A DNA stretch of 64,000 bases from an uncultured Acidobacteriota bacterium (GTDB lineage: Bacteria > Acidobacteriota > JAQAZP01). A program made the translations under genes and the position numbers. The stretch spans positions 1,376,001 through 1,440,000 of the forward strand of contig CAWIIB010000001.1 in assembly GCA_963836075.1 (NCBI GenBank), given 5' to 3'. This document shows, piece after piece, positions 1 through 64,000 of the stretch. The notes beneath the pieces are model-generated. The model did no database searches, was not told where the DNA came from, and saw only the letters and a list, made by a program, of their open reading frames with translations. The number at the start of each line of letters is the position of its first letter. Position 1 is the stretch's first letter.

Positions 1-980
1 GCAATACCCTGGTCTTCGGCAGCCCCTTTCACACTCACAACTCGTACCTGATGGCGGTGGACGTGCCGGACGAAGTGGCGTCCCTGCGCCAGGACGCGCC
101 CTCCATGGGTGCCTGGCTGGCGGAGAACGGCATCGGGCGCGCGCTGGTGCGCTGGGGCCGGGGGGCCTTTCGCAGCCTCGACGCCTTTGTCAGCGGCAAC
201 CTCTTCCGCGAGGAAGCGGCGCGCCAGGGCGGAATGGCTGTCTTCATGCTGCTGGCCCTGGTGGCCTGGCGCTGGGGAGTACCGCGGCCGGCCCCCTGGT
301 GGCGCTACCACGCCCTGCCCCTGGCCGCCTTCGGACTGCACTTCCTCACCGTCTCCTGGTATGTGCGGGGGGAACTGCGCTACTTCCTCCCCTTCTACCT
401 CCTGCTCTACCTGGCCGCTGCCCGGGGCGCTCTGGTGCTGTCCGGACTGGAGGACACCGAGCGGCCCACCGGCAATGGCGCCCCGCCACGACCGCCGCTA
501 CCCCGCCCCGGCAGGTCACCGATCCTGCTGGCCCTCCTGCTGCTGCTCCTGCTGGCCACCTTTGTCCGCCCGCTGGGCCTGACCCTGGCCTTTGACGACC
601 GTGAGGAGGCAGAGCGGGTGGCTGCCGCCGCGGACTGGATCTCCAGCAACACCGCCCGAGGCACGGTGATCATGGACCTGCCCACGGTGAGCAACATGAT
701 CCATGTCTATGAGCGCCCAACGGTGGTCATCCCCTACGGCCCGCTGGCGGACACCTTTGAAACGGCCCTGCGCTTCAACGTAGAATACCTGGTGGTTTCG
801 GCCCGGAGCGTCCACTGGCGTCCCGGGCTGAAACAGTTCTGGGAAACGGACGGCGAGCGTGTCCGGCTCAGGGATCCGGCGCCGGTCTTTCTCCAAACGG
901 TTTGGGCCGACGACAGCGGCAGGATCGCCATTGCGCGGTTCCTGCCCGAGCGGTACCACAGCAGAAAACTAGCCGAGTAG
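1..980 (+). CDS. GT-C (ArnT/PMT-like) membrane glycosyltransferase-like protein, 5' truncated by window edge
   Basis: Frame is open from nt 3 (NTLVFGSPFH...); TM helices with 'RYFLPF' then a soluble C-terminal domain; stop is 1 nt before next gene. Confidence 0.55.
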   Translation, partial: NTLVFGSPFHTHNSYLMAVDVPDEVASLRQDAPSMGAWLAENGIGRALVRWGRGAFRSLDAFVSGNLFREEAARQGGMAVFMLLALVAWRWGVPRPAPWWRYHALPLAAFGLHFLTVSWYVRGELRYFLPFYLLLYLAAARGALVLSGLEDTERPTGNGAPPRPPLPRPGRSPILLALLLLLLLATFVRPLGLTLAFDDREEAERVAAAADWISSNTARGTVIMDLPTVSNMIHVYERPTVVIPYGPLADTFETALRFNVEYLVVSARSVHWRPGLKQFWETDGERVRLRDPAPVFLQTVWADDSGRIAIARFLPERYHSRKLAE

Positions 981-981
981 C

Positions 982-2037
982 ATGTCCACAGCCAGAAACG
1001 TCAAGATCGGGCTGCAGATGGTCCGGGCCGCCCTGGGGGCCAACCTCTTCGGCCGGCGGGTGCCGGTGAACGTGATGTTCGGGGTGACCAACCGCTGCCC
1101 CTCCCGTTGCACCTACTGCCAGATCCCGGAGCGGCCCCAGGCCGACCTGGATACCGAGCAGATCTTCGACCTCTTCCGCCAGATGAAAAAGGCGGGAACC
1201 AGGCGCCTGGGCATGTGGGGCGGTGAGCCGCTGATGCGCAAGGACATCGGCCTGCTCGTGGATTTCGCCAAGGAGTGCGGGTTCTACGTCTCGCTGGACA
1301 GCAACGGCTACCTGCTGCCGAAGAAGATCGACCAGATCCTCAATCTCGACCACCTGGTGGTCTCACTGGACGGGCGGAAAGAGAACCACGATGCCAACCG
1401 CCAGCCGGGCAGCTTCGACAAGGCACTGGCCGGGATCAGGGCCGCCGCCGGCCGGGTGCCGCTCTGGACCATCACCGTGCTCACCCGGCACAACCTCGGC
1501 GACATCGACTACATCGTGGGCCTGGCCCGGGAGCACGGCTTCCTCGCCTCGTTCCAGCTGCTGCACCACAGCGACCTGATGGGCCGCAACCGCGAGAAGC
1601 TGCTGCCGGAAAACCATGAATACCAGGCCGCCATCGAGAAGCTGATCGAACTGAAAAAGGCCGGGGCGCCCATCGTCTCCACCATGCCCTACCTCGAGCA
1701 CGTGCAGGGCTGGCAGGATTATGGCAAGCCGCAGTCGACCGAGATGGTGGGAAGGCTGAAGTGCCGGGCCGGGGAACTCTTCTGCAATGTCGACGTGGAC
1801 GGCCGGGTCTTCCCCTGCTCGCTGCTCATCGACGGGGTGAAGGCGCAGAACTTTCTCGACGTCGGTTTCGAGCAGGCCTTCCGCAACCTGCCGGTGCCCG
1901 ACTGCAAGTCGTGCAACGCCTCCTGCTACACCGAGTACAACCTGCTCTATGCCCTGCGGCCTCGCTCCATGGTCCAGTGGGGCATGAGCGTGCTGCGGGC
2001 CTGGCGCCTGCGCGGGGACGGAAAGGGGCAGCCATGA
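982..2037 (+). CDS. Radical SAM protein with C-terminal SPASM/twitch domain
   Basis: CPSRCTYC (CxxxCxxC), GGEP, SLDG; C-terminal CRAG...DGRVFPC...CKSCNASC. Confidence 0.9.
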   Translation: MSTARNVKIGLQMVRAALGANLFGRRVPVNVMFGVTNRCPSRCTYCQIPERPQADLDTEQIFDLFRQMKKAGTRRLGMWGGEPLMRKDIGLLVDFAKECGFYVSLDSNGYLLPKKIDQILNLDHLVVSLDGRKENHDANRQPGSFDKALAGIRAAAGRVPLWTITVLTRHNLGDIDYIVGLAREHGFLASFQLLHHSDLMGRNREKLLPENHEYQAAIEKLIELKKAGAPIVSTMPYLEHVQGWQDYGKPQSTEMVGRLKCRAGELFCNVDVDGRVFPCSLLIDGVKAQNFLDVGFEQAFRNLPVPDCKSCNASCYTEYNLLYALRPRSMVQWGMSVLRAWRLRGDGKGQP

Positions 2038-3758
2038 GCCTGATCAGGACATCCCTGGTGATCCTCGCCCTGGCCCTGCTGGCGCTGGCCTCCGCTGCCG
2101 GCTGTGGTGATTCACAAAGGGGCAAGGTCATCGTCCTCGGTCTGGATGCCGCCACCTGGAAGCAGATGGACCCGCTGATCGAGGCCGGCCTGCTGCCCAA
2201 CATCGCCGGGCTGGCGGAAAGCGGTTGCCGGGGAAGCCTGGAGACCCTCTACCCCACCATCAGCCCGCTGATCTGGACTTCCATGGCCACCGGCGTCCCG
2301 GCCGAACTGCACGGACGGGACTTCACCATCACCCGCATTCCGGGCAGCTACCGCTTCTCCCAGGAGACCGGGCGGCTGCTGGCCTACCCGGCGCTGTGGC
2401 AGGCGGCCGACCACTTCGGCCTGCGCTCGGTGACGGTGAACTGGTATTCGGCCGAGTCGCCCTGGCAACCGCTGCGATCGCGGGTGCTGGCCGACCGCAT
2501 CGAGGAGAACAAGCCGGTGCCGGTGCGCTTTCCCGAGTTCCCGCTGGAGGGCTACGACTTCGAGGTGCCGGGCGACGAAGAGCTCTTCGCGCTGCTCGGC
2601 CTCGAGCACCAGGGGCCGGTGGGTCATCTCAGGCCCTGGCTGCGCCACGAGCTGGATGTGCTGCGCTGGCGCTACGCCGAGGACGACTACTTCAACCGCA
2701 CGGCCCAGCACCTGCTCTTTGACGACCGGCAGGGGCAGCCCGACCTCGCCCTGGTCTTTCTCAAGGGTCTGGACGGGGTGCAGCACAAGTTCTGGCAGTT
2801 CATGGACACAGAGAACTTCCCCGATGTGGACGCCGGCGAGCGGCGTCTCTTCGGCAAGGTAGTCGAGGCGTATTACCGCTACTACGACCGGGTGGTGGGC
2901 CAGTATGTGGCCCGGGCCGAACCGGGCACCACCTTCATCCTCGTCTCGGACCACGGCATGGAACCGATCCACGCCCAGAGCGGCCGTTCGCTGCCCGAGG
3001 ACCAGACCGTCTACCGCAACATGTCGCTCTTCCGCCCGGTGGGGATCCTGCAGTTGCTGGAGCAGCTGGGCCTGGTGGTGCGGCAGGACGAGGACAGCAT
3101 CGACTGGGCGCGGACCACGGCCTTCCCCAACGGCGACAAGGCGCTGACCTGGGAGGTGGGCTTCTGTCTCAACGTGGAGGGCCGTGAGCCAAAGGGGTCG
3201 GTGAAACCGGAAGACTACGACCGGGTGCTGGCCGAGACCGCGGCACTGCTGAAGAACGTCAGATCGGACGCGGACGGGGCCCCGCTGTTCATCGATATCC
3301 AGTCGAGGCCGCACAACAGCGTCACCGAGATCGTGGCCCGGGTGAACCCCGCTCTGCCTCCGGACACCGCCTTCACTGTCGACGGCCGGACCTTCACCCT
3401 GGGGTCGCTGCTGGAAGGCTACGACATGTCGGGCGCGCACCTTTTCGCCCCGGACGGCATTCTGCTGGTCTCCGGCCCGGCCGTCCAGCCGGGGAGCGAA
3501 GTGGGACGGACCAACATCTATGATGTGGCACCCACCATCTGCCTGCTGCTGGGCCTGCCGTTGCCCGCCGACTTCACCGGCAGCGTCCTCGACATCTGGG
3601 ATGATGACACCGAACTCCCGGAGGTTGAATCGATACCGAGTTTCCGGGGGGTGGTCCCCGGTTTCGATGCTGACGGCACCCGGCCGGGTGGCCACAGCCT
3701 TGAACCGCTGTCCCCTGCCGCCGAGGAACGGCTGAAGAGTCTGGGGTATATCCAGTGA
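2034..3758 (+). CDS. Alkaline phosphatase superfamily (type I phosphodiesterase/nucleotide pyrophosphatase) lipoprotein
   Basis: ATG at 2034 overlaps upstream TGA; lipobox-like LASAAGC; GLDAATW, PTISPLIWTSMATG, DGVQH, SDHG, DVAPT, terminal RLKSLGYI. Confidence 0.85.
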   Translation: MSLIRTSLVILALALLALASAAGCGDSQRGKVIVLGLDAATWKQMDPLIEAGLLPNIAGLAESGCRGSLETLYPTISPLIWTSMATGVPAELHGRDFTITRIPGSYRFSQETGRLLAYPALWQAADHFGLRSVTVNWYSAESPWQPLRSRVLADRIEENKPVPVRFPEFPLEGYDFEVPGDEELFALLGLEHQGPVGHLRPWLRHELDVLRWRYAEDDYFNRTAQHLLFDDRQGQPDLALVFLKGLDGVQHKFWQFMDTENFPDVDAGERRLFGKVVEAYYRYYDRVVGQYVARAEPGTTFILVSDHGMEPIHAQSGRSLPEDQTVYRNMSLFRPVGILQLLEQLGLVVRQDEDSIDWARTTAFPNGDKALTWEVGFCLNVEGREPKGSVKPEDYDRVLAETAALLKNVRSDADGAPLFIDIQSRPHNSVTEIVARVNPALPPDTAFTVDGRTFTLGSLLEGYDMSGAHLFAPDGILLVSGPAVQPGSEVGRTNIYDVAPTICLLLGLPLPADFTGSVLDIWDDDTELPEVESIPSFRGVVPGFDADGTRPGGHSLEPLSPAAEERLKSLGYIQ

Positions 3759-5677
3759 ACGATCCCGCGCAACCACGACAGCCCTTCCCCTGGCTTCAGG
3801 GTGCGGTGCTGCCGCTGGTCCTGCTGGCCGCATTCCTGCTCAGCGGCCCGGTGCAGGTGCCCACCGCGGACCTGGACCACAACCCGGTAGTGCGGGTCTG
3901 GAAGCTGCGCATACTCTTCCTCGTGGCCCCGGCCCTGCTGCTGGCGGCCTGGGCCTGGGGCGGCCGGCTGCGCCGCACGCCGTTCCTGCCCGCGCTGCTG
4001 GAGGAACTGTCCAAGCGCAGGTGGTTGTTGCTGGCCAGCCTGGCCGGGCTGCTGCTCTTCGCCACCTTCTCCACTCTGCTCTTCGAACGGATCCCCCGGG
4101 TCTGGGACACTGCGGGCTATCTCTTTCAGGCCCGTGTCCTGGCCTCAGGCATGATGGCTGCGCCGGCACCGCCGTCACCGGAGCACTTCTGGCTCTATCC
4201 CCTGGTGGTCTGGCAGGGCAAGTGGTTCGCCATCTACCCCCTGGGCCACTCCTCGCTACTGGCCCTGGGCGTGCTGGCCGGCGTGCCCTGGCTGGTCTGC
4301 CCGCTGATCGGGGCCATCAGCCTGCTGCTCACCGGGCTCCTTGCCGGAGAAACGCTGGGCCGGAAAGCGGCCCCCCTGGCCGGACTGCTCTTCCTGCTCT
4401 CCCCCTTCGTGATCTTCATGTCGTCATCGTACCAGGGGCACAACAGCAACCTGCTGGGCACGGCCATCTTTCTCTATTTCTACGCCCGGGCGCACAACCG
4501 CGATAACCCGCTCAATCCGGTGCTGGCCGGAATGGGTCTGGGGTTCTCCTTCTTTGTGCGCACCCTCTCCGCCGCGGCCCTGGCCGTGCCTTTTGTCATT
4601 TTCGAATTGTGGCGGCTGTTTCGAGACCGGGGAGAGGCGCGCAAGCAGGTCATCATGCGGGGTGTGCTGATCTACATCGGTTTCGCTCCCTTTATCGCGG
4701 CTACCCTGGTCCAGAACGCGGCCCACACCGGCTCACCCTGGCTGATGGCCTACCGCATCAAGTTCCCCACCCAGACTGTGGGTCTCAGCGCCGACGGCAT
4801 GGTGGAACCGGGCCAGCACGGCGAGGACTTCAGCCACACGCCGCAGAACGCCCTGCGCAACCTGCGCTCCCGGGGACTCCTGCTTTCCAGCGATCTCTTT
4901 GGCTGGCCCTACCTCAGCCTGCTGCCGGCCCTGGCCGCCCTGGCCCTGCGCCGCCGCCGGCTGCTGCGACCCGGGGAGAGAAAGCCAACCGAGCCGCGGA
5001 AGCCACCATGGCTGATCCTCGCCGCAGGGGTCTGCCTGACCTACCTCGGGGCCTATTCGCTCTTCTGGAACCCGGGGTATGGCTTCGGCGCCCGTTACTA
5101 CTACGGCATGGTGCCGGCACTGATACTGCTCACCGTTGCCGGGATCCGCTCGCTGGCCGGCGGCACAGGGGGCGATGCTGCGCGGTTCAATCGCACACTG
5201 TTGGGGGTTGTGGCCCTGCTGCTGATCAACCTCGCGCTTTACCTGCCCCTGCGCTACCGCCAGTTCGACCAGCAGCAGCAATACAACACGGTGGACGCCA
5301 AACTGGCCCGGATGGTGGAACAGGCGGGGATCGATGACGGGCTGATCTTTGTGGAATCGTGGTTCCTCGGCTACTACAACTACAGCTCGGCCCTGCCGCT
5401 GAACCGCCCCGATCTCTCGGGCACTGTCTATGCCCGGGACCTGGGCGTGGAAGCCAACACCGCGCTGATCACGGCCCTGCCGGACAAACGCGTCTACGGG
5501 TTCCGCTTTGACGAAGCCAGCGGCACCCTGCTGCTCACCGACTACCTCACCAACGATTCCGTTCTCTCCCAACCTGCCGCCCCGGGACAGACCCGCTACC
5601 CCTCCGGCGCCAACCCCGAGGCCCAGGAAGACTACTGGAAGCGCAGACGCGCCGCCCTCGGCACCTGGGGGCTGTAA
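3755..5677 (+). CDS. GT-C (family 39/83-like) integral membrane glycosyltransferase
   Basis: GTG start overlapping upstream stop; 'WDTAGYLFQA', 'YPLGHS', many TM segments, 'GFGARYY'. Confidence 0.7.
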   Translation: MNDPAQPRQPFPWLQGAVLPLVLLAAFLLSGPVQVPTADLDHNPVVRVWKLRILFLVAPALLLAAWAWGGRLRRTPFLPALLEELSKRRWLLLASLAGLLLFATFSTLLFERIPRVWDTAGYLFQARVLASGMMAAPAPPSPEHFWLYPLVVWQGKWFAIYPLGHSSLLALGVLAGVPWLVCPLIGAISLLLTGLLAGETLGRKAAPLAGLLFLLSPFVIFMSSSYQGHNSNLLGTAIFLYFYARAHNRDNPLNPVLAGMGLGFSFFVRTLSAAALAVPFVIFELWRLFRDRGEARKQVIMRGVLIYIGFAPFIAATLVQNAAHTGSPWLMAYRIKFPTQTVGLSADGMVEPGQHGEDFSHTPQNALRNLRSRGLLLSSDLFGWPYLSLLPALAALALRRRRLLRPGERKPTEPRKPPWLILAAGVCLTYLGAYSLFWNPGYGFGARYYYGMVPALILLTVAGIRSLAGGTGGDAARFNRTLLGVVALLLINLALYLPLRYRQFDQQQQYNTVDAKLARMVEQAGIDDGLIFVESWFLGYYNYSSALPLNRPDLSGTVYARDLGVEANTALITALPDKRVYGFRFDEASGTLLLTDYLTNDSVLSQPAAPGQTRYPSGANPEAQEDYWKRRRAALGTWGL

Positions 5678-5693
5678 AAAGGGTGTCACCTCT

Positions 5694-7223
<1,530 letters not shown>

Positions 7224-7428
7224 CGTTTCCTCAAGTAACCAGTGGGTGTTTCGGTGTTTTCACATCCGAATGTTCGACGCCGACTCTATCGGAAACCCCA
7301 GTTTGAGTCAACGCATCCCAAGGCCGGCCGAGGACACGGAAACTCTCCAGCGGTTGATTTTACGTCATCCTCCTGCAAGAATATCCCCGTTAAGCTTCAC
7401 AACCACTAATTCCCTGGCACTACCTCTG

Positions 7429-9591
7429 ATGAGCAAGGCGAAGCGTACAGCGAAACGTTCCGCCGCGCCGCGAGCATCGGGTGCGGAGGATCCACCTGAC
7501 ACCGGGAAACCGGCGCCTGCGGTCCCCACCGGCCGGAGACTGCCCGGCCTCTCGCTGCTGCTGGTGCTGCTGGCCGCCCTGCTGCCCTACCTGAACGGCC
7601 TGGGCAACGGCTATCTGGACATTGACCGGGAGCTGTTCGTCGGCAGTCCGCACGTCCAGGGGGCGTCAGCCCCGGGCTATTTTTTCACTGCCGATTTCTG
7701 GGAAAAACAGAACCAGGGGCGCAGCAACCGCTACCAACCGCTGGTGATGGTCTCCTTCGCCCTCAACCACCGGTTGGGCGGCCTCACACCTTACGGCTGC
7801 CACTTCACCAACCTCCTGCTGCACCTGCTGGTCTGCCTCCTGCTGCTCCTGGTACTGCGTCATATCCTGCCCCAGCGGGGACTGGCCCTGGCCGCCACCC
7901 TGCTCTATGCCCTGCACCCGCTGCACACCGAGGCGGTGGCCGCAGTGAGCGGCCGGGTGGAGCTGCTGTCCGCACTGTTCCTTGTGGCCGCGTGGCTGAT
8001 GCACCTGGTCGCCTGGACGCCTGGCGACGAGCATGACAGCGGAGGGAAAATGGACCGGCGCTACCGTGCGCTCCTGGTGCTCAGCGGGATGGGACTGTTC
8101 ATGCTCGCCCTCTTCTCCACCGGCAGTGCCCTGGTCCTGCTGCCGGCCGTCCTGCTGGGCGATCTGCTGCGCTACAAACCGGCGCCGTCAATTCCGGTGA
8201 ACAGGAGTGATGCTGAGGATGATTTCTTCACCCCGGACCGTCGCCCGCTGAAACATCTGTTCGGGGCCCCGTTCCGGTCTCTCTCACCGTTGCCCTGGGC
8301 GGGGTACGGCGGCCTGCTGGCCGTCCTTGCCGGCTACCTGGCGGTCCGCATCCGGGTGCTGGGATCGTTCCCCGGCCAGGCAGCCATTCCCCTGCTCGAC
8401 AACCCGCTGGCCGCGGCGGAAACTCCGGTGCGGTTGATGACCGCGGTGAAGGTGCTCGGAGAGTATCTGCGGCTGCAGTTCTGGCCGGTGCACCTGTCGG
8501 CCGACTACTCCTTTAACCAGGTGAAACTGGTCACCTCCACTACCGATCCCGGTTTTCTCGCCTCTCTGGCAGCCTGCCTGGCCCTGCTGGTTGGAGCTGT
8601 CGCGCTCTGGAAGATGGAACGGGGCCGCACCCCGGCATTCGGCATCCTCTTCTTTTTCTGCACCGTCGCCCCGGTGTCCAACATCCCCTTTCCCATCGAC
8701 ACCATCATGGCCGAACGGCTGCTCTACCTCCCCTCGCTCGGCTTCTGCCTGGTTCTCGCCTCGCTGCTCGCCCTCTTCACCCGGGAACTGCGCGGAACAA
8801 CTCCCGCAGAGGAAGAGCACCTGAAGTCCCGCCCCTCGCGGCGCTGGATGGTGATCGTGCTGGCCTCGCTCATTGCCCTGGGATACGCCGGCCGCACCAT
8901 AACCAGAAACGGGGACTGGCTCGACCAGCAGACCCTGCTGCTCAGCGCGGCCAGGGTCAGCCCGGACAGCGCCAGGGTTCACGGGGACCTCGGCATCGGC
9001 TATTTCGAACACGGCGACTACCCACTGGCCGCCCGCTCGCTGGAGCGGGCCCTGGAAATCCTGCCCGACTACCCCATCGTTCTCTACATGCTGGGCCGCA
9101 CCCGGATCGAGCTGGGAGAACTGGAGAGCGCCCGGGAGGCGCTGCTCCGGGTGGCGGAGCTCCGCCCGGAGCACCCCGAAATCCTGCTGGCCCTGGGCGC
9201 GGTGGATTTCCGTCTGGGCCGCCTGGAGGACGCGACGAATTATTTCCGCCAGACCCTGGACATCGCCCCCGGGAACCGCTGGGCCATGGAAAGCCTGGGG
9301 ATTTGCCTCAGCCAACGCGGCCTGTATCAGGAGGCCATCGAGGTATTCAGGTCCTACCTGGAACGGCATCCCGACGCCGCCAGCGGCCACTACAGCCTCG
9401 CCTCCGCCCTGGCCCTGGCCGGGCGGCAGGAGGAAGCGGAGACCGCCTTCCGCATCGCCCTGGACATCGATCCGGCCCACCAGGGCTGCCTGCTGGGCCT
9501 GGCCGACATCTGCCGCCGGACGGACCGGGAGGAAGAGGCCGCCGCACTCCGGGCCCGGGCCCTGGCCCCCCCCCCTGACGGCCCCCGTTGA
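7429..9591 (+). CDS. TMTC-like membrane protein (GT-C + DUF1736-like region + TPR repeats)
   Basis: ATG 7429 (MSKAKR); RYQPL, ALHPLHTEAV..SGR, WPVHLSADYS, MAERLLYLPSLGFC, RNGDW then several TPRs. Confidence 0.8.
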   Translation: MSKAKRTAKRSAAPRASGAEDPPDTGKPAPAVPTGRRLPGLSLLLVLLAALLPYLNGLGNGYLDIDRELFVGSPHVQGASAPGYFFTADFWEKQNQGRSNRYQPLVMVSFALNHRLGGLTPYGCHFTNLLLHLLVCLLLLLVLRHILPQRGLALAATLLYALHPLHTEAVAAVSGRVELLSALFLVAAWLMHLVAWTPGDEHDSGGKMDRRYRALLVLSGMGLFMLALFSTGSALVLLPAVLLGDLLRYKPAPSIPVNRSDAEDDFFTPDRRPLKHLFGAPFRSLSPLPWAGYGGLLAVLAGYLAVRIRVLGSFPGQAAIPLLDNPLAAAETPVRLMTAVKVLGEYLRLQFWPVHLSADYSFNQVKLVTSTTDPGFLASLAACLALLVGAVALWKMERGRTPAFGILFFFCTVAPVSNIPFPIDTIMAERLLYLPSLGFCLVLASLLALFTRELRGTTPAEEEHLKSRPSRRWMVIVLASLIALGYAGRTITRNGDWLDQQTLLLSAARVSPDSARVHGDLGIGYFEHGDYPLAARSLERALEILPDYPIVLYMLGRTRIELGELESAREALLRVAELRPEHPEILLALGAVDFRLGRLEDATNYFRQTLDIAPGNRWAMESLGICLSQRGLYQEAIEVFRSYLERHPDAASGHYSLASALALAGRQEEAETAFRIALDIDPAHQGCLLGLADICRRTDREEEAAALRARALAPPPDGPR

Positions 9592-9616
9592 CGCTACCTG
9601 CCGAGTCCGATATATT
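9588..9616 (+). promoter_or_regulatory. Sigma70-type promoter of leuS
   Basis: TTGACG-N17-TATATT upstream of a GGAGG RBS. Confidence 0.65.
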
Positions 9617-9655
9617 GCCTAGCTTCAACTTGTTAAATGGGTGGGAGGCGGGATG

Positions 9656-12139
9656 ATGGTGCTGATAGTCGACGAGCGATACGATCCGCGGGCCTTCGAA
9701 TCGAAGTGGCGCGAGAAGTGGCTGGAGACCGGTCTGTACAACGCTTCCAGCGATGACGACCGGCCCAAGTATTACTGTCTCGACTTCTTCCCCTACCCCT
9801 CCGGGGCCGGTCTCAGCGTGGGCCACTGCCGCAACTACGTGCCCACCGACGTGATCTGCCGCTACCAGCGGATGAACGGCCGCAACGTGCTGCACCCCAT
9901 GGGCTGGGACGCCTTTGGCCTGCCGGCGGAGAACGAGGCGATCCGCCGCGGTCGGCACCCCTCGGAGACCACCCGGGAATACGCCGCCAACTACCGCCGC
10001 CAGATGGAGCTGATCGGCGTGGGCTACGACTGGAGCCGCGAGATCAACTCCAGCGACCCCGACTACTACCGCTGGACCCAGTGGTTCTTCCTGCTGCTGT
10101 ACCGCCGGGGCCTGGCCTACCGCACCTCGGGCTACCAGTGGTGGTGCCCCGACTGCAAGACCATCCTGGCCAACGAGCAGGTGGAGGCCGGCAAATGCTG
10201 GCGCTGCGGCGAGACGGTGACCAAGAAGGTACTGGACCAGTGGTACTTCAGGATCACCGACTATGCCGACCGTCTGCTGGAGGGCCTGGACCGCATCGAC
10301 TGGCCCGATCGGATCAAGATGATGCAGCGCAACTGGATCGGCCGCAGCGAGGGGTCGACCATTTTCTTCCCCCTGGAGGGGCACGAACCGCTGGAGGTCT
10401 TCACCACCCGGCCGGACACCCTCTTCGGCGTCAGCTTCATGGTGCTGGCCCCGGAGCACCCGCTGGCGGGCGCCCTGACCACCGGGGACCGCAAGGCCGA
10501 GGTGGAGGCCTACGTTGCCGAAGCGATGAAGCAGCAGGAGATCGACCGGCTCTCCACCGAACGGGAGAAGACCGGTGTCTTCACCGGCAGCTACGCCACA
10601 CACCCGATCACCGGTGAGCCTGTGCCGGTCTGGATCGCCGACTACGTGATCATGACCTACGGATCGGGCGCGGTGATGGCGGTGCCGGCCCACGACCAGC
10701 GTGACTTCGAGTTCGCCACGAAGTTCGACCTGCCGATCAAGCCGGTGATCAAGCCGCTGCAGGGCGAGCTGGCCCAGCCGCTGGCCGAGGCCTTCCAGGA
10801 ACCGGGACTGATGTTCAACTCCGGCGAGTTCGACGGGCAGCCGTCCAGTGAGGGCGGCCAGGCGGTCACCGCGAAACTGGCGCAGCAGAAACTGGGCCAG
10901 GCGGCCATCACCTGGCGCATGCGTGACTGGCTGATCAGCCGCCAGCGCTTCTGGGGTGCACCGATCCCCATGATCCACTGTGACAGCTGCGGTATCGTGC
11001 CGGTGCCCGAGGACCTGCTGCCGGTGAAACTGCCCGAAATCGCGGAGATCAAGCCCAGCGGCACCGGCCGTTCACCGCTGGCCAATGTTCCGCAGTTCGT
11101 GGAAACCAGCTGTCCGAAGTGCGGCGGGCCGGGGCGCCGGGAGACCGACACCATGGACGGCTTTGCCTGCAGTTCGTGGTATTTTCTCCGCTTCACCTCG
11201 CCCCACACCACCGACCGGCCGTTCGACGAAAAAGAGATGACCTACTGGTCCCCCGCCGACCTCTACGTCGGCGGCGCCGAGCACGCAGTGATGCACCTGC
11301 TCTACGCCCGCTTCTGGACCAAGGTGATGTTCGACGAGGGGCTGGTGCCCTTTGACGAGCCGTTCCCCCGGCTGCTCAACCAGGGGATGGTCCACGCCGA
11401 AGACGGCTCGAAGATGTCCAAGTCCAAGGGCAACGTGATCAGCCCCGACTCGGTGGTGGACAGATACGGTGCCGACACCCTGCGGACCTACGAGCTGTTC
11501 ATGGCCCCCTTTGACCAGCCGGTGACCTGGAGCGACCAGGACATCAAGGGCGTGCACCGCTTCCTCTCCCGCATCTGGCGTCTGGCCATGGAGGCCGGCG
11601 ACCTGGCCGCCCTGGACGATGCCGGGATCGATCCGGCAAAGCTGGAGCCGTCGCCGCTGGCCCTGTTCAAGGAGATCCACCGCACCGCGGCCCGGGTCAC
11701 CGCCGACATGGACCGCCTGGCCTTCAACACCGGCATCGCCGCGATGATGGAACTGCTGAACAGGATGTATCTGCACCACGAGGCACACGGCATGGACCGC
11801 GTGCTGCGCCAGGCGGTGAAGATGCTGGTGCTGCTCACCGCGCCCATGGCCCCGCACATGGCCGAGGAGATCTGGGAGCGGGCCGGCGGGGGCTACAGCA
11901 TCCACCAGCAGCCCTGGCCCGTCTTCCGCGAGGAGATGCTGCAGCGGGAGACCTTCCAGCTGGTGGTGCAGGTCAACGGCAAAAAGCGCGAAGCCCTCGA
12001 CGTGCCGGTGGACATCGAGGCCGACCAGGCGAAAGAGCTGGCGCTCAACACCGGAAAGGTCAAGTCCCACATCGAGGGCAAGACCGTGCTCAAGGCGATC
12101 TACGTCCCCGGCCGGCTGGTCAACATCGTGGTGAAGTAA
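9656..12139 (+). CDS. leuS: Leucine--tRNA ligase
   Basis: FPYPSGAGLSVGH (HIGH variant), GWDAFGLPAEN, FTTRPDT editing domain, DWLISRQRFWG, KMSKS, VVQVNGK; start 9653 or 9656. Confidence 0.97.
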   Translation: MVLIVDERYDPRAFESKWREKWLETGLYNASSDDDRPKYYCLDFFPYPSGAGLSVGHCRNYVPTDVICRYQRMNGRNVLHPMGWDAFGLPAENEAIRRGRHPSETTREYAANYRRQMELIGVGYDWSREINSSDPDYYRWTQWFFLLLYRRGLAYRTSGYQWWCPDCKTILANEQVEAGKCWRCGETVTKKVLDQWYFRITDYADRLLEGLDRIDWPDRIKMMQRNWIGRSEGSTIFFPLEGHEPLEVFTTRPDTLFGVSFMVLAPEHPLAGALTTGDRKAEVEAYVAEAMKQQEIDRLSTEREKTGVFTGSYATHPITGEPVPVWIADYVIMTYGSGAVMAVPAHDQRDFEFATKFDLPIKPVIKPLQGELAQPLAEAFQEPGLMFNSGEFDGQPSSEGGQAVTAKLAQQKLGQAAITWRMRDWLISRQRFWGAPIPMIHCDSCGIVPVPEDLLPVKLPEIAEIKPSGTGRSPLANVPQFVETSCPKCGGPGRRETDTMDGFACSSWYFLRFTSPHTTDRPFDEKEMTYWSPADLYVGGAEHAVMHLLYARFWTKVMFDEGLVPFDEPFPRLLNQGMVHAEDGSKMSKSKGNVISPDSVVDRYGADTLRTYELFMAPFDQPVTWSDQDIKGVHRFLSRIWRLAMEAGDLAALDDAGIDPAKLEPSPLALFKEIHRTAARVTADMDRLAFNTGIAAMMELLNRMYLHHEAHGMDRVLRQAVKMLVLLTAPMAPHMAEEIWERAGGGYSIHQQPWPVFREEMLQRETFQLVVQVNGKKREALDVPVDIEADQAKELALNTGKVKSHIEGKTVLKAIYVPGRLVNIVVK

Positions 12140-12142
12140 GCC

Positions 12143-12913
12143 TCAGAACCGGTAGACCCCGGAGATTACCGCCGCGTTGAACCAGGCGAAGTTGTATACC
12201 TGTTCCACGTCAGCCCCCCCCTCGACGGTGCGGTAGCCGGCCGTAACCGACCAGTGATCGTTCACGTCGTACCCGAGCTTGAGGCCAAGATCGATGGCCC
12301 GGCCGGGGCCGCCGGCCAGCGCGTCCAGGTCAGTGGTAAAGTGCCACCGCTGGGCAAAGCGGCAGTCGGCGGCAAAATGCAGTAAGGGCACAAAACCGAA
12401 GTCGTCATCCTTGCTTGACGTATCTCCCTGACGGAGCTCGATCTTCGCATCGCGGATCTTGGCCGTGAAACCGACCCACAGTTTCCACCGCTCGCCATTC
12501 TTGAACCGGTAGCGGTAGGACAAGCGCCAGGAGTTGAACTGATAGGTGGCATCTGTCGGCACACCCGGCTCATAGGTCTGGCCGGCGAAGTCAACCTGCT
12601 CGTCGAGACTGCCGGTCTCGGTGTAGGCCAGCGGCGCCAGCAGCAGACGGAGGCCATGCTTCGGCTTGATGTTCCAGGTGAAATAGAGCCGGCCGGCCAG
12701 CCACGGCCCGGCGCCCACCGTATCTTTGAGCGAAAACCGCGTGCCGAGTTCGGTGTTGGGGATCTGGACATCGTTGGAAGTCTGCCAGACCGGTCCGGCC
12801 TCGAGTTCGAGGATGAACCGCGAGTCGTCCCCGGCATTTGCCGCCCCGGCCACCGCCAGCATAACCATGGCACCAAGGGCCAGGATACCAGTGAGCTTTT
12901 CGCCTGTTCGCAT
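12143..12913 (-). CDS. Outer-membrane beta-barrel protein (unknown function)
   Basis: GGAGG RBS; signal peptide; amphipathic beta strands; C-terminal SGVYRF beta-signal. Confidence 0.75.
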   Translation of the reverse strand: MRTGEKLTGILALGAMVMLAVAGAANAGDDSRFILELEAGPVWQTSNDVQIPNTELGTRFSLKDTVGAGPWLAGRLYFTWNIKPKHGLRLLLAPLAYTETGSLDEQVDFAGQTYEPGVPTDATYQFNSWRLSYRYRFKNGERWKLWVGFTAKIRDAKIELRQGDTSSKDDDFGFVPLLHFAADCRFAQRWHFTTDLDALAGGPGRAIDLGLKLGYDVNDHWSVTAGYRTVEGGADVEQVYNFAWFNAAVISGVYRF

Positions 12914-12936
12914 ATTCACACCTCCCGAATGTGTTA

Positions 12937-13878
12937 TCAAACCAATCCCAGAATCCTCAAACGAAGATCATTGATCGAATAGCGCTGTGCGCTGTTGTGG
13001 AGGGCGGCCCGGACCCGGCGGCGCAGGGCCCGCTTGCGCAGGAAGTGGATTTTCAGGTAACGGGTCACCGGGGCGTCGATGCCGAAGTCGATGGAGTCGA
13101 AGCCCAGCTCGGGGAAGCGCTGGATAAAAAGATCCACTTCCTCCAGGTTTTGCCGCACGATGGTCATGTGGCCCCAGATCTTCAGCTCCGTTCCCAGCCG
13201 CTCCCGGGCCTCCCGCACCCGCCGGATGCACTCCAGCACCCGCTCCCAGCGCGAACCGGCGTTGACCAGCTCGTGAGTCTCCCTGGTGGCCGCGTTGAGA
13301 GAAAAGTAGACGAAATCGGAGTGGCGGGCGATCTTCTCAGCCCATTCCTCGCTGACCATCATCCCGTTGGTCAGGAAGGAGATCTTCTTGCCCCGGGCCG
13401 CGGCGTAATCGAAGAAAGTTTTGGCCGAGGGGATGAAGAGCGGCTCACCCCCCTGGATCTCGATGCTGCTGAACGGCTCGAGGTCGAGGTTCTCCTTCAT
13501 CCTCTCGAAATCGAGGGCCAACGTGTTCCTGCTGTCCTGCCAGCACATGATGCACTCGATGTTGCAGGCCTCTCCGAACATCAGCTTCAGCCGCTTCAGC
13601 TCGCCGTAGTCGATATCCAGATGCTCTTTTCGCTCCACGTCAGCGCTCTTGTCCAGCAGGGTACAGTTGCCATAGCAGGCCAGCCGGCCCTCCAAAGAAT
13701 CCCGGCGCAGCCGCTGGATCGTATCGTTGTTGCTGATGTCACGGAGTGTCTGATGGTGGATGCTGCCCAGCACTTCGGGCTGGCAGTGGCAGCAGGTGTA
13801 GACCCTGCCCTGTTCGTCGATGAAGGCCTCGTCCCACAGACGGGGGCAGTAGGTTCCGTTGTCACTGGTGCGGCTCAT
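12937..13878 (-). CDS. Radical SAM protein with N-terminal SPASM-like Cys cluster
   Basis: N-terminal CPRLW..GRVYTCC..CYGNC; core CNIECIMC, GGEP, TNG. Confidence 0.85.
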   Translation of the reverse strand: MSRTSDNGTYCPRLWDEAFIDEQGRVYTCCHCQPEVLGSIHHQTLRDISNNDTIQRLRRDSLEGRLACYGNCTLLDKSADVERKEHLDIDYGELKRLKLMFGEACNIECIMCWQDSRNTLALDFERMKENLDLEPFSSIEIQGGEPLFIPSAKTFFDYAAARGKKISFLTNGMMVSEEWAEKIARHSDFVYFSLNAATRETHELVNAGSRWERVLECIRRVREARERLGTELKIWGHMTIVRQNLEEVDLFIQRFPELGFDSIDFGIDAPVTRYLKIHFLRKRALRRRVRAALHNSAQRYSINDLRLRILGLV

Positions 13879-13971
13879 GGCTGGTCTCCATCACCGGGCC
13901 GGACACAGCATCGCCGGCCGCAGTGCGGAGCATTATAGCATCGGCTCGAGATTCGTCGGCAGGTCAGGCCG

Positions 13972-15370
<1,399 letters not shown>

Positions 15371-15501
15371 GTTTTTCCTGGTCCGGCGTTATTACAAATC
15401 TCTACCCGCCGGACGCGTGGAAAAGAAAGGACCGCAACAATCGCGGCAATGTGTAGAGGCGAGAGCATACGCGATCGGGACCGGGTACGCAAGCGAAAAG
15501 A

Positions 15502-16983
15502 TTACCGGGAGGACGAATCCACATACCGCTTCGCGGTCCGTCGGTCCACGCCCAGGCGGCGGGCCACGGCTTCGTAGCTCCCCAGTTGCTGGTGCAGCAG
15601 AGCCGCGTAACGGCCCATCAGGCTCCGGGCGTCCAGCGATCCGTTCTCCACACCACTCACCAGCCGGGCCCGATGGTCCGGCGCCGGCGCCGGTTCTCCG
15701 CCGTAGCTGCCGGTGAGCAGGACCCTTCGAATGGCCTGCTCCAGCTCGCGCACGTTGCCCGGCCAGGGATAGTCCGGCGGCAGGCTGGCCGCCAGCGCCT
15801 CCCGGACCCTGGTCACCACTTCCGGGTTGGCCGCACCGGTGATCCGGGTCACCAGCAGGGTGGTGAGCGCCGCCAGTTCGGCGGCGGTTTCAGCGATCCG
15901 CTGGCGGAGGGGCGGCACGGTGATCACGTCGGAACTGAGGCGGTAGAAAAAGTCGTCGCGGAAACGGCCCGACCCCCGCAGTCGCTCCAGCGGTGTGTTG
16001 GTGGCGGCGATGACCCGGCCGCTGAAACGCTGGCGCTGGTGGCTGCCCACCGGTGAAAACGTCCGCTCCTGGAGCACCTGGAGCAGCTTGATCTGCACCG
16101 GGATGGACACCTCGCCGATCTCGTCGAGGAACAGGGCGCCGTGGGGGCTCACCCGGGCGAAGATCCCCTCGTGGTGGTCCATGGCGCCGGTAAAGGAACC
16201 CTTGCGGTGGCCGAAGAGCTCCGACTCGATGAGGTTCTCCTGGTACTGGGAGAGGTTGATGGAGAGGAAGGTCCGGGTGAAACTCTCGGCAAACCGGCCG
16301 TGCCGCGAATCGAAGGGGATGCATCCCGAGCGCCCCACCGCCGCGGCCGCCGCCCCCTTGCCCGAACCGGTTTCGCCGAGGATCAGGGTGGAGAAATCCT
16401 CCATGCGGTCCCAGAGATAGCGGTCATAGAGCGCCACGTCGTGGGTGAAGACGCTGTTCCACAACGACCGCCGCAGCCGGCGCATGCAGTCGCTGGGCCC
16501 CACCAGCCCGTGGGCGATGAAATAGAAGGCCCGGCGCAGCTGGTAAAAAAGGGCCAGGAAGCGCAACGATTCGCTGCGCGAGAAACCGCGGCCGGTCAGC
16601 TCACCCAGAAGGTCGCCGGCAAAGGGAACCGGCGCCGGCTCCTCGCCCAGTTCCAGCTGGTCGGTGATCAGGCCATCGATGCGGTCCACGTAGCGATGAA
16701 AGATGTGGAAGAGCCAGGCATACTCCACCAGACGGCGGTCCTCGCCGGTGAAACCGGTGATCCGGCCCCGTCCCTCCCGTTCCAGAGCGGTGAGCCGCTG
16801 CTCCACCGCCGGGCTGAAAAGCCGGATCCGCTCCAGCTCCGACATCCCCCGGTGGACCTCCACGCCGGCGATCCGGCTGTCCAGTTCCCGGCGTTCCGGC
16901 GTGAAGGGATTGGTCACCACCGCACGAGCCACCAGCGAGAGGAACTCCCGGTCGCCCCCTGACAAGATTGTCTTCGCTACCAT
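15502..16983 (-). CDS. Sigma54-dependent activator with unassigned N-terminal domain
   Basis: GETGSGKG, ESELFGH, GSFTGA, FLDEIG, WPGNVREL, C-terminal HTH; divergent from VIT gene. Confidence 0.9.
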   Translation of the reverse strand: MVAKTILSGGDREFLSLVARAVVTNPFTPERRELDSRIAGVEVHRGMSELERIRLFSPAVEQRLTALEREGRGRITGFTGEDRRLVEYAWLFHIFHRYVDRIDGLITDQLELGEEPAPVPFAGDLLGELTGRGFSRSESLRFLALFYQLRRAFYFIAHGLVGPSDCMRRLRRSLWNSVFTHDVALYDRYLWDRMEDFSTLILGETGSGKGAAAAAVGRSGCIPFDSRHGRFAESFTRTFLSINLSQYQENLIESELFGHRKGSFTGAMDHHEGIFARVSPHGALFLDEIGEVSIPVQIKLLQVLQERTFSPVGSHQRQRFSGRVIAATNTPLERLRGSGRFRDDFFYRLSSDVITVPPLRQRIAETAAELAALTTLLVTRITGAANPEVVTRVREALAASLPPDYPWPGNVRELEQAIRRVLLTGSYGGEPAPAPDHRARLVSGVENGSLDARSLMGRYAALLHQQLGSYEAVARRLGVDRRTAKRYVDSSSR

Positions 16984-16990
16984 GCAAATA

Positions 16991-17009
16991 ATGTATATCA
17001 AATGTACAT
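16991..17009. promoter_or_regulatory. Imperfect palindrome, candidate upstream activator site
   Basis: ATGTATAT-CAA-ATGTACAT (TGT-N11-ACA), about 90 nt upstream of the sigma54 promoter in an AT-rich spacer. Confidence 0.5.
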
Positions 17010-17094
17010 ATAATGCAACCAAACAAAGACAGACGAAAACCAGCCATTGTCGTAAACCATTGGTATTTTACAGTTAAACCCTCCAGATACCAGT

Positions 17095-17110
17095 TGGCAT
17101 GATTCCCGCT
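17095..17110 (+). promoter_or_regulatory. Sigma54 (-24/-12) promoter of VIT/rhombosortase operon
   Basis: TGGCATGATTCCCGCT: GG and GC at consensus spacing; next to a divergent sigma54 activator. Confidence 0.65.
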
Positions 17111-17163
17111 ATTGATGGCTTGTGAGAAGAGCGTATTCATACTAACCGAAACGGAGGTGTACG

Positions 17164-19203
17164 ATGAACAGCAGAGAAAGAAAGAGCCGCAGAAGCCGGC
17201 AGTGGATGGCCGCGCTCATTCTGTTCGCCATGTCCGTCCTGGTCTGGCCCGCGGCTGAGACCCGGGCCGCCGGCACGCTCACCCCGATAAACTCGGAGTA
17301 CCCGCCGGTGCAGATCAAGGACCACCAGGTGAACATCACCATCAACAATGGCTTTGCCATGACCGAGGTGGTCCAGACCTTCTTCAACCCCAATTCCACC
17401 GACGTGGAGGCCCTCTATTCCTTCCCGCTGCCCAAAAGCGCCAGCCTCTCCGAAGTAACCATCACCTCGGGGGAAACCGAGATCAACGGCGAGGTTCTGC
17501 CGAAGCAGGAGGCACGGGATGCGTACGAGAACGAGAAGCAGAGCGGCAACGACGCCGGCCTGGCCGAGAAGAACGAGTTCTATAGTTTCGAGTTTTCGGT
17601 CTACCCGGTACGCGCGGGACAGGAGACGGTGATCCGCTTCCTCTACTACCAGCCGCTGGAGATCGAGATGGGCGTGGGCCGCTACCTCTACCCGCTGCAG
17701 GAAGGCGGCACTGACGAAGTTGCCGAAGCCTTCTGGAGCCGCAACGAAGTGGTGGAAGAACTGTTCAGCATCAACGCGGAAGTCAAGTCGGCCGCCCCCC
17801 TCGACTCGGTGCGGGTCCCCGGTTTCAACGGCGCCGCCGTGGTGGAGAAAAAGGCCGAGGAGCACTACCTGGTATCGCTCCAGGAACAGCATGCCACCCT
17901 CGATCGCGACTTCGTCCTCTACTACCGCCTGGTGCCTGACCTGCCGGGCCGGGTGGAACTAATCCCCTACCGCGCGTCCCACGACGGCCCGGGCACCTTC
18001 ATGATGGTGGTCACCCCAGGCATGGACCTCCAGCCGATCACCGGCGGCGCGGACTATCTGTTCGTCCTCGACACCTCGGGCAGCATGAACTCCAAGATCG
18101 GCACCCTGGCCAACGCGGTGAGCCAGTCCCTGGGTAAGCTCCGTGGGGACGACCGCTTCCGCGTGGTCACCTTCAGCAACAGCGCCAAAGACCTCACCGG
18201 CGGCTGGATCAACGCCACCGAGCAGAACGTGCTCCACTATGCCCGAGAGGTGGAGTCGCTGCAGTCCGATGGCGGCACCGACATCTACCGCGGCCTGAAG
18301 CTGGCGCTTGGCGACCTGGAAGCGGATCGGGCCACCAGCCTGATCCTGGTCACCGACGGGGTGACCAACTGCGGGGTGGTGGACCCAAAAAAATTCCACC
18401 AGCTGATGAAGCAGTACGACATCCGGGTCTTCGGCTTCCTGCTGGGCAACAGCGGCAACTGGCCGCTGATGCGCACCATCTGTGACGCCAGCGGTGGATT
18501 CTACGCCGGTGTGTCCAACGCGGACGACATGGTGGGCCAGATCATGCTGGCCCGGAGCAAGATCACCTGCGAGTGCCTGCACGACGCCTCGCTGAAAATC
18601 TCCGGGGTGAAGGTCTTTGACGCTTCGGACGAGATGCTGGGCAAGGTCTACCGTGGCCAGCAGCTGGTGATTTTCGGCCGCTACGACCAGGGCGGTGAGG
18701 CCCAGGTGACCTTCAAGGGCCGGATGACCAGCGGGGAGAAGACCTACCGTACAAGCTTCAGTTTCCCCGACATCGACGAGAGCTGCCCCGAGGTGGAGCG
18801 GCTCTACGCCCTCAACCGCGTGGAACATCTGGAAGACATGGTCAACGCCGGACTCATTGCCGGTGACGAAGCCGATTCGGCCATCCGCGACCTGGGCCTG
18901 GCCTACCAGCTGGTGACGGACCAGACATCCATGGTGGTGCTCAGCGACGAGACCTTCGAGAAACTGGGCATCGACCGGCAGAACCGCCGACGGATCGAAC
19001 GCGAACGCGCGGCCCGGGCCCAACGCGCCGGCCAGACCCGCTCGCACCGAGTGGACACCAGTTCCCCGATGTTCAAGCGCAACTCCCCTTCACTGGGCGG
19101 CGGCGCCTTTGACCCGCTTTCCGCGGCAGCGGCCCTGGGGGCGGCACTGCTCTCTGTGGCCGGCTGGCGCCGTTCCCGCCGCAACAACGTAAAGAGAGAC
19201 TGA
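17164..19203 (+). CDS. Secreted VIT + vWA domain protein with GlyGly-CTERM-like sorting tail
   Basis: GGAGG RBS; signal peptide; VIT (QTFFNP..EALYSFPLP); MIDAS DTSGSM, TDG; tail SLGGGAF + hydrophobic helix + RRSRR. Confidence 0.9.
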   Translation: MNSRERKSRRSRQWMAALILFAMSVLVWPAAETRAAGTLTPINSEYPPVQIKDHQVNITINNGFAMTEVVQTFFNPNSTDVEALYSFPLPKSASLSEVTITSGETEINGEVLPKQEARDAYENEKQSGNDAGLAEKNEFYSFEFSVYPVRAGQETVIRFLYYQPLEIEMGVGRYLYPLQEGGTDEVAEAFWSRNEVVEELFSINAEVKSAAPLDSVRVPGFNGAAVVEKKAEEHYLVSLQEQHATLDRDFVLYYRLVPDLPGRVELIPYRASHDGPGTFMMVVTPGMDLQPITGGADYLFVLDTSGSMNSKIGTLANAVSQSLGKLRGDDRFRVVTFSNSAKDLTGGWINATEQNVLHYAREVESLQSDGGTDIYRGLKLALGDLEADRATSLILVTDGVTNCGVVDPKKFHQLMKQYDIRVFGFLLGNSGNWPLMRTICDASGGFYAGVSNADDMVGQIMLARSKITCECLHDASLKISGVKVFDASDEMLGKVYRGQQLVIFGRYDQGGEAQVTFKGRMTSGEKTYRTSFSFPDIDESCPEVERLYALNRVEHLEDMVNAGLIAGDEADSAIRDLGLAYQLVTDQTSMVVLSDETFEKLGIDRQNRRRIERERAARAQRAGQTRSHRVDTSSPMFKRNSPSLGGGAFDPLSAAAALGAALLSVAGWRRSRRNNVKRD

Positions 19204-19205
19204 GC

Positions 19206-19851
19206 ATGGACACAGGCTCGAACAGCCTGTCCACTGAGGGAGGGCGGCGCCTGCCCGGCGCCGCTCTCCTGCTGGCCGGTCTGGCCCTGGCCGTCCACCT
19301 GGTGCCCGGCGCGGACGAACTGCTGGAGTACCGGCGCGAGGCGATCATCGCCGGGCAGGTGTGGCGTATCCTCTCCGGCCACTGGGCCCACTTCACTCTG
19401 AACCACCTCTCGTGGGACCTGCTGGCCTTTCTGGTTCTCGGGTCGGCTTGTGAGCAGTTCAGCCGCCGCCGGTTCGTGCTGGCCGTATTCGGCTCGGCCA
19501 TCACGGTGGCCGCCGTGTCCTGGTTCCTGCTGCCCGGGATGACCGCCTACCGCGGCCTCTCCGGTATCGGCTCCGCCCTCTTCGGGCTGCTCACCGTCCA
19601 GTTGATCAGGAACGCGATCCGGCAAGGGTACGCCCCGGGCGCTCCTCTTCCCCGCTTCCCTGCTGCTCCTCTTCCTGGGCAAATCCGGCTATGAACTCTG
19701 GGCCGGGGCCAGCGTGTTTGTCAGCGACTACGGCGCGGCCGTGGACCCGGTGCCCCTGGCCCACCTGGCCGGTGCGGCGGTGGGCTGCGCCGCTGGCCTG
19801 GTCCGCGGGCCGACCACTCCCGCGAGAGACCTTACGGCAGCACCCCGGTGA
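19206..19851 (+). CDS. rrtA: Rhombosortase (rhomboid-family intramembrane protease), one +1 frameshift near 19628
   Basis: GQVWRILSGHWAH, NHL, catalytic YRGLSG; after the shift ...VPLAHLAG (catalytic His) to TGA 19849-19851. Confidence 0.8.
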
Positions 19852-21539
19852 CCACCTCGGCGTCGGTACCGTTGTCGCCTGCCGGCGGGTAAGGCGGCTG
19901 GTTGGTACGGGGCCGGAGTCACGTCCTCATACACCAGGGTAAAAATGTTGTCCCCGGCCAGCGGCGGCAACTGGGGCAGGTTCACCGGAAAGACCCTGGC
20001 GAAGGTGGCCCCGGCCCCGATATTGGTGTAGCCGAAGCGCCAGTTGGGATAGTGCGCGCCCCCGGCGAGGGTCACGTCGATCCCCGCGGCCACCCGGCGG
20101 GTCTGCCCGGAGAACGCATTGATCAGGCTCATGGTCATGGTGGTGCTGAAGGGCAGGGTCCCGGAAGAGGGTACGCAGGTCAGGCTCCCGTCGATGGTGT
20201 TGAACAGCGCGCACAATTCCTTGCCGACGCCCGGTACGTATGCCCTGAAATACAGCTTGTCCCCGGCAACGGTGAGGAACTCGGGTGTCGACGACCCGCT
20301 GCCGCCGTTGAGGTCAGCCACCATGGCCGTCCCCCCGGCCGTGCCGTCACTGCTCCACAGTTCGGTGCCGTTGATCCCGTCGTTCACCCGGAAGTAGACC
20401 TTTTCCCCCAGCGCGGTCATGTGCTCGGGGTAAGAGCCATCGCCCGAGATGATATCTGCCACCACCACGGTCCCGGCATACGTCCCGTCACTCTTCATCA
20501 GCTCGTTGCCATAGACGGAATCGGTGGCCCGGAAATAGAGCGTGTTGCCCACGGCCACCAGGTACCAGGGAAGCGAGCTCTGCGGTCCGACCCGGATGTC
20601 GCGCAGCTGGTAGGTGCCGCCGTAGGTGCCGTCGCTGCGCCAGAGTTCCGTACCATCTTCGTTGTCCGCACCCTGAAAGTAGAGGATCCCGTTCATCGCG
20701 GTGATTTCGATGGGGCCCAGTGAGCCGGGAAGTTCGCTGAACACCTCCCAGGTGCCGGGGCCGGTGCCGTCGCTGCGCCAGAGCATGCCGTTGGCCTGGT
20801 AATAGAGTATTCCGTCCATCACTTCCGGTTCGGTAAATGACGCGCCGGCGAGACCGGGATTGCTGTCCAGCACCATGTCAGTGCCCGCCGCGGTGCCGTC
20901 GCTGCGCCACAGCTCACGGCCGCCGGTGAGGTGGTAGGCGACAAAGAAACAGTAGCCGTCCATGGCCAGCAGGTATTCGGGCGAGGAGGATCCGGAATCG
21001 GGATAGCAGTCCTTGACCATCACCGTGCCGGCGTCGGTGCCGTCACTGACCCACAGTTCCCTGCCGTGAATGCCGCTCCCGTCATCGGCGGCGAAGAAGA
21101 GTCGGTTGCCCACGGCGGTGAGCCCGTTGGGCCGGTTGGTGTAGAGCCAGGCATCGGAAACCATCTCCTCGCTGCCCATCGTCCCGTCACTCTTCCACAA
21201 CTGGTGATCGAAGCCGTAGGACATGATGAAGTAGAGGGTGGAGCCCACGGCAGTTAGATGGTAGGGCCCGGTGAGCCCGGAAAGCGCCGTGATCGGGTAT
21301 GTCCCGGCGACCGTGCCGTCGCTGCGGAACAGCTGCTGACTGAAGCTGACCGGATCGGAAGCCACGAAATAGAGCTGATCCCCCATGGCCAACAGTTGCT
21401 CGGGGTTGGAGTCGAGGCTCCCCGACCAGATGTCGATCACCTGGACCGGATCGGCCAGGCTGGACGGTGCGGTCGTGGCCAGGGCAATGACCAGCAGGAT
21501 GATGGTGAGAGCAGTCATGCGTGTGCTGTTCTTCATCAC
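19832..21539 (-). CDS. Secreted ELWxxDGT-repeat beta-propeller protein with novel C-terminal domain; +1 frameshift near 19904
   Basis: Signal peptide; repeated ELW(R/V/S)SDGT motifs; removing one base gives ...PAPYNQPPYPPAGDNGTDAEVVTGVLP* (TAA 19832-19834), matching the end of 55927..57708. Confidence 0.85.
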
Positions 21540-21593
21540 TGGGCTCCTTGTATGAGGCGGGACGGGACGGCGTGGATATTCTCTTCACAGCAC

Positions 21594-21622
21594 AATATTG
21601 GGCAGGAAATGGAATCTGTCAA
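21594..21622 (-). promoter_or_regulatory. Sigma70-type promoter of ELWxxDGT gene
   Basis: TTGACA-N17-AATATT on minus strand; AAGGAG RBS downstream. Confidence 0.5.
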
Positions 21623-21672
21623 TTCTTGATGTGCGCGATATGGCCGACGAGAGGCCTGAAGATATTCGTGCC

Positions 21673-23118
21673 CTAACGAAAAAACGTGCCGAGAACATCC
21701 CGCAGCTGGCTCCGCGAGGCGGGGCTCACCGCCAGCAGCACGGCGAAGTAGACAGCGGTGCCGGCCAGCACCCGGGCCACCAGGGACCAGCCATCACCAA
21801 TCTCCAGCACCAGGCCCATCCCCCAGAGCGCGGCACCCATCACCACGGAAGCCAGCAGGGCGGCCCGCAGGTGGAGCAGGATGCGGAAGACCGAACAGTT
21901 GAGGATCAGCCCGGTCAGATGGTAGATGGCCGGCTGGAGCAGGAGGAAGGAACCGGTCACCGCCCAGGCCGTTCCCAGCAGCCCCCAGGTTCTGGCCATG
22001 GGGTAGATGACGGTGGCCAGGATCACCAACCGGGCGATGTTGATCCAGGATAGATACTGGGGTTTGCCCACGGCCTGGAACAGCGCGCCGGTGGGCATCT
22101 GCACCGCGCGCACCGTGCCGTATAGCGCCACAACCCGCAGCAGGGGCACCATCACCTCCGCGTCCCAGCGCTGGCCGAAGATCACCCGGGCCAGTTCCGG
22201 GGCCAGCATCCAGACACCGGCAAAGAACGGCAGGGCCAGCCAGGAGTAGAGGAAGTAGGTGCGCATGAAGGCGTCCTTCAGCTCCGCCGGCTTGTCCTGC
22301 AGTTTCGAATAGGCCGGGAAGGTGACCCGGGAGAGGATCACCCCGGCCTGGAAGATCGGCTGGCTGCCCCACTTGTAGGACTCGGCGTAGTAGCCCAGCG
22401 GGCCCCGGCCGAACATCTTGCTGACCAGCGCCCGGTCCCCCTGGTTGATCAGGAAGTTGATCATCCCGGCGCTGAACAGATGCTTGCCGTAGGCCAGCAG
22501 TTCCCCGGCTATCCGGCGGTCAAAGACCAGCCGGGGCCTGAAACTGCAGAGCATGGTGCAGAGGACCGCCAGCACCAGTTCCTGGGCCACGTAGCCCCAG
22601 ATCAGGCTCCAGACGCCGTAGCCGCGGAAGGCCAGTACCAGGGCCACCACGCCATAAGCGGCACTGGAGGCCAGTTCGGCCCACATCTTGCGCAGATACT
22701 CGAACCGCCGGTCCATCATCATGAAAAAGACCCGGCCGAAGGAAGTGGGAATGAAGACCGCCGCCATCAGCCGCACCGCCGGCTTGAGCACCGGGTCATT
22801 GAAAAACTCGGCCATGGGCCCGGCCAGCAACCAGCCGAGGATGGCCAGGGAAAGGCCGAGCAGCGGGTAGATGAAAAAGGCGGTGGAGGCGGCCAGTTCC
22901 ACGTCCTCGCGGCGCTGGATCAGTGCGGCCCCGAGGCCCATGTTCTGGAACAGGCCCATGGCGGCGATCAGCACCGTGGCCATGGCCAGGGTGCCGAAGT
23001 CGGCCGGCAGCAGCAGGCGGTAGAGAATGGCCGAGAGGAGAAAGAACAGCAGCTGCCGGACCAGGTTGGCGATGGCGGTCCAGACGGCCCCGCGGATGGT
23101 CTGCTGCTTGATCGACAT
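21673..23118 (-). CDS. Wzx/WzxC-type polysaccharide flippase (PST/MOP family)
   Basis: RLLLPADFG, GLGAALIQ, GVWSL, LGYYA, many TM helices. Confidence 0.88.
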   Translation of the reverse strand: MSIKQQTIRGAVWTAIANLVRQLLFFLLSAILYRLLLPADFGTLAMATVLIAAMGLFQNMGLGAALIQRREDVELAASTAFFIYPLLGLSLAILGWLLAGPMAEFFNDPVLKPAVRLMAAVFIPTSFGRVFFMMMDRRFEYLRKMWAELASSAAYGVVALVLAFRGYGVWSLIWGYVAQELVLAVLCTMLCSFRPRLVFDRRIAGELLAYGKHLFSAGMINFLINQGDRALVSKMFGRGPLGYYAESYKWGSQPIFQAGVILSRVTFPAYSKLQDKPAELKDAFMRTYFLYSWLALPFFAGVWMLAPELARVIFGQRWDAEVMVPLLRVVALYGTVRAVQMPTGALFQAVGKPQYLSWINIARLVILATVIYPMARTWGLLGTAWAVTGSFLLLQPAIYHLTGLILNCSVFRILLHLRAALLASVVMGAALWGMGLVLEIGDGWSLVARVLAGTAVYFAVLLAVSPASRSQLRDVLGTFFR

Positions 23119-23122
23119 CAGG

Positions 23123-23671
23123 TCAGGACACGCCCTTGAGCAGAGTGAGGAATTCGTTGCGGGCGCCGTCCTCTTCGCGGAAGCAGCCGAGAATCGAGCT
23201 GGTGACCATCTTGGTGTTCTGCTTCTGCACCCCGCGCATCATCATGCAGAGGTGGGCGGCCTCGATCACCACCGCCACGCCCAGCGGCTGAAGGTATTCC
23301 TGGAGGCTCTCGGCGACCTGGACGGTAAGCCGCTCCTGGACCTGCAGCCGGCGGGAGAACACATCCACCAGGCGGGGGATCTTGCTCAGGCCGATGATCC
23401 GGCCGTTCGGCACGTAGGCCACGTGGGCCTTGCCGTAAAAGGGGAGCATGTGGTGCTCGCAGAGGGAGTAGAAGTCGATGTCCCTGACCACCACCATCTC
23501 GTCATATTTTTCGTGAAAGATGGCGCCCCGCACCACCTCCTCGGCCGACTGGCCGTAACCGGCGGTGAGAAAGCGGTAGGCCTTGTCCACCCGCTCCGGG
23601 GTTTTGACCAGACCCTCCCGTTCGGGGTCCTCGCCCAACTTTTCCAGTATCGACCGTATTTCTTCCTGCAT
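23123..23671 (-). CDS. folE: GTP cyclohydrolase I
   Basis: [43 protein letters not shown]. Confidence 0.97.
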
Positions 23672-23739
23672 CTTGGCTCCTGAAGGTGTTGGCGGATCGT
23701 TTTCAAATACAACAGTTTATGGATATCGATCCCGCGTCC

Positions 23740-23767
23740 ATTATAAAAGCCGTCCGGGCACTGTCAA
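23740..23767 (-). promoter_or_regulatory. Consensus sigma70 promoter of folE-wzx
   Basis: TTGACA-N16-TATAAT on minus strand. Confidence 0.75.
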
Positions 23768-23863
23768 GGCCGGCCCCGGTTGCCTGGACAATCGAAAAGC
23801 CATACAATACGCCCGTTTTTCCGGAATCGTCAGCGGATTTGCGCAACCATAGAGGAGATGAAG

Positions 23864-25099
23864 ATGAGCACCTTCAGACCGTTCAAGGGGCTGCGGCCCC
23901 GGCCGGAGCTGGCCGAAAAGATCGCCTCACCGCCCTACGACGTGATCAACTCCGAGGAAGCGCGGGAGATCGCCGCCGGCAATCCCCTCTCCTTCCTCCA
24001 CGTGGTCAAGCCGGAGATCGACCTCGACCCCTCCATCGACCTCTACGACGACCGGGTCTACGCCAAGGCGGCGGAGAACTTCAACCGGCTGATCGACGAG
24101 GGCAGCATGGTCCAGGACGGTGAGCCGTCCTACTACGTCTACGCCCAGGAGATGGGCAGCCACCGCCAGGTGGGCATCGTGGGCTGCGCCTCGGCCGACG
24201 ACTATTTCAACGACGTGATCCGCAAGCACGAGTTCACACGGCCGGACAAGGAAAAGGACCGCACCCGCCACGTGGACACCCTCGATGCCAACGCCGGGCC
24301 GGTCTTCCTGACCTACCGGGCCAGCGAGGACGTGGACCGGCTGGTGGCCGAGATCACCGCCGGCGACCCGGAGAACGACTTCTCCGCCGACGGCGTACGC
24401 CACATCCTCTGGCCGGTTTCCACCCCCCAGTGGGTGGAAAAGGTGGAGCAGGCCTTTGGCGGCATCCCGGTGCTCTACGTGGCCGATGGCCACCACCGCT
24501 CGGCCTCGGCAGCCAGCGTGCGCAACTGGCGGCAGGAAAAGAACCCCGGGCACACCGGCGACGAAGATTACAACTTCTTCCTCGCCGTGGTCTTTCCCCA
24601 CGACCAGATGCAGATCATGGCCTACAACCGGGTGGTGGAGGACCTCAACGGCATGAGCCCCGCCCAGTTCCTGGAGCGGGCAGCCGAGAAGTTCGAGGTG
24701 CGTGACGCCACTTCGCCGGTGCCGGCCTCGCCCCGGCAGTTCTGCATCTACCTCGAGGGCAAGTGGCACCTGCTCACCGCACGTCAGGGCAGTTTTGATG
24801 CCGACGACCCGGTGCTGCGTCTCGACTGCAGCATCCTGCAGAAAAACCTCCTCGAGCCGCTGCTGGGCATCGGTGACCCGCGCACCGACAAGCGGATCAA
24901 CTTCGTCGGCGGCATCCGGGGCACCAAAGAGCTGGAGAAACTGGTGGACGGCGGGAAATACGCCGTGGCCTTCTCTCTCCACCCCACTTCAATCGTCGAC
25001 CTGATGTCGGTGGCCGACGCCGGCCAGGTCATGCCGCCCAAGTCCACCTGGTTCGAGCCGAAGCTGCGCTCGGGCCTGGTGGTGCACAAACTCTCCTGA
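23864..25099 (+). CDS. DUF1015 family protein
   Basis: GAGGAG RBS; SPPYDV, HEFT, YVADGHHR, MPPKSTWFEPKLRSGL. Confidence 0.9.
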   Translation: MSTFRPFKGLRPRPELAEKIASPPYDVINSEEAREIAAGNPLSFLHVVKPEIDLDPSIDLYDDRVYAKAAENFNRLIDEGSMVQDGEPSYYVYAQEMGSHRQVGIVGCASADDYFNDVIRKHEFTRPDKEKDRTRHVDTLDANAGPVFLTYRASEDVDRLVAEITAGDPENDFSADGVRHILWPVSTPQWVEKVEQAFGGIPVLYVADGHHRSASAASVRNWRQEKNPGHTGDEDYNFFLAVVFPHDQMQIMAYNRVVEDLNGMSPAQFLERAAEKFEVRDATSPVPASPRQFCIYLEGKWHLLTARQGSFDADDPVLRLDCSILQKNLLEPLLGIGDPRTDKRINFVGGIRGTKELEKLVDGGKYAVAFSLHPTSIVDLMSVADAGQVMPPKSTWFEPKLRSGLVVHKLS

Positions 25100-25109
25100 G
25101 CTCTGCCCT

Positions 25110-25141
25110 GCCCCGGCCGCAGTCCTGACTGCGGCCGGGGC
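25110..25141. terminator. GC-rich hairpin after DUF1015 gene
   Basis: GCCCCGGCCGCAGTC-CT-GACTGCGGCCGGGGC perfect inverted repeat; weak U-tract. Confidence 0.6.
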
Positions 25142-25282
25142 GGTTTCCGCTCTCTCCCTGTTTGGCATTCCCCCCCGTCTGTGCCAGAATTCGTCTAACG
25201 CGAAAGAGAACATTCCCAGGCAGAACTCGACAATTGCCGGCATGTCGGAAACCGGATGTCCCCCCGGGGGAGGAGATGAACG

Positions 25283-25816
25283 ATGCCAAAGAAAGAGTGC
25301 GGCAAGGACCTCTGCAAGAACCTGTCATCCGGGGAAGCAAGGCCGGCCTGCTGCTCGGTCACCGAGATGACCCAGATGGTTTTGCCCAACGACGCCAATA
25401 TCCTGGGCAACGTGCTGGGCGGGATGGTGATGCACTGGGTGGACCTGGCCGCGGCCATCGCCGCCCGCCGCTTCTGCGGAACCCCGGTGGTCACCGCCTC
25501 GATGGACACGCTCAGCTTCATCAACCCCATCCCGGTGGGGCAGGTGGCGCGACTGACCGCCAAGGTCACCTGGTGCGGCCGCACATCGATGGAAGTGCGG
25601 GTGGATGTGGAGGCCGAAGATCTCGACCGCCGTGAAGTCCGCCCCACCAGTGTGGCCTACCTGACCTTCGTCTCCCTGGACGAGAACGGCCGGCCCACAC
25701 CCGTGCCGCGGCTGCTCACCGAGACCGAGGAGGAGAAGAAGGAGTTCCGTGACGCCGAAAAACGCCGTGAGGCCAGGCTCAAACTGAGGGAGCAGACCCA
25801 ACCCGGGCAGGGGTAA
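25283..25816 (+). CDS. Acyl-CoA thioesterase (hotdog fold, YciA-like)
   Basis: DANILGNVLGG, D..A, VVTAS, GRTSMEV, FVSLD. Confidence 0.9.
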   Translation: MPKKECGKDLCKNLSSGEARPACCSVTEMTQMVLPNDANILGNVLGGMVMHWVDLAAAIAARRFCGTPVVTASMDTLSFINPIPVGQVARLTAKVTWCGRTSMEVRVDVEAEDLDRREVRPTSVAYLTFVSLDENGRPTPVPRLLTETEEEKKEFRDAEKRREARLKLREQTQPGQG

Positions 25817-25930
25817 TCCCCTGCCCCTGCCGCAACCGGACCTGCGCGTGACAGTATGAAAAGAGGAGGTGTGACCTCTCCCCCACCGGGCAGGCCGGAC
25901 ATCGGGACAGGTACCTGATGGGAAAAGAGA

Positions 25931-26350
25931 TCAGCCGGAGGCCACCGGGGCGTCCACCAGCGCTTCGAGGTTCTTCGACTCCAGCAGCTTCACCAGGTCA
26001 TCCTGCAGATCGCTCCAGGCGTGAATCTGGGGGCACCTGTCGTAGTGCTCGCAGCCCGGATCCTCCTTGATGCACTTCAGAAGGTAGATCGGCCCCTCCA
26101 CCGCTTCGATCACATCGCGGAAGGTCACCTCGTGGGGTTTCTTGCCCAGCACATATCCGCCGCCCGGACCGTACTTCGATTTCACGATGTTGGCATCCAC
26201 CAGATCTTTCATGATCTTGGAGAGAAATTTCTGCGGCACGTTCCAGACACTGGAGATCTCGGTCACCCGGAGAACGTTTTTATCTTCCTGGTTAAGTAAA
26301 ACGTGAAGCGCCAGAAAGGCGTAGTCGATTTTCTTTGTCATCCACAACAT
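25931..26350 (-). CDS. Rrf2 family transcriptional regulator (three Cys, potential Fe-S)
   Basis: FLSKI..LV, S.YGPGGGY.L, VIEAVEG, CIKEDPGCEHYDRC. Confidence 0.92.
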   Translation of the reverse strand: MLWMTKKIDYAFLALHVLLNQEDKNVLRVTEISSVWNVPQKFLSKIMKDLVDANIVKSKYGPGGGYVLGKKPHEVTFRDVIEAVEGPIYLLKCIKEDPGCEHYDRCPQIHAWSDLQDDLVKLLESKNLEALVDAPVASG

Positions 26351-26403
26351 GAGCCAACTCCTTTCGGATCACCCGGCGCCGCAAATGTTAGCGGCGTGCA
26401 ACG

Positions 26404-26504
26404 ATTGTCCGCGTTAGGCGACAACGTGTCAAGGTATATTACCGCCGATCACAAAGCGGGGCACCGGAGGAACCGCTTGACTCATCCCGGTGATCCGCTA
26501 CTAT
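26404..26504. promoter_or_regulatory. Divergent sigma70-type promoters for the Rrf2 gene and rseP
   Basis: Minus TTGACA-N17-GACAAT (26432-26404); plus TTGACT-N16-TACTAT (26477-26504). Confidence 0.55.
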
Positions 26505-26610
26505 TAGGGCTCGCACGAGAATAACCGCGGCCCACCGTGGCCGCCCGGTACGTCCTCCTGTCCCGCCGGATTCCGGCCCGCGGAAGGCGACCTGCACTAC
26601 GGATACGGAC

Positions 26611-27684
26611 ATGGTCTTCACTTTTCTTTCATTCGTCGTCGTTGTGGGCATCATTATTTTTGTCCATGAACTGGGTCACTTCCTCGCCGCCAAGGCGGTG
26701 GGCATCCGGGTGACCCGCTTCTCCCTCGGCTTCCCCCCCAAGCTCTACGGCAAGACCGTGGGTGATACCGAATACTGCATCTGCTGGATCCCCCTCGGCG
26801 GCTACGTAAAGATGGCCGGTATGCTCGACGAGAGCTTCGATGACGAGGACGCCATCAAGGGCGAGCCCTGGGAGTTCGAGTCGAAGAACGCCCTGCAGAA
26901 GGCCTTTGTCATCTGCGCCGGCGTGCTGATGAACTTCCTCCTGGGGATGGTGATCTTTTCCATGATCACCGGGATCAGCGGCATGCCGGAGGCAAAGGAC
27001 CCGGTGATCGGCGAGGTGGTGCCCGGCTACCCTGCCGAGCAGGCCGGAGTGCAGGACGGCGATCTGGTGACCGAGGTCAACGGCGTGGCGGTGAGCAGTT
27101 GGACCGGGATCGTCGAAGTGATCCACAACCTCACAGCGGAGGAGTCACTGACCCTCCAGCTGGAACGGGATGGCGAACCGCTGTCGGCCACCATGGCCAC
27201 CAGACAGGAAAAAGCGATGATCGACGGTGAGATCCGCACCATCTCCAAGGTGGGGATCAACCCTCACATCACCACCCGGCCGGCGACCATGGGGGAGGTT
27301 CTGCGCAGCGGCCCGGAAGCAACCTGGGCGCTGATCAAGATGTCGGCCCTGACCATCCGCATGCTGGTCACCGGTAACGCGTCGGTACGCGACCTGGCCG
27401 GCCCGCTGTTTATTGCCCAGATGTCGGGCCGGACCGCCCGGTCCGGAACCCTGGACTTTCTGGGGTTCATCGGTTTCATCAGCGTCAATATCGGCTTTCT
27501 CAACATCCTGCCGATCCCGGTTCTCGACGGCGGCCACCTGGTCTACATCGCTCTCGAGGCCATCTTCAGACGCAAGATCCCCTTCAATATCAAGCTGCGC
27601 ATCCAGCAGGTGGGCCTGGCCCTGTTGCTGCTGCTGATGGTGGCGGTATTTTACTCCGACATCATGCGGATCTTTATCGACTGA
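26611..27684 (+). CDS. rseP: RIP metalloprotease RseP
   Basis: HELGH, IPLGGYVKM, PDZ domain, NILPIPVLDGGH. Confidence 0.95.
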   Translation: MVFTFLSFVVVVGIIIFVHELGHFLAAKAVGIRVTRFSLGFPPKLYGKTVGDTEYCICWIPLGGYVKMAGMLDESFDDEDAIKGEPWEFESKNALQKAFVICAGVLMNFLLGMVIFSMITGISGMPEAKDPVIGEVVPGYPAEQAGVQDGDLVTEVNGVAVSSWTGIVEVIHNLTAEESLTLQLERDGEPLSATMATRQEKAMIDGEIRTISKVGINPHITTRPATMGEVLRSGPEATWALIKMSALTIRMLVTGNASVRDLAGPLFIAQMSGRTARSGTLDFLGFIGFISVNIGFLNILPIPVLDGGHLVYIALEAIFRRKIPFNIKLRIQQVGLALLLLLMVAVFYSDIMRIFID

Positions 27685-27696
27685 ATATGAACGAAC

Positions 27697-28170
27697 CTAG
27701 CGGCAGGAAGACCGACCCAGGGAAAGGGCCGAGGGTCGGAAAAGTGCGTGCAGGGAGAGGGCCAGCAGGACGATGTTCTGACCGATCTTGGTCCAGCCGA
27801 TCACCATGCCGTCGGAACCGGTGGAGAAACAGCCACAGTTGAAATCGAGGCCGCGGGCCAGATTGAAACCGATGGCGGCGATAAAGACCACCAGCAGCAG
27901 CGAGATGATCAGCGAGCTGCCGCGGCTGAACAGCCCGAATACCAGCAGCAGGCCGGCCGCCAGTTCGAGCCAGGGGAGAATGATGGCGGTGAGGTTGATC
28001 AGTTGGTGAGGAAGGATGCGGTAGTTGTTGACGATACCGGCGAACTCGGCCGGGTGGGCGATCTTGTCCAGGCTGGCGTAGATAAAGACGACGCCGACGA
28101 TCACCCGGCAGGCCAGGGCCAACCAGGGGTTGGCGAAGATGGCGGCCAGTCCTGCGGGTTGTCTCTCCAT
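27697..28170 (-). CDS. MauE/DoxX family membrane protein
   Basis: LDKI..P, LPWLEL, RGLDFNCGCF; four TM helices. Confidence 0.85.
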   Translation of the reverse strand: MERQPAGLAAIFANPWLALACRVIVGVVFIYASLDKIAHPAEFAGIVNNYRILPHQLINLTAIILPWLELAAGLLLVFGLFSRGSSLIISLLLVVFIAAIGFNLARGLDFNCGCFSTGSDGMVIGWTKIGQNIVLLALSLHALFRPSALSLGRSSCR

Positions 28171-28188
28171 CGTCATTCCTCGTTCTTG

Positions 28189-28884
28189 TCAATACGGCAG
28201 GAGCGCCTCGCCCTCTTCCGTGGGCTGTCCGGCCTCAACCCATTGCTCCCAGCCGCCAAAAAAGACGCGCACCTGGCCGAACCCCATGGCCGTCAGTTCG
28301 TCGGCCAGTTCCAGGCTCAGCGCGCACTCGCTGCCGTCACAGTAGGTGACCACCAGACCGTCTTCGGGCAGGTAGTTGAGCACGTCGAGGTGGGACTCCA
28401 GTTCGTCATAGGGCAGGTTCAGCGCGCCGGGGACGTGCCCGGCGGCGAACTCGTCGGGCATGCGCGCGTCGACAAAGAGAGCCGTCCCCTGCTCGAACAG
28501 CTCCAGAGCCTGGGCCAGGTCGAGGGCTTTTGGCCCGTGGCCGTCCTCTTCCGCCGTCTCGGCCACCGGCAGGGCCGAAAAGACCTCCACCCCCCTGCTG
28601 CCGCCGCTCTGCGGCTCCTCCTCCGGCGGAGGAACGTCCGGAGTCTCTTCCGGCGCCACCATGTCGGCCCCGCTCACTGCCGGGGGTGCCTCCGCGCTCT
28701 GCCGGGCCGGCGCGGCGGCAACCGGCTTGTCAAAATTCACCACCCGCACCGACCCCACCAGGGGGATGCCGCCGTCCCGCGCCCCGTTGAACGCCAGGCC
28801 GGTGACCGCGGCCAGCACAACGATGATCACTGCCTGCCAGAGGGCGGCGGGAAAGGGCCGGTATGTTGAAACGTCTCCGTTCAT
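28189..28884 (-). CDS. Membrane-anchored rhodanese-like domain protein
   Basis: N-terminal TM, Pro/Glu linker, VDAR..EF.AGHVPGA, YCDGSEC, GGW..W. Confidence 0.85.
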   Translation of the reverse strand: MNGDVSTYRPFPAALWQAVIIVVLAAVTGLAFNGARDGGIPLVGSVRVVNFDKPVAAAPARQSAEAPPAVSGADMVAPEETPDVPPPEEEPQSGGSRGVEVFSALPVAETAEEDGHGPKALDLAQALELFEQGTALFVDARMPDEFAAGHVPGALNLPYDELESHLDVLNYLPEDGLVVTYCDGSECALSLELADELTAMGFGQVRVFFGGWEQWVEAGQPTEEGEALLPY

Positions 28885-29096
28885 CTTGTCTACCTGTCCG
28901 GGGGTCGGCTCGCGCCGGGGAAACTGCCGGTCCGGCGCATTATAATTGGGTGGCTCGATCTTCTCAATCACCGTGCTCCGCCGGCCAACCGCGATTTTGA
29001 TATAATCGCGCCCCGGCGGCGTCCTTGTACCCAATACGCCCGGAACGGGCTGCCCGTCTATTTCGTGGCAACCGGACACCGATGGGATGGAACAGA

Positions 29097-30815
29097 ATGG
29101 CGCAAACTCTGGATCGCAGCGACCTCGAGCAACTTCTGCGCCGCATCGACGGCCGGGGCTACCGGGCCTACAAGGACCTGGAAGGGAGCTGGCTGCTCAC
29201 CCCGGGCCTGCTGCTGCACATCGACCACGTGCAGGGGGATCCCTTTGCCGCCCCGTCACGTCTGCGCCTGGAACTCCCCCAGACCCGCGCCCTGTTTCCT
29301 GAACAGCTGTACGGACATCCGGACCGGCGCCGGGGGCTGGAGGATTTTGTCGGAAGGGCCGCCTCGGCTGCCGCCGGGCGTGTCCGTTCCGGGCAGGGCA
29401 GCGGCAGGAGCGGACGGGTGGAAGTGGATTGCGGCGGACAGGAGATCCTTTGGCGCAGCACGGTGAACATCGATGCACAACGGGTGGAACTGCGGTTCAC
29501 CGCTGGCCTGCCGGCCGCCGGCCGCCGGATTCTGGGCCGCCAGGCCGCGGAACTGCTGCTTGATGAACTGCCGCTGCTGGCCGACCGTGCCCTGCATCTG
29601 GAAGCTCTGGACCTTACGGTGCTGGAGGCGCACTGCCGGGCCGCTGAGGACCAGCAGGCGCTGCGGCGGCAGCTGGACCGGATGGGCCTGGTGGCCTTTG
29701 TGGCCGACGGGTCGACGCTGCCCCGGCACAGCGGTGTGGACGACCGGCCGCTGGACCATGAGGTGGTCCCCCTGGCCAGCCCCGGCAGCCTGCAGGTGGA
29801 GCTGGACCTGCCCCACGCCGGCCGGGTCAGCGGCATGGGTATCCCGGCCGGGGTTACTCTCATCGTGGGGGGCGGCTTCCACGGCAAGTCCACCCTGCTC
29901 CAGGCACTGGAACGATCGGTCTACGACCACCTGCCGGGCGACGGCCGAGAGCTCTGCGCCACCATCCCCTCGGCGGTGAAGATCCGCGCCGAGGACGGCC
30001 GGCGCATCGAACGGGTCAACATTTCACCGTTTATCGGCAGGCTGCCCCTGGGCCGCGACACCGCCGCCTTTTCCACCGACAACGCCAGCGGCTCCACCTC
30101 CCAGGCGGCCAACATCATCGAAGCGCTGGAGATGGGCGCCCGGCTGCTGCTGCTGGACGAGGACACCTGTGCCACCAACTTCATGATCCGCGACGAGCGG
30201 ATGCAGGCGCTGGTAGCCCGGGAGAAGGAGCCGATCACCCCCTTCCTGGACAAGGTGCGCCAGCTCTACGAGCAGCTGCGTGTCTCCACCATCCTGGTGA
30301 TGGGCGGTTCCGGCGACTACTTCGAGGCGGCGGACCTGGTGCTGATGATGGACGGCTACATTCCCCGCGACGTCACTGCCGGGGCCCGGGCGGTGGCCGA
30401 GCAATTCGGCCGGCGCCGGCGGCACGAGGGGGGTGAGCGGTTTGGCACCGCCACCCCGCGGCGCCCCGACCGGGGGAGCTTCGACGCCGCCCGGGGCCGG
30501 CGGGCGGTGAAGATCGACGTCAAGGGGCTGCGCACCGTTCTCTACGGCACCACCCGGATGGACCTGACCTGCCTCGAGCAGCTGGTGGACCCGGCCCAGA
30601 CCCGGGCGCTGGCCAGAATCATCCATCTCTATGAAACGCGATACTGTGGCCGGGGAGAGAGTATCGGGGAGGAGCTGGAAACGCTCTTTGCCGACCTGGA
30701 GCGGGAGGGGTTCAACCTGATCTCGCCGCGGATGGAAGGAGGCCTGGCCCTGCCCCGGATCCAGGAGGTGATGATGGCCATCAACCGGATGCGGAGCCTG
30801 AAGGTCCTGACGTGA
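29097..30815 (+). CDS. ABC-class ATPase domain protein (COG3044-like)
   Basis: HVQGDPFAAPS, Walker A GGGFHGKST, RAEDGR, ASGSTSQAA, Walker B LLLDED. Confidence 0.88.
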   Translation: MAQTLDRSDLEQLLRRIDGRGYRAYKDLEGSWLLTPGLLLHIDHVQGDPFAAPSRLRLELPQTRALFPEQLYGHPDRRRGLEDFVGRAASAAAGRVRSGQGSGRSGRVEVDCGGQEILWRSTVNIDAQRVELRFTAGLPAAGRRILGRQAAELLLDELPLLADRALHLEALDLTVLEAHCRAAEDQQALRRQLDRMGLVAFVADGSTLPRHSGVDDRPLDHEVVPLASPGSLQVELDLPHAGRVSGMGIPAGVTLIVGGGFHGKSTLLQALERSVYDHLPGDGRELCATIPSAVKIRAEDGRRIERVNISPFIGRLPLGRDTAAFSTDNASGSTSQAANIIEALEMGARLLLLDEDTCATNFMIRDERMQALVAREKEPITPFLDKVRQLYEQLRVSTILVMGGSGDYFEAADLVLMMDGYIPRDVTAGARAVAEQFGRRRRHEGGERFGTATPRRPDRGSFDAARGRRAVKIDVKGLRTVLYGTTRMDLTCLEQLVDPAQTRALARIIHLYETRYCGRGESIGEELETLFADLEREGFNLISPRMEGGLALPRIQEVMMAINRMRSLKVLT

Positions 30816-32790
30816 CCGAGACCCAGACCGGGCTGCTCCAGGCCTGCTCGCCGTCCACCAGCGTCACGCGTAGGTAGTAGTAGTCGCCGTCCTGTGCCGG
30901 GGTCTCGTCCACCGCGGCGAAGCGCCTGAGCAGTTCACCTTCGCCCCGCTCGGCATACATCACCTGGTTGTTCTTCAGGACCTCAACACTCTCCACACCA
31001 GCGGTGCCCACGGCCAGGCCCATGATCAGCCGCGGCTCGCCGGGGTCGCTCACTTCGATCTCGCCGCCCATCATCTGGCCGTTGACCAGGAAGTTGACCA
31101 CGATCCGCTGGCCGGCGGTGGCAAAGACCCTCCGGGAGTGCAGCGCCTCCCAGATCTCCTCGCGGGTCAGCCCGGTGGCATAGATTCCTGCCAGGCCGTG
31201 AGTGGCCGCCGACACGTCCCGGGTGCCGGGATGGCTGTTGTGACTGTCTCCGGAGCCGATCATGCCCAGGCGGTAGCCGCGGGCCAGGGCGTCCTGGGCA
31301 AAGGCGCCTTCCACCGGGCGGTAAACCGAACGGGGCCCGCCGTAATATTCGGAGATGCCGTGGATCGAGGCTATCTCCACCAGTCGCTCCAACTCCGGGT
31401 CGTGGTGGTTCCAGTCGCAGGGGATGGGTCCGCCGCCCACGTGGTGGCTGAGGGTCATGGCCGTTTTGCCGCGAAGGTGGCCCCACAGTTCCTCCGGCTC
31501 GTCGCTGTCCGGGTCGCGGAAACTGAAGATGGCCGCTTCTTCGGGGTGGCGGAAGAGCACGTGCTTGTGGCCGTAGGTCCAGCTGGTCCACTCGTAGCCC
31601 GGAAAGGTGATGAAGCGGCCCGGCTGGTTGAACGACTCGGTGGTCCGCCTGATCTGTTCGAAGAGCGCCGGGGTGGTGTCCAGGGGCAGGATGCCGTGAC
31701 CGTCGTGGTCGGTGAGCACCGAGACGTGGAGGCCGGCCACGTCGCGGGCGTAAGCGTAGTAGTCATCCGGCGAGCCGGAACCGTCGCTGAAGCGGGAGTG
31801 GCCATGAAGGTCGCCCCAGTAGAGGTGGTATTCGTTGAGCATCCCGCCGCAAAAGATGGTGTTGCTCCGCCCCTCGCCCAGCCGGCCGTCCGGGTCCCGG
31901 GCGGTCACCTGGTAGAGCCCCTCCTCCACCGCCCGGAGGGTGAAGGCCCGCGCCCCGGCCTCGTCAGCGGTATACGGGCCCTCGGGGCCGGCCACCAGTT
32001 GCAGGCCCGGGGGCAGCTCCAGTTCCACCCGGCCGCGGAAGTGCGCCACGCGGTTCCAGACCCGGTCCAGGGCCGAGACGGTAACCCGCACGGTCCCGCC
32101 CTTCTCCACCCAGGATTCGGCGGTGACGAAAAAGCCCACCGGGTTCCCGGCGGCCACATCCACCGTGGGATGCTGGGCGATGAGCGAGAAATACTCGTCG
32201 CCGTCGCCGTCCACCTTGATGAAGAAGGTCTCGCCATGTTCGGCGTAGCGGTCGGCGATGGCCGCCCCGCCGGGACTGGACCCGCCGCCGGTGTCACCGT
32301 AGACGAAAGTGATGGTCTCCCCCGCGTTCAGCGCCCTGCCCCTCACCCGGGCCACCATGAACGGGTGCTGCCCGGTGGACAGTTCCAGACGAACGCCGGG
32401 GTCGGAGCAGGTGACCGTGGTATAGCCGGGATACTCGGGGAAGCGGTCCTGGGGCGGCGACCACTGCCAGAAGGGTGAGACCTGGAGCACCACACCCCCG
32501 CCCTCGGCGATTCCCTGGTCTGCCGCGGTGTAGGTGATGGTCCATGTGCCGGGCGAACCGGCCACCGCCGGCCCGGACGCCTCCAGAGCGGCCGTCCCCT
32601 GGCCGTCGGAGGGGGACGGCTCGCCCACCGGCTCCGCCATGTCGCCGTGATCCTCGTATTCCCCCGGCTCGCGAAGAGCCGCGTCTTCCCCACCGGGGCC
32701 GCTGCAGGTCCAGGCACCGAGCAGCAGGGCCAGCAGGCACAGTATGGTCAAGCCCGGCCAGGTCTCCGTTCTGTTCAGGTTCTTCCTCAT
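30781..32790 (-). CDS. CehA/McbA-like (DUF3604/PHP) metallohydrolase, probable lipoprotein
   Basis: Signal ending LGAWTC; WGDLHGHS..SDG, TDHD, GYEWT, GHKHV, SGDSH, YYYLRV...AWSSPVW. Confidence 0.82.
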   Translation of the reverse strand: MRKNLNRTETWPGLTILCLLALLLGAWTCSGPGGEDAALREPGEYEDHGDMAEPVGEPSPSDGQGTAALEASGPAVAGSPGTWTITYTAADQGIAEGGGVVLQVSPFWQWSPPQDRFPEYPGYTTVTCSDPGVRLELSTGQHPFMVARVRGRALNAGETITFVYGDTGGGSSPGGAAIADRYAEHGETFFIKVDGDGDEYFSLIAQHPTVDVAAGNPVGFFVTAESWVEKGGTVRVTVSALDRVWNRVAHFRGRVELELPPGLQLVAGPEGPYTADEAGARAFTLRAVEEGLYQVTARDPDGRLGEGRSNTIFCGGMLNEYHLYWGDLHGHSRFSDGSGSPDDYYAYARDVAGLHVSVLTDHDGHGILPLDTTPALFEQIRRTTESFNQPGRFITFPGYEWTSWTYGHKHVLFRHPEEAAIFSFRDPDSDEPEELWGHLRGKTAMTLSHHVGGGPIPCDWNHHDPELERLVEIASIHGISEYYGGPRSVYRPVEGAFAQDALARGYRLGMIGSGDSHNSHPGTRDVSAATHGLAGIYATGLTREEIWEALHSRRVFATAGQRIVVNFLVNGQMMGGEIEVSDPGEPRLIMGLAVGTAGVESVEVLKNNQVMYAERGEGELLRRFAAVDETPAQDGDYYYLRVTLVDGEQAWSSPVWVSVTSGPSGSASG

Positions 32791-32983
32791 TCGAGCTCCA
32801 GGTTCACAGTATGCCGGGGATGCCCCCTGTCCGCCGCGACCCATCATGTTTGCACCGGGCAGGTGCCGAGTCAAGGGAAAGATCAGGTCAGGGAGATCCC
32901 GGCCTTTTCCGTTCACCGGCAAAGCGGTACAATGGTTGGTCAGCGTCGCCGGAGTAAACGGCCGCTCGCCTGGAGAGAAAGTG

Positions 32984-33842
32984 ATGCCCGCCACCGAAAA
33001 GCTGATCCGCACCGCGGAGGGAAAGGCGCAGCTCCGCCTGGTCAACGGCGACTGCCTCGCCGGGATGGGCAACCTGGAACACGGTTCGGTGGACGTGGTG
33101 GTCACCTCGCCGCCCTACAACCTGGGGATCAAGTACCGAGGAATACGACGACGGCGGTTCGCGGTCCGACTACCTCCGGTGGACCGGCCGCTGGTTCGCG
33201 GCGGTGAAGCGGCTGCTGGGCCATCAGGGCTCCTTCTTTCTCAACGTCGGTTCCCGTCCCCGCGATCCCTGGGTGCCCTTCGAGGTGCTGGGTGTGGCCC
33301 GCGAGCATTTCCGGTTGCAGAACGTCTTCCACTGGGTCAAGTCGATCTCGGTGCTCAAGGAGGATGCGGGCCGCTACCCGGCAATCACCGACGATGTGGT
33401 GGTGGGGCACTACAAACCGATCAATTCCAAACGATTTGTCAATGACTGTCACGAATACATCTTCCACCTGACCCAAAACGGGGACGTGCCGCTGGACCGC
33501 CTGGCCCTGGGGGTGCCCTACCAGGACAAGAGCAATGTCACCCGCTGGGCCGCCGCCGGGGGTCGCGACCTGCACTGCCGGGGAAACACCTGGTTCATCC
33601 CCTACGAGACAATCACCCGCCGGTCCAAGGATCGGCCCCATCCGGCCACCTTTCCACCACGGCTGCCCGAGATGTGCCTGCGGATCCACGGGCTGGAACG
33701 TCTGGGGCTGGTACTCGACCCCTTCATGGGCCTGGGCAGCACCGGTACAGCCTGCCGCAGGCTGGGCAAGAACTTCGTCGGCTTCGAGAAGGTGACGCCC
33801 TACTTCCTGGAAGCGGCACGGCGCCTGGAGAACGGGATATGA
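32984..33842 (+). CDS. Orphan beta-class amino (N4-C/N6-A) DNA methyltransferase; +1 frameshift near 33137
   Basis: NGDCL, TSPPYN (motif IV) before HPATFP and LDPFMGLGST (motif I); frame rejoins at EEYDDG...YLRW. Confidence 0.88.
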
Positions 33843-34483
33843 CCGGGTCAGACACCACACCCCGGTATCGAATGCAGGAATTCTATGGCCGGGCGCTGTG
33901 GCTGATCTACCGGCTCTACTCCGCCACCTTCCGTTACCGCCTGCACGCCGATCCCGCAGACATGGAAGCCGCCCTGGCCGATCTGAACGACCGGGCACCC
34001 AAACCGGGAAACAACTACATCTATGCCTTCTGGCACCAGGACGAGCTGGCGCTGCTGCCCTATTTCCGCAACCGGGACATCGTGGCCATGGTTTCCGACT
34101 CCCGGGACGGGACCATCATGGCCACCGCCCTGGAGTGCTTCGGCTACCTGACCACCCGCGGCTCGTCCACCAGGGGCGCGGTCAGGGGATTCATCGCCTC
34201 GATCCGCATGATCAAAAAGGGCTACAAATTCACGATGGCGGTGGATGGCCCGAAAGGTCCGATCTACAAGACCAAGGAGGGGATCATCCGCCTCTCGCAA
34301 AAGTCGGGGCGTCCCATTTACCCCATGCGCGCCTGGCCCGAGCGCTACTTCACCTTCAGAAAGGCCTGGAACCAGGCCAAACTCCCCCTGCCCTTCACCA
34401 GGGTTCACATCGTGGTGGGCAAGGCCGCCATGTACTCCCGCGAGGAAATGGACGACGCACTGAACGCGCTGGTCAACAGGTGA
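33839..34483 (+). CDS. DUF374 / lysophospholipid acyltransferase-like protein
   Basis: ATGA overlap; AFWHQ, VSDSRDG, RGSS.RG, DGPKGP, LPLPF. Confidence 0.85.
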   Translation: MTGSDTTPRYRMQEFYGRALWLIYRLYSATFRYRLHADPADMEAALADLNDRAPKPGNNYIYAFWHQDELALLPYFRNRDIVAMVSDSRDGTIMATALECFGYLTTRGSSTRGAVRGFIASIRMIKKGYKFTMAVDGPKGPIYKTKEGIIRLSQKSGRPIYPMRAWPERYFTFRKAWNQAKLPLPFTRVHIVVGKAAMYSREEMDDALNALVNR

Positions 34484-34493
34484 CTGTCACCTT

Positions 34494-35744
34494 TTAGAAG
34501 ATCCCCAGCATGCCGACGACGCAGCCGGTCATCATGGTGGCCAGGGTGCCGGCGACGATTGAACGCAGACCCAGGTCCACCACCTCGCCGCGGCGCTCAG
34601 GGGAGATGGCGCCCATCCCGCCGATCATGATCCCCACCGAGCCGAAGTTGGCAAAGCCGCACATGGCGTAGATCATGATCAGCCGGCTGCGCGGGGAAAG
34701 AGCGCCCTCGGGCAGGTTGGCCAGTTGGATGTAAGCCAGCATCTCGTTGAGCACCACCTTGGTCCCCATCAGCGAACCGGCCACCCGGGCTTCGGACCAG
34801 TCAACACCCATCAGCCAGACCAGGGGCGCCATGAGCCAGCCCAACAGCCGCTCCATGCTCACCGCTTCGCCGCCCCAGTGGGGCAGCAGGCCGAGACCGG
34901 CGTTGACCAGGAAGACCAGGGCGACAAAGACCACCAGCATGGCCACGATGTTGAGCAGCAGTTCCAGGCCCTGGAGGGTGCCGCGGGTGACGGCATCCAT
35001 GGAGCTGCGGGTCTCCGGCCTGATGTTGAAGTCGCCCTCCCGGGGAGTGCCGGACTCGGGGATCATCAGCTTGGCCACGGTGATGGCCGCCGGGGCACTG
35101 ATCACCGAGGCCACCAGCAGGTGGCCCAGCACACCATCGATGACGCCGCCGAGGATGTTGGCGTAGAGCACCATCATCGTCCCGGCAATGGTGGCCATGC
35201 CGCCGGCCATGATGGTGAACAGTTCGCTGCGGGTCAGGCCGGCGAAGTAGAGGCGGATGAAGAGAGGGGCCTCGATCATCCCCACAAAGATGTTGGCCGA
35301 AGTGCCAAGGGACTCACAGCCGCTGATCCCCATGGTCTTGCGCAGGACAAAGGAGAATGCGCCGACCACCCGCTGGAGGATGCCCCAGTGGAAAAGCAGT
35401 GCGGTGAGGGCCGACATCAGCAGCAGCAACGGCAGGCCGCGGCAGGCGAGGACGTAGGAGGCACCGGGGGACAATTCCTCAAACGGGAGGTCGGCGCCGC
35501 CAAGGAAACCAAAGACAAATGACGTCCCGGCCCTGGTGGCGTCCTCCAGCAAGGTCACCAGCCGGTTGAGCAGATGGAAAAAGGCCCGGCTTCCCGGGGA
35601 GCGGATAAAGAGCAGACCAAAAGCCAGTTGGAGCAGGACACCGGCGATCACCGGCCTCAGCCGGACCTTGCGCCGCGCTTCCGAAAAGAGCCAGGCCAGA
35701 CCCAACAGGACGAGGAGACCGAAGGCGCTCTGCAGACGTTCCAT
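34494..35744 (-). CDS. Concentrative nucleoside transporter (NupC/CNT family)
   Basis: ANIFVGMIEAP, GMATIAG, KVVLNE, CGFANFGS. Confidence 0.93.
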   Translation of the reverse strand: MERLQSAFGLLVLLGLAWLFSEARRKVRLRPVIAGVLLQLAFGLLFIRSPGSRAFFHLLNRLVTLLEDATRAGTSFVFGFLGGADLPFEELSPGASYVLACRGLPLLLLMSALTALLFHWGILQRVVGAFSFVLRKTMGISGCESLGTSANIFVGMIEAPLFIRLYFAGLTRSELFTIMAGGMATIAGTMMVLYANILGGVIDGVLGHLLVASVISAPAAITVAKLMIPESGTPREGDFNIRPETRSSMDAVTRGTLQGLELLLNIVAMLVVFVALVFLVNAGLGLLPHWGGEAVSMERLLGWLMAPLVWLMGVDWSEARVAGSLMGTKVVLNEMLAYIQLANLPEGALSPRSRLIMIYAMCGFANFGSVGIMIGGMGAISPERRGEVVDLGLRSIVAGTLATMMTGCVVGMLGIF

Positions 35745-35777
35745 TTTGACGCCCTATAAAAAGGTCAGAAGTGGTTT

Positions 35778-36131
35778 CTAGTCCAGGTCGATTTCCCGGA
35801 TAGGCCGACCGGTGTCCTTCTCCTTTGCCGCCCGTTTCTGCGCCTCTCGGAATTTGCGGTCGAGGATGTCGGACCGGTTTTTTCGCTCTTCCATTGCCTT
35901 GGCAAACTTCCGACCGGCGGTTTCCCTCCCCTGGCGGAGACTGCTGGCCAAGTCGTCAAGCGAGGCCTTCTTGCCCGAGGGCGCCTGCTTCTTGTGGCTC
36001 AGAACTGCGCCGGTGGCCAGGTCCACGGTCATCAGGGCCCCGCACTCGACACAGATCACGTCGAGGGTCGCCGGGGCCTCTTCCCTGGTGGTCGTCACTT
36101 TTCTATCCTGATCCGGTTTGTCCATTTTCAT
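35778..36131 (-). CDS. Small hypothetical protein with CxxC (Zn-ribbon-like) and basic helical tail
   Basis: VICVECGA..VD..TG.VL; GGAG upstream; coding-like composition. Confidence 0.65.
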   Translation of the reverse strand: MKMDKPDQDRKVTTTREEAPATLDVICVECGALMTVDLATGAVLSHKKQAPSGKKASLDDLASSLRQGRETAGRKFAKAMEERKNRSDILDRKFREAQKRAAKEKDTGRPIREIDLD

Positions 36132-36371
36132 GTCACTCCATGATCCGTAAGCTCCGGAAACCAGCCGGGGGAATGATACCCCATCGATGGGCCCCGTTCC
36201 ATGGAAGGTCCCTCCGGCTGGCACCGAGCGGCCTAACCTGTTTCCGTACAGGGGGATCGCCGGCCCGTCTTCCTGCTTGCGCGGACCGGCCGGAAAGACT
36301 AGAATTCGCTCTTGCAAATCGCCGGGACACCCCGGGAAAGGTATGGAGCACGGAAACCCAGAGGATGAGAC

Positions 36372-38243
36372 GTGAGCAAGGATATCTACAACGTCGGGGC
36401 ATATGAGAAGTTTGCCCGCGAACTGGTCCGGGCCCTGGAAGGGCCGAACATCAAGCGGGTGAGCCTGCGCAAACTTCGAGGCAAGGCGCGCAAGACCGGA
36501 ATGAAGACCATTTTCGGCTCCTACGGCTGGCGCTCAGCCACCTCGAGCCGCATCGGGCCCCGCACAGTCTACCTTGGTGGACCGTCGGTCCGTCTGACCC
36601 GTCCCTCCGACCTGCACAATGAGCTGATCGCCAACTCCCCGGACGAATTGGAGCGGGTGCTGCACGTGATCCGCACCTTCCCCTTCTACCATCTGGAGCG
36701 CCAGATGGGTCTCAACGACCGGTTCAATCCCGCTGTAACCTCTACATGTCCGTCGCCGACCTGAAGAACTGCCGGCTTGCCTTACATGTGGGGCAACACC
36801 CTCGGCGACCCGCAGAGCCTGAAGAAACACCCCGGTCCCCGAGTTCACCATGATCCACATCCCGGAAGAGCATAAGATCCGGCAGCAGGTGCTGGCTATG
36901 CCCGAACTGAACATCAACATCGCCCTGGGCACCGACTACATGGGCGAGGACAAGAAGGGCTTCCTGCGCCAGGCGATGTACTACGCCGACAAGGAGGGCA
37001 TGCTCGGCCTCCACGCCGGGACCAAGATCGTCCACGCGCGTGGACGCGACAAGCGGCAAGCTGAAGAAATACGGCGTCTTCCTCTTCGGCCTCACGGCCA
37101 CCGGCAAGTCCACCTGGTCCTGCCACCAGCTGGGCCTCGACTACGGAAAGGGCGAGGAGACCGAGGTGGCCCAGGACGACATCGTCTTCCTCTGCGCGCG
37201 ACGGCTCCTCACTGGGCAGCGAAAGCGGGTTCTTCGTCAAGACCGACGTGGACGAAGCGCTGCAGGAGGCGATGTACAACGCGCTGATCGACAAGACGGC
37301 GCTGATGGAGAACGTGATGATCGACTCGGCGGGCCGTCCCGACTTCCTCGACGAGACGCTCTGCGCCAACGGCCGGGCGGTGATCCAGAAGAGCAGGTTG
37401 ATGGTGGAACGGCGGGGCCGGCTAAGGCCCATCGCATCCAAGGGCCTGAACACCCCGCCGCTGGACGAGGTGGACGGCATCATCTTCGCCTTCATCACCC
37501 GGCGCAACACCATCATGTCCTTCGCCCAGCGCCTGACCCCCGAGCAGGCGGTGCTGGCCTACCTCTGGGGCGAGTCGACCCACAGCTACGCCAGCCAGCC
37601 GTCCAAGGCCGGCGAGTCGGTGCGCACCGTGGGCACCGATCCGTTCATCGTCGGGTCCCGGGGGCACAAGGTGAACCACTTCCGCGACATCATCATGGAG
37701 TTGACGGAACAGTACCCCGGCAAGGTGAGCTTCTTCCAGTACAACACCGGCGGCATGGGCGAGATCATCGAAACGATCAACGAGGGCGGCGTAAAGAAGA
37801 AGAACATGATCCGCAAGGTGGAGCGGGTGCCGATCGACCTGATGGCCGCCATCCAGCGCGGCGACGTCAGGGGCACCAACAGTTACGAGATGGGCCCCCT
37901 GGGGGTGGAGCGGATCGTCAAGTGCATCGACGGTGACCTCGGCCCGTTCAACCCGGACAAGTTTTACTCTCCGGAACAGATTGACAGCTACATTAAGGAT
38001 CTGGTGGAGGGGCGCCGGCGATTCACTGAAGAGGTGGCCGAAGAGGGGCTGGCCACCGAAATCCTGCAGACCGCGGAAGAGTCATACCGCATCAGCCCTG
38101 ACGATCACTCCCGGGTCTTTGTCCGCCGGGCGGAAACACCTGACCCGAAGGCCGGCGAAGACACGTCCGCCGACAACGTGTTCAAGCCCTGGCGGCCGAG
38201 GGAGCGTCAGGGCAACAGCCGCACCGGGTGGCGTTACGGCTGA
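36372..38243 (+). CDS. Divergent ATP-type phosphoenolpyruvate carboxykinase-like protein, about five frameshifts
   Basis: Across frames: GTDYMGEDKKG, GLHAG, FGLTATGKST, QDD, GSESGFFVKT, MENV, NGRA, GES, DPF, YNTG. Confidence 0.75.
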
Positions 38244-38382
38244 GTCGCCTGGTACCGATCCGCCGAATTTCCTAATGGCCTAATCCCGCTGAATCGATGA
38301 GAAACAGAACGCGCCAGGTGCGCAGGCGGAAATAGCGCGCCCGCGCGCCGACCCGGGCAGTTGCGAAACCGGATGAGGGAAG

Positions 38383-40473
38383 ATGAGCGACTTCAAAGAA
38401 CGCATGGAGCAGATAATCGCCGGTGCCGGTCTGCTCCTGCCGACGAAGCCCGACCGCTACGACCCCGGCGACCGGATGACGGTGGATGTCACCGGCGTGG
38501 TTCCCGCCCGGCAGGGAACCGCCACCCTGGAGGTGGAGAAGTTCGTCGGCGGAGGTTTCGCAGGCCAGGTCTACCGGGTGCGGCTCATCGGGCTGGAAAC
38601 CCCTGAGGGGCCGCTGGAAGGCCTGGAAGAGGGCGGGACCTACGCGGTGAAAATCATCGTTCCGCCGTCAGGTTTTTCCCTGCTCTTCCGCAACACGCTG
38701 TACTGGCTTGCCTACCAGGGGCCGTTCTCGGCCCAGGTGAACGAGAACGCCGCCCGCAGCGGTGTCCTGTGGCAAAAGATGATCCGCCGCGCCGCCCGCA
38801 TCCATCTGGGTGACGAAGCTTCGGTGGTGGATACCTTTGCCACCTTTTTCGACAGCAACCTGGACAGCTATGCCGAAATCAACGAGTGGATCGAGGGCCG
38901 CACCTGGATTTACGAGGTGGAGGACAACCTGATCGGCCGTAACCGGCGAGTGCGCAAGGACGGCAGGATCATGGACGACGGTGGCGGCTCTCGCGAATAC
39001 CTGGAGAAGCGTTCGTTCATGATCCGCTTCGTGCGTATGCTGCACAATCTGGGCGCGCCCGAGTTCGCGCGGCAGTACGAGTGGTGGACGATGAAGAGCC
39101 AGCCCAACGTGCTCAAGCGGACCGCGGAGGGAGTGGAAGCCGGCGGCCGGCTCACCGCCATCGATTTTCGGGCCGGTCTGGCCCTGCTCCCCTTCCTGCC
39201 GATGAGCCCGGCCGACTTCCGCCTGATCCTCAACGGCCTTGGCCGGGGCGACCTGGTGCAGTTCGACCGGGGCAGCGTGGACAAACTGGAAGATTTCTGC
39301 CGGGAGAACCGTGACAGCTTCGCCGACCTCCAGCCGGCGCTGGAAGAGCTGAAAGTGCGCGACCAGGCCTACCGCGACTCGCTGCCCGACCTGACCCACC
39401 ACCACGTCCGCCTGCTCACCGACCGCAAGTTGCGCCATTCGGTGCGCGACGGCCTGGTGGACGGCTGGCGGGTGCGCGGCCAGGTGGACGAAGAACACGC
39501 CGTCCTGCTGAGCAAGTCCGGCTGGCGATTCCTGATTTTCCTGCTCGCCGGCGTGGTTCCGTTCCTCGGCCGGCTGTTTCGCCGGGCCTGGGGCAACGCC
39601 CTCTATCGCCGCCACCTGGGCCGGATGCTGCGCAGCTTCGGCTACTTTCGCCGCCGGCTTCGCGCCGGCCGTGCGGCAAAACTAATCGGCTGGCAACGGA
39701 ACGGCCGCGGTTCGAACAAGCGGCTGAGCCGGCTGGTGGACCGGCCTGTCCGGTTCTACGTTCAGCGGTTCCTCCTGGGCTGGCTGCCGGCGTCATGGCA
39801 CCGCTTCTTCACTGAACCCCGCTACGCCTGGGACCGGTTGAAAATCGCGGTCACCTATCCGGTGAAGCTCTATTTCAACGCCGCCTTCCGTGAAAAGTGG
39901 CTGATGGACCAGATCGACACCGGACAGCGCGACGGCATGCTGACCAGCGAGGAGGCGGACCAGATCAGGGCCAGTGCCCGGGACCCCTTCATCCAGAAAT
40001 ACCTCAAGTGCGTGGCGGTTCACCTCTGCACCGTCCCGGTGACCCAGGTCGTGGCCGTGATCCTCGCCGCCTGGGCCTCGCTGCGCTACGGAAAAAGCTG
40101 GGAGGAGGGGATGCTCTACGCCGGAGGCGTTCTGCTCTTCTTCCAGGCCACCCCCATCTCTCCGGGGTCGCTGGTCCGGGGCTTCTACGTGCTCTACCTG
40201 ATGATCAAGGAGCGGAACTGGCACAACTACCGCGTGGCGGTGTTCGTCTCCTTCTGGCACTACGTCGGCTACCTCGGGTTCCCGCTGCAGATGGTCACCG
40301 AATACCCCACCCTGGCCCGGTTCATGGCCGGCAACTGGGCCACCGGCATAGTGCGGATCATTCCCGTTTTCGGTGAAAAGGGCGCACTGATCGAACACTG
40401 GATTTACGACCTGTTCTTCAACCTGCCGATCACCCTGGGCCGGGTCTTCCGGCGCAAGAAGAAGCCCGCCTGA
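38383..40473 (+). CDS. Hypothetical membrane protein with protein-kinase-like N-terminus
   Basis: FVGGGFAGQVY, YAVK, KSQPN, AIDF; C-terminal hydrophobic segments; clean 696-aa ORF. Confidence 0.7.
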   Translation: MSDFKERMEQIIAGAGLLLPTKPDRYDPGDRMTVDVTGVVPARQGTATLEVEKFVGGGFAGQVYRVRLIGLETPEGPLEGLEEGGTYAVKIIVPPSGFSLLFRNTLYWLAYQGPFSAQVNENAARSGVLWQKMIRRAARIHLGDEASVVDTFATFFDSNLDSYAEINEWIEGRTWIYEVEDNLIGRNRRVRKDGRIMDDGGGSREYLEKRSFMIRFVRMLHNLGAPEFARQYEWWTMKSQPNVLKRTAEGVEAGGRLTAIDFRAGLALLPFLPMSPADFRLILNGLGRGDLVQFDRGSVDKLEDFCRENRDSFADLQPALEELKVRDQAYRDSLPDLTHHHVRLLTDRKLRHSVRDGLVDGWRVRGQVDEEHAVLLSKSGWRFLIFLLAGVVPFLGRLFRRAWGNALYRRHLGRMLRSFGYFRRRLRAGRAAKLIGWQRNGRGSNKRLSRLVDRPVRFYVQRFLLGWLPASWHRFFTEPRYAWDRLKIAVTYPVKLYFNAAFREKWLMDQIDTGQRDGMLTSEEADQIRASARDPFIQKYLKCVAVHLCTVPVTQVVAVILAAWASLRYGKSWEEGMLYAGGVLLFFQATPISPGSLVRGFYVLYLMIKERNWHNYRVAVFVSFWHYVGYLGFPLQMVTEYPTLARFMAGNWATGIVRIIPVFGEKGALIEHWIYDLFFNLPITLGRVFRRKKKPA

Positions 40474-40567
40474 CCCCATCTTGTCTCGCCAACCAGAAGA
40501 CAAAACCTCGCCTGTGGTTCGAGAGCCAGGCCTGCAGCGCCGCCATTGGACCGCTGACGATGTTCGA

Positions 40568-43500
40568 TCAGACGAAGATGTCGTTGATTTGCTGGAGCAT
40601 GTCGACTAACGAGAACGGCTTTTTAAGGAAGGCGTAGCCCCTGCTCTGGATCACCGGCCACTGCGACTTCTCGTCGGTGTACCCGCTGCAGAACATCACC
40701 TTGAGGTCCGGGTCAAGGGCCTGCAGCTCCTCCACCAGCTGCACGCCGCTGCGGTCAGTGAGCACCACGTCGCTGAACACCAGGTCGAATTCCCCGCCCT
40801 CTTCCCTGTAGAGCGCCATGGCTTCATCGGCGCTGGCCGCGGGAAAGACCTGGTAGCCGCTGCTGCCCAGCGCTTCGTTGATCAGGTCCCGAATGTCCTC
40901 CTCGTCCTCCACCAGCAGCACCCGTTGACCGGCGCCGCCAAGGCTCTCCAGGGGCACCTCGTCGTCGTCCCTCGCACTCACCTTTTCGCTGGTGGTCGGA
41001 ATGTAGACACTGAAACTGGTGCCTCGTCCCTGCTCGCTTTCCACGGTGATCCAGCCCTCGTGCTGCTGGATAATACCGAAGGCCACGGCCAGACCGAGGC
41101 CGGTGCCCGACTCGGACCCCTTGGTGGAGAAGAAGGGCTCGAAGATATGTTCGATCATCTGGTCCGGGATCCCCACCCCGGTGTCGCTGACGGTCAACCG
41201 CATGTAATTCCCGGGCCGCGAGCCGCTGACGCTGCGGCAATCGGCGCTGGTCATGGTCACATTTTCGGTGCGGAAGGTCAGCTTCCCGCCGTCGGGCATG
41301 GCGTCGCGCGAGTTGACCGCCAGGTTCATCACCACCTGCCCCAGGCTGCCCGAGTCGGCGCGCACCGCCCAGAGATTCTCTTCCAGCTCGGTCTCCATGG
41401 CGATGTCCTCACCGATCAGCCGTTCGAGCATTTTCAGCAGGTCTCTGACCACGTTGTTCACCGACAGGACCATCAACGTCATCGGCTGTTTGCGGCTGAA
41501 GAGGAGCAGCTGGTGGGTCAGATCGGCGGCCCTCAGGCTGGCCTGCTTCACCTGTTTCAAATACCAGTGAGACGGATCGGAATCAGCCGACTTGATCATC
41601 GCCAGGTCAACGTAGCCCTGGATGGCGGTGAGCAGGTTGTTGAAATCGTGGGCCACCCCGCCGGCCAGGGTACCCACCGCCTCCATTTTCTGCGCCTGGA
41701 GGAGCTGGGCCTGCATCCGCTCTTTCTCCTCCTCGGCCACCACCCGGCTGGTGATGTCCTCGTAGGTCCCGAGGATACCGATCACATCGCCCCCGGAGTT
41801 GTGCAGCGGCACCTTGTTGGAGTCGAGCCAGGCCTGCTTCCCGTCAGCCTGTGCCTGAGACTCGATGATGTGGAACTCGGGGATGTCGGCCGCCATCACC
41901 CGAGCGTCCGTCTCACGGAAGAGCTCTGCCTGCTCCGTGGTCCAGGCCAGGTCATGGTCGGTCTTACCGATGATCGCTTCCGACGATCCCACACCAGCGG
42001 CCTGGGCAAAGAGGTCGTTGCAGCCGAGGTAGACCGACTCGCGGTCCTTCCAAAAGACAAACTGGGGAATGGTGTTCATCACCAGCCGCAGCATGGCCCG
42101 TGACTCGCTCAGTTCCTCGTGGGCCCGCTCCCGTTCGGAAATGTCCCTGATGATGCCGGCGGCGTGCCACTTGCCGCGAATCTTCATCGCCGAAGTGGAG
42201 ATTTCAAAGGGGAAGGTGGAGCCGTCCTTCTTCAGCGCCATCAGCACCACTGTCCGGCCGATGACGTTGCCCCGGCCTTCCTTCTGGAACCGTCCGAACC
42301 CCTTGTAAAAGTCCCGGTGGTATTCTTCGGGAGCAAGAAACTGGTGCAGGTTCTGTCCCACCGCCTCCGCGGCGGAGTAGCCGAACATATTCTCGGCGGC
42401 CGGGTTCCAGTAAGAGATCAAACCGGTGTTGTCCATCAGGATGATGGCATCGGTGGCCGTTCCGGTGATCGCCCTGAATTTCTCCTCGCTTTCCCGCAGC
42501 GCCTGCTCGCCTTTCTTCTGATCGGTGATGTCGCGGATGATGCCCTGGTAGCCCACCGCCCGGCCCTCCGAGTCGTAGCGCTGGGAAGAGGTGAGCAGGC
42601 AATGCCGCTGATTGCCGTTTTTTCGCAGCAGCGTCACTTCGAACCCGCTCACCGAGCCGCTGGTCCGGATCGCCTCCTGGAACCGCTGCCGGTCATCGAC
42701 GTTGGCGTAGAGTGCCGCGGCGTTCATCCCGATCATCTCTTCCAGCGTGTAGCCGAAGAGTTCGAGGGCCGACCGGTTTACGGCGACGAACTTCCCCTCC
42801 ACCGTGGTGATGTAGATCGCGTCCAGCGATTCCTCGAACAGGGCGTGAAACTGTTCCTCGCTCTCCTTGAGCGCCTCCAGGGCCTGGCGCCGCTGGGTGA
42901 TGTCGTGGATGATCCCCTGGTAGCCGATGATGTCCCCGGACGCGTCACGGCGCAGGCTGGCGGTGAGCAGGCAGTGCCGCACACCACCCGATTTGTTGCG
43001 CAGGTCCAGCTCCCAGTCACGGACCGATCCCTCTTTTTCGATATACTCCTGGTAACGGAAGCGCTCTTCGGGATTGACGTAGAGGTCCGCGGCGCGCATG
43101 TTCATCAATTCTTCCCGATCGTAGCCGAAAAGATCCTGCGCCGACTGGTTGATTTCGACGAACCGGCCGTCGCGGCTGTTGATGAAGATCGCGTCCCGCG
43201 ATTCCTCGAACAGGGTGTGGAACCGCTCCTCGCTTTCCCGCAGGGCCTCCTCGGCCTTTTTCCGCTCCGCCAGTTCCCGCCGCAGCTTCTCGTTGGCTTC
43301 CCGCAGTTCCGTGGTCTTCTGCTCCACCTGGATGGTCAGTTCCTCCTGCACCCGCTTACGCTGGAAAAACTCGGGAATATCCACCATATCCGGAGTTCCG
43401 GAGAGAGCAAGGTTCTCGCCACCCATCAGGATCAGTTTCTCCCTGATTTTCGAGGGGTGGGCCATGATGAACCGGCACTGATCGTCACCGGCCGCCCGGC

Positions 43501-44092
43501 ATTCCAGCTCGACGGTGACCAGGGAGACGCCGAAACACTCCTCGCACCAACCGGAGGAATAGCCTCCGCTCATCACGCAGACCGGTCGCGGGGATGTCCG
43601 GCCGCTGCGCACCCAGACATCGGCCTCGGAGGAATTGTCATGGTTGAAGTGCAGAAAATAGTCGAGGTCCGCGGTGGGGCTCGAATCGGGATGGATCGCC
43701 ACGTGGCCCCACCCGGAATGGGCGAAGTGGACCGGCCCCAGGGCCAGCAGTTCCGCCGGGTCGTCCACGCCCATTTTGTCGCGGAAGTTTCTGGCATCAG
43801 CGCGACCGATGGCGTGAGCGATATCGAAGAGCAGGCTGTTGGCCACCTGGAGAGCCTTTTCCTCCCCCCGGTCCCGGTAGAGCTGCATCACCTGGTCAAA
43901 GAATTCGGTGGAGAGGGAGGCGGCCCGAATGAGCATGTAGCGCTCACCCGAAATGTTGATCGAACCGGACAGCGGGCGGTCATCCCGGTCACTGAAAAAC
44001 GTGCGGATGGACTTTTCCGCCTGCTCGAAGAGCGGCTGAAGCTCCTCCGGCACGGTGGCCGACAGTTCCGGCTTGGGCTTTGTTTGAGCCAT
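40568..44092 (-). CDS. Hybrid sensor histidine kinase: XylR_N/V4R + four PAS + HisKA/HATPase + receiver
   Basis: V4R ([18 protein letters not shown]); PAS repeats; AHDFNN, N..DAM, DTGVG, GTGLGL; REC (VEDE, SDVV, KP). Confidence 0.93.
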
Positions 44093-44272
44093 ACGGGTGA
44101 CCCCGGATTCAGGCAGGATTGGACAGCACCCCCACCCAAGGAAAATCTCTATTCGCCCCGGCCAACCACACCCGGGGCGCGGACAGACTACTTACCTGTC
44201 ATTCCTTTCGGTTATCCCCGAACGATACTTTACGAAATCTCCAGTAAAGGGGCAGGGCGCCTATTAGACAGG

Positions 44273-44306
44273 AAAGCCCCCGGTCGGGCAAATGCCGGCC
44301 GGGGGC
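44273..44306 (-). terminator. Rho-independent terminator downstream of aminotransferase fusion
   Basis: Minus strand GCCCCCGGCCGGC-ATTT-GCCCGACCGGGGGC followed by TTT. Confidence 0.55.
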
Positions 44307-44343
44307 AGGGGGGGCTGCAGCGCGGGTGATGGCCCGGCGGAGT

Positions 44344-46779
44344 CTATGAACCGCGGACCAGGTCGCGAATTCTGGACTGCACCGTGTCCTCCGCTCCAGC
44401 CGAACTGTTGACCAGGTAACAGGGCACCAGGCGCAGCAGGTAGCGGAAGTAGCGCTCCTGGGTGTCCAGCCGCTCCGGCCGGGAAACCAGCAGGTGCGGA
44501 TTGAAGAACGGAGTGCCCGCGCCGTCCGTCCGGACGGGGGCAGACACCGGCGCGCTTACGTGAACCACCGGATGCCTGGTGAAATAGCTGCTGGTGTCCA
44601 GCGGCGAGGAACTGGACAGGGGACCGGACCCCTCACCGGCGGAAGCCATCTGGGCCAATGCCTCGTCACCGTCGATCCGGCTCACCGGTGGTGATTTCCG
44701 ATCGTCGGTGAGCAGCACCACCCGCTCCAGCGCCGTCCGGCGAACATACTTGCCCGGGCCCCCGAACCAGACCGGGTCCACCATGACCCGGGAATAGGTG
44801 GAACCGTGGAAACAGAACGGCTCGCCGTGATCCAGCTGGCACTCGCCCAACTGGCACTGGTGGTCTTCGCACCAGGCACGTTTCATCACCACGTTCTCGC
44901 AACGGCTGTCTTCAAACAGACGGGAGAAGTTGGGGTAGTCGTGAGCCAGCCGGGTCTTGAGGTAGACCTTCCGCTCCACGTTGTCCGCCTGGGCCTTGCC
45001 GCCGCGGTAGCGCACGTTGAGCCAGTCCTCGGAAACAAAGCGCACGTCGTCCTGTTCCAGCAGGCGGTAGAAATGGCGCCGCCGGCCCGAGCCCTTGGCC
45101 CCCAGCAGCAACGTTCCCGCACCGCCGATGTCGACGCAGGCGCCATACACCCCGTGCACGTCCAGCAGCCGTTCGCTGATGTCGGCCACCATGCCCAGGG
45201 CCATGCTCTTGCACTGGCCATAGTAGGTGCTGTTGAAAATCAGGGCAGTGCGCGATTCGGGATGGTAGTACGCGCTCGGTTCACGGCCGGGAACTCCGTC
45301 CACGGCATAGATCACGCCGTGGGGTTCGAGGTCGGACTCGATCAGCGCCGGGTACCAGTTCTCCATCCAAAAGTCATAGAGGTGACGGACGTTGGTGCGC
45401 AGCTGGAGGATCACCCCGCCGATGTTGGCGTTCCACTCGAAATAGTTGTGGTGCGGCAGGCGCTCCTCGGCTTCGGCCACCATCCCGTCCCGCATCGAGT
45501 CGGCCAGGTCGATCCGGGGGGCGACCCGCCTGGTCACCGTGGTGAAACTGTTGTCCAGCTTCACCTTCCGCGATGCCAGGGTGGGCTTGAGCAACGCCAG
45601 GGCCTCGGCGATGCGGTCGATCCCCTTCTCCAGATTCTCCATTGAACTGGCGTAGGAGAGCCGGATGTTGTCCGGCCCGCCAAAAGCCTCACCGGGTACC
45701 ACGGCCACTCTGGCCTTCTTCAGCAGGTAGTGGGCCAGCCCGTAAGCGTTGCGGATCACCATCCCCCCGTGCTCGGTGCCAAAAAAGGACCGAACGTTGG
45801 GGAAGAGGTAAAAGGCCCCTTCCGGCTTGTGGCAGGAGATACCGGGGATGGCGGTGAGCCGCTCCAGCAGGAAGTTCCGCCGCTGCTGGAACTGGGCCAC
45901 CATCTTGCTCACCTCCTGCTGCGGGCCGGCGATGGCTTCCAGACCGGCCTTCTGGGCCACCGAGCTGGCATTGGAGGTGGAGTGGCTCTGCACCTTGCTC
46001 ATCGCGGAGATGATCTCGCGGGGTGCCAGGGCGTAACCGATCCGCCAGCCGGTCATGGAGTAGGTCTTGGAGACACCGTTGATGGTCACCGTCCGCTGCC
46101 GGACCTCCTCGCTCAGTGCGGCGAAGGGGGTGAAACGGAAATCGTCGTAAAGGATCTTGTCGTAGATCTCGTCGGCGATGACGTAGAGCCCCTCATCCAG
46201 CACCACCTGGGCGATAGCTTCCAGCTCTTTCCGGCTGTAGGCCGACCCGGTGGGGTTGGAGGGGTTGTTGAGCATCAGCGCCTTGGTGTTGACGTTGATG
46301 TGCGCCTTCAGTTCCTCGGCGGTGAGCCGGAAGCCGTTCTCCTCGCGGGTGGGCACGATCACGCCCTCAGCCTTGGCCAGGCTGGCCATGGCCGGGTAGG
46401 AGACCCAGTACGGCGCCGGAATGATCATCTCCTCGCCCTTGTTGAACAGGGCGATGGCCGTGTTGTACAGGGAGTGCTTGGCGCCGCAGGAGACGATCAC
46501 CTGGTTCGGCTCATACTCCAGACCGTAGTCCTCACGGTATCGTTGAACGATGGCCTGGCGCAGTTCGAGAATGCCGTCACTGGCCGTGTAGCCGGTGAAG
46601 TTGTCGTCGATGGCCCGTTTGGCCGCCTCCTTGATATTGTCCGGTGTGTTGAAATCCGGTTCGCCGACGCTGAAGTCCACCACGTCGATGCCTTCGGCGC
46701 GCATGGACTTGGCCCGGGCCGCGATCTTCAGCGTGGTGGATTCCTCGATCCGGCTGATCCTGTCCGCAATGATGCTCAT
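44344..46779 (-). CDS. Class I aspartate aminotransferase fused to a PEPCK/HPrK-like P-loop domain
   Basis: N-terminal ~400 aa: GEPDF, PYWVSY, NNPSNPTG, DEIY, SKTYSMTGWRIG; C-terminal YYGQCK, YGACV, GAKGSGRR, SEDW, ENVV. Confidence 0.88.
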   Translation of the reverse strand: MSIIADRISRIEESTTLKIAARAKSMRAEGIDVVDFSVGEPDFNTPDNIKEAAKRAIDDNFTGYTASDGILELRQAIVQRYREDYGLEYEPNQVIVSCGAKHSLYNTAIALFNKGEEMIIPAPYWVSYPAMASLAKAEGVIVPTREENGFRLTAEELKAHINVNTKALMLNNPSNPTGSAYSRKELEAIAQVVLDEGLYVIADEIYDKILYDDFRFTPFAALSEEVRQRTVTINGVSKTYSMTGWRIGYALAPREIISAMSKVQSHSTSNASSVAQKAGLEAIAGPQQEVSKMVAQFQQRRNFLLERLTAIPGISCHKPEGAFYLFPNVRSFFGTEHGGMVIRNAYGLAHYLLKKARVAVVPGEAFGGPDNIRLSYASSMENLEKGIDRIAEALALLKPTLASRKVKLDNSFTTVTRRVAPRIDLADSMRDGMVAEAEERLPHHNYFEWNANIGGVILQLRTNVRHLYDFWMENWYPALIESDLEPHGVIYAVDGVPGREPSAYYHPESRTALIFNSTYYGQCKSMALGMVADISERLLDVHGVYGACVDIGGAGTLLLGAKGSGRRRHFYRLLEQDDVRFVSEDWLNVRYRGGKAQADNVERKVYLKTRLAHDYPNFSRLFEDSRCENVVMKRAWCEDHQCQLGECQLDHGEPFCFHGSTYSRVMVDPVWFGGPGKYVRRTALERVVLLTDDRKSPPVSRIDGDEALAQMASAGEGSGPLSSSSPLDTSSYFTRHPVVHVSAPVSAPVRTDGAGTPFFNPHLLVSRPERLDTQERYFRYLLRLVPCYLVNSSAGAEDTVQSRIRDLVRGS

Positions 46780-46802
46780 CAATGGTCCCTCCGGCAGCTG
46801 GA

Positions 46803-48188
46803 TCAGTTGGTGCCGCCTTCAGACCCGGAATCATCCTTCTTTTTCTGAAGGGTGCCGAGCAGCTGCTTGAGATCGAAACCGGTGAGCCCCTCCACCACGT
46901 CGGGGAGCTGGGCCATCACCGAAGCCACCTGGCCGGTGATTCGCGAGGCGCCGCTGGCACCGCTGCCACCGTCGACCATGATGATCTTCTCCACCCTGGA
47001 GAGCGGTTCGGAGATGCTGGCAGCCAGTTCGGGCATCTTTTCGATCAGCATCTCGGCGATGGCCGCCTGGTTGTAGTTGCTCCAGGACTCGGCCTTCTTC
47101 TGCATGGCAAAGGCCTCGGCCTCGCCCTGCAGCCGCTGCACCTCGGCGCCGGCGGTCCCTTCCACGCGGGCCGCTTCGGCGCGGCCGCGGGCCTCGGCGG
47201 TAAGCCGGTATTCCTCGGCGTCAGCGGCCAGTTTCACCGTGGCGTCCAGTTCCTTCTGCCGGCGGAGGGTTTCCTTCTCCTCCAGCTCGATACCCTTGGT
47301 CTTTTCCAGCAGTTTGACCTTGAACTCCTCGTCCTTGACCACCTGGTTCTGCTTGTGCCGCTCCAGGTCGTAGGAGTGGTCGGCCTTGGCCCTGGTGGAG
47401 TTGATCTCGGCCTGGAAGGTGGACTTCTTGATCTCGAAGGCCTTGGCCGCCTCGGCCACTTCCGCTTCAGCCTGCAGCTTGGCCACGTCCCCTTCCTTCT
47501 GGGCCTCGGCCGACTTGATCAGTGCGTCCCGCGCCGCCTCGGCTTCGGCCACCTCGGCATCACGCCGGGCCTCGGCGATCTTTGGCTTGCCCAGGGCGGC
47601 GAGATACCCCTGGGTATCCTGGATTTCCTTGAGGTTGAACGACATCAGCTTCAGGCCCATGCCGCTGAACACCGGTTCGATCTCGGCGTTCACCGTGGCG
47701 GCGAACTCCTTGCGGCTGCGGTTGATCGCCTCGAGCTTCATGGTGCCGATGATGGTGCGCACGGCGCCCTCCACGGCTTTCAGCGCCACGTCAAGAATCT
47801 CGCTGGAACTCTTGCCGAGGAACTGCTCGGCAGCGAGGTAAACGTTGGGCTCGGCGCCGTCGAGTTTGACCTGGGCCGTCCCGCGAACCACGGCGTTGAT
47901 CCCGTTGACCGAGATCACGTCGGAGATCTCGAAATCAGCGGAGACAATGTCCAGCGGTAAAACTTCGGCCTGTTCTACCAACGGTTTGACGAATGTGCCG
48001 CCGCCGATGGCCACCCGGTAGCCGATCTTCTTCGAAGTGCCGTCGGCCAGAGTGATGGTCCGCGCCCGTCCGCCGGAGATGACCAGCACCTGGTTCGGGC
48101 CCACCTTGGTATACTGCCGGGCCACCATCCAGATGATCAGCGCGATGACCACCACCGCCGCAATGACGCCAATGAAAATTCCCAACAT
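46803..48188 (-). CDS. Flotillin-like SPFH domain protein
   Basis: N-terminal TM, PNQVLVISG, GGG.FV.P, AAEQFLGK, GYL.ALG, AEA-rich coiled coil. Confidence 0.92.
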   Translation of the reverse strand: MLGIFIGVIAAVVVIALIIWMVARQYTKVGPNQVLVISGGRARTITLADGTSKKIGYRVAIGGGTFVKPLVEQAEVLPLDIVSADFEISDVISVNGINAVVRGTAQVKLDGAEPNVYLAAEQFLGKSSSEILDVALKAVEGAVRTIIGTMKLEAINRSRKEFAATVNAEIEPVFSGMGLKLMSFNLKEIQDTQGYLAALGKPKIAEARRDAEVAEAEAARDALIKSAEAQKEGDVAKLQAEAEVAEAAKAFEIKKSTFQAEINSTRAKADHSYDLERHKQNQVVKDEEFKVKLLEKTKGIELEEKETLRRQKELDATVKLAADAEEYRLTAEARGRAEAARVEGTAGAEVQRLQGEAEAFAMQKKAESWSNYNQAAIAEMLIEKMPELAASISEPLSRVEKIIMVDGGSGASGASRITGQVASVMAQLPDVVEGLTGFDLKQLLGTLQKKKDDSGSEGGTN

Positions 48189-48418
48189 GTTTTGGTCTCC
48201 CAGAATCGAACCGAAAAACAATATGTAAAAATGTATCGAAGCCTTTCCCGGGGCCGGCGGTCTGCCAGCGTAAGCGGTAAGTATAGCGACGACTTAGGGT
48301 GAAAGCAACCGGGTAGGGGGCTCATCGGCGCGGCAGAAAATAAATCAATTTTTTCTTTGTTTTCAATCAGTTGCGGAGAATTGTCGCCACAGCGGAGACT
48401 GCAGGTGCGGACGGCTGT

Positions 48419-49297
48419 TCAAGGGCGGACCCAGGTGGTGACAAATGTCCTGATCCGGTTGCCGTACTCGCCGCCGCCCACCATCACCGTGTCATTGTGA
48501 CCGGCGCCCGGGATGAGGTAGAGCTCCTTGGGCCGGCGGGCCAGCTGGTGCAACCGGCGGGCCATGCTCACCGGCACCAGCCTGTCGGCTTCGCCGTGGA
48601 TAATCAGCACCGGCATGCGCAGACCGGCCAGACGCTCGGCAGTGGGATATTTCCGTTTCAACCGTTGAGGCAGGGGCAGTAGCGGATAGAGGTGGCGGCC
48701 CATCTCGTAGAGATCGGTGAAGGCGCACTCCATGATCAGCGCGCGGCCCCGTCCCCCCGAGGCCAGTTCCACTGCGGCCGCGGCACCCAGCGACCGGCCG
48801 AAAAGCACGATTTTCTCGTCCGGCACGCCGCGTTCATCCCGCAGGTACTGGTAGGCGGCGTGGGCCGACCGGTAGACGCCGGCTTCCAGCGTCCTGCCGC
48901 CGCTGCGGCCGAACCCCGGATAATCGAAGATGAGCACCGAAACCCCGATGCGGTTGAGCAGCACCAGGTTGTGCACCCGGTGAGAGATATTTCCCGCATT
49001 GCCATGGCAGAAGAGCATCACCGGCGCGTGCGGGTCGCGGGCCGGAACGAACCAGGCCGAAATGGCGGTACCGTCCTCGGTGGTGAGCAGCAGATCCTCG
49101 AAGGGAACACCACCATCCTCCGGGGTGGCCACCCACTCCGCCCGGGGGTAAAAGAGAAATGTCCGGTCCACCAGGTCACCGAGCTTCATCCACATCGCCT
49201 CGCTCCCCATCAACGCCGACAGGCCGCAGAGCAGGGCAACGGCAATAATCGCAGCCACCAGGCAGCCCCACCGCCACCGCCGCCCTCCCCCGCTCAT
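48419..49297 (-). CDS. Alpha/beta hydrolase (ABHD13/BEM46-like), membrane-anchored
   Basis: ATG overlapping cca stop; HGNAGN, DYPGFG, GRSLG, HGEAD, GAGHND. Confidence 0.9.
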   Translation of the reverse strand: MSGGGRRWRWGCLVAAIIAVALLCGLSALMGSEAMWMKLGDLVDRTFLFYPRAEWVATPEDGGVPFEDLLLTTEDGTAISAWFVPARDPHAPVMLFCHGNAGNISHRVHNLVLLNRIGVSVLIFDYPGFGRSGGRTLEAGVYRSAHAAYQYLRDERGVPDEKIVLFGRSLGAAAAVELASGGRGRALIMECAFTDLYEMGRHLYPLLPLPQRLKRKYPTAERLAGLRMPVLIIHGEADRLVPVSMARRLHQLARRPKELYLIPGAGHNDTVMVGGGEYGNRIRTFVTTWVRP

Positions 49298-50680
49298 CCG
49301 CTGCCCCCCCCGGTGCCGGCCGGATCGTCCCGCCACTGCCGCAGCCGCGCCAGTTGCCGGTCCCGCTGGTTGGTCAGCGGGTCTTCCAGCGCCTCCTGCA
49401 GCAGCGCCTCGAGCAACCGCCCCACCTCGGCCCCCTGGGCGAGACCGGTAACCCGCATCACATCCTTTCCGCTGACCTGCAGGTCGCAGACCCCCAGCGG
49501 CGGCTCCTCGCTGACCAGCCGTGCGATCCGACCCGAAAGTTCCTCCAGCAGTTCCAGGTCGTCGCTGGGCATTCCGTGGGCCTTCACATCGGCGCGTCTC
49601 AGCGCGAACAGGTCTTCCAGATGCTCCTGGCCCACCCGGCGGACCAGCCTCCGCACCGCGGCATCCTTCCACTGCGGCTGGTAATGGAACATGTGCTGCT
49701 GGATCAGGTGGGTCACCCGTTCCACCCTGGCCCGGCTGCAGCGCAGCCGTCCGAGGATCTCCCGGGCCAGGCGCGCACTGGCCTGCTCGTGGTTGTGGAA
49801 ACGGAAGATGCCATCGATCTTCTTCCGCACCCGCGGCTTGGCCACGTCGTGCAGCAGGGCGGCCAGCCGCAGGTCCAGCTCGGCCGGGGTGGAATCGACA
49901 CAGATCATGATGTGGCGGTAGATGGTATAGCGGTGGTAGTGATTCTGCTGCCGGCGCCACCCCTCCAGCAGTTCGGGGAGCACCTCGGCCATCAGCCCGG
50001 TGCGCCGCATGAGCTCCAGCCCCTCGGAGGGCCGGGGGGCGAGGAGCAGCCGGAACAGTTCCTCGCGGACCCGCTCCGGGGCCACCTGCCGGAAGGCCTC
50101 TAGGTGGCGGGGGATGCTCGCCGCCGTTTCGGCCTCGAGACGAAAGCGGAACAGTGCGGCAAAGCGTACCGCCCTGAAGATGCGCAGCGGGTCTTCGGCA
50201 AACCGGCCGTCGGCCGAACCCACCGCACGCACCACGCCGTGCCGCAGATCGGCGGCTCCGTCAAAGGGGTCCACCAGCCGGTTTTCCAGCGGGTCGCAGG
50301 CCATGGCGTTGAAGGTGAAATCACGGTAGGCCAGGTCACGTTCCAGCGACCGGGAGAAACGGCCCTGCCGCCCGGTGCGGAAGGTGGTCACCTCGTAGTG
50401 CTGACCGCCGCGGACCAGGGTCACGGTGCCATGCCGGATGCCGGTGGGCACCACCCGCCCGAAAAGCTGCTGCACCTCCTCCGGCCGGGCGTCGGTGGCC
50501 ACGTCCCAATCGGCTGCCGGCCGCCCCAGCAGCAGGTCACGCACCGCACCGCCGGCCACATAGGCCTGGAACCCCCCGCCCTTCAATTTCCTCGGCGATC
50601 CGCAGCAGCTCGGCGGGAAACTCGAAGGGCGGTGGTGAAGCCGATTTCCGGGATCGTATTCTTGGGAACGGTCCGCTCAT
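49294..50680 (-). CDS. cca: CCA tRNA nucleotidyltransferase with HD domain; probable +1 frameshift near 50590
   Basis: GGAVRD, DWD, EVTTFR, RDFTFNAMA, EDPLR..RA.RF, ERVREE, LLHDVAK; N-terminus in adjacent frame from ATG 50680. Confidence 0.88.
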
Positions 50681-50813
50681 CGGCCTAGAATACCATGAGT
50701 TATATTTCTTCTCATCTTCCTTTCATGTTGTCGGAATATAGTGAACCCCCGAATGGACCGGCCGTGCTTCGCAACAGGGGCCCGGAAACCGGGCGCCACC
50801 AGGGAGGGAAGAA

Positions 50814-51206
50814 ATGAACAGCAAATCGACCATGCTCATTTGCGTCACCGTCGCTGTTTTCGTACTGGCCTGCGGCCCCCGGCATGCCTCGGGACCGGGA
50901 ACCGCCGACACACCGCATGCCGCCCGCGAGGAGGTCAAGGAACGGGACGTCTCCCTGGACGATGTCCCGCTGCCGGTGAAAGAAGCGATGCTGGCCGAGG
51001 CGGGAGAGCACCGGATCACCGAAATCGAGGAAGTGCGCTTCGGCGACCGCATTGAATATGAGGCGGAGTGGAAGGTGGACGGCGAAGAGGTGGAGATGAC
51101 CTTCGCCGCCGATGGTTCGCTCGTCGGACGGGCCCTCGGCGACGACGATGCGGACAGCGACGCTGACGACGACGGGGATGATGACAGTGAAGTTGACGAC
51201 GACTGA
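50814..51206 (+). CDS. PepSY-like lipoprotein with Asp-rich tail
   Basis: Lipobox VLAC; VP.PV, YEAE..G.E.E..F.ADG; DDDADSDADDDGDDD. Confidence 0.75.
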   Translation: MNSKSTMLICVTVAVFVLACGPRHASGPGTADTPHAAREEVKERDVSLDDVPLPVKEAMLAEAGEHRITEIEEVRFGDRIEYEAEWKVDGEEVEMTFAADGSLVGRALGDDDADSDADDDGDDDSEVDDD

Positions 51207-51248
51207 CGGGCGGGGCTACCCGCCGGGGAGGCCCGGGAGGTGACGCCG

Positions 51249-51935
51249 ATGGAGAGGCAGCAGAAAGTCCTGGTGATCGAGGACTACCCGCCGGTGCTCA
51301 AGTCGATCACCATGGGCCTGAGCGAGGAGGGCTTCGCGGTGACCCCGGCAACCAATGGCGCCGACGGGCTGGAACTGGCCCTCGAGGGCGACTTCGACCT
51401 GATCGTTCTCGACCTGATGCTGCCCCGGATCGACGGCCTGACCATCCTCCAACGACTGCGCGACGAGGGCCGAACGGTCCACGTGCTGATTCTCACCGCC
51501 CGGGATACCCTCGATGACCGGGTCCACGGCCTGGACCTCGGGGCCGACGACTACCTGGTCAAACCGTTCGAGTTCGAAGAGCTGCTGGCCAGGGTCCGGG
51601 CGTTGCTCCGGCGGAAGAACGGCGACAAGACAGCGGTGATCAGGGTGGCCGACCTGGAGATCAACACGTCCGCCCGAACCGCCAAACGGGCGGGCCGGCA
51701 GATCGACCTCACCGCCCGGGAATATACCCTGCTGGAGTTTCTCGCCACGCGCACCGGCCGGGTGGTTACCCGGACCCAGGTCTGGGAGCAGCTCTACGAC
51801 TTTGCCGAAGAGATCAACAGCAACGTGGTGGACGTCTACATCGGCTACCTGCGCAAGAAGCTGGAACAGCACGGCGGCCCCCGCCTGATCCACACCCGCC
51901 GCGGCATGGGGTATGTCCTGGAGGTAAACCCCTGA
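51249..51935 (+). CDS. OmpR-family response regulator
   Basis: VIED, LDLMLP, LTARD, GADDYLVKPF, LTAREY, NVVDVYI..LR.K, RGMGY. Confidence 0.95.
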   Translation: MERQQKVLVIEDYPPVLKSITMGLSEEGFAVTPATNGADGLELALEGDFDLIVLDLMLPRIDGLTILQRLRDEGRTVHVLILTARDTLDDRVHGLDLGADDYLVKPFEFEELLARVRALLRRKNGDKTAVIRVADLEINTSARTAKRAGRQIDLTAREYTLLEFLATRTGRVVTRTQVWEQLYDFAEEINSNVVDVYIGYLRKKLEQHGGPRLIHTRRGMGYVLEVNP

Positions 51936-53407
51936 TGCGGTCCCTGCGCACAACCCTGCTCTTCGGCACCTCGGCGGGAATGGTGATGGTTCTGCTGGTG
52001 CTGGGCCTGCTGTTCCACATGCTGGAGCGAAAAAACCTGGTGGAACTGTTTGACGCCGCTCTGCTCGACGAAGCACGGATGCTGGCCTCCACCATCGAGT
52101 TCGAGAAAGGCGGGGTGGTGCTCGACTTTGCCGAACTGAAACTCCTGAGCTACAGGGAATCCGCCCGCCCCGGCTATCTCCAGGTCTGGCTGCCGGAGAA
52201 TCGCGTGATCTACCGCTCTCCCTCCCTGGGCGCAAACGATCTTCCGAAACCCTCCGGCCCACTAAATTCCGAAGGCTTCCTCTGGGTGAATCTTCCCGAC
52301 GGTAATAACGGCCGGTCCGTGGGCCTGACCTTCAAACCGCGGCAGGAAAAGGAGGAGGATGAGGAGGACGGAGGCGAAGGGGGTGAAGCCGGTAGTGACG
52401 AGGACCGTGAGATTCCCCTGGTGACCCTGGTTCTGGCCCGCCACACCGAGCCGGTAGACCTGACACTCTCCCGCATGCTGACCCGGCTGGCCCTGCTGGG
52501 GCTGCTGACCATCCTGGTCTCCATCGCTGTTCTTTCCCTGGTGATCCACCGGGCGCTGCTGCCGCTCAACCAGCTGGCCGGCAGGATCGGCATGCTGGAC
52601 GAGAAGAACCTTTCCAGCGGCCTTGCCGGCAGGCCCGGCCCGCAGGAAGTCCGGCCGATCATCAACCAGCTGAATCATCTGCTCGACCGCCTGGCCAGGG
52701 CCTTCCAACGCGAACGCTCCTTCAGCGCCGACATCGCCCATGAACTGCGCACGCCCCTCTCCGGCCTCCGTTCGATTATCGACGTGGTGCGTTCAAAACC
52801 GAGGCCGGCGGAAGAATACCGCGAGGGCCTGGACGAGTGCCTGGAGATCACGCTGCAGATGCAGGACATGGTCTCCAGACTGCTCTACCAGGGCCGGCTG
52901 GAGTCCGGCCAAGTGGACCTACAGCCAGAACCGCTGCAGGTCAACCAGCTGCTGCGCACCGCCTGGGCCGCTCTGGAGGACCGGGCCCGTCAGAGGGGTC
53001 TGGAGGTGCAGTGGGCGCTGGATCGCAATGACGCCCTGATCACCGACCTCTCGCTGTTCAGCCTGGTGATCCAGAACATCGTGGGAAACGCCGTAGAGCA
53101 CGCCGACGAGAACGGCCGGGTGAAGATCGAGACTTCGTTCAACAACATCCAGCCGTCGATTCGGGTCCGCAACAGCGGAAGCCAGGTCTCCCGGGGATCG
53201 GCAAACTTCGTGTTCGACCGGTTCTGGCGCGGGGACAAATCCAGGAACTCGGTACGGGGCCACAGCGGACTGGGCCTGACCCTGGTCAAGCGCGCGGTGA
53301 CCATGCTGGGTGGTGAGGTGGACGTGGAGTCCGAGGTGGGCGGCGACTTCTTGATCACGGTCGCCATTCCAGCCACGGGACCGGCCGCAACCGATCCCGT
53401 GGACTGA
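51935..53407 (+). CDS. Sensor histidine kinase (QseC/CusS-like) with HAMP domain
   Basis: Two TM, acidic periplasmic insert, AHELRTPL, N..NA, FDRFWR, GLGL. Confidence 0.93.
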   Translation: MRSLRTTLLFGTSAGMVMVLLVLGLLFHMLERKNLVELFDAALLDEARMLASTIEFEKGGVVLDFAELKLLSYRESARPGYLQVWLPENRVIYRSPSLGANDLPKPSGPLNSEGFLWVNLPDGNNGRSVGLTFKPRQEKEEDEEDGGEGGEAGSDEDREIPLVTLVLARHTEPVDLTLSRMLTRLALLGLLTILVSIAVLSLVIHRALLPLNQLAGRIGMLDEKNLSSGLAGRPGPQEVRPIINQLNHLLDRLARAFQRERSFSADIAHELRTPLSGLRSIIDVVRSKPRPAEEYREGLDECLEITLQMQDMVSRLLYQGRLESGQVDLQPEPLQVNQLLRTAWAALEDRARQRGLEVQWALDRNDALITDLSLFSLVIQNIVGNAVEHADENGRVKIETSFNNIQPSIRVRNSGSQVSRGSANFVFDRFWRGDKSRNSVRGHSGLGLTLVKRAVTMLGGEVDVESEVGGDFLITVAIPATGPAATDPVD

Positions 53408-53427
53408 GAACCTGCCGGAACGGGCTC
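53372..53427 (+). repeat. Direct repeat copy 1 (overlaps kinase 3' end)
   Basis: GCCACGGGACCGGCCGCAACCGATCCCGTGGACTGAGAACCTGCCGGAACGGGCTC. Confidence 0.85.
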
Positions 53428-53804
53428 CACACACAATGCGGGTCCGCAATCAGAATTCTCCTTGGCCTCGCGCTCGCGTTGCTGCTCGCACCAGGCTGTG
53501 CCCGCTACGTCCCCGCACCCATCTCGCCCGGGCAATCGCTCTCGGTCTGCTGATCGATGAGGAATTCAAATTGAGCAGGATCGAGAGGGACGCGCCGGGA
53601 TCGCCCCCCACAGCGGAGACCCGCTGAGGAGACGAAGATGTTATTTCGTCGATTCTCACTGTCCTCTCATGTTTAAAAGACTACGCTTTCTGTTGAGCGG
53701 TTCGGCATCGGCGTGTTTTGTATCAACCGAACCGGCGATCATTCCCGGTATTGAATCTCGGAACTTTAATATGGATTCGCAATACGGTGCAGGGAGATGA
53801 CCGA

Positions 53805-55170
53805 ATGAGCCTGAAAGCCGGAAGCGCGTTTTCCGGTCCGACTCCCGTCCCGCGGTGGGCCCGGCGGTCTCGCCCTGCGGCCGACGGCGACCGGGAGGGA
53901 CGCCACCGGTTCGACGTTCCCCTGCTCGTCCTGCTGCTCTGCGCCATCGTCTCCATCCGTCTGGTCTCGCTCGGCCTCTATCCGCTGATCGACAAGTCCG
54001 AATCGCGCTACGCCGAGATCGCCCGGGAGATGGAGTCGAGCGGAGACCTGGTTGTGCCCTGGTTGATGGGTGAACCCTTCATGGCCAAGCCCCCGCTCTC
54101 CTTCTGGCTCTCCGCGGCGAGCATGTCCATTTTCGGCCACACCGATTTCGCCGTCCGGCTGCCATCGTTCATCCTCCTGCTACTCACCGCGGGCCTGCTC
54201 TTTGCCGTCGCCGTCGATCTGTTCGACCTCAGGACGGCCCTCCTGGCGGTGGTAATCCTCTGTTCGATGCCGCTCCATTTCGTCCTTTCCGGAGTAGTCT
54301 CGCCGTAGATATCCTCGAGAGCGGAGTGCCTGGGGGTCTTCGACGGCGACTGGGGCTCGGTCTGCTGCGGGCGGTAAGCCTTGACTACTATGCCCTGGAC
54401 GTCTACAGGCGACGTCTGGTATCACGGCGCACTCCCCTGGTTCTACGACCACGATGCTGGTGCTCAGCTTCGCGGCGCCCTGGATTCCTGCTGATGGAAG
54501 GCAGCAATCCCGGGTGTAATAATACTCAATTACTCTTCTCCACCAGCCGCTGTGGCCAAGCCTTCCCCTGGACGTTTTTCTCGCACCTCTGGCCGAGGTT
54601 CCGGGCGTTCAAGACATTCCGTGGGGACCCGCAGGGGTTTCTCTTGCTCTGGGCCCTCACTCCGATGGTCTTCTTCACCTTTTCCTGGAGCACTGTGGTG
54701 ACCTACGTCTATCCGGGGCTTCCCGCGCTGGCCCTGCTCATCGCCGGGGCGCTTCGGGCGGTGCCGAAAGGGGAACCGGCATGCTGAAACGGTCGCACAT
54801 CACGTTCGCGCTCTGGTTTCCCTTCCTGTTCATCGGGCTGGTCTTCTTTTTTTACGACAGGATCGATGGCTATTCGCAAAAAAAAATGGTCACGGAATGC
54901 CAGGCATGGGCCGATTCCGAACAGCGTCCCATCCAGTTCGATGGCTGCTTGAAGTATTCCGGGGCCTTCGATGCCGGCAGCGGCTCGACCAGAACCGGCG
55001 GGGTTAAAATGAACCGGGGGACGAGCCGGGCTGACGGTTCCGGGTCCCTGGTGGTGGTGGAAAAGGGTTCCCCACAATATCTCGGTTACGCCGGCGACGG
55101 CCATTTCCGGTTGATCGCCGAGAAAGACACGTATGCCATTTTCAAGAACCTGACCGTGGTCTCCCGTTGA
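53805..55170 (+). pseudogene. Degraded ArnT-like (GT83) lipid A/glycolipid glycosyltransferase
   Basis: LIDKSESRYAEIAREM, FMAKPPL, AVRLPS; TAG 54306; scrambled middle; later FPWT, VTYVYP.LPALALL; ORF 54781..55170 resembles the last TM plus periplasmic domain. Confidence 0.7.
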
Positions 55171-55255
55171 AACGAAAATGATCCACCATATATCCCAAGG
55201 ACATCTCCCAGCCCTTACCCACTCAGCCAAGCGCTCATGAGCAAAGAGAAATGCA

Positions 55256-55846
55256 ATGAAATTTTCTTCGCCGTCCACTTGGCCGGGCATTCTGAAACAT
55301 GGCACGGCACCCTGGCTTCCGGTCGTTTGCTCACTCCTGGCCGCGGTCCCGTTCACTGTACCGGCCCAGGCGCAAAGCGCCATGGAACAGGCGGGTGACA
55401 TCCTCCAGGTGCTGATCCCATCGGCGGCCTACACCACCACCTTCATCAAAAAGGATCCTGAGGGAAGGAAGCAGTTCTACTACTCCTTCTTCTGCACCTT
55501 CACCATCACCCAAAGCTTGAAATACAGCATAAACAGCCAGCGCCCGGAAGGGAACGGCGGGCATTCCTTCCCCTCCGGACACACCTCGGCCGCCTTCCAG
55601 GGAGCGACATTCCTTCAACGGAGATACGGCTGGGGCTACGGCCTGCCGGCTTACATCGGCGCGGCCTTCGTTGGTTACAGCCGGGTGGAGGGCGAGTTGG
55701 ACAAGCACTATCCCGGTGATGTGCTGGCTGGTGCGGCCCTGGGAATCATCAGCGGCTACTATTTCACCGAATCACCAAAGAGCTACTCCAAATCACCGAT
55801 CATCGACCAGGGCCGCTACGGTGTGAGCTTCAAACTGAAGTGGTGA
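55256..55846 (+). CDS. PAP2-family phosphatase (LpxE-like)
   Basis: LKYSINSQRP, SFPSGH, YSRV...KHY.GDV.AG. Confidence 0.88.
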   Translation: MKFSSPSTWPGILKHGTAPWLPVVCSLLAAVPFTVPAQAQSAMEQAGDILQVLIPSAAYTTTFIKKDPEGRKQFYYSFFCTFTITQSLKYSINSQRPEGNGGHSFPSGHTSAAFQGATFLQRRYGWGYGLPAYIGAAFVGYSRVEGELDKHYPGDVLAGAALGIISGYYFTESPKSYSKSPIIDQGRYGVSFKLKW

Positions 55847-55855
55847 ATCCCCCCG

Positions 55856-55910
55856 GCCACGGGACAGCCGCCACCGGTCCCGTGGACTGAGAACATGCCG
55901 GAACGGGCTC
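55856..55910 (+). repeat. Direct repeat copy 2
   Basis: GCCACGGGACAGCCGCCACCGGTCCCGTGGACTGAGAACATGCCGGAACGGGCTC; internal inverted repeat CCACGGGAC/GTCCCGTGG. Confidence 0.85.
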
Positions 55911-55926
55911 AGCGCCCTGGCGGAAG

Positions 55927-57708
55927 TCAGGGAGCGATACCCACCACCGTACAGTTGCCGGAAGCGGTGTCCCCAGCCGGCGGATAGGGCGGCTGGTTGT
56001 AGGGCGACGGCGTCACGTCCTCCACCACCAGGGTGAAGGTGTTGGTGCCGATCACCGTTCCGATGGCCGGGATGGTGGTGTTCCAGCCGGTGATATAACT
56101 GCCGTCCGCGTCGATATTGGTGTATCCCGCCCGCCAGTTCCCCACGCTGGAACCGTTGGCCAGGGCCACGTTGATCCGTCCCGCCATCCGCCGGCCCAGC
56201 CCGGAATACTCGTTGTTGATCGTCACGGTAAATGATGCGGTGAACGGCACCGTGCCCGATCCCGGCAGACAGGTGAGATCCGTCGACACCGTGGATGCCG
56301 AGACATAGCCCAGCGTCCCGTCCGCATTGACGTTCTGACCGATGATGTCCAGGTGCCCGGCGCGGTCATCGGACCAGGCCAGGATGGCGTACCCTTCGCT
56401 GCTCATGGCGGCATTGAGCCGGCCCTTGCCACTGGGCAGGCTGCCGGCCTCGACGATGTCACCGGTCCAGACGAAGTCGCCGTTGCCGTCCACCCGGGTG
56501 GCCTTGATCACGTCGTTGCCATAGCTGGGCGACTCGATCCAGAAGGCCATGGCGCCGTCACCGTCCTGCAGCGTGTTGATGAAGGTGCGGGTGGGGACGC
56601 CCACGGGAACCAGCTCCTTGCCCGAGGTGCCCCAGAGACGGAGGCCGAGACTGGAGAGCTTCTGCCCGTACACCCCGTGTTGCGACTGGCTGGAGTTCAG
56701 CTCGGTCCAGAAGACATACATGTTCCCGGTGGCCGGGTCAAAGGAGGCGTCGGGGGAAACCCGCAGCCGCGTGGCATTGGTGGAAACGCTGACCCCGTTG
56801 TGTGCGAACTGCTCGCTGCCGTCGGAGAGGATGCGCTGGGCGTAACACTGCAGCACGCTGGTGCCATACCAGGAGAAGACCGCGCCGCCGCTGCCGTCGG
56901 TGGTGAAGGTGGGGTAGTTGCCGAACTGCAGCGAATCACCGTCGAAGACGATGACGTGCGGCCCGGGGGTGGTCCACATGGCAACGCCTTCGGCTGAGAT
57001 TTTCTGGGCCCAGAGGTGCTTGGGATCCCAGAACATCGGCCCCCACTTGACCCAGGAGACGATCACATGGCCGTAATCGGAACCGTGGATGTCGGAGATG
57101 GAGAAATTGGCGGCGCCGGTGTCGGAGAGGACCACGCCGGTCCCCCACTGGGGCACTCCGTCGTTAGTCAGTTTTTGCAGTTTGGTAGTTGACGCTTCGG
57201 TCCACCCCACCACCACGTTGCCGTCAGAGGTGCCGGCGATCCGGGGGGAATAGACCTCTTCGCCGCTGGTCAGCTGTATGCCGTTGGCCCCCCAGAGCAT
57301 GGCGCCGTCAGGGTCCACCATCACAGCCGTAATCCTCGTGGCGCCGAAACGGTCGTCACGGAAAGCCAGCACCGCGTAGCCGTAATTGTCCACGTCGAGG
57401 CCGTAGTCCTCGGTGGAGCTGAACGAGCGGTCGGCGATAAGCATGCCGTTGTGGGCCCACTGCTCGTCACCGGCCGCATCGAGGCGCTGGAGGTAGACGT
57501 CGTAGCCGCCGGCGGCATTGTCGAACCAGCTGATGTAGCAACCGCCGTCGGAGGTGGGTGCGATCTTCGGCTGGGCCTGGTCCGCCGTGCGGTCAGCAAT
57601 GGCCAGGTTCACCGCCGGATCCGTGGACCAGGCCGCGTGGACACTGGGTGCCCAGACAAGGAGGGCAATGATGATCAGCGAGACGAGGACGGGGGCGAAA
57701 CGTTTCAT
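55927..57708 (-). CDS. Secreted beta-propeller-like protein with the same novel C-terminal domain
   Basis: Signal peptide (VHA-AW); repeats DGGC/DGSGGA..W, YxQR/K..G..W; ends ...EDVTPSPYNQPPYPPAGDTASGNCTVVGIAP. Confidence 0.85.
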   Translation of the reverse strand: MKRFAPVLVSLIIIALLVWAPSVHAAWSTDPAVNLAIADRTADQAQPKIAPTSDGGCYISWFDNAAGGYDVYLQRLDAAGDEQWAHNGMLIADRSFSSTEDYGLDVDNYGYAVLAFRDDRFGATRITAVMVDPDGAMLWGANGIQLTSGEEVYSPRIAGTSDGNVVVGWTEASTTKLQKLTNDGVPQWGTGVVLSDTGAANFSISDIHGSDYGHVIVSWVKWGPMFWDPKHLWAQKISAEGVAMWTTPGPHVIVFDGDSLQFGNYPTFTTDGSGGAVFSWYGTSVLQCYAQRILSDGSEQFAHNGVSVSTNATRLRVSPDASFDPATGNMYVFWTELNSSQSQHGVYGQKLSSLGLRLWGTSGKELVPVGVPTRTFINTLQDGDGAMAFWIESPSYGNDVIKATRVDGNGDFVWTGDIVEAGSLPSGKGRLNAAMSSEGYAILAWSDDRAGHLDIIGQNVNADGTLGYVSASTVSTDLTCLPGSGTVPFTASFTVTINNEYSGLGRRMAGRINVALANGSSVGNWRAGYTNIDADGSYITGWNTTIPAIGTVIGTNTFTLVVEDVTPSPYNQPPYPPAGDTASGNCTVVGIAP

Positions 57709-57824
57709 AACCGATATCCTCCGGTTGCTGGTGCGCGGAACCGCTTGTCGCGGCTGTAAAGATGAGGGAGGCTCGACACAACAGCGTTGGAAAAGAACCA
57801 GGCAAGCCCGAAACTGCTACGGTA

Positions 57825-57853
57825 AAGATAAGCCTGGCGGGGCATTCTGTCAA
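57825..57853 (-). promoter_or_regulatory. Sigma70-type promoter of 55927..57708
   Basis: TTGACA-N17-TATCTT on minus strand. Confidence 0.6.
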
Positions 57854-58758
57854 TCAGCGTTTTGGGCGCGGGTTGCGGGTTGCGGGCCCAGCTGGGCCAG
57901 GAGCATTCCGCCCAGCATCAGGGCACAGCCGGCCATCATGCGCAGGGACAACTGCTCACCGAGGATCATCCAGCCGCCGAGAACGGCAAAAACCGCTTCG
58001 GTGCTGAGAATGATGGCCGTGTGGGCCGGCCGGGCGTGACGCTGGGCCACCACCTGCAGGGTAAACGCCACTCCCGTGGACAGCAGCCCGGCATAGAGGA
58101 TGGGGAGCGCCGCGCCCCGCAGGTCCTGGATGGTGGTCGCTTCCCGGGCCAGTGATACCAGCAGGCTGAACAGGGAGCAGACGGCAAACTGCAGGCAGGC
58201 CAGGAGGATCACGTCGTACCGCCGCACCAGCCAGCCCACCAGCTGCACGTGTAACGCCCAGGCCACGGCGCTGAGCAGCACCAGGGTGTCCCCGGTGGCG
58301 AGGGTCCACGTCCCGGTGAAACTGAGCAGGTAGAGGCCGGCAATGGCCATCAATGCCCCGGCCCAGGCGCCGGCTGCGGTCCGCTGGCCCCAGGCCAGAC
58401 CGAGCAGGGGGACAAAGATCACGTAGAGCCCGGTGATGAAACCGGCCTTGCCCGCCGTGGTGTAGACCAGGCCCGTCTGCTGCAGGGACGACCCGATGAA
58501 CAGGATCAGCCCGAGGGCGGCGCCGGCGGCCAGCGTGGCGGAAGCGCCGGGTTTCGGCCCCTCGGTGGTCATGGCCGCACGCCGCCGGCGGGTCAGGGCC
58601 AGCACCGGCAGCAGGAGGGCGGCGCCGAGGGCGAAGCGGACGGCGTTGAAAGTGAAGGGGCCGACGTGCTCCATGCCCAGACGCTGGGCCACGAAGGCGA
58701 AGCCCCAGATGACCGCCGACAGCATGAGCAGCAGGTTGGACCTGGATACGCGGCTCAT
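57850..58758 (-). CDS. DMT/EamA family transporter
   Basis: IWGFAFVAQ, GPF.FNA.RF, KAGFITGLY, two EamA halves. Confidence 0.92.
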   Translation of the reverse strand: MSRVSRSNLLLMLSAVIWGFAFVAQRLGMEHVGPFTFNAVRFALGAALLLPVLALTRRRRAAMTTEGPKPGASATLAAGAALGLILFIGSSLQQTGLVYTTAGKAGFITGLYVIFVPLLGLAWGQRTAAGAWAGALMAIAGLYLLSFTGTWTLATGDTLVLLSAVAWALHVQLVGWLVRRYDVILLACLQFAVCSLFSLLVSLAREATTIQDLRGAALPILYAGLLSTGVAFTLQVVAQRHARPAHTAIILSTEAVFAVLGGWMILGEQLSLRMMAGCALMLGGMLLAQLGPQPATRAQNAD

Positions 58759-58954
58759 CGGATCCCCTCTTCCGTCCCCGACGGAAAACACAGCTGGGGC
58801 CGTCAGGATGTTGCCTCTTCGCTCCGGTCGCGAAACGCTCCAACGTCACTAAGAAACAACATCCTGACGGCCCTGAATTCCCGCAGCAAACAAAGGGCCG
58901 GGTGTTACCACCCGGCCCAAGAGTATCACTCAACCGCAGACGAAATCTTCCGTC

Positions 58955-60589
58955 CTATTCCTCGGTGAGGAATGGATAGCGGAAATCCTTCGGCGGGATG
59001 AAGTTTTCCTTGATCGTCCGCTGGGAGATCCAGCGCAGCAGGTTGGTGGCCGAACCGGCCTTGTCGTTGGTTCCCGAGGCCCGGCTGCCGCCGAAGGGCT
59101 GCTGCCCCACCACCGCGCCGGTGGGTTTGTCGTTGATATAGAAGTTTCCCGCCGCGTGGCGCAGCGCATCGGACGCCTCGAGGATCGCCTTGCGCTCCTG
59201 GGCGAAGATGGCGCCGGTGAGCGCGTAGGGCGAGGTGCTGTCACACACTTTCAGCGTTTCGCTGAATTCTGCGTCGGGATAGACGTAGATGGTGATCACC
59301 GGGCCGAAGATCTCCTCCTCCATGGTTTTGGTGTGCGGCTGTTTGGCCAGCACCACCGTGGGCTCGATGAAATAGCCCTTGGAGTCGTCATACCCACCGC
59401 CGGCGATGATCTCGCTGTCCGGGTCGTTCTTCGCGTGGTCGATGTAGCCGCTGATGCTCTTGAAGGCGGCGGCGTCGATCACCGCGTTCATGAAGTTGGT
59501 GAAGTCACAAACGTCGCCCATCTTGATCCCGGCGATGTCGGCCAGCAGGCGCTCCTTGTATTCGGGCCAGAGCGACTGCGGGATATAGGCCCGGGAGGCG
59601 GCCGAACACTTCTGCCCCTGGTATTCGAAGGCGCCGCGAACGGTGGCGGTGACCAGCGCCTGGAGATCGGCACTGGGGTGGGCGAAGATGAAGTCCTTGC
59701 CGCCGGTCTCACCGACGATGCGGGGATAGGTCTTGTAGTTGCTGATGTTGTCGCCCACCGTCTTCCACATGCCCTGGAAGACCTCGGTGCTGCCGGTGAA
59801 GTGCACGCCGGCAAGGTCGGGATGGGCCATCACCGGGTCGCCCACCGTGCCGCCGGGGCCGGGGATCAGGTTGATCACCCCGTCGGGCATCCCCGCCTCC
59901 TGGAGAAGCTTCATGATGTAGTACGCGGAATGGACCGAGGAGGAGGCCGGTTTCCAGAGCACGGTGTTGCCCATCAGTGCCGGAGCGCTGGGCAGGTTGC
60001 CGGCGATGGAGGTGAAGTTGAACGGCGTCACGGCAAAGACGAACCCTTCCAGCGGCCGGTGTTCGAGACAGTTCCAGACCCCGTCCAGCGAGAAGGGCGG
60101 CTGCCCCTCGTAGATCTCCTGCATGTACCAGGGATTGAAGCGCCAGAAGTCGATCAGCTCGCAGGCGGAGTCGATCTCGGCCTGGAAGGCGTTCTTGCTC
60201 TGACCGAGCATGGTGGACGCATTGAGCACCTGGCGGTAGGGACCGGTGAGCAGTTCGGCGGCCTTGAGCATGATGGCGGCCCGGGAGTTCCAGGGCATCG
60301 AGCCCCATTCCTTCCACGCGGCAGCGGCGGCATCGGCGGCCTGGTTCACTTCCGCGGCGCCGGCCTTGTGGTAACGGCCCAGGATATGCGCGTGGTCGTG
60401 GGGCATGCGGCAGTCGCCCATGTTCCCCGTCTTCACTTCCTTGCCGCCAATGATCAACGGGATCTCGATCTCCTCGGCGGCCATCTGCTTCAACACCGCC
60501 TTGAGGTCGGCCTTCTCCGGCGAGCCCGGGCCATAGGGGTAGATCGGTTCGTTTTCTGGTGGCGGAATCTGCAGGATGGCGTTGTTCAT
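58955..60589 (-). CDS. pruA: L-glutamate gamma-semialdehyde (P5C) dehydrogenase
   Basis: AEID..CE, PFNF, FTGS, GETGGK, FEYQGQKCSA, EEIFGP, YINDKPTGA, QQPFGG. Confidence 0.95.
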   Translation of the reverse strand: MNNAILQIPPPENEPIYPYGPGSPEKADLKAVLKQMAAEEIEIPLIIGGKEVKTGNMGDCRMPHDHAHILGRYHKAGAAEVNQAADAAAAAWKEWGSMPWNSRAAIMLKAAELLTGPYRQVLNASTMLGQSKNAFQAEIDSACELIDFWRFNPWYMQEIYEGQPPFSLDGVWNCLEHRPLEGFVFAVTPFNFTSIAGNLPSAPALMGNTVLWKPASSSVHSAYYIMKLLQEAGMPDGVINLIPGPGGTVGDPVMAHPDLAGVHFTGSTEVFQGMWKTVGDNISNYKTYPRIVGETGGKDFIFAHPSADLQALVTATVRGAFEYQGQKCSAASRAYIPQSLWPEYKERLLADIAGIKMGDVCDFTNFMNAVIDAAAFKSISGYIDHAKNDPDSEIIAGGGYDDSKGYFIEPTVVLAKQPHTKTMEEEIFGPVITIYVYPDAEFSETLKVCDSTSPYALTGAIFAQERKAILEASDALRHAAGNFYINDKPTGAVVGQQPFGGSRASGTNDKAGSATNLLRWISQRTIKENFIPPKDFRYPFLTEE

Positions 60590-61128
60590 CTGGTCTCTCC
60601 TCCTGGAAACAGCAATCGAAATCTCTGGACTCGGGTCTCGGCACATCAGGAACCGTCACCCGTTGAACGGCAGCGAGACAGAGTCCTCATTTAGCACAAC
60701 ATGGCCGGGAAGTAAACCGTCAGGCCCAACTTCCCGGCAGGATGGGAAACATATTCCACAATGTTAGTTTATTGGTCGAATTTTGCCCTCTGCAGTGGAA
60801 AAATTGTTCCACCTGCTGTGGATGGAGGACGATGTACCAGCACTGTTTCTTGAAGAATCCTGTCTCGGACCTAGGGGAATGTTAGTTTCAGAAATCGTAT
60901 TCTCCTTTCATTTTAAACGATTTATGCTCAATCACCACTGCGCCGCCTCCATTCGGCGCACACTGTTTCACCGGTCAGGCATGGGACTTGCAGTTTCAGC
61001 CTGACACGTGCCGGTCGATTCGGGAGGCTGATCAGCCACCCACAGGGCCGGGAGGATGGATCAACTGTCCCGCCGCCGCCCGGAGGGGAGGCGGCAGAGC
61101 GCAAGGGAACAGAGCGGAGATCTTTTAC

Positions 61129-61350
61129 ATGTTGAAACTGGTAAACATCGCCGAGTTGGAACGATTGGAATCGACGCTGCAGAACAGCAAGCTGATCCAC
61201 CGTGTCCTCACCGACTACCTCCTTGACAGCAACGTGACCAGCAAGGAGGAAGAGGAATCGATTCGGGAGAGGTTGATCCAGATATCCATGGAAAAGGTTT
61301 TCAAAAAAACCGGCTGCTTCCTGCCAAACAAAGGAGGCATGAGCCAGTAA
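61129..61350 (+). CDS. Small hypothetical protein (73 aa)
   Basis: GGAG RBS, ATG, helical Glu-rich sequence; no recognised motif. Confidence 0.55.
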   Translation: MLKLVNIAELERLESTLQNSKLIHRVLTDYLLDSNVTSKEEEESIRERLIQISMEKVFKKTGCFLPNKGGMSQ

Positions 61351-61495
61351 ATCCGCACTTCCCGGATTTGTCCCACACCATAACCCCCTACCTTAACCGG
61401 GATCGACACGCATCCCCCCCACCTCCCCCCGGGCAAGGCCTGCGCAAGCAGGCCGCCGCCCGCCGCCCTTCTCACCAAAATCCCGAAGTTGAAGT

Positions 61496-63337
61496 TCAAT
61501 CATGGCTGAGGTGCTCGTGGATCTTCCGGGCGAGATTCTGTGATATCCCCGTCACGCCGGCGATCTCGTCGGTGGTGGCTTCCCTGAGTTTGGCCACGCC
61601 GCCAAAATGGGCCAGCAGCGCCCGGCGGCGGGCCGGCCCCACGCCGGGGATCTCGTTGAGCACCGAAGAGAGGGACTGGCGTCCGCGGAGCTTGCGGTGG
61701 TAGCTGATGGCGAAGCGGTGAGCCTCGTCGCGGATCCGCTGGAAGAGCAGGCGCGCGGCCGACCCCTCGGAGAGTTCCACCGGGGCCGCCCGACCATCGA
61801 GATAGATCCGGTCGCCAAGACCACCGGCTTCCCGACGGTGGTCCGCTCTGCGTTCCTTGGCGATGGAGGCCAGCACCGGTCCTTCCACCCCCAGATGGTC
61901 CAGGGCGGTCCGGGCCACACCCAGCTGGCCCGGACCGCCGTCCAGCAGGATCAGGTCCGGCAGGTCCCACCCCTCCTGGTGTTCGATGGCCCGCCGCAGG
62001 CGGCGCTCCAGCACCTGGCGCATCATGGCGTAGTCGTCCGGCGGACCGTCCCAGCGGACCTTGAACCGGCGGTAGCCCGACTTCTCCGGCAGACCACCCA
62101 CAAAGGTGACCATGGAGGCGGTGGCCGTCTGGCCCTGGGTGGTGGAGACATCGAAGCACTCGATCCGTCCGGGGCGGACGTCGAGGTCCAGTTCGCTGCC
62201 CGCCTGGTCCACCAGGGCCGGACCGTCGGTGCCGGTGCGGCCGGCTTCCAGGGCCCAGCGGGCATTCTCCCGGGCCAGCCGCGCCAGCCGCGCCTTGGGC
62301 CCCCGCTGGGGGAAGGTGAAACGCACCCGGCGTCCCCGGAGATCGGTGAGGCGCTCCTCCAGCACCGCCCAGCCGGCGGGACGCCCGGCAAAGACCACCT
62401 CCGGCGGGATTTCCCGTCCTTCCACCGCATAGTACTGGTTGACGAAGGACGCGGTGAGCTCGCCGGTGGGCAGGTCCCGGTTGTCGAAGAGGTGGTTCTC
62501 CGAACCGGAGAGCCGGCCGCCGCGCACGGCCATCGCCTGGATGGCCAGCCGGGGCCCCGAGCGGAGCCAGCCGAAGATGTCCCGGTCCTCGTCCCGCTGG
62601 TCCACCACCAGCTGGGACTCCAGGGTCTTTTTGATGTCGGCCACCCGGTCCCGCAACAGGGCCGCCTTCTCGTATTCCCGGCGCTCCGACGCCTCGTACA
62701 TCTCCGTCTCCAGACGGCGCACCACCGCCTTTTTCCGGCCGCGGAGGAAAAGCACGGCACCGTTCACCACCTCGGCGTACCCCGCCTCGTCCACCAGGCC
62801 CACACAGGGGGCCAGGCACTGGCCCATCTCGTGGTACAGACAGGGCCGTTTGCGCTGCCGCATCACGGCATCGGTGCAGTGGCGCAGGGGGAAGATGGTG
62901 CGCACCGAGCGCAGCGTCTCCTTCAGTGCCCGCTTGGAAGCGTAGGGGCCGAAGTAGGCCGCCCCGTCCCGCTTGCGGAAACGGGTGACGTGGATCCGGG
63001 GAAACGGCTCCTTGAGGGCGATGCGGATACTGACGTAGGTCTTGTCGTCGCGATAGGTGACGTTGAAGCGCGGCCGGTGCTTCTTGATCAGGATGTTCTC
63101 GAGGATCAACGCTTCCTTCTCGGTCTCGGTGACCACGAAATCAAGATCGGCCAGCGCGGCCACCAGCGCCGGGAAAAGGGCGCGACCGTCGCCCCGGCCC
63201 CGGGTGACATAGGCGCTGACCCGCGAACGGAGATCCCGGGCCTTGCCGACATAGATCACCTTACCGCCGTCATTCTTGAGCAGGTAAACCCCGGGCCGCC
63301 GGGGGAGCCGCCGTACCTTGTTTCTGAGGCGCTCCAT
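61496..63337 (-). CDS. uvrC: Excinuclease ABC subunit C
   Basis: PGVY..IYVGKA..LR.R (GIY-YIG), FGPY, CLY..C..PC, IECFDVS, DGG.GQ, RDEAHRFA, HhH GVG. Confidence 0.97.
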   Translation of the reverse strand: MERLRNKVRRLPRRPGVYLLKNDGGKVIYVGKARDLRSRVSAYVTRGRGDGRALFPALVAALADLDFVVTETEKEALILENILIKKHRPRFNVTYRDDKTYVSIRIALKEPFPRIHVTRFRKRDGAAYFGPYASKRALKETLRSVRTIFPLRHCTDAVMRQRKRPCLYHEMGQCLAPCVGLVDEAGYAEVVNGAVLFLRGRKKAVVRRLETEMYEASERREYEKAALLRDRVADIKKTLESQLVVDQRDEDRDIFGWLRSGPRLAIQAMAVRGGRLSGSENHLFDNRDLPTGELTASFVNQYYAVEGREIPPEVVFAGRPAGWAVLEERLTDLRGRRVRFTFPQRGPKARLARLARENARWALEAGRTGTDGPALVDQAGSELDLDVRPGRIECFDVSTTQGQTATASMVTFVGGLPEKSGYRRFKVRWDGPPDDYAMMRQVLERRLRRAIEHQEGWDLPDLILLDGGPGQLGVARTALDHLGVEGPVLASIAKERRADHRREAGGLGDRIYLDGRAAPVELSEGSAARLLFQRIRDEAHRFAISYHRKLRGRQSLSSVLNEIPGVGPARRRALLAHFGGVAKLREATTDEIAGVTGISQNLARKIHEHLSHD

Positions 63338-63364
63338 TGGCGATGCCCCATGGAGGATACCGGG

Positions 63365-64000
63365 TCAGGAGGGTTGGGGCTCCGTTCCCGGCCTGGTGAG
63401 GTTGTCGAGGTGGATCGAGCAGAACTTGCCGCACATGGTGCAGACCTCGTGGGACATCCCGTCACCCTCGCTGCGGAATTTTCGCGCCCGTACCGGGTCG
63501 ATGGCCTGGGCGAACATCCCCTCCCAATCCAGGGCCTTGCGGCTGGTGGACATGGCCAGGTCGCGCTCGGCGGCGCCGGGAATCCCCTTGGCGATGTCGC
63601 CGGAATGGGCGGCGATGCGGGCGCCGATCACCCCTTCACGGACGTCCTCCGGGTCGGGCAGCCGGAGGTGCTCGGCCGGGGTGACATAACAGAGGAAGTC
63701 GGCGCCGGCCATGGCGGCCACCGCGCCGCCGATGGCGGAGCTGATGTGGTCGTAGCCGGGGCTGATGTCGGTGGTCAGCGGACCGAGCACGTAAAACGGC
63801 GCTCCCTCACAGAGATCCTTCTGCATCCGCACCTGGGCCGCCACCTTGTGCAGCGGCACGTGGCCCGGCCCCTCGATCATCACCTGCACACCGGCCTCCC
63901 GGGAGCGGCGGGCCAGCTCGCCGAGGACCACCAGTTCTGCCACCTGGGGCCCGTCGCCGGCATCGGCAATGGCGCCGGGGCGCAGCCCGTCACCCAGGCT
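63365..64000 (-). CDS. thiC: Phosphomethylpyrimidine synthase ThiC family, 5' truncated by window edge
   Basis: [46 protein letters not shown] (Bza paralogs not excluded). Confidence 0.9.

Follow-up and report, generated by a model that had tools for sequence, protein, structure and literature searches.

A 121-residue C-terminal domain on some 190 exported proteins of an uncultured Acidobacteriota lineage, probably a shared address or anchor tag

Two secreted proteins with a common C-terminal domain

The window analysed here is a 64-kb stretch of DNA from the genome of an uncultured member of the Acidobacteriota. Gene A (55927..57708, minus strand) codes for a 593-aa protein, which consists of a signal peptide, a beta-propeller passenger and a C-terminal Ig-like domain of 121 aa, referred to below as the tag. 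Copy A of the tag (55930..56292, minus strand) forms the last 121 residues of this protein and is directly followed by the stop codon (55927-55929, minus strand). The propeller belongs to an uncatalogued family, to which neither Pfam nor NCBIfam assigns a name, and its more than 1500 homologues carry varied C-terminal tails. Gene A adjoins a gene for an ArnT-like GT-C protein (53718-54787) with a histidine kinase and a PAP2 phosphatase as neighbours, an arrangement that looks like one for lipid A modification. A rhombosortase is also encoded in the window and adjoins its own GlyGly-CTERM-like substrate.

The second tagged protein is encoded by gene B, which, after correction of its reading frame, spans 19832..21539 on the minus strand. 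It is composed of a signal peptide, ELWxxDGT repeats (TIGR04534, E = 7e-107, 8 stretches) and copy B of the tag (19832..20198, minus strand), which is in frame only if a single extra base at 19904 (minus strand, the second C of 'ccgtaCcaac') is skipped; the true stop then lies at 19832-19834 (minus strand). In the ORF as assembled (19728..21539), the frame is lost after '...DVTPAPY' and a 70-residue unrelated tail follows. The additional base probably stems from an indel error in the assembly, since contigs from three other public sequencing runs, which stem from three studies, lack exactly this base; one of these contigs, 272 bases long and from one run, is identical to the window apart from base 19904. 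At most 41% of the sampled words of the 64-kb stretch were present in any one public run. No orthologues of the ELWxxDGT protein were detected in two sister genomes at E values up to 1e-50.

In the initial annotation, the two tails had been aligned without gaps and 58 of 121 residues counted as identical. Our recount gave exactly the same number, provided that base 19904 is skipped. The 367-base span that had been given for copy B equals 121 codons, a stop codon and one base, indicating that the frame shift had been silently read through. The match between the two copies is far above chance, and a tblastn search of the genome with copy A recovered the first 106 residues of copy B with an E value of 1e-23. 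The N-termini of both proteins are signal-peptide-like by direct reading, as had been proposed, and the ELWxxDGT repeats and the propeller are indeed unrelated passengers.

Size, range and conservation of the tag family

The source genome (6.2 Mb, 94.7% complete) contains 189 near-full copies of the tag, and at least 112 and at least 136 matches are found in the two sister genomes, so that the expectation of many copies per genome, which the initial annotation had set, holds in all three. The tag ends within eight residues of the stop codon in 187 of the 189 copies and exactly at the stop codon in 158. A search of a library of 1.84 billion proteins yielded 502 representatives at 50% identity; among the 150 best representatives, 145 carry the tag at the C-terminus and 9 carry tandem double tags. 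Copy A itself reaches 177 bits with the profile of the family. When 401 Acidobacteriota genomes were sampled, the tag was found in three, and these three genomes make up an entire GTDB class. The tag is restricted to one class-level, uncultured Acidobacteriota lineage, a deep-branching sediment lineage in which it marks approximately 1 gene in 25.

The tagged proteins are varied and, for the most part, appear to be exported. A signal-peptide-like hydrophobic N-terminus is present in 122 of 144 carriers of at least 450 aa as compared to 179 of 588 control ORFs, in line with the earlier expectation of diverse passengers with signal peptides. A hydrophobic helix is absent from the C-terminus of all 187 carriers: Kyte-Doolittle means over 19 residues of the last 45 aa peak at 1.31, with a median of 0.64. 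This extends to the family what had been noted for the first two proteins. A lipobox-like motif was seen in only one of 133 carriers. The tag is thus the only candidate anchor of these proteins. Pfam and NCBIfam searches with 77 carriers identified S8, M6 and M28 peptidases, C25 peptidases with Propeptide_C25, and PAD_porph, FG-GAP, Chlam_PMP/beta-helix, LVIVD, BNR and ELWxxDGT repeat proteins. Two of the 77 also contain a PPC domain (PF04151; residues 683-749 and 318-392) upstream of the tag. Directly before the tag, at position -1, 96 of 163 copies have a small residue (S, D or G). Peptidase_C25 gives 25 matches in the source genome, corresponding to about 21 genes, at least nine of which are tagged while others end in an FG-GAP propeller; the C-terminus of these paralogous peptidases can therefore be either the tag or an FG-GAP propeller module.

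In an alignment of 165 full copies, the median pairwise identity is 49%, whereas conservation reaches 85% or more in 27 columns. The best-conserved columns coincide with the blocks named in the initial annotation (LTCxPxSGTxPF, RRxA, NWRxGYTN, DVTPxPYNQPPYPPxGD and the terminal P). Nine of the 27 columns lie in a loop at residues 92-107 with the nearly invariant consensus D-V-T-P-A-P-Y-N-Q-P-P-Y-P-P-x-G-D, in which Thr94 is 99% conserved and followed by a proline. The family ends in G-x-x-P, and the last residue is a proline in 94% of the copies. Residues Cys8 and Cys114 tend to occur together: 115 copies contain both, 22 neither and 28 only one (Fisher p = 4e-10).

The AlphaFold2 model of copy A has eight strands and a mean pLDDT of 96.8, with values of 95-96 through the loop region 91-110, and it shows an Ig-like sandwich of a generic kind. 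Foldseek and VIA-align returned only generic sandwiches of the Ig, FN3, CARDB, PKD and macroglobulin type, with RbmA (Z 12.8), CARDB 3idu (Z 10.9) and the Wzt carbohydrate-binding domain (Z 9.4) among the nearest structures found by VIA-align; these matches to a predicted model are too generic to carry functional weight. T9SS CTD structures are absent among the structural matches listed, which we likewise do not count as evidence. The 11-residue insert PAPYNQPPYPP is missing from a homologous sister tail (hhalign probability 96%), which folds nonetheless. The fold thus does not require the insert, although about 165 paralogues keep it nearly unchanged.

The suggestion that the domain belongs to no described family has held up. 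Searches of Pfam and NCBIfam with the tag alone and with both window proteins gave no match to the tag at E values up to 1, and nothing covered the tag region in the 77 carriers. The best match of the family profile among PDB sequences has an E value of only 0.81, and the ESM Atlas contains no match at or above 0.9, its nearest clusters, named CARDB, scoring 0.81-0.86 and serving as leads only. No published description of the domain was found in the literature outside subscription journals and bioRxiv supplements. Neither membership of a known family, nor a limitation to two copies, nor frequent internal or N-terminal placement, nor a cytoplasmic location of the carriers was observed, any of which would have spoken against the proposal of a sorting tag.

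Possible functions of the tag: anchoring, export and others

This domain, which occurs on approximately 190 exported proteins, is probably a shared address or anchor tag. Our computations directly show the family with its copy number and terminal position, the exported nature of its carriers and its class of fold, as well as the co-variation of the cysteines, the swapping of tags and the narrow range. We tentatively propose that the tag is a module retained on mature Sec-exported proteins, which docks them to one common partner. After passage through Sec, the tag would fold outside the cytoplasm into the eight-stranded Ig-like sandwich, stapled by a putative disulfide between Cys8 in the first and Cys114 in the last strand. 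It would then be kept on the mature protein, and the proline/aromatic loop, together with neighbouring conserved W, R, N and Y residues, could dock to the presumed common partner. A glycan, an S-layer protein or a scaffold protein, located in the envelope or matrix, are candidates for this partner. As a result, exoproteins such as peptidases and the adhesin-like beta-helix and FG-GAP proteins would stay associated with the cell, in a manner comparable to anchoring by dockerin, SLH or CBM-type modules.

Several observations point in this direction. The co-variation of the Cys pair and the conservation of the last proline suggest that the tag stays on the mature protein and thus speak for a module that anchors or docks rather than for a transient export signal; the confident AlphaFold2 model, loop included, is a further sign of a stable domain. 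The high conservation of 27 columns despite a median identity of 49% is a sign of a shared binding surface, and the tandem tags, which are common for binding modules, and the presence of matrix or glycan binders (RbmA, CARDB and Wzt) among the nearest structures give the tag a likeness to such modules. In addition, tails are swapped on the same passenger. When 90 homologues of the gene A passenger were inspected beyond the conserved junction, 20 had T9SS/FlgD_ig tails, 15 had dockerin-like tails (by our own reading; four with a precomputed PF00404 match) and 33 had only a tail of 17-26 residues; the exchange of T9SS/FlgD_ig, dockerin-like and absent tails supports an anchor, as does the alternation of the tag with an FG-GAP module on the C25 paralogues of the source genome. 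On the other hand, the anchoring proposal is weakened by the nearly absolute C-terminal position, which is not required of a binding module, and an alignment that ends at the stop codon fits a signal read from the free C-terminus at least as well. It is further weakened by a cargo set (C25 with propeptide, PAD_porph, S8, Chlam_PMP/beta-helix) similar to that of T9SS in other phyla and by the outcome of the searches for a partner. Among the genes up to 2.5 kb away from a tag gene, only paralogous families of passengers and the FG-GAP propellers were enriched, and the proteins picked up by a crude windowed scan for repeat scaffolds (FG-GAP, CHAT-like and others) include no cohesin-like one.

It is somewhat less likely, in our judgement, that the tag instead acts as an export and attachment signal of a new outer-membrane machinery, which would do a T9SS-like job with a sequence unrelated to T9SS. 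Such a signal would be recognised in the periplasm and carried across the outer membrane, and it might be cleaved off and a covalent anchor substituted for it. The extreme C-terminal position and the conserved terminal residue are what one would expect of such a signal, as are the cargo numbers, which in each of the three genomes of the class lie between more than 100 and about 200, and the carriers that lack a membrane anchor and, with one exception in 133, a lipobox. Passenger homologues in other lineages bear PF18962 or PF13860 tails, the cargo types (C25 with Propeptide_C25, PAD_porph, S8, beta-helix/PMP) are exported by T9SS elsewhere, and the small residues before the tag are compatible with a processing site. 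However, the Cys pair and the terminal proline suggest that the domain persists and is not discarded as a signal might be, in tandem tags one of the two copies is not at the free C-terminus, and type II secretion could suffice, as three secretin matches are present in the source genome.

Nor did a machinery come to light, and here the initial annotation stands only in part: the family, its position, its carriers and its lineage agree with it, whereas a role in export or attachment is still a proposal and the postulated new machinery has no candidate. In the 94.7% complete genome, searches for SprA (TIGR04189), GldM (TIGR03517) and Slam (PF04575) gave no match, although the control genomes were equally silent. 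PorV (NF033710) was likewise without a match, with a weak control in Bacteroides thetaiotaomicron, as was the exosortase in a set of machinery searches whose controls were mostly silent. The T9SS tail model TIGR04183 has no match in the source genome, and an HMM built from T9SS/FlgD_ig-type tails found one weak near-terminal match (E = 2e-6) and one internal match (E = 2e-3). No accessory gene is enriched beside the tag genes. As the T9SS sortase PorU is itself a Peptidase_C25 member, C25 proteins were considered as PorU-type sortases; the one checked scores 70.7 bits against a cut-off of 420 for the PorU model, and none can be singled out. One checked C25 gene with neither a tag nor an FG-GAP propeller (C1:1027244-1030054) lies in an operon with radical-SAM/SPASM-PqqD, P-loop and S24 peptidase genes, which is probably a peptide-maturation cluster unrelated to the tag. 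Should the tag nevertheless be an export signal, the system would belong to one uncultured class-level lineage and serve about 200 cargoes, or 5.5% of the genome.

We consider it improbable that the tag is a C-terminal pro-domain, which would hold enzymes inactive, or an aid to folding or secretion, in either case removed outside the cell, as is the PPC domain. Many carriers are peptidases (S8, C25, M6, M28), the tag is a C-terminal beta-sandwich of a size similar to PPC-type domains and a short run of small residues is found at the junction, but most carriers (FG-GAP, beta-helix, LVIVD, BNR and ELWxxDGT proteins) are not enzymes in need of a pro-domain. Where PPC already lies upstream, the tag is an additional element, and a loop that is invariant across unrelated passengers points to a common external partner and not to passenger-specific contacts. 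It is very improbable that the tag is a generic Ig-like spacer spread by domain shuffling and conserved for fold stability only: the fold is generic, and the confident modelling of the loop would allow a structural reason for its conservation, but Ig-like spacers usually occur anywhere and often in arrays, whereas the tag is terminal in nearly every copy and its insert is nearly invariant without being needed for the fold. Just as little probability is given to the tag as a modification carrier, with Thr94 O-glycosylated by a PMT/TMTC/TMEM260-like GT-C transferase and the glycan providing the attachment; eukaryotic TMEM260 and TMTC enzymes O-mannosylate Ig-like domains and Thr94 sits in the proline-rich D-V-T-P-A-P, but no observation ties GT-C transferases to the tag and the GT-C gene next to gene A is ArnT-like, in its setting of apparent lipid A modification.

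Whichever of these readings holds, the tag defines the cell-surface and extracellular proteome of the lineage. This proteome contains many peptidases and adhesin-like proteins, which are relevant for the turnover of organic matter in sediments. A profile of the family would provide labels for several hundred protein clusters now called 'hypothetical', and the invariant PYNQPPYPP loop and the single conserved domain offer a handle in the search for a partner.

Comparison with known C-terminal domains and sorting systems

The closest parallels are the T9SS type A CTD (PF18962 Por_Secre_tail, TIGR04183) and FlgD_ig (PF13860). Like the tag, they are terminal Ig-like sandwiches on Sec-exported proteins, are found on many unrelated passengers with tens to hundreds of carriers per genome, and occur at the same junction on the same propeller passenger; C25, PAD, S8 and beta-helix proteins are cargo of both. 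However, none of 77 tag carriers matches PF18962 or PF13860 at E values up to 1e-4, whereas, as a positive control, 10 of 10 T9SS-type tails of the passenger homologues match PF13860 and 9 of 10 match PF18962. Comparison of the tag with these tails by hhalign gave a probability of 0.1% and an E value of 0.54 over 10 columns. The tag also differs in its build, having 121 aa, eight strands, a 16-residue invariant loop and a co-varying Cys pair, whereas the T9SS-type tails comprise approximately 75-90 aa.

Type I dockerins (PF00404) are similar to the tag in being mostly C-terminal and on many different secreted proteins of one organism, in keeping their interaction residues among paralogues and in occupying the same position on homologues of the gene A passenger. 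A dockerin is a small calcium-binding helical duplicate, while the tag is predicted to be an all-beta sandwich and has no Pfam match; furthermore, dockerins have cohesin as their partner, and the repeat-scaffold scan of the tag genome found no cohesin-like protein. In structure, the predicted tag resembles CARDB (PF07705; 3idu, Z 10.9, rmsd 2.4 over 98 residues) and PKD domains (PF00801/PF18911; 4xed, Z 10.0, rmsd 2.1 over 92 residues), but many other Ig-like folds score alike and neither family gives a Pfam match. Most CARDB and PKD domains lie inside proteins or form arrays, whereas the tag is strictly terminal and single. PPC (PF04151) is, like the tag, a C-terminal beta-sandwich extension of secreted proteins, and it is removed after secretion; the tag is not confined to peptidases and has no PF04151 match.

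Sortase, exosortase, rhombosortase, T9SS and myxosortase are all sorting systems reached via common C-terminal tags. The signals of the LPXTG/sortase, PEP-CTERM/exosortase, GlyGly-CTERM/rhombosortase and MYXO-CTERM/myxosortase systems are short and contain a membrane helix, whereas the tag described here has no hydrophobic helix or basic tail and is a folded domain of 121 aa. That one lineage-restricted C-terminal tag can be shared by many exported proteins is a known concept (PMC1569441, PMC3237569, PMC11980579).

Tag copies in the window and in the genome

The initial annotation had described a 121-residue C-terminal domain common to two secreted proteins, and this Ig-like domain, here called the tag, is indeed present at the end of the minus-strand ORF at 55927..57708 (gene A), which encodes 593 amino acids with a signal-peptide-like N-terminus (MKRFAPVLVSLIIIALLVWAPSVHA/AW), a propeller passenger upstream of the tag and the tag as its last 121 residues. 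The second carrier in the window, gene B, codes for an ELWxxDGT repeat protein (TIGR04534, E = 7e-107), and its ORF as written (19728..21539) loses the frame past '...FTLVYEDVTPAPY' and runs into an unrelated Arg/Ala-rich tail. When one base at 19904 is skipped, 'NQPPYPPAGD...GVLP' is regained with a stop codon at 19832-19834, and the ungapped identity between the two copies is then 58/121, exactly the count made from the bare sequence; the 367-base span assigned to copy B at that time includes the extra base. Contigs of three public runs from three studies lack exactly base 19904, and over 272 bases one of them differs from the window in nothing but this base; we therefore treat the frameshift as what it probably is, an assembly indel. 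In the contig of public run X1, one base is also missing at window position 19626.

The genome comprises 6.23 Mb in 10 contigs and is 94.7% complete, with the window at C1:1376001-1440000. A tblastn search of the whole genome with copy A gave well over 200 significant matches, and an HMM derived from 134 copies of full length and searched against stop-to-stop ORFs identified 224 domain matches in 223 ORFs, 189 of them near full length. In 187 of these 189 a stop codon follows within 8 residues of the copy end, and 158 copies end exactly at the stop; of the two copies that lie internally, one opens a tandem pair as its first half. Together the 187 tag-terminal ORFs add up to 344,886 bases, which is 5.5% of the genome. 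The 165 full copies have a median pairwise identity of 49%, and only 0.06% of pairs are more than 90% identical: the family is old and diversified and not a recent repeat. The majority of the 35 partial matches are pieces of frame-shifted genes. Single-base indels in this assembly mean that many genes will be split by ORF-based annotation.

Carriers and distribution of the tag

By a crude hydropathy test, a signal-peptide-like N-terminus is found in 133 of 187 carriers versus 179 of 588 control ORFs, and in 122 of the 144 carriers of at least 450 amino acids; short carrier ORFs are mostly cut off by frameshifts. One of the 133 signal-peptide-like carriers has a lipobox-like motif, and no carrier has a hydrophobic C-terminal segment. 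Pfam was run on the 77 of 187 carriers located within the 20 densest 20-kb stretches; no family covered the tag, and the passengers proved very diverse, including FG-GAP types, right-handed beta-helices with Chlam_PMP repeats, LVIVD, BNR and SBBP, enzyme types such as subtilases, Peptidase_C25 with its propeptide, PAD_porph, M6 and FGE-sulfatase, and an MtrC-like cytochrome domain, among others, while 19 of the 77 carriers had no Pfam family at all. Single-linkage BLAST clustering placed 104 of the 174 passengers in a single cluster via common repeats and is not useful as a family count.

The tag occurs in three of 401 sampled genomes of the phylum, namely this genome and two congeneric ones, which make up the entire order and the entire class in the species set and hold at least 150, 136-139 and 112 matches per genome. 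When 185,579 species genomes were scanned with a pattern, 134 stretches came up and 128 of them were confirmed; the best 80 all lie in two MAGs ('Acidobacteriota bacterium' and 'uncultured bacterium'). No more than 502 of the 1.84 billion representatives in a protein library match the tag at E <=0.001. Among the best 150 of these, the tag lies within 8 residues of the end in 145, nine have two copies, and 81 of the 88 long proteins appear to bear a signal peptide. These data establish a modular tag, specific to this lineage, at the C-terminus of its exported proteins.

Predicted fold and related tails

An alignment of 165 copies has 27 columns with a conservation of 85% or more: T1, P10, G13, P16, F17, N27, R34, G47, W53, R54, G56, W70, P75, G82, N84, F86, D92, V93, T94, P95, P97, N99, Q100, P101, P102, G107 and P121, the last residue of the tag. 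Cys8 and Cys114 are present in 82% and 74% of these copies and are kept or lost jointly (both in 115, neither in 22, Cys8 alone in 21, Cys114 alone in 7; Fisher p = 4e-10), and this co-variation suggests a disulfide joining the first and last strands, in which case the tag would fold outside the cytoplasm. The AlphaFold2 model, based on a 21-sequence alignment (mean pLDDT 96.8, pTM 0.85), has eight strands, and residues 93-108 (16 residues) are without regular secondary structure. The tag starts abruptly after 3-5 small or proline residues, and no conserved motif was found upstream of it.

No match to the tag was found in Pfam (models to 2025), NCBIfam (2026) or PDB sequences, and full-text searching of the literature returned no description of it. 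Structure searches recovered generic Ig-like sandwiches, with a best Foldseek E-value of 6e-5; the best VIA-align rows were RbmA (Z 12.8), the Ig-like domain of AlkC (12.3), CARDB (10.9) and PKD (10.0), and the closest ESM Atlas clusters, named CARDB, scored only 0.81-0.86.

The gene A passenger has more than 1500 homologues, and of the 120 matches listed, 90 show the junction 'QNVNxDGxLG' in recognisable form. Beyond it, seven end in the tag, seven in a Cys-rich tail of about 115 residues, 20 in T9SS/FlgD_ig-type tails, 15 in tails that we read as dockerin-like (a precomputed PF00404 match in four), six in a 97-residue 'PAC...DPCP' tail, 33 in a 17-26 residue 'FxDGFESGD...' tail alone and two in other ways. 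The T9SS/FlgD_ig tails of these homologues match PF13860 in 10/10 and PF18962 in 9/10 cases, and profile-profile comparison of the tag with them gave a negative result (probability 0.1%). By hhalign (probability 96%, E = 4e-9, 107 columns), the Cys-rich tail and the tag are truly related, but the former lacks the 11-residue PAPYNQPPYPP insert. It is rare: a word-limited search through 5.8 billion clusters yielded 10 such proteins. Six proteins of our genome end in such a loop-less tail, each within 2 residues of the stop codon (E = 3.5e-30 to 4.4e-15 with the profile of this tail; hand-converted coordinates C1:1708557-1710005, C1:1909419-1911143, C9:2392206-2394383, C1:997674-999677, C9:2390488-2392167 and C9:1048599-1050833). 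Because this homologous tail does without it, the hallmark loop of the tag is an insertion dispensable for the fold, and still it hardly varies within the expanded tag family. The unrelated alternative tails of passenger homologues (P0254-P0366) often end in Pro or Cys-Pro as well ('TTSCP', 'DPCP', 'SSVP', 'GPCP'), and ending in proline may be a general way of shielding exported proteins from carboxypeptidases.

Candidate partners and possible function

Neither gene A nor gene B has a neighbour pointing to a partner of the tag. Gene A is flanked on one side by an EamA transporter and on the other by plus-strand genes at 51935-55846 for a histidine kinase, an ArnT/PMT_2-like GT-C glycosyltransferase, split into two ORFs (53718-54308 and 54326-54787) by a frameshift that is probably a further indel, and a PAP2 phosphatase with a weak LpxE likeness, which together look like a lipid A modification cluster. 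Gene B is convergent with a plus-strand rhombosortase gene (19206-19694; TIGR03902, 88.6 bits against a cut-off of 84), which directly follows a plus-strand gene for a VIT and vWA protein (17164-19203) with a GlyGly-CTERM-like tail ('GGGAFDP', a hydrophobic stretch and 'RRSRR'); these two are a substrate and its dedicated protease from a known sorting system, unrelated to the tag.

Across the genome, gene-neighbourhood enrichment around tag genes and a repeat-scaffold scan gave no partner candidate, and searches for T9SS tails, SprA, PorV, GldM, exosortase and Slam gave no match, a weak negative as control genomes were silent too in most of these searches. An FlgD_ig/T9SS-type domain was seen with our own HMM (E = 2e-6) at residues 800-874 of an 892-residue ORF (C9:3010893-3013568), 18 residues short of the stop, as the sole near-terminal match in the genome. 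Secretins gave three matches, two within long ORFs, and type II secretion is therefore available. Peptidase_C25 (gingipain/PorU family) gave 25 matches in about 21 genes, several with Propeptide_C25, and these are mostly cargo, with the tag on at least nine and a C-terminal FG-GAP propeller on others. The single checked C25 gene with neither ending has its catalytic domain at the extreme C-terminus and lies in a minus-strand operon (C1:1026745-1032735; L129:3843-9635) with genes for a radical SAM/SPASM protein with a PqqD domain, a P-loop protein and an S24-like peptidase, which looks like a peptide-maturation cluster. The FG-GAP-type propeller is itself a second expanded C-terminal module of about 330 residues (repeat 'GPGPG..FGPHVRGW..YGVNVAAGDxDGDG'), found at the end of about 110 BLAST paralogues whose N-terminal parts vary, for example at C1:1235443-1237668 (L121), C1:1829952-1831709 (L122) and C9:1552522-1553874 (L123). 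At most two of these carry the tag, and the family is about twofold enriched near tag genes (36/112 paralogues versus 736/4506 genes).

We tentatively favour the idea that the tag is a stable docking or anchoring module. The main alternative, which we hold to be somewhat less likely, is that it serves as a signal for export and attachment by a putative unknown outer-membrane system; this is supported by the strictness with which it occupies the terminus, by a cargo set like that of T9SS and by the T9SS tails seen on relatives. A removable pro-domain, a glycosylation carrier or a functionless spacer are minor alternatives. The anchoring module is preferred because the co-varying Cys pair and the terminal proline resemble adaptations to extracellular persistence, because tandem copies occur, and because a family-defining insert that is dispensable for the fold and still invariant would be expected of a single common binding face. 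It is also preferred because dockerin-like modules occupy the same position in relatives.
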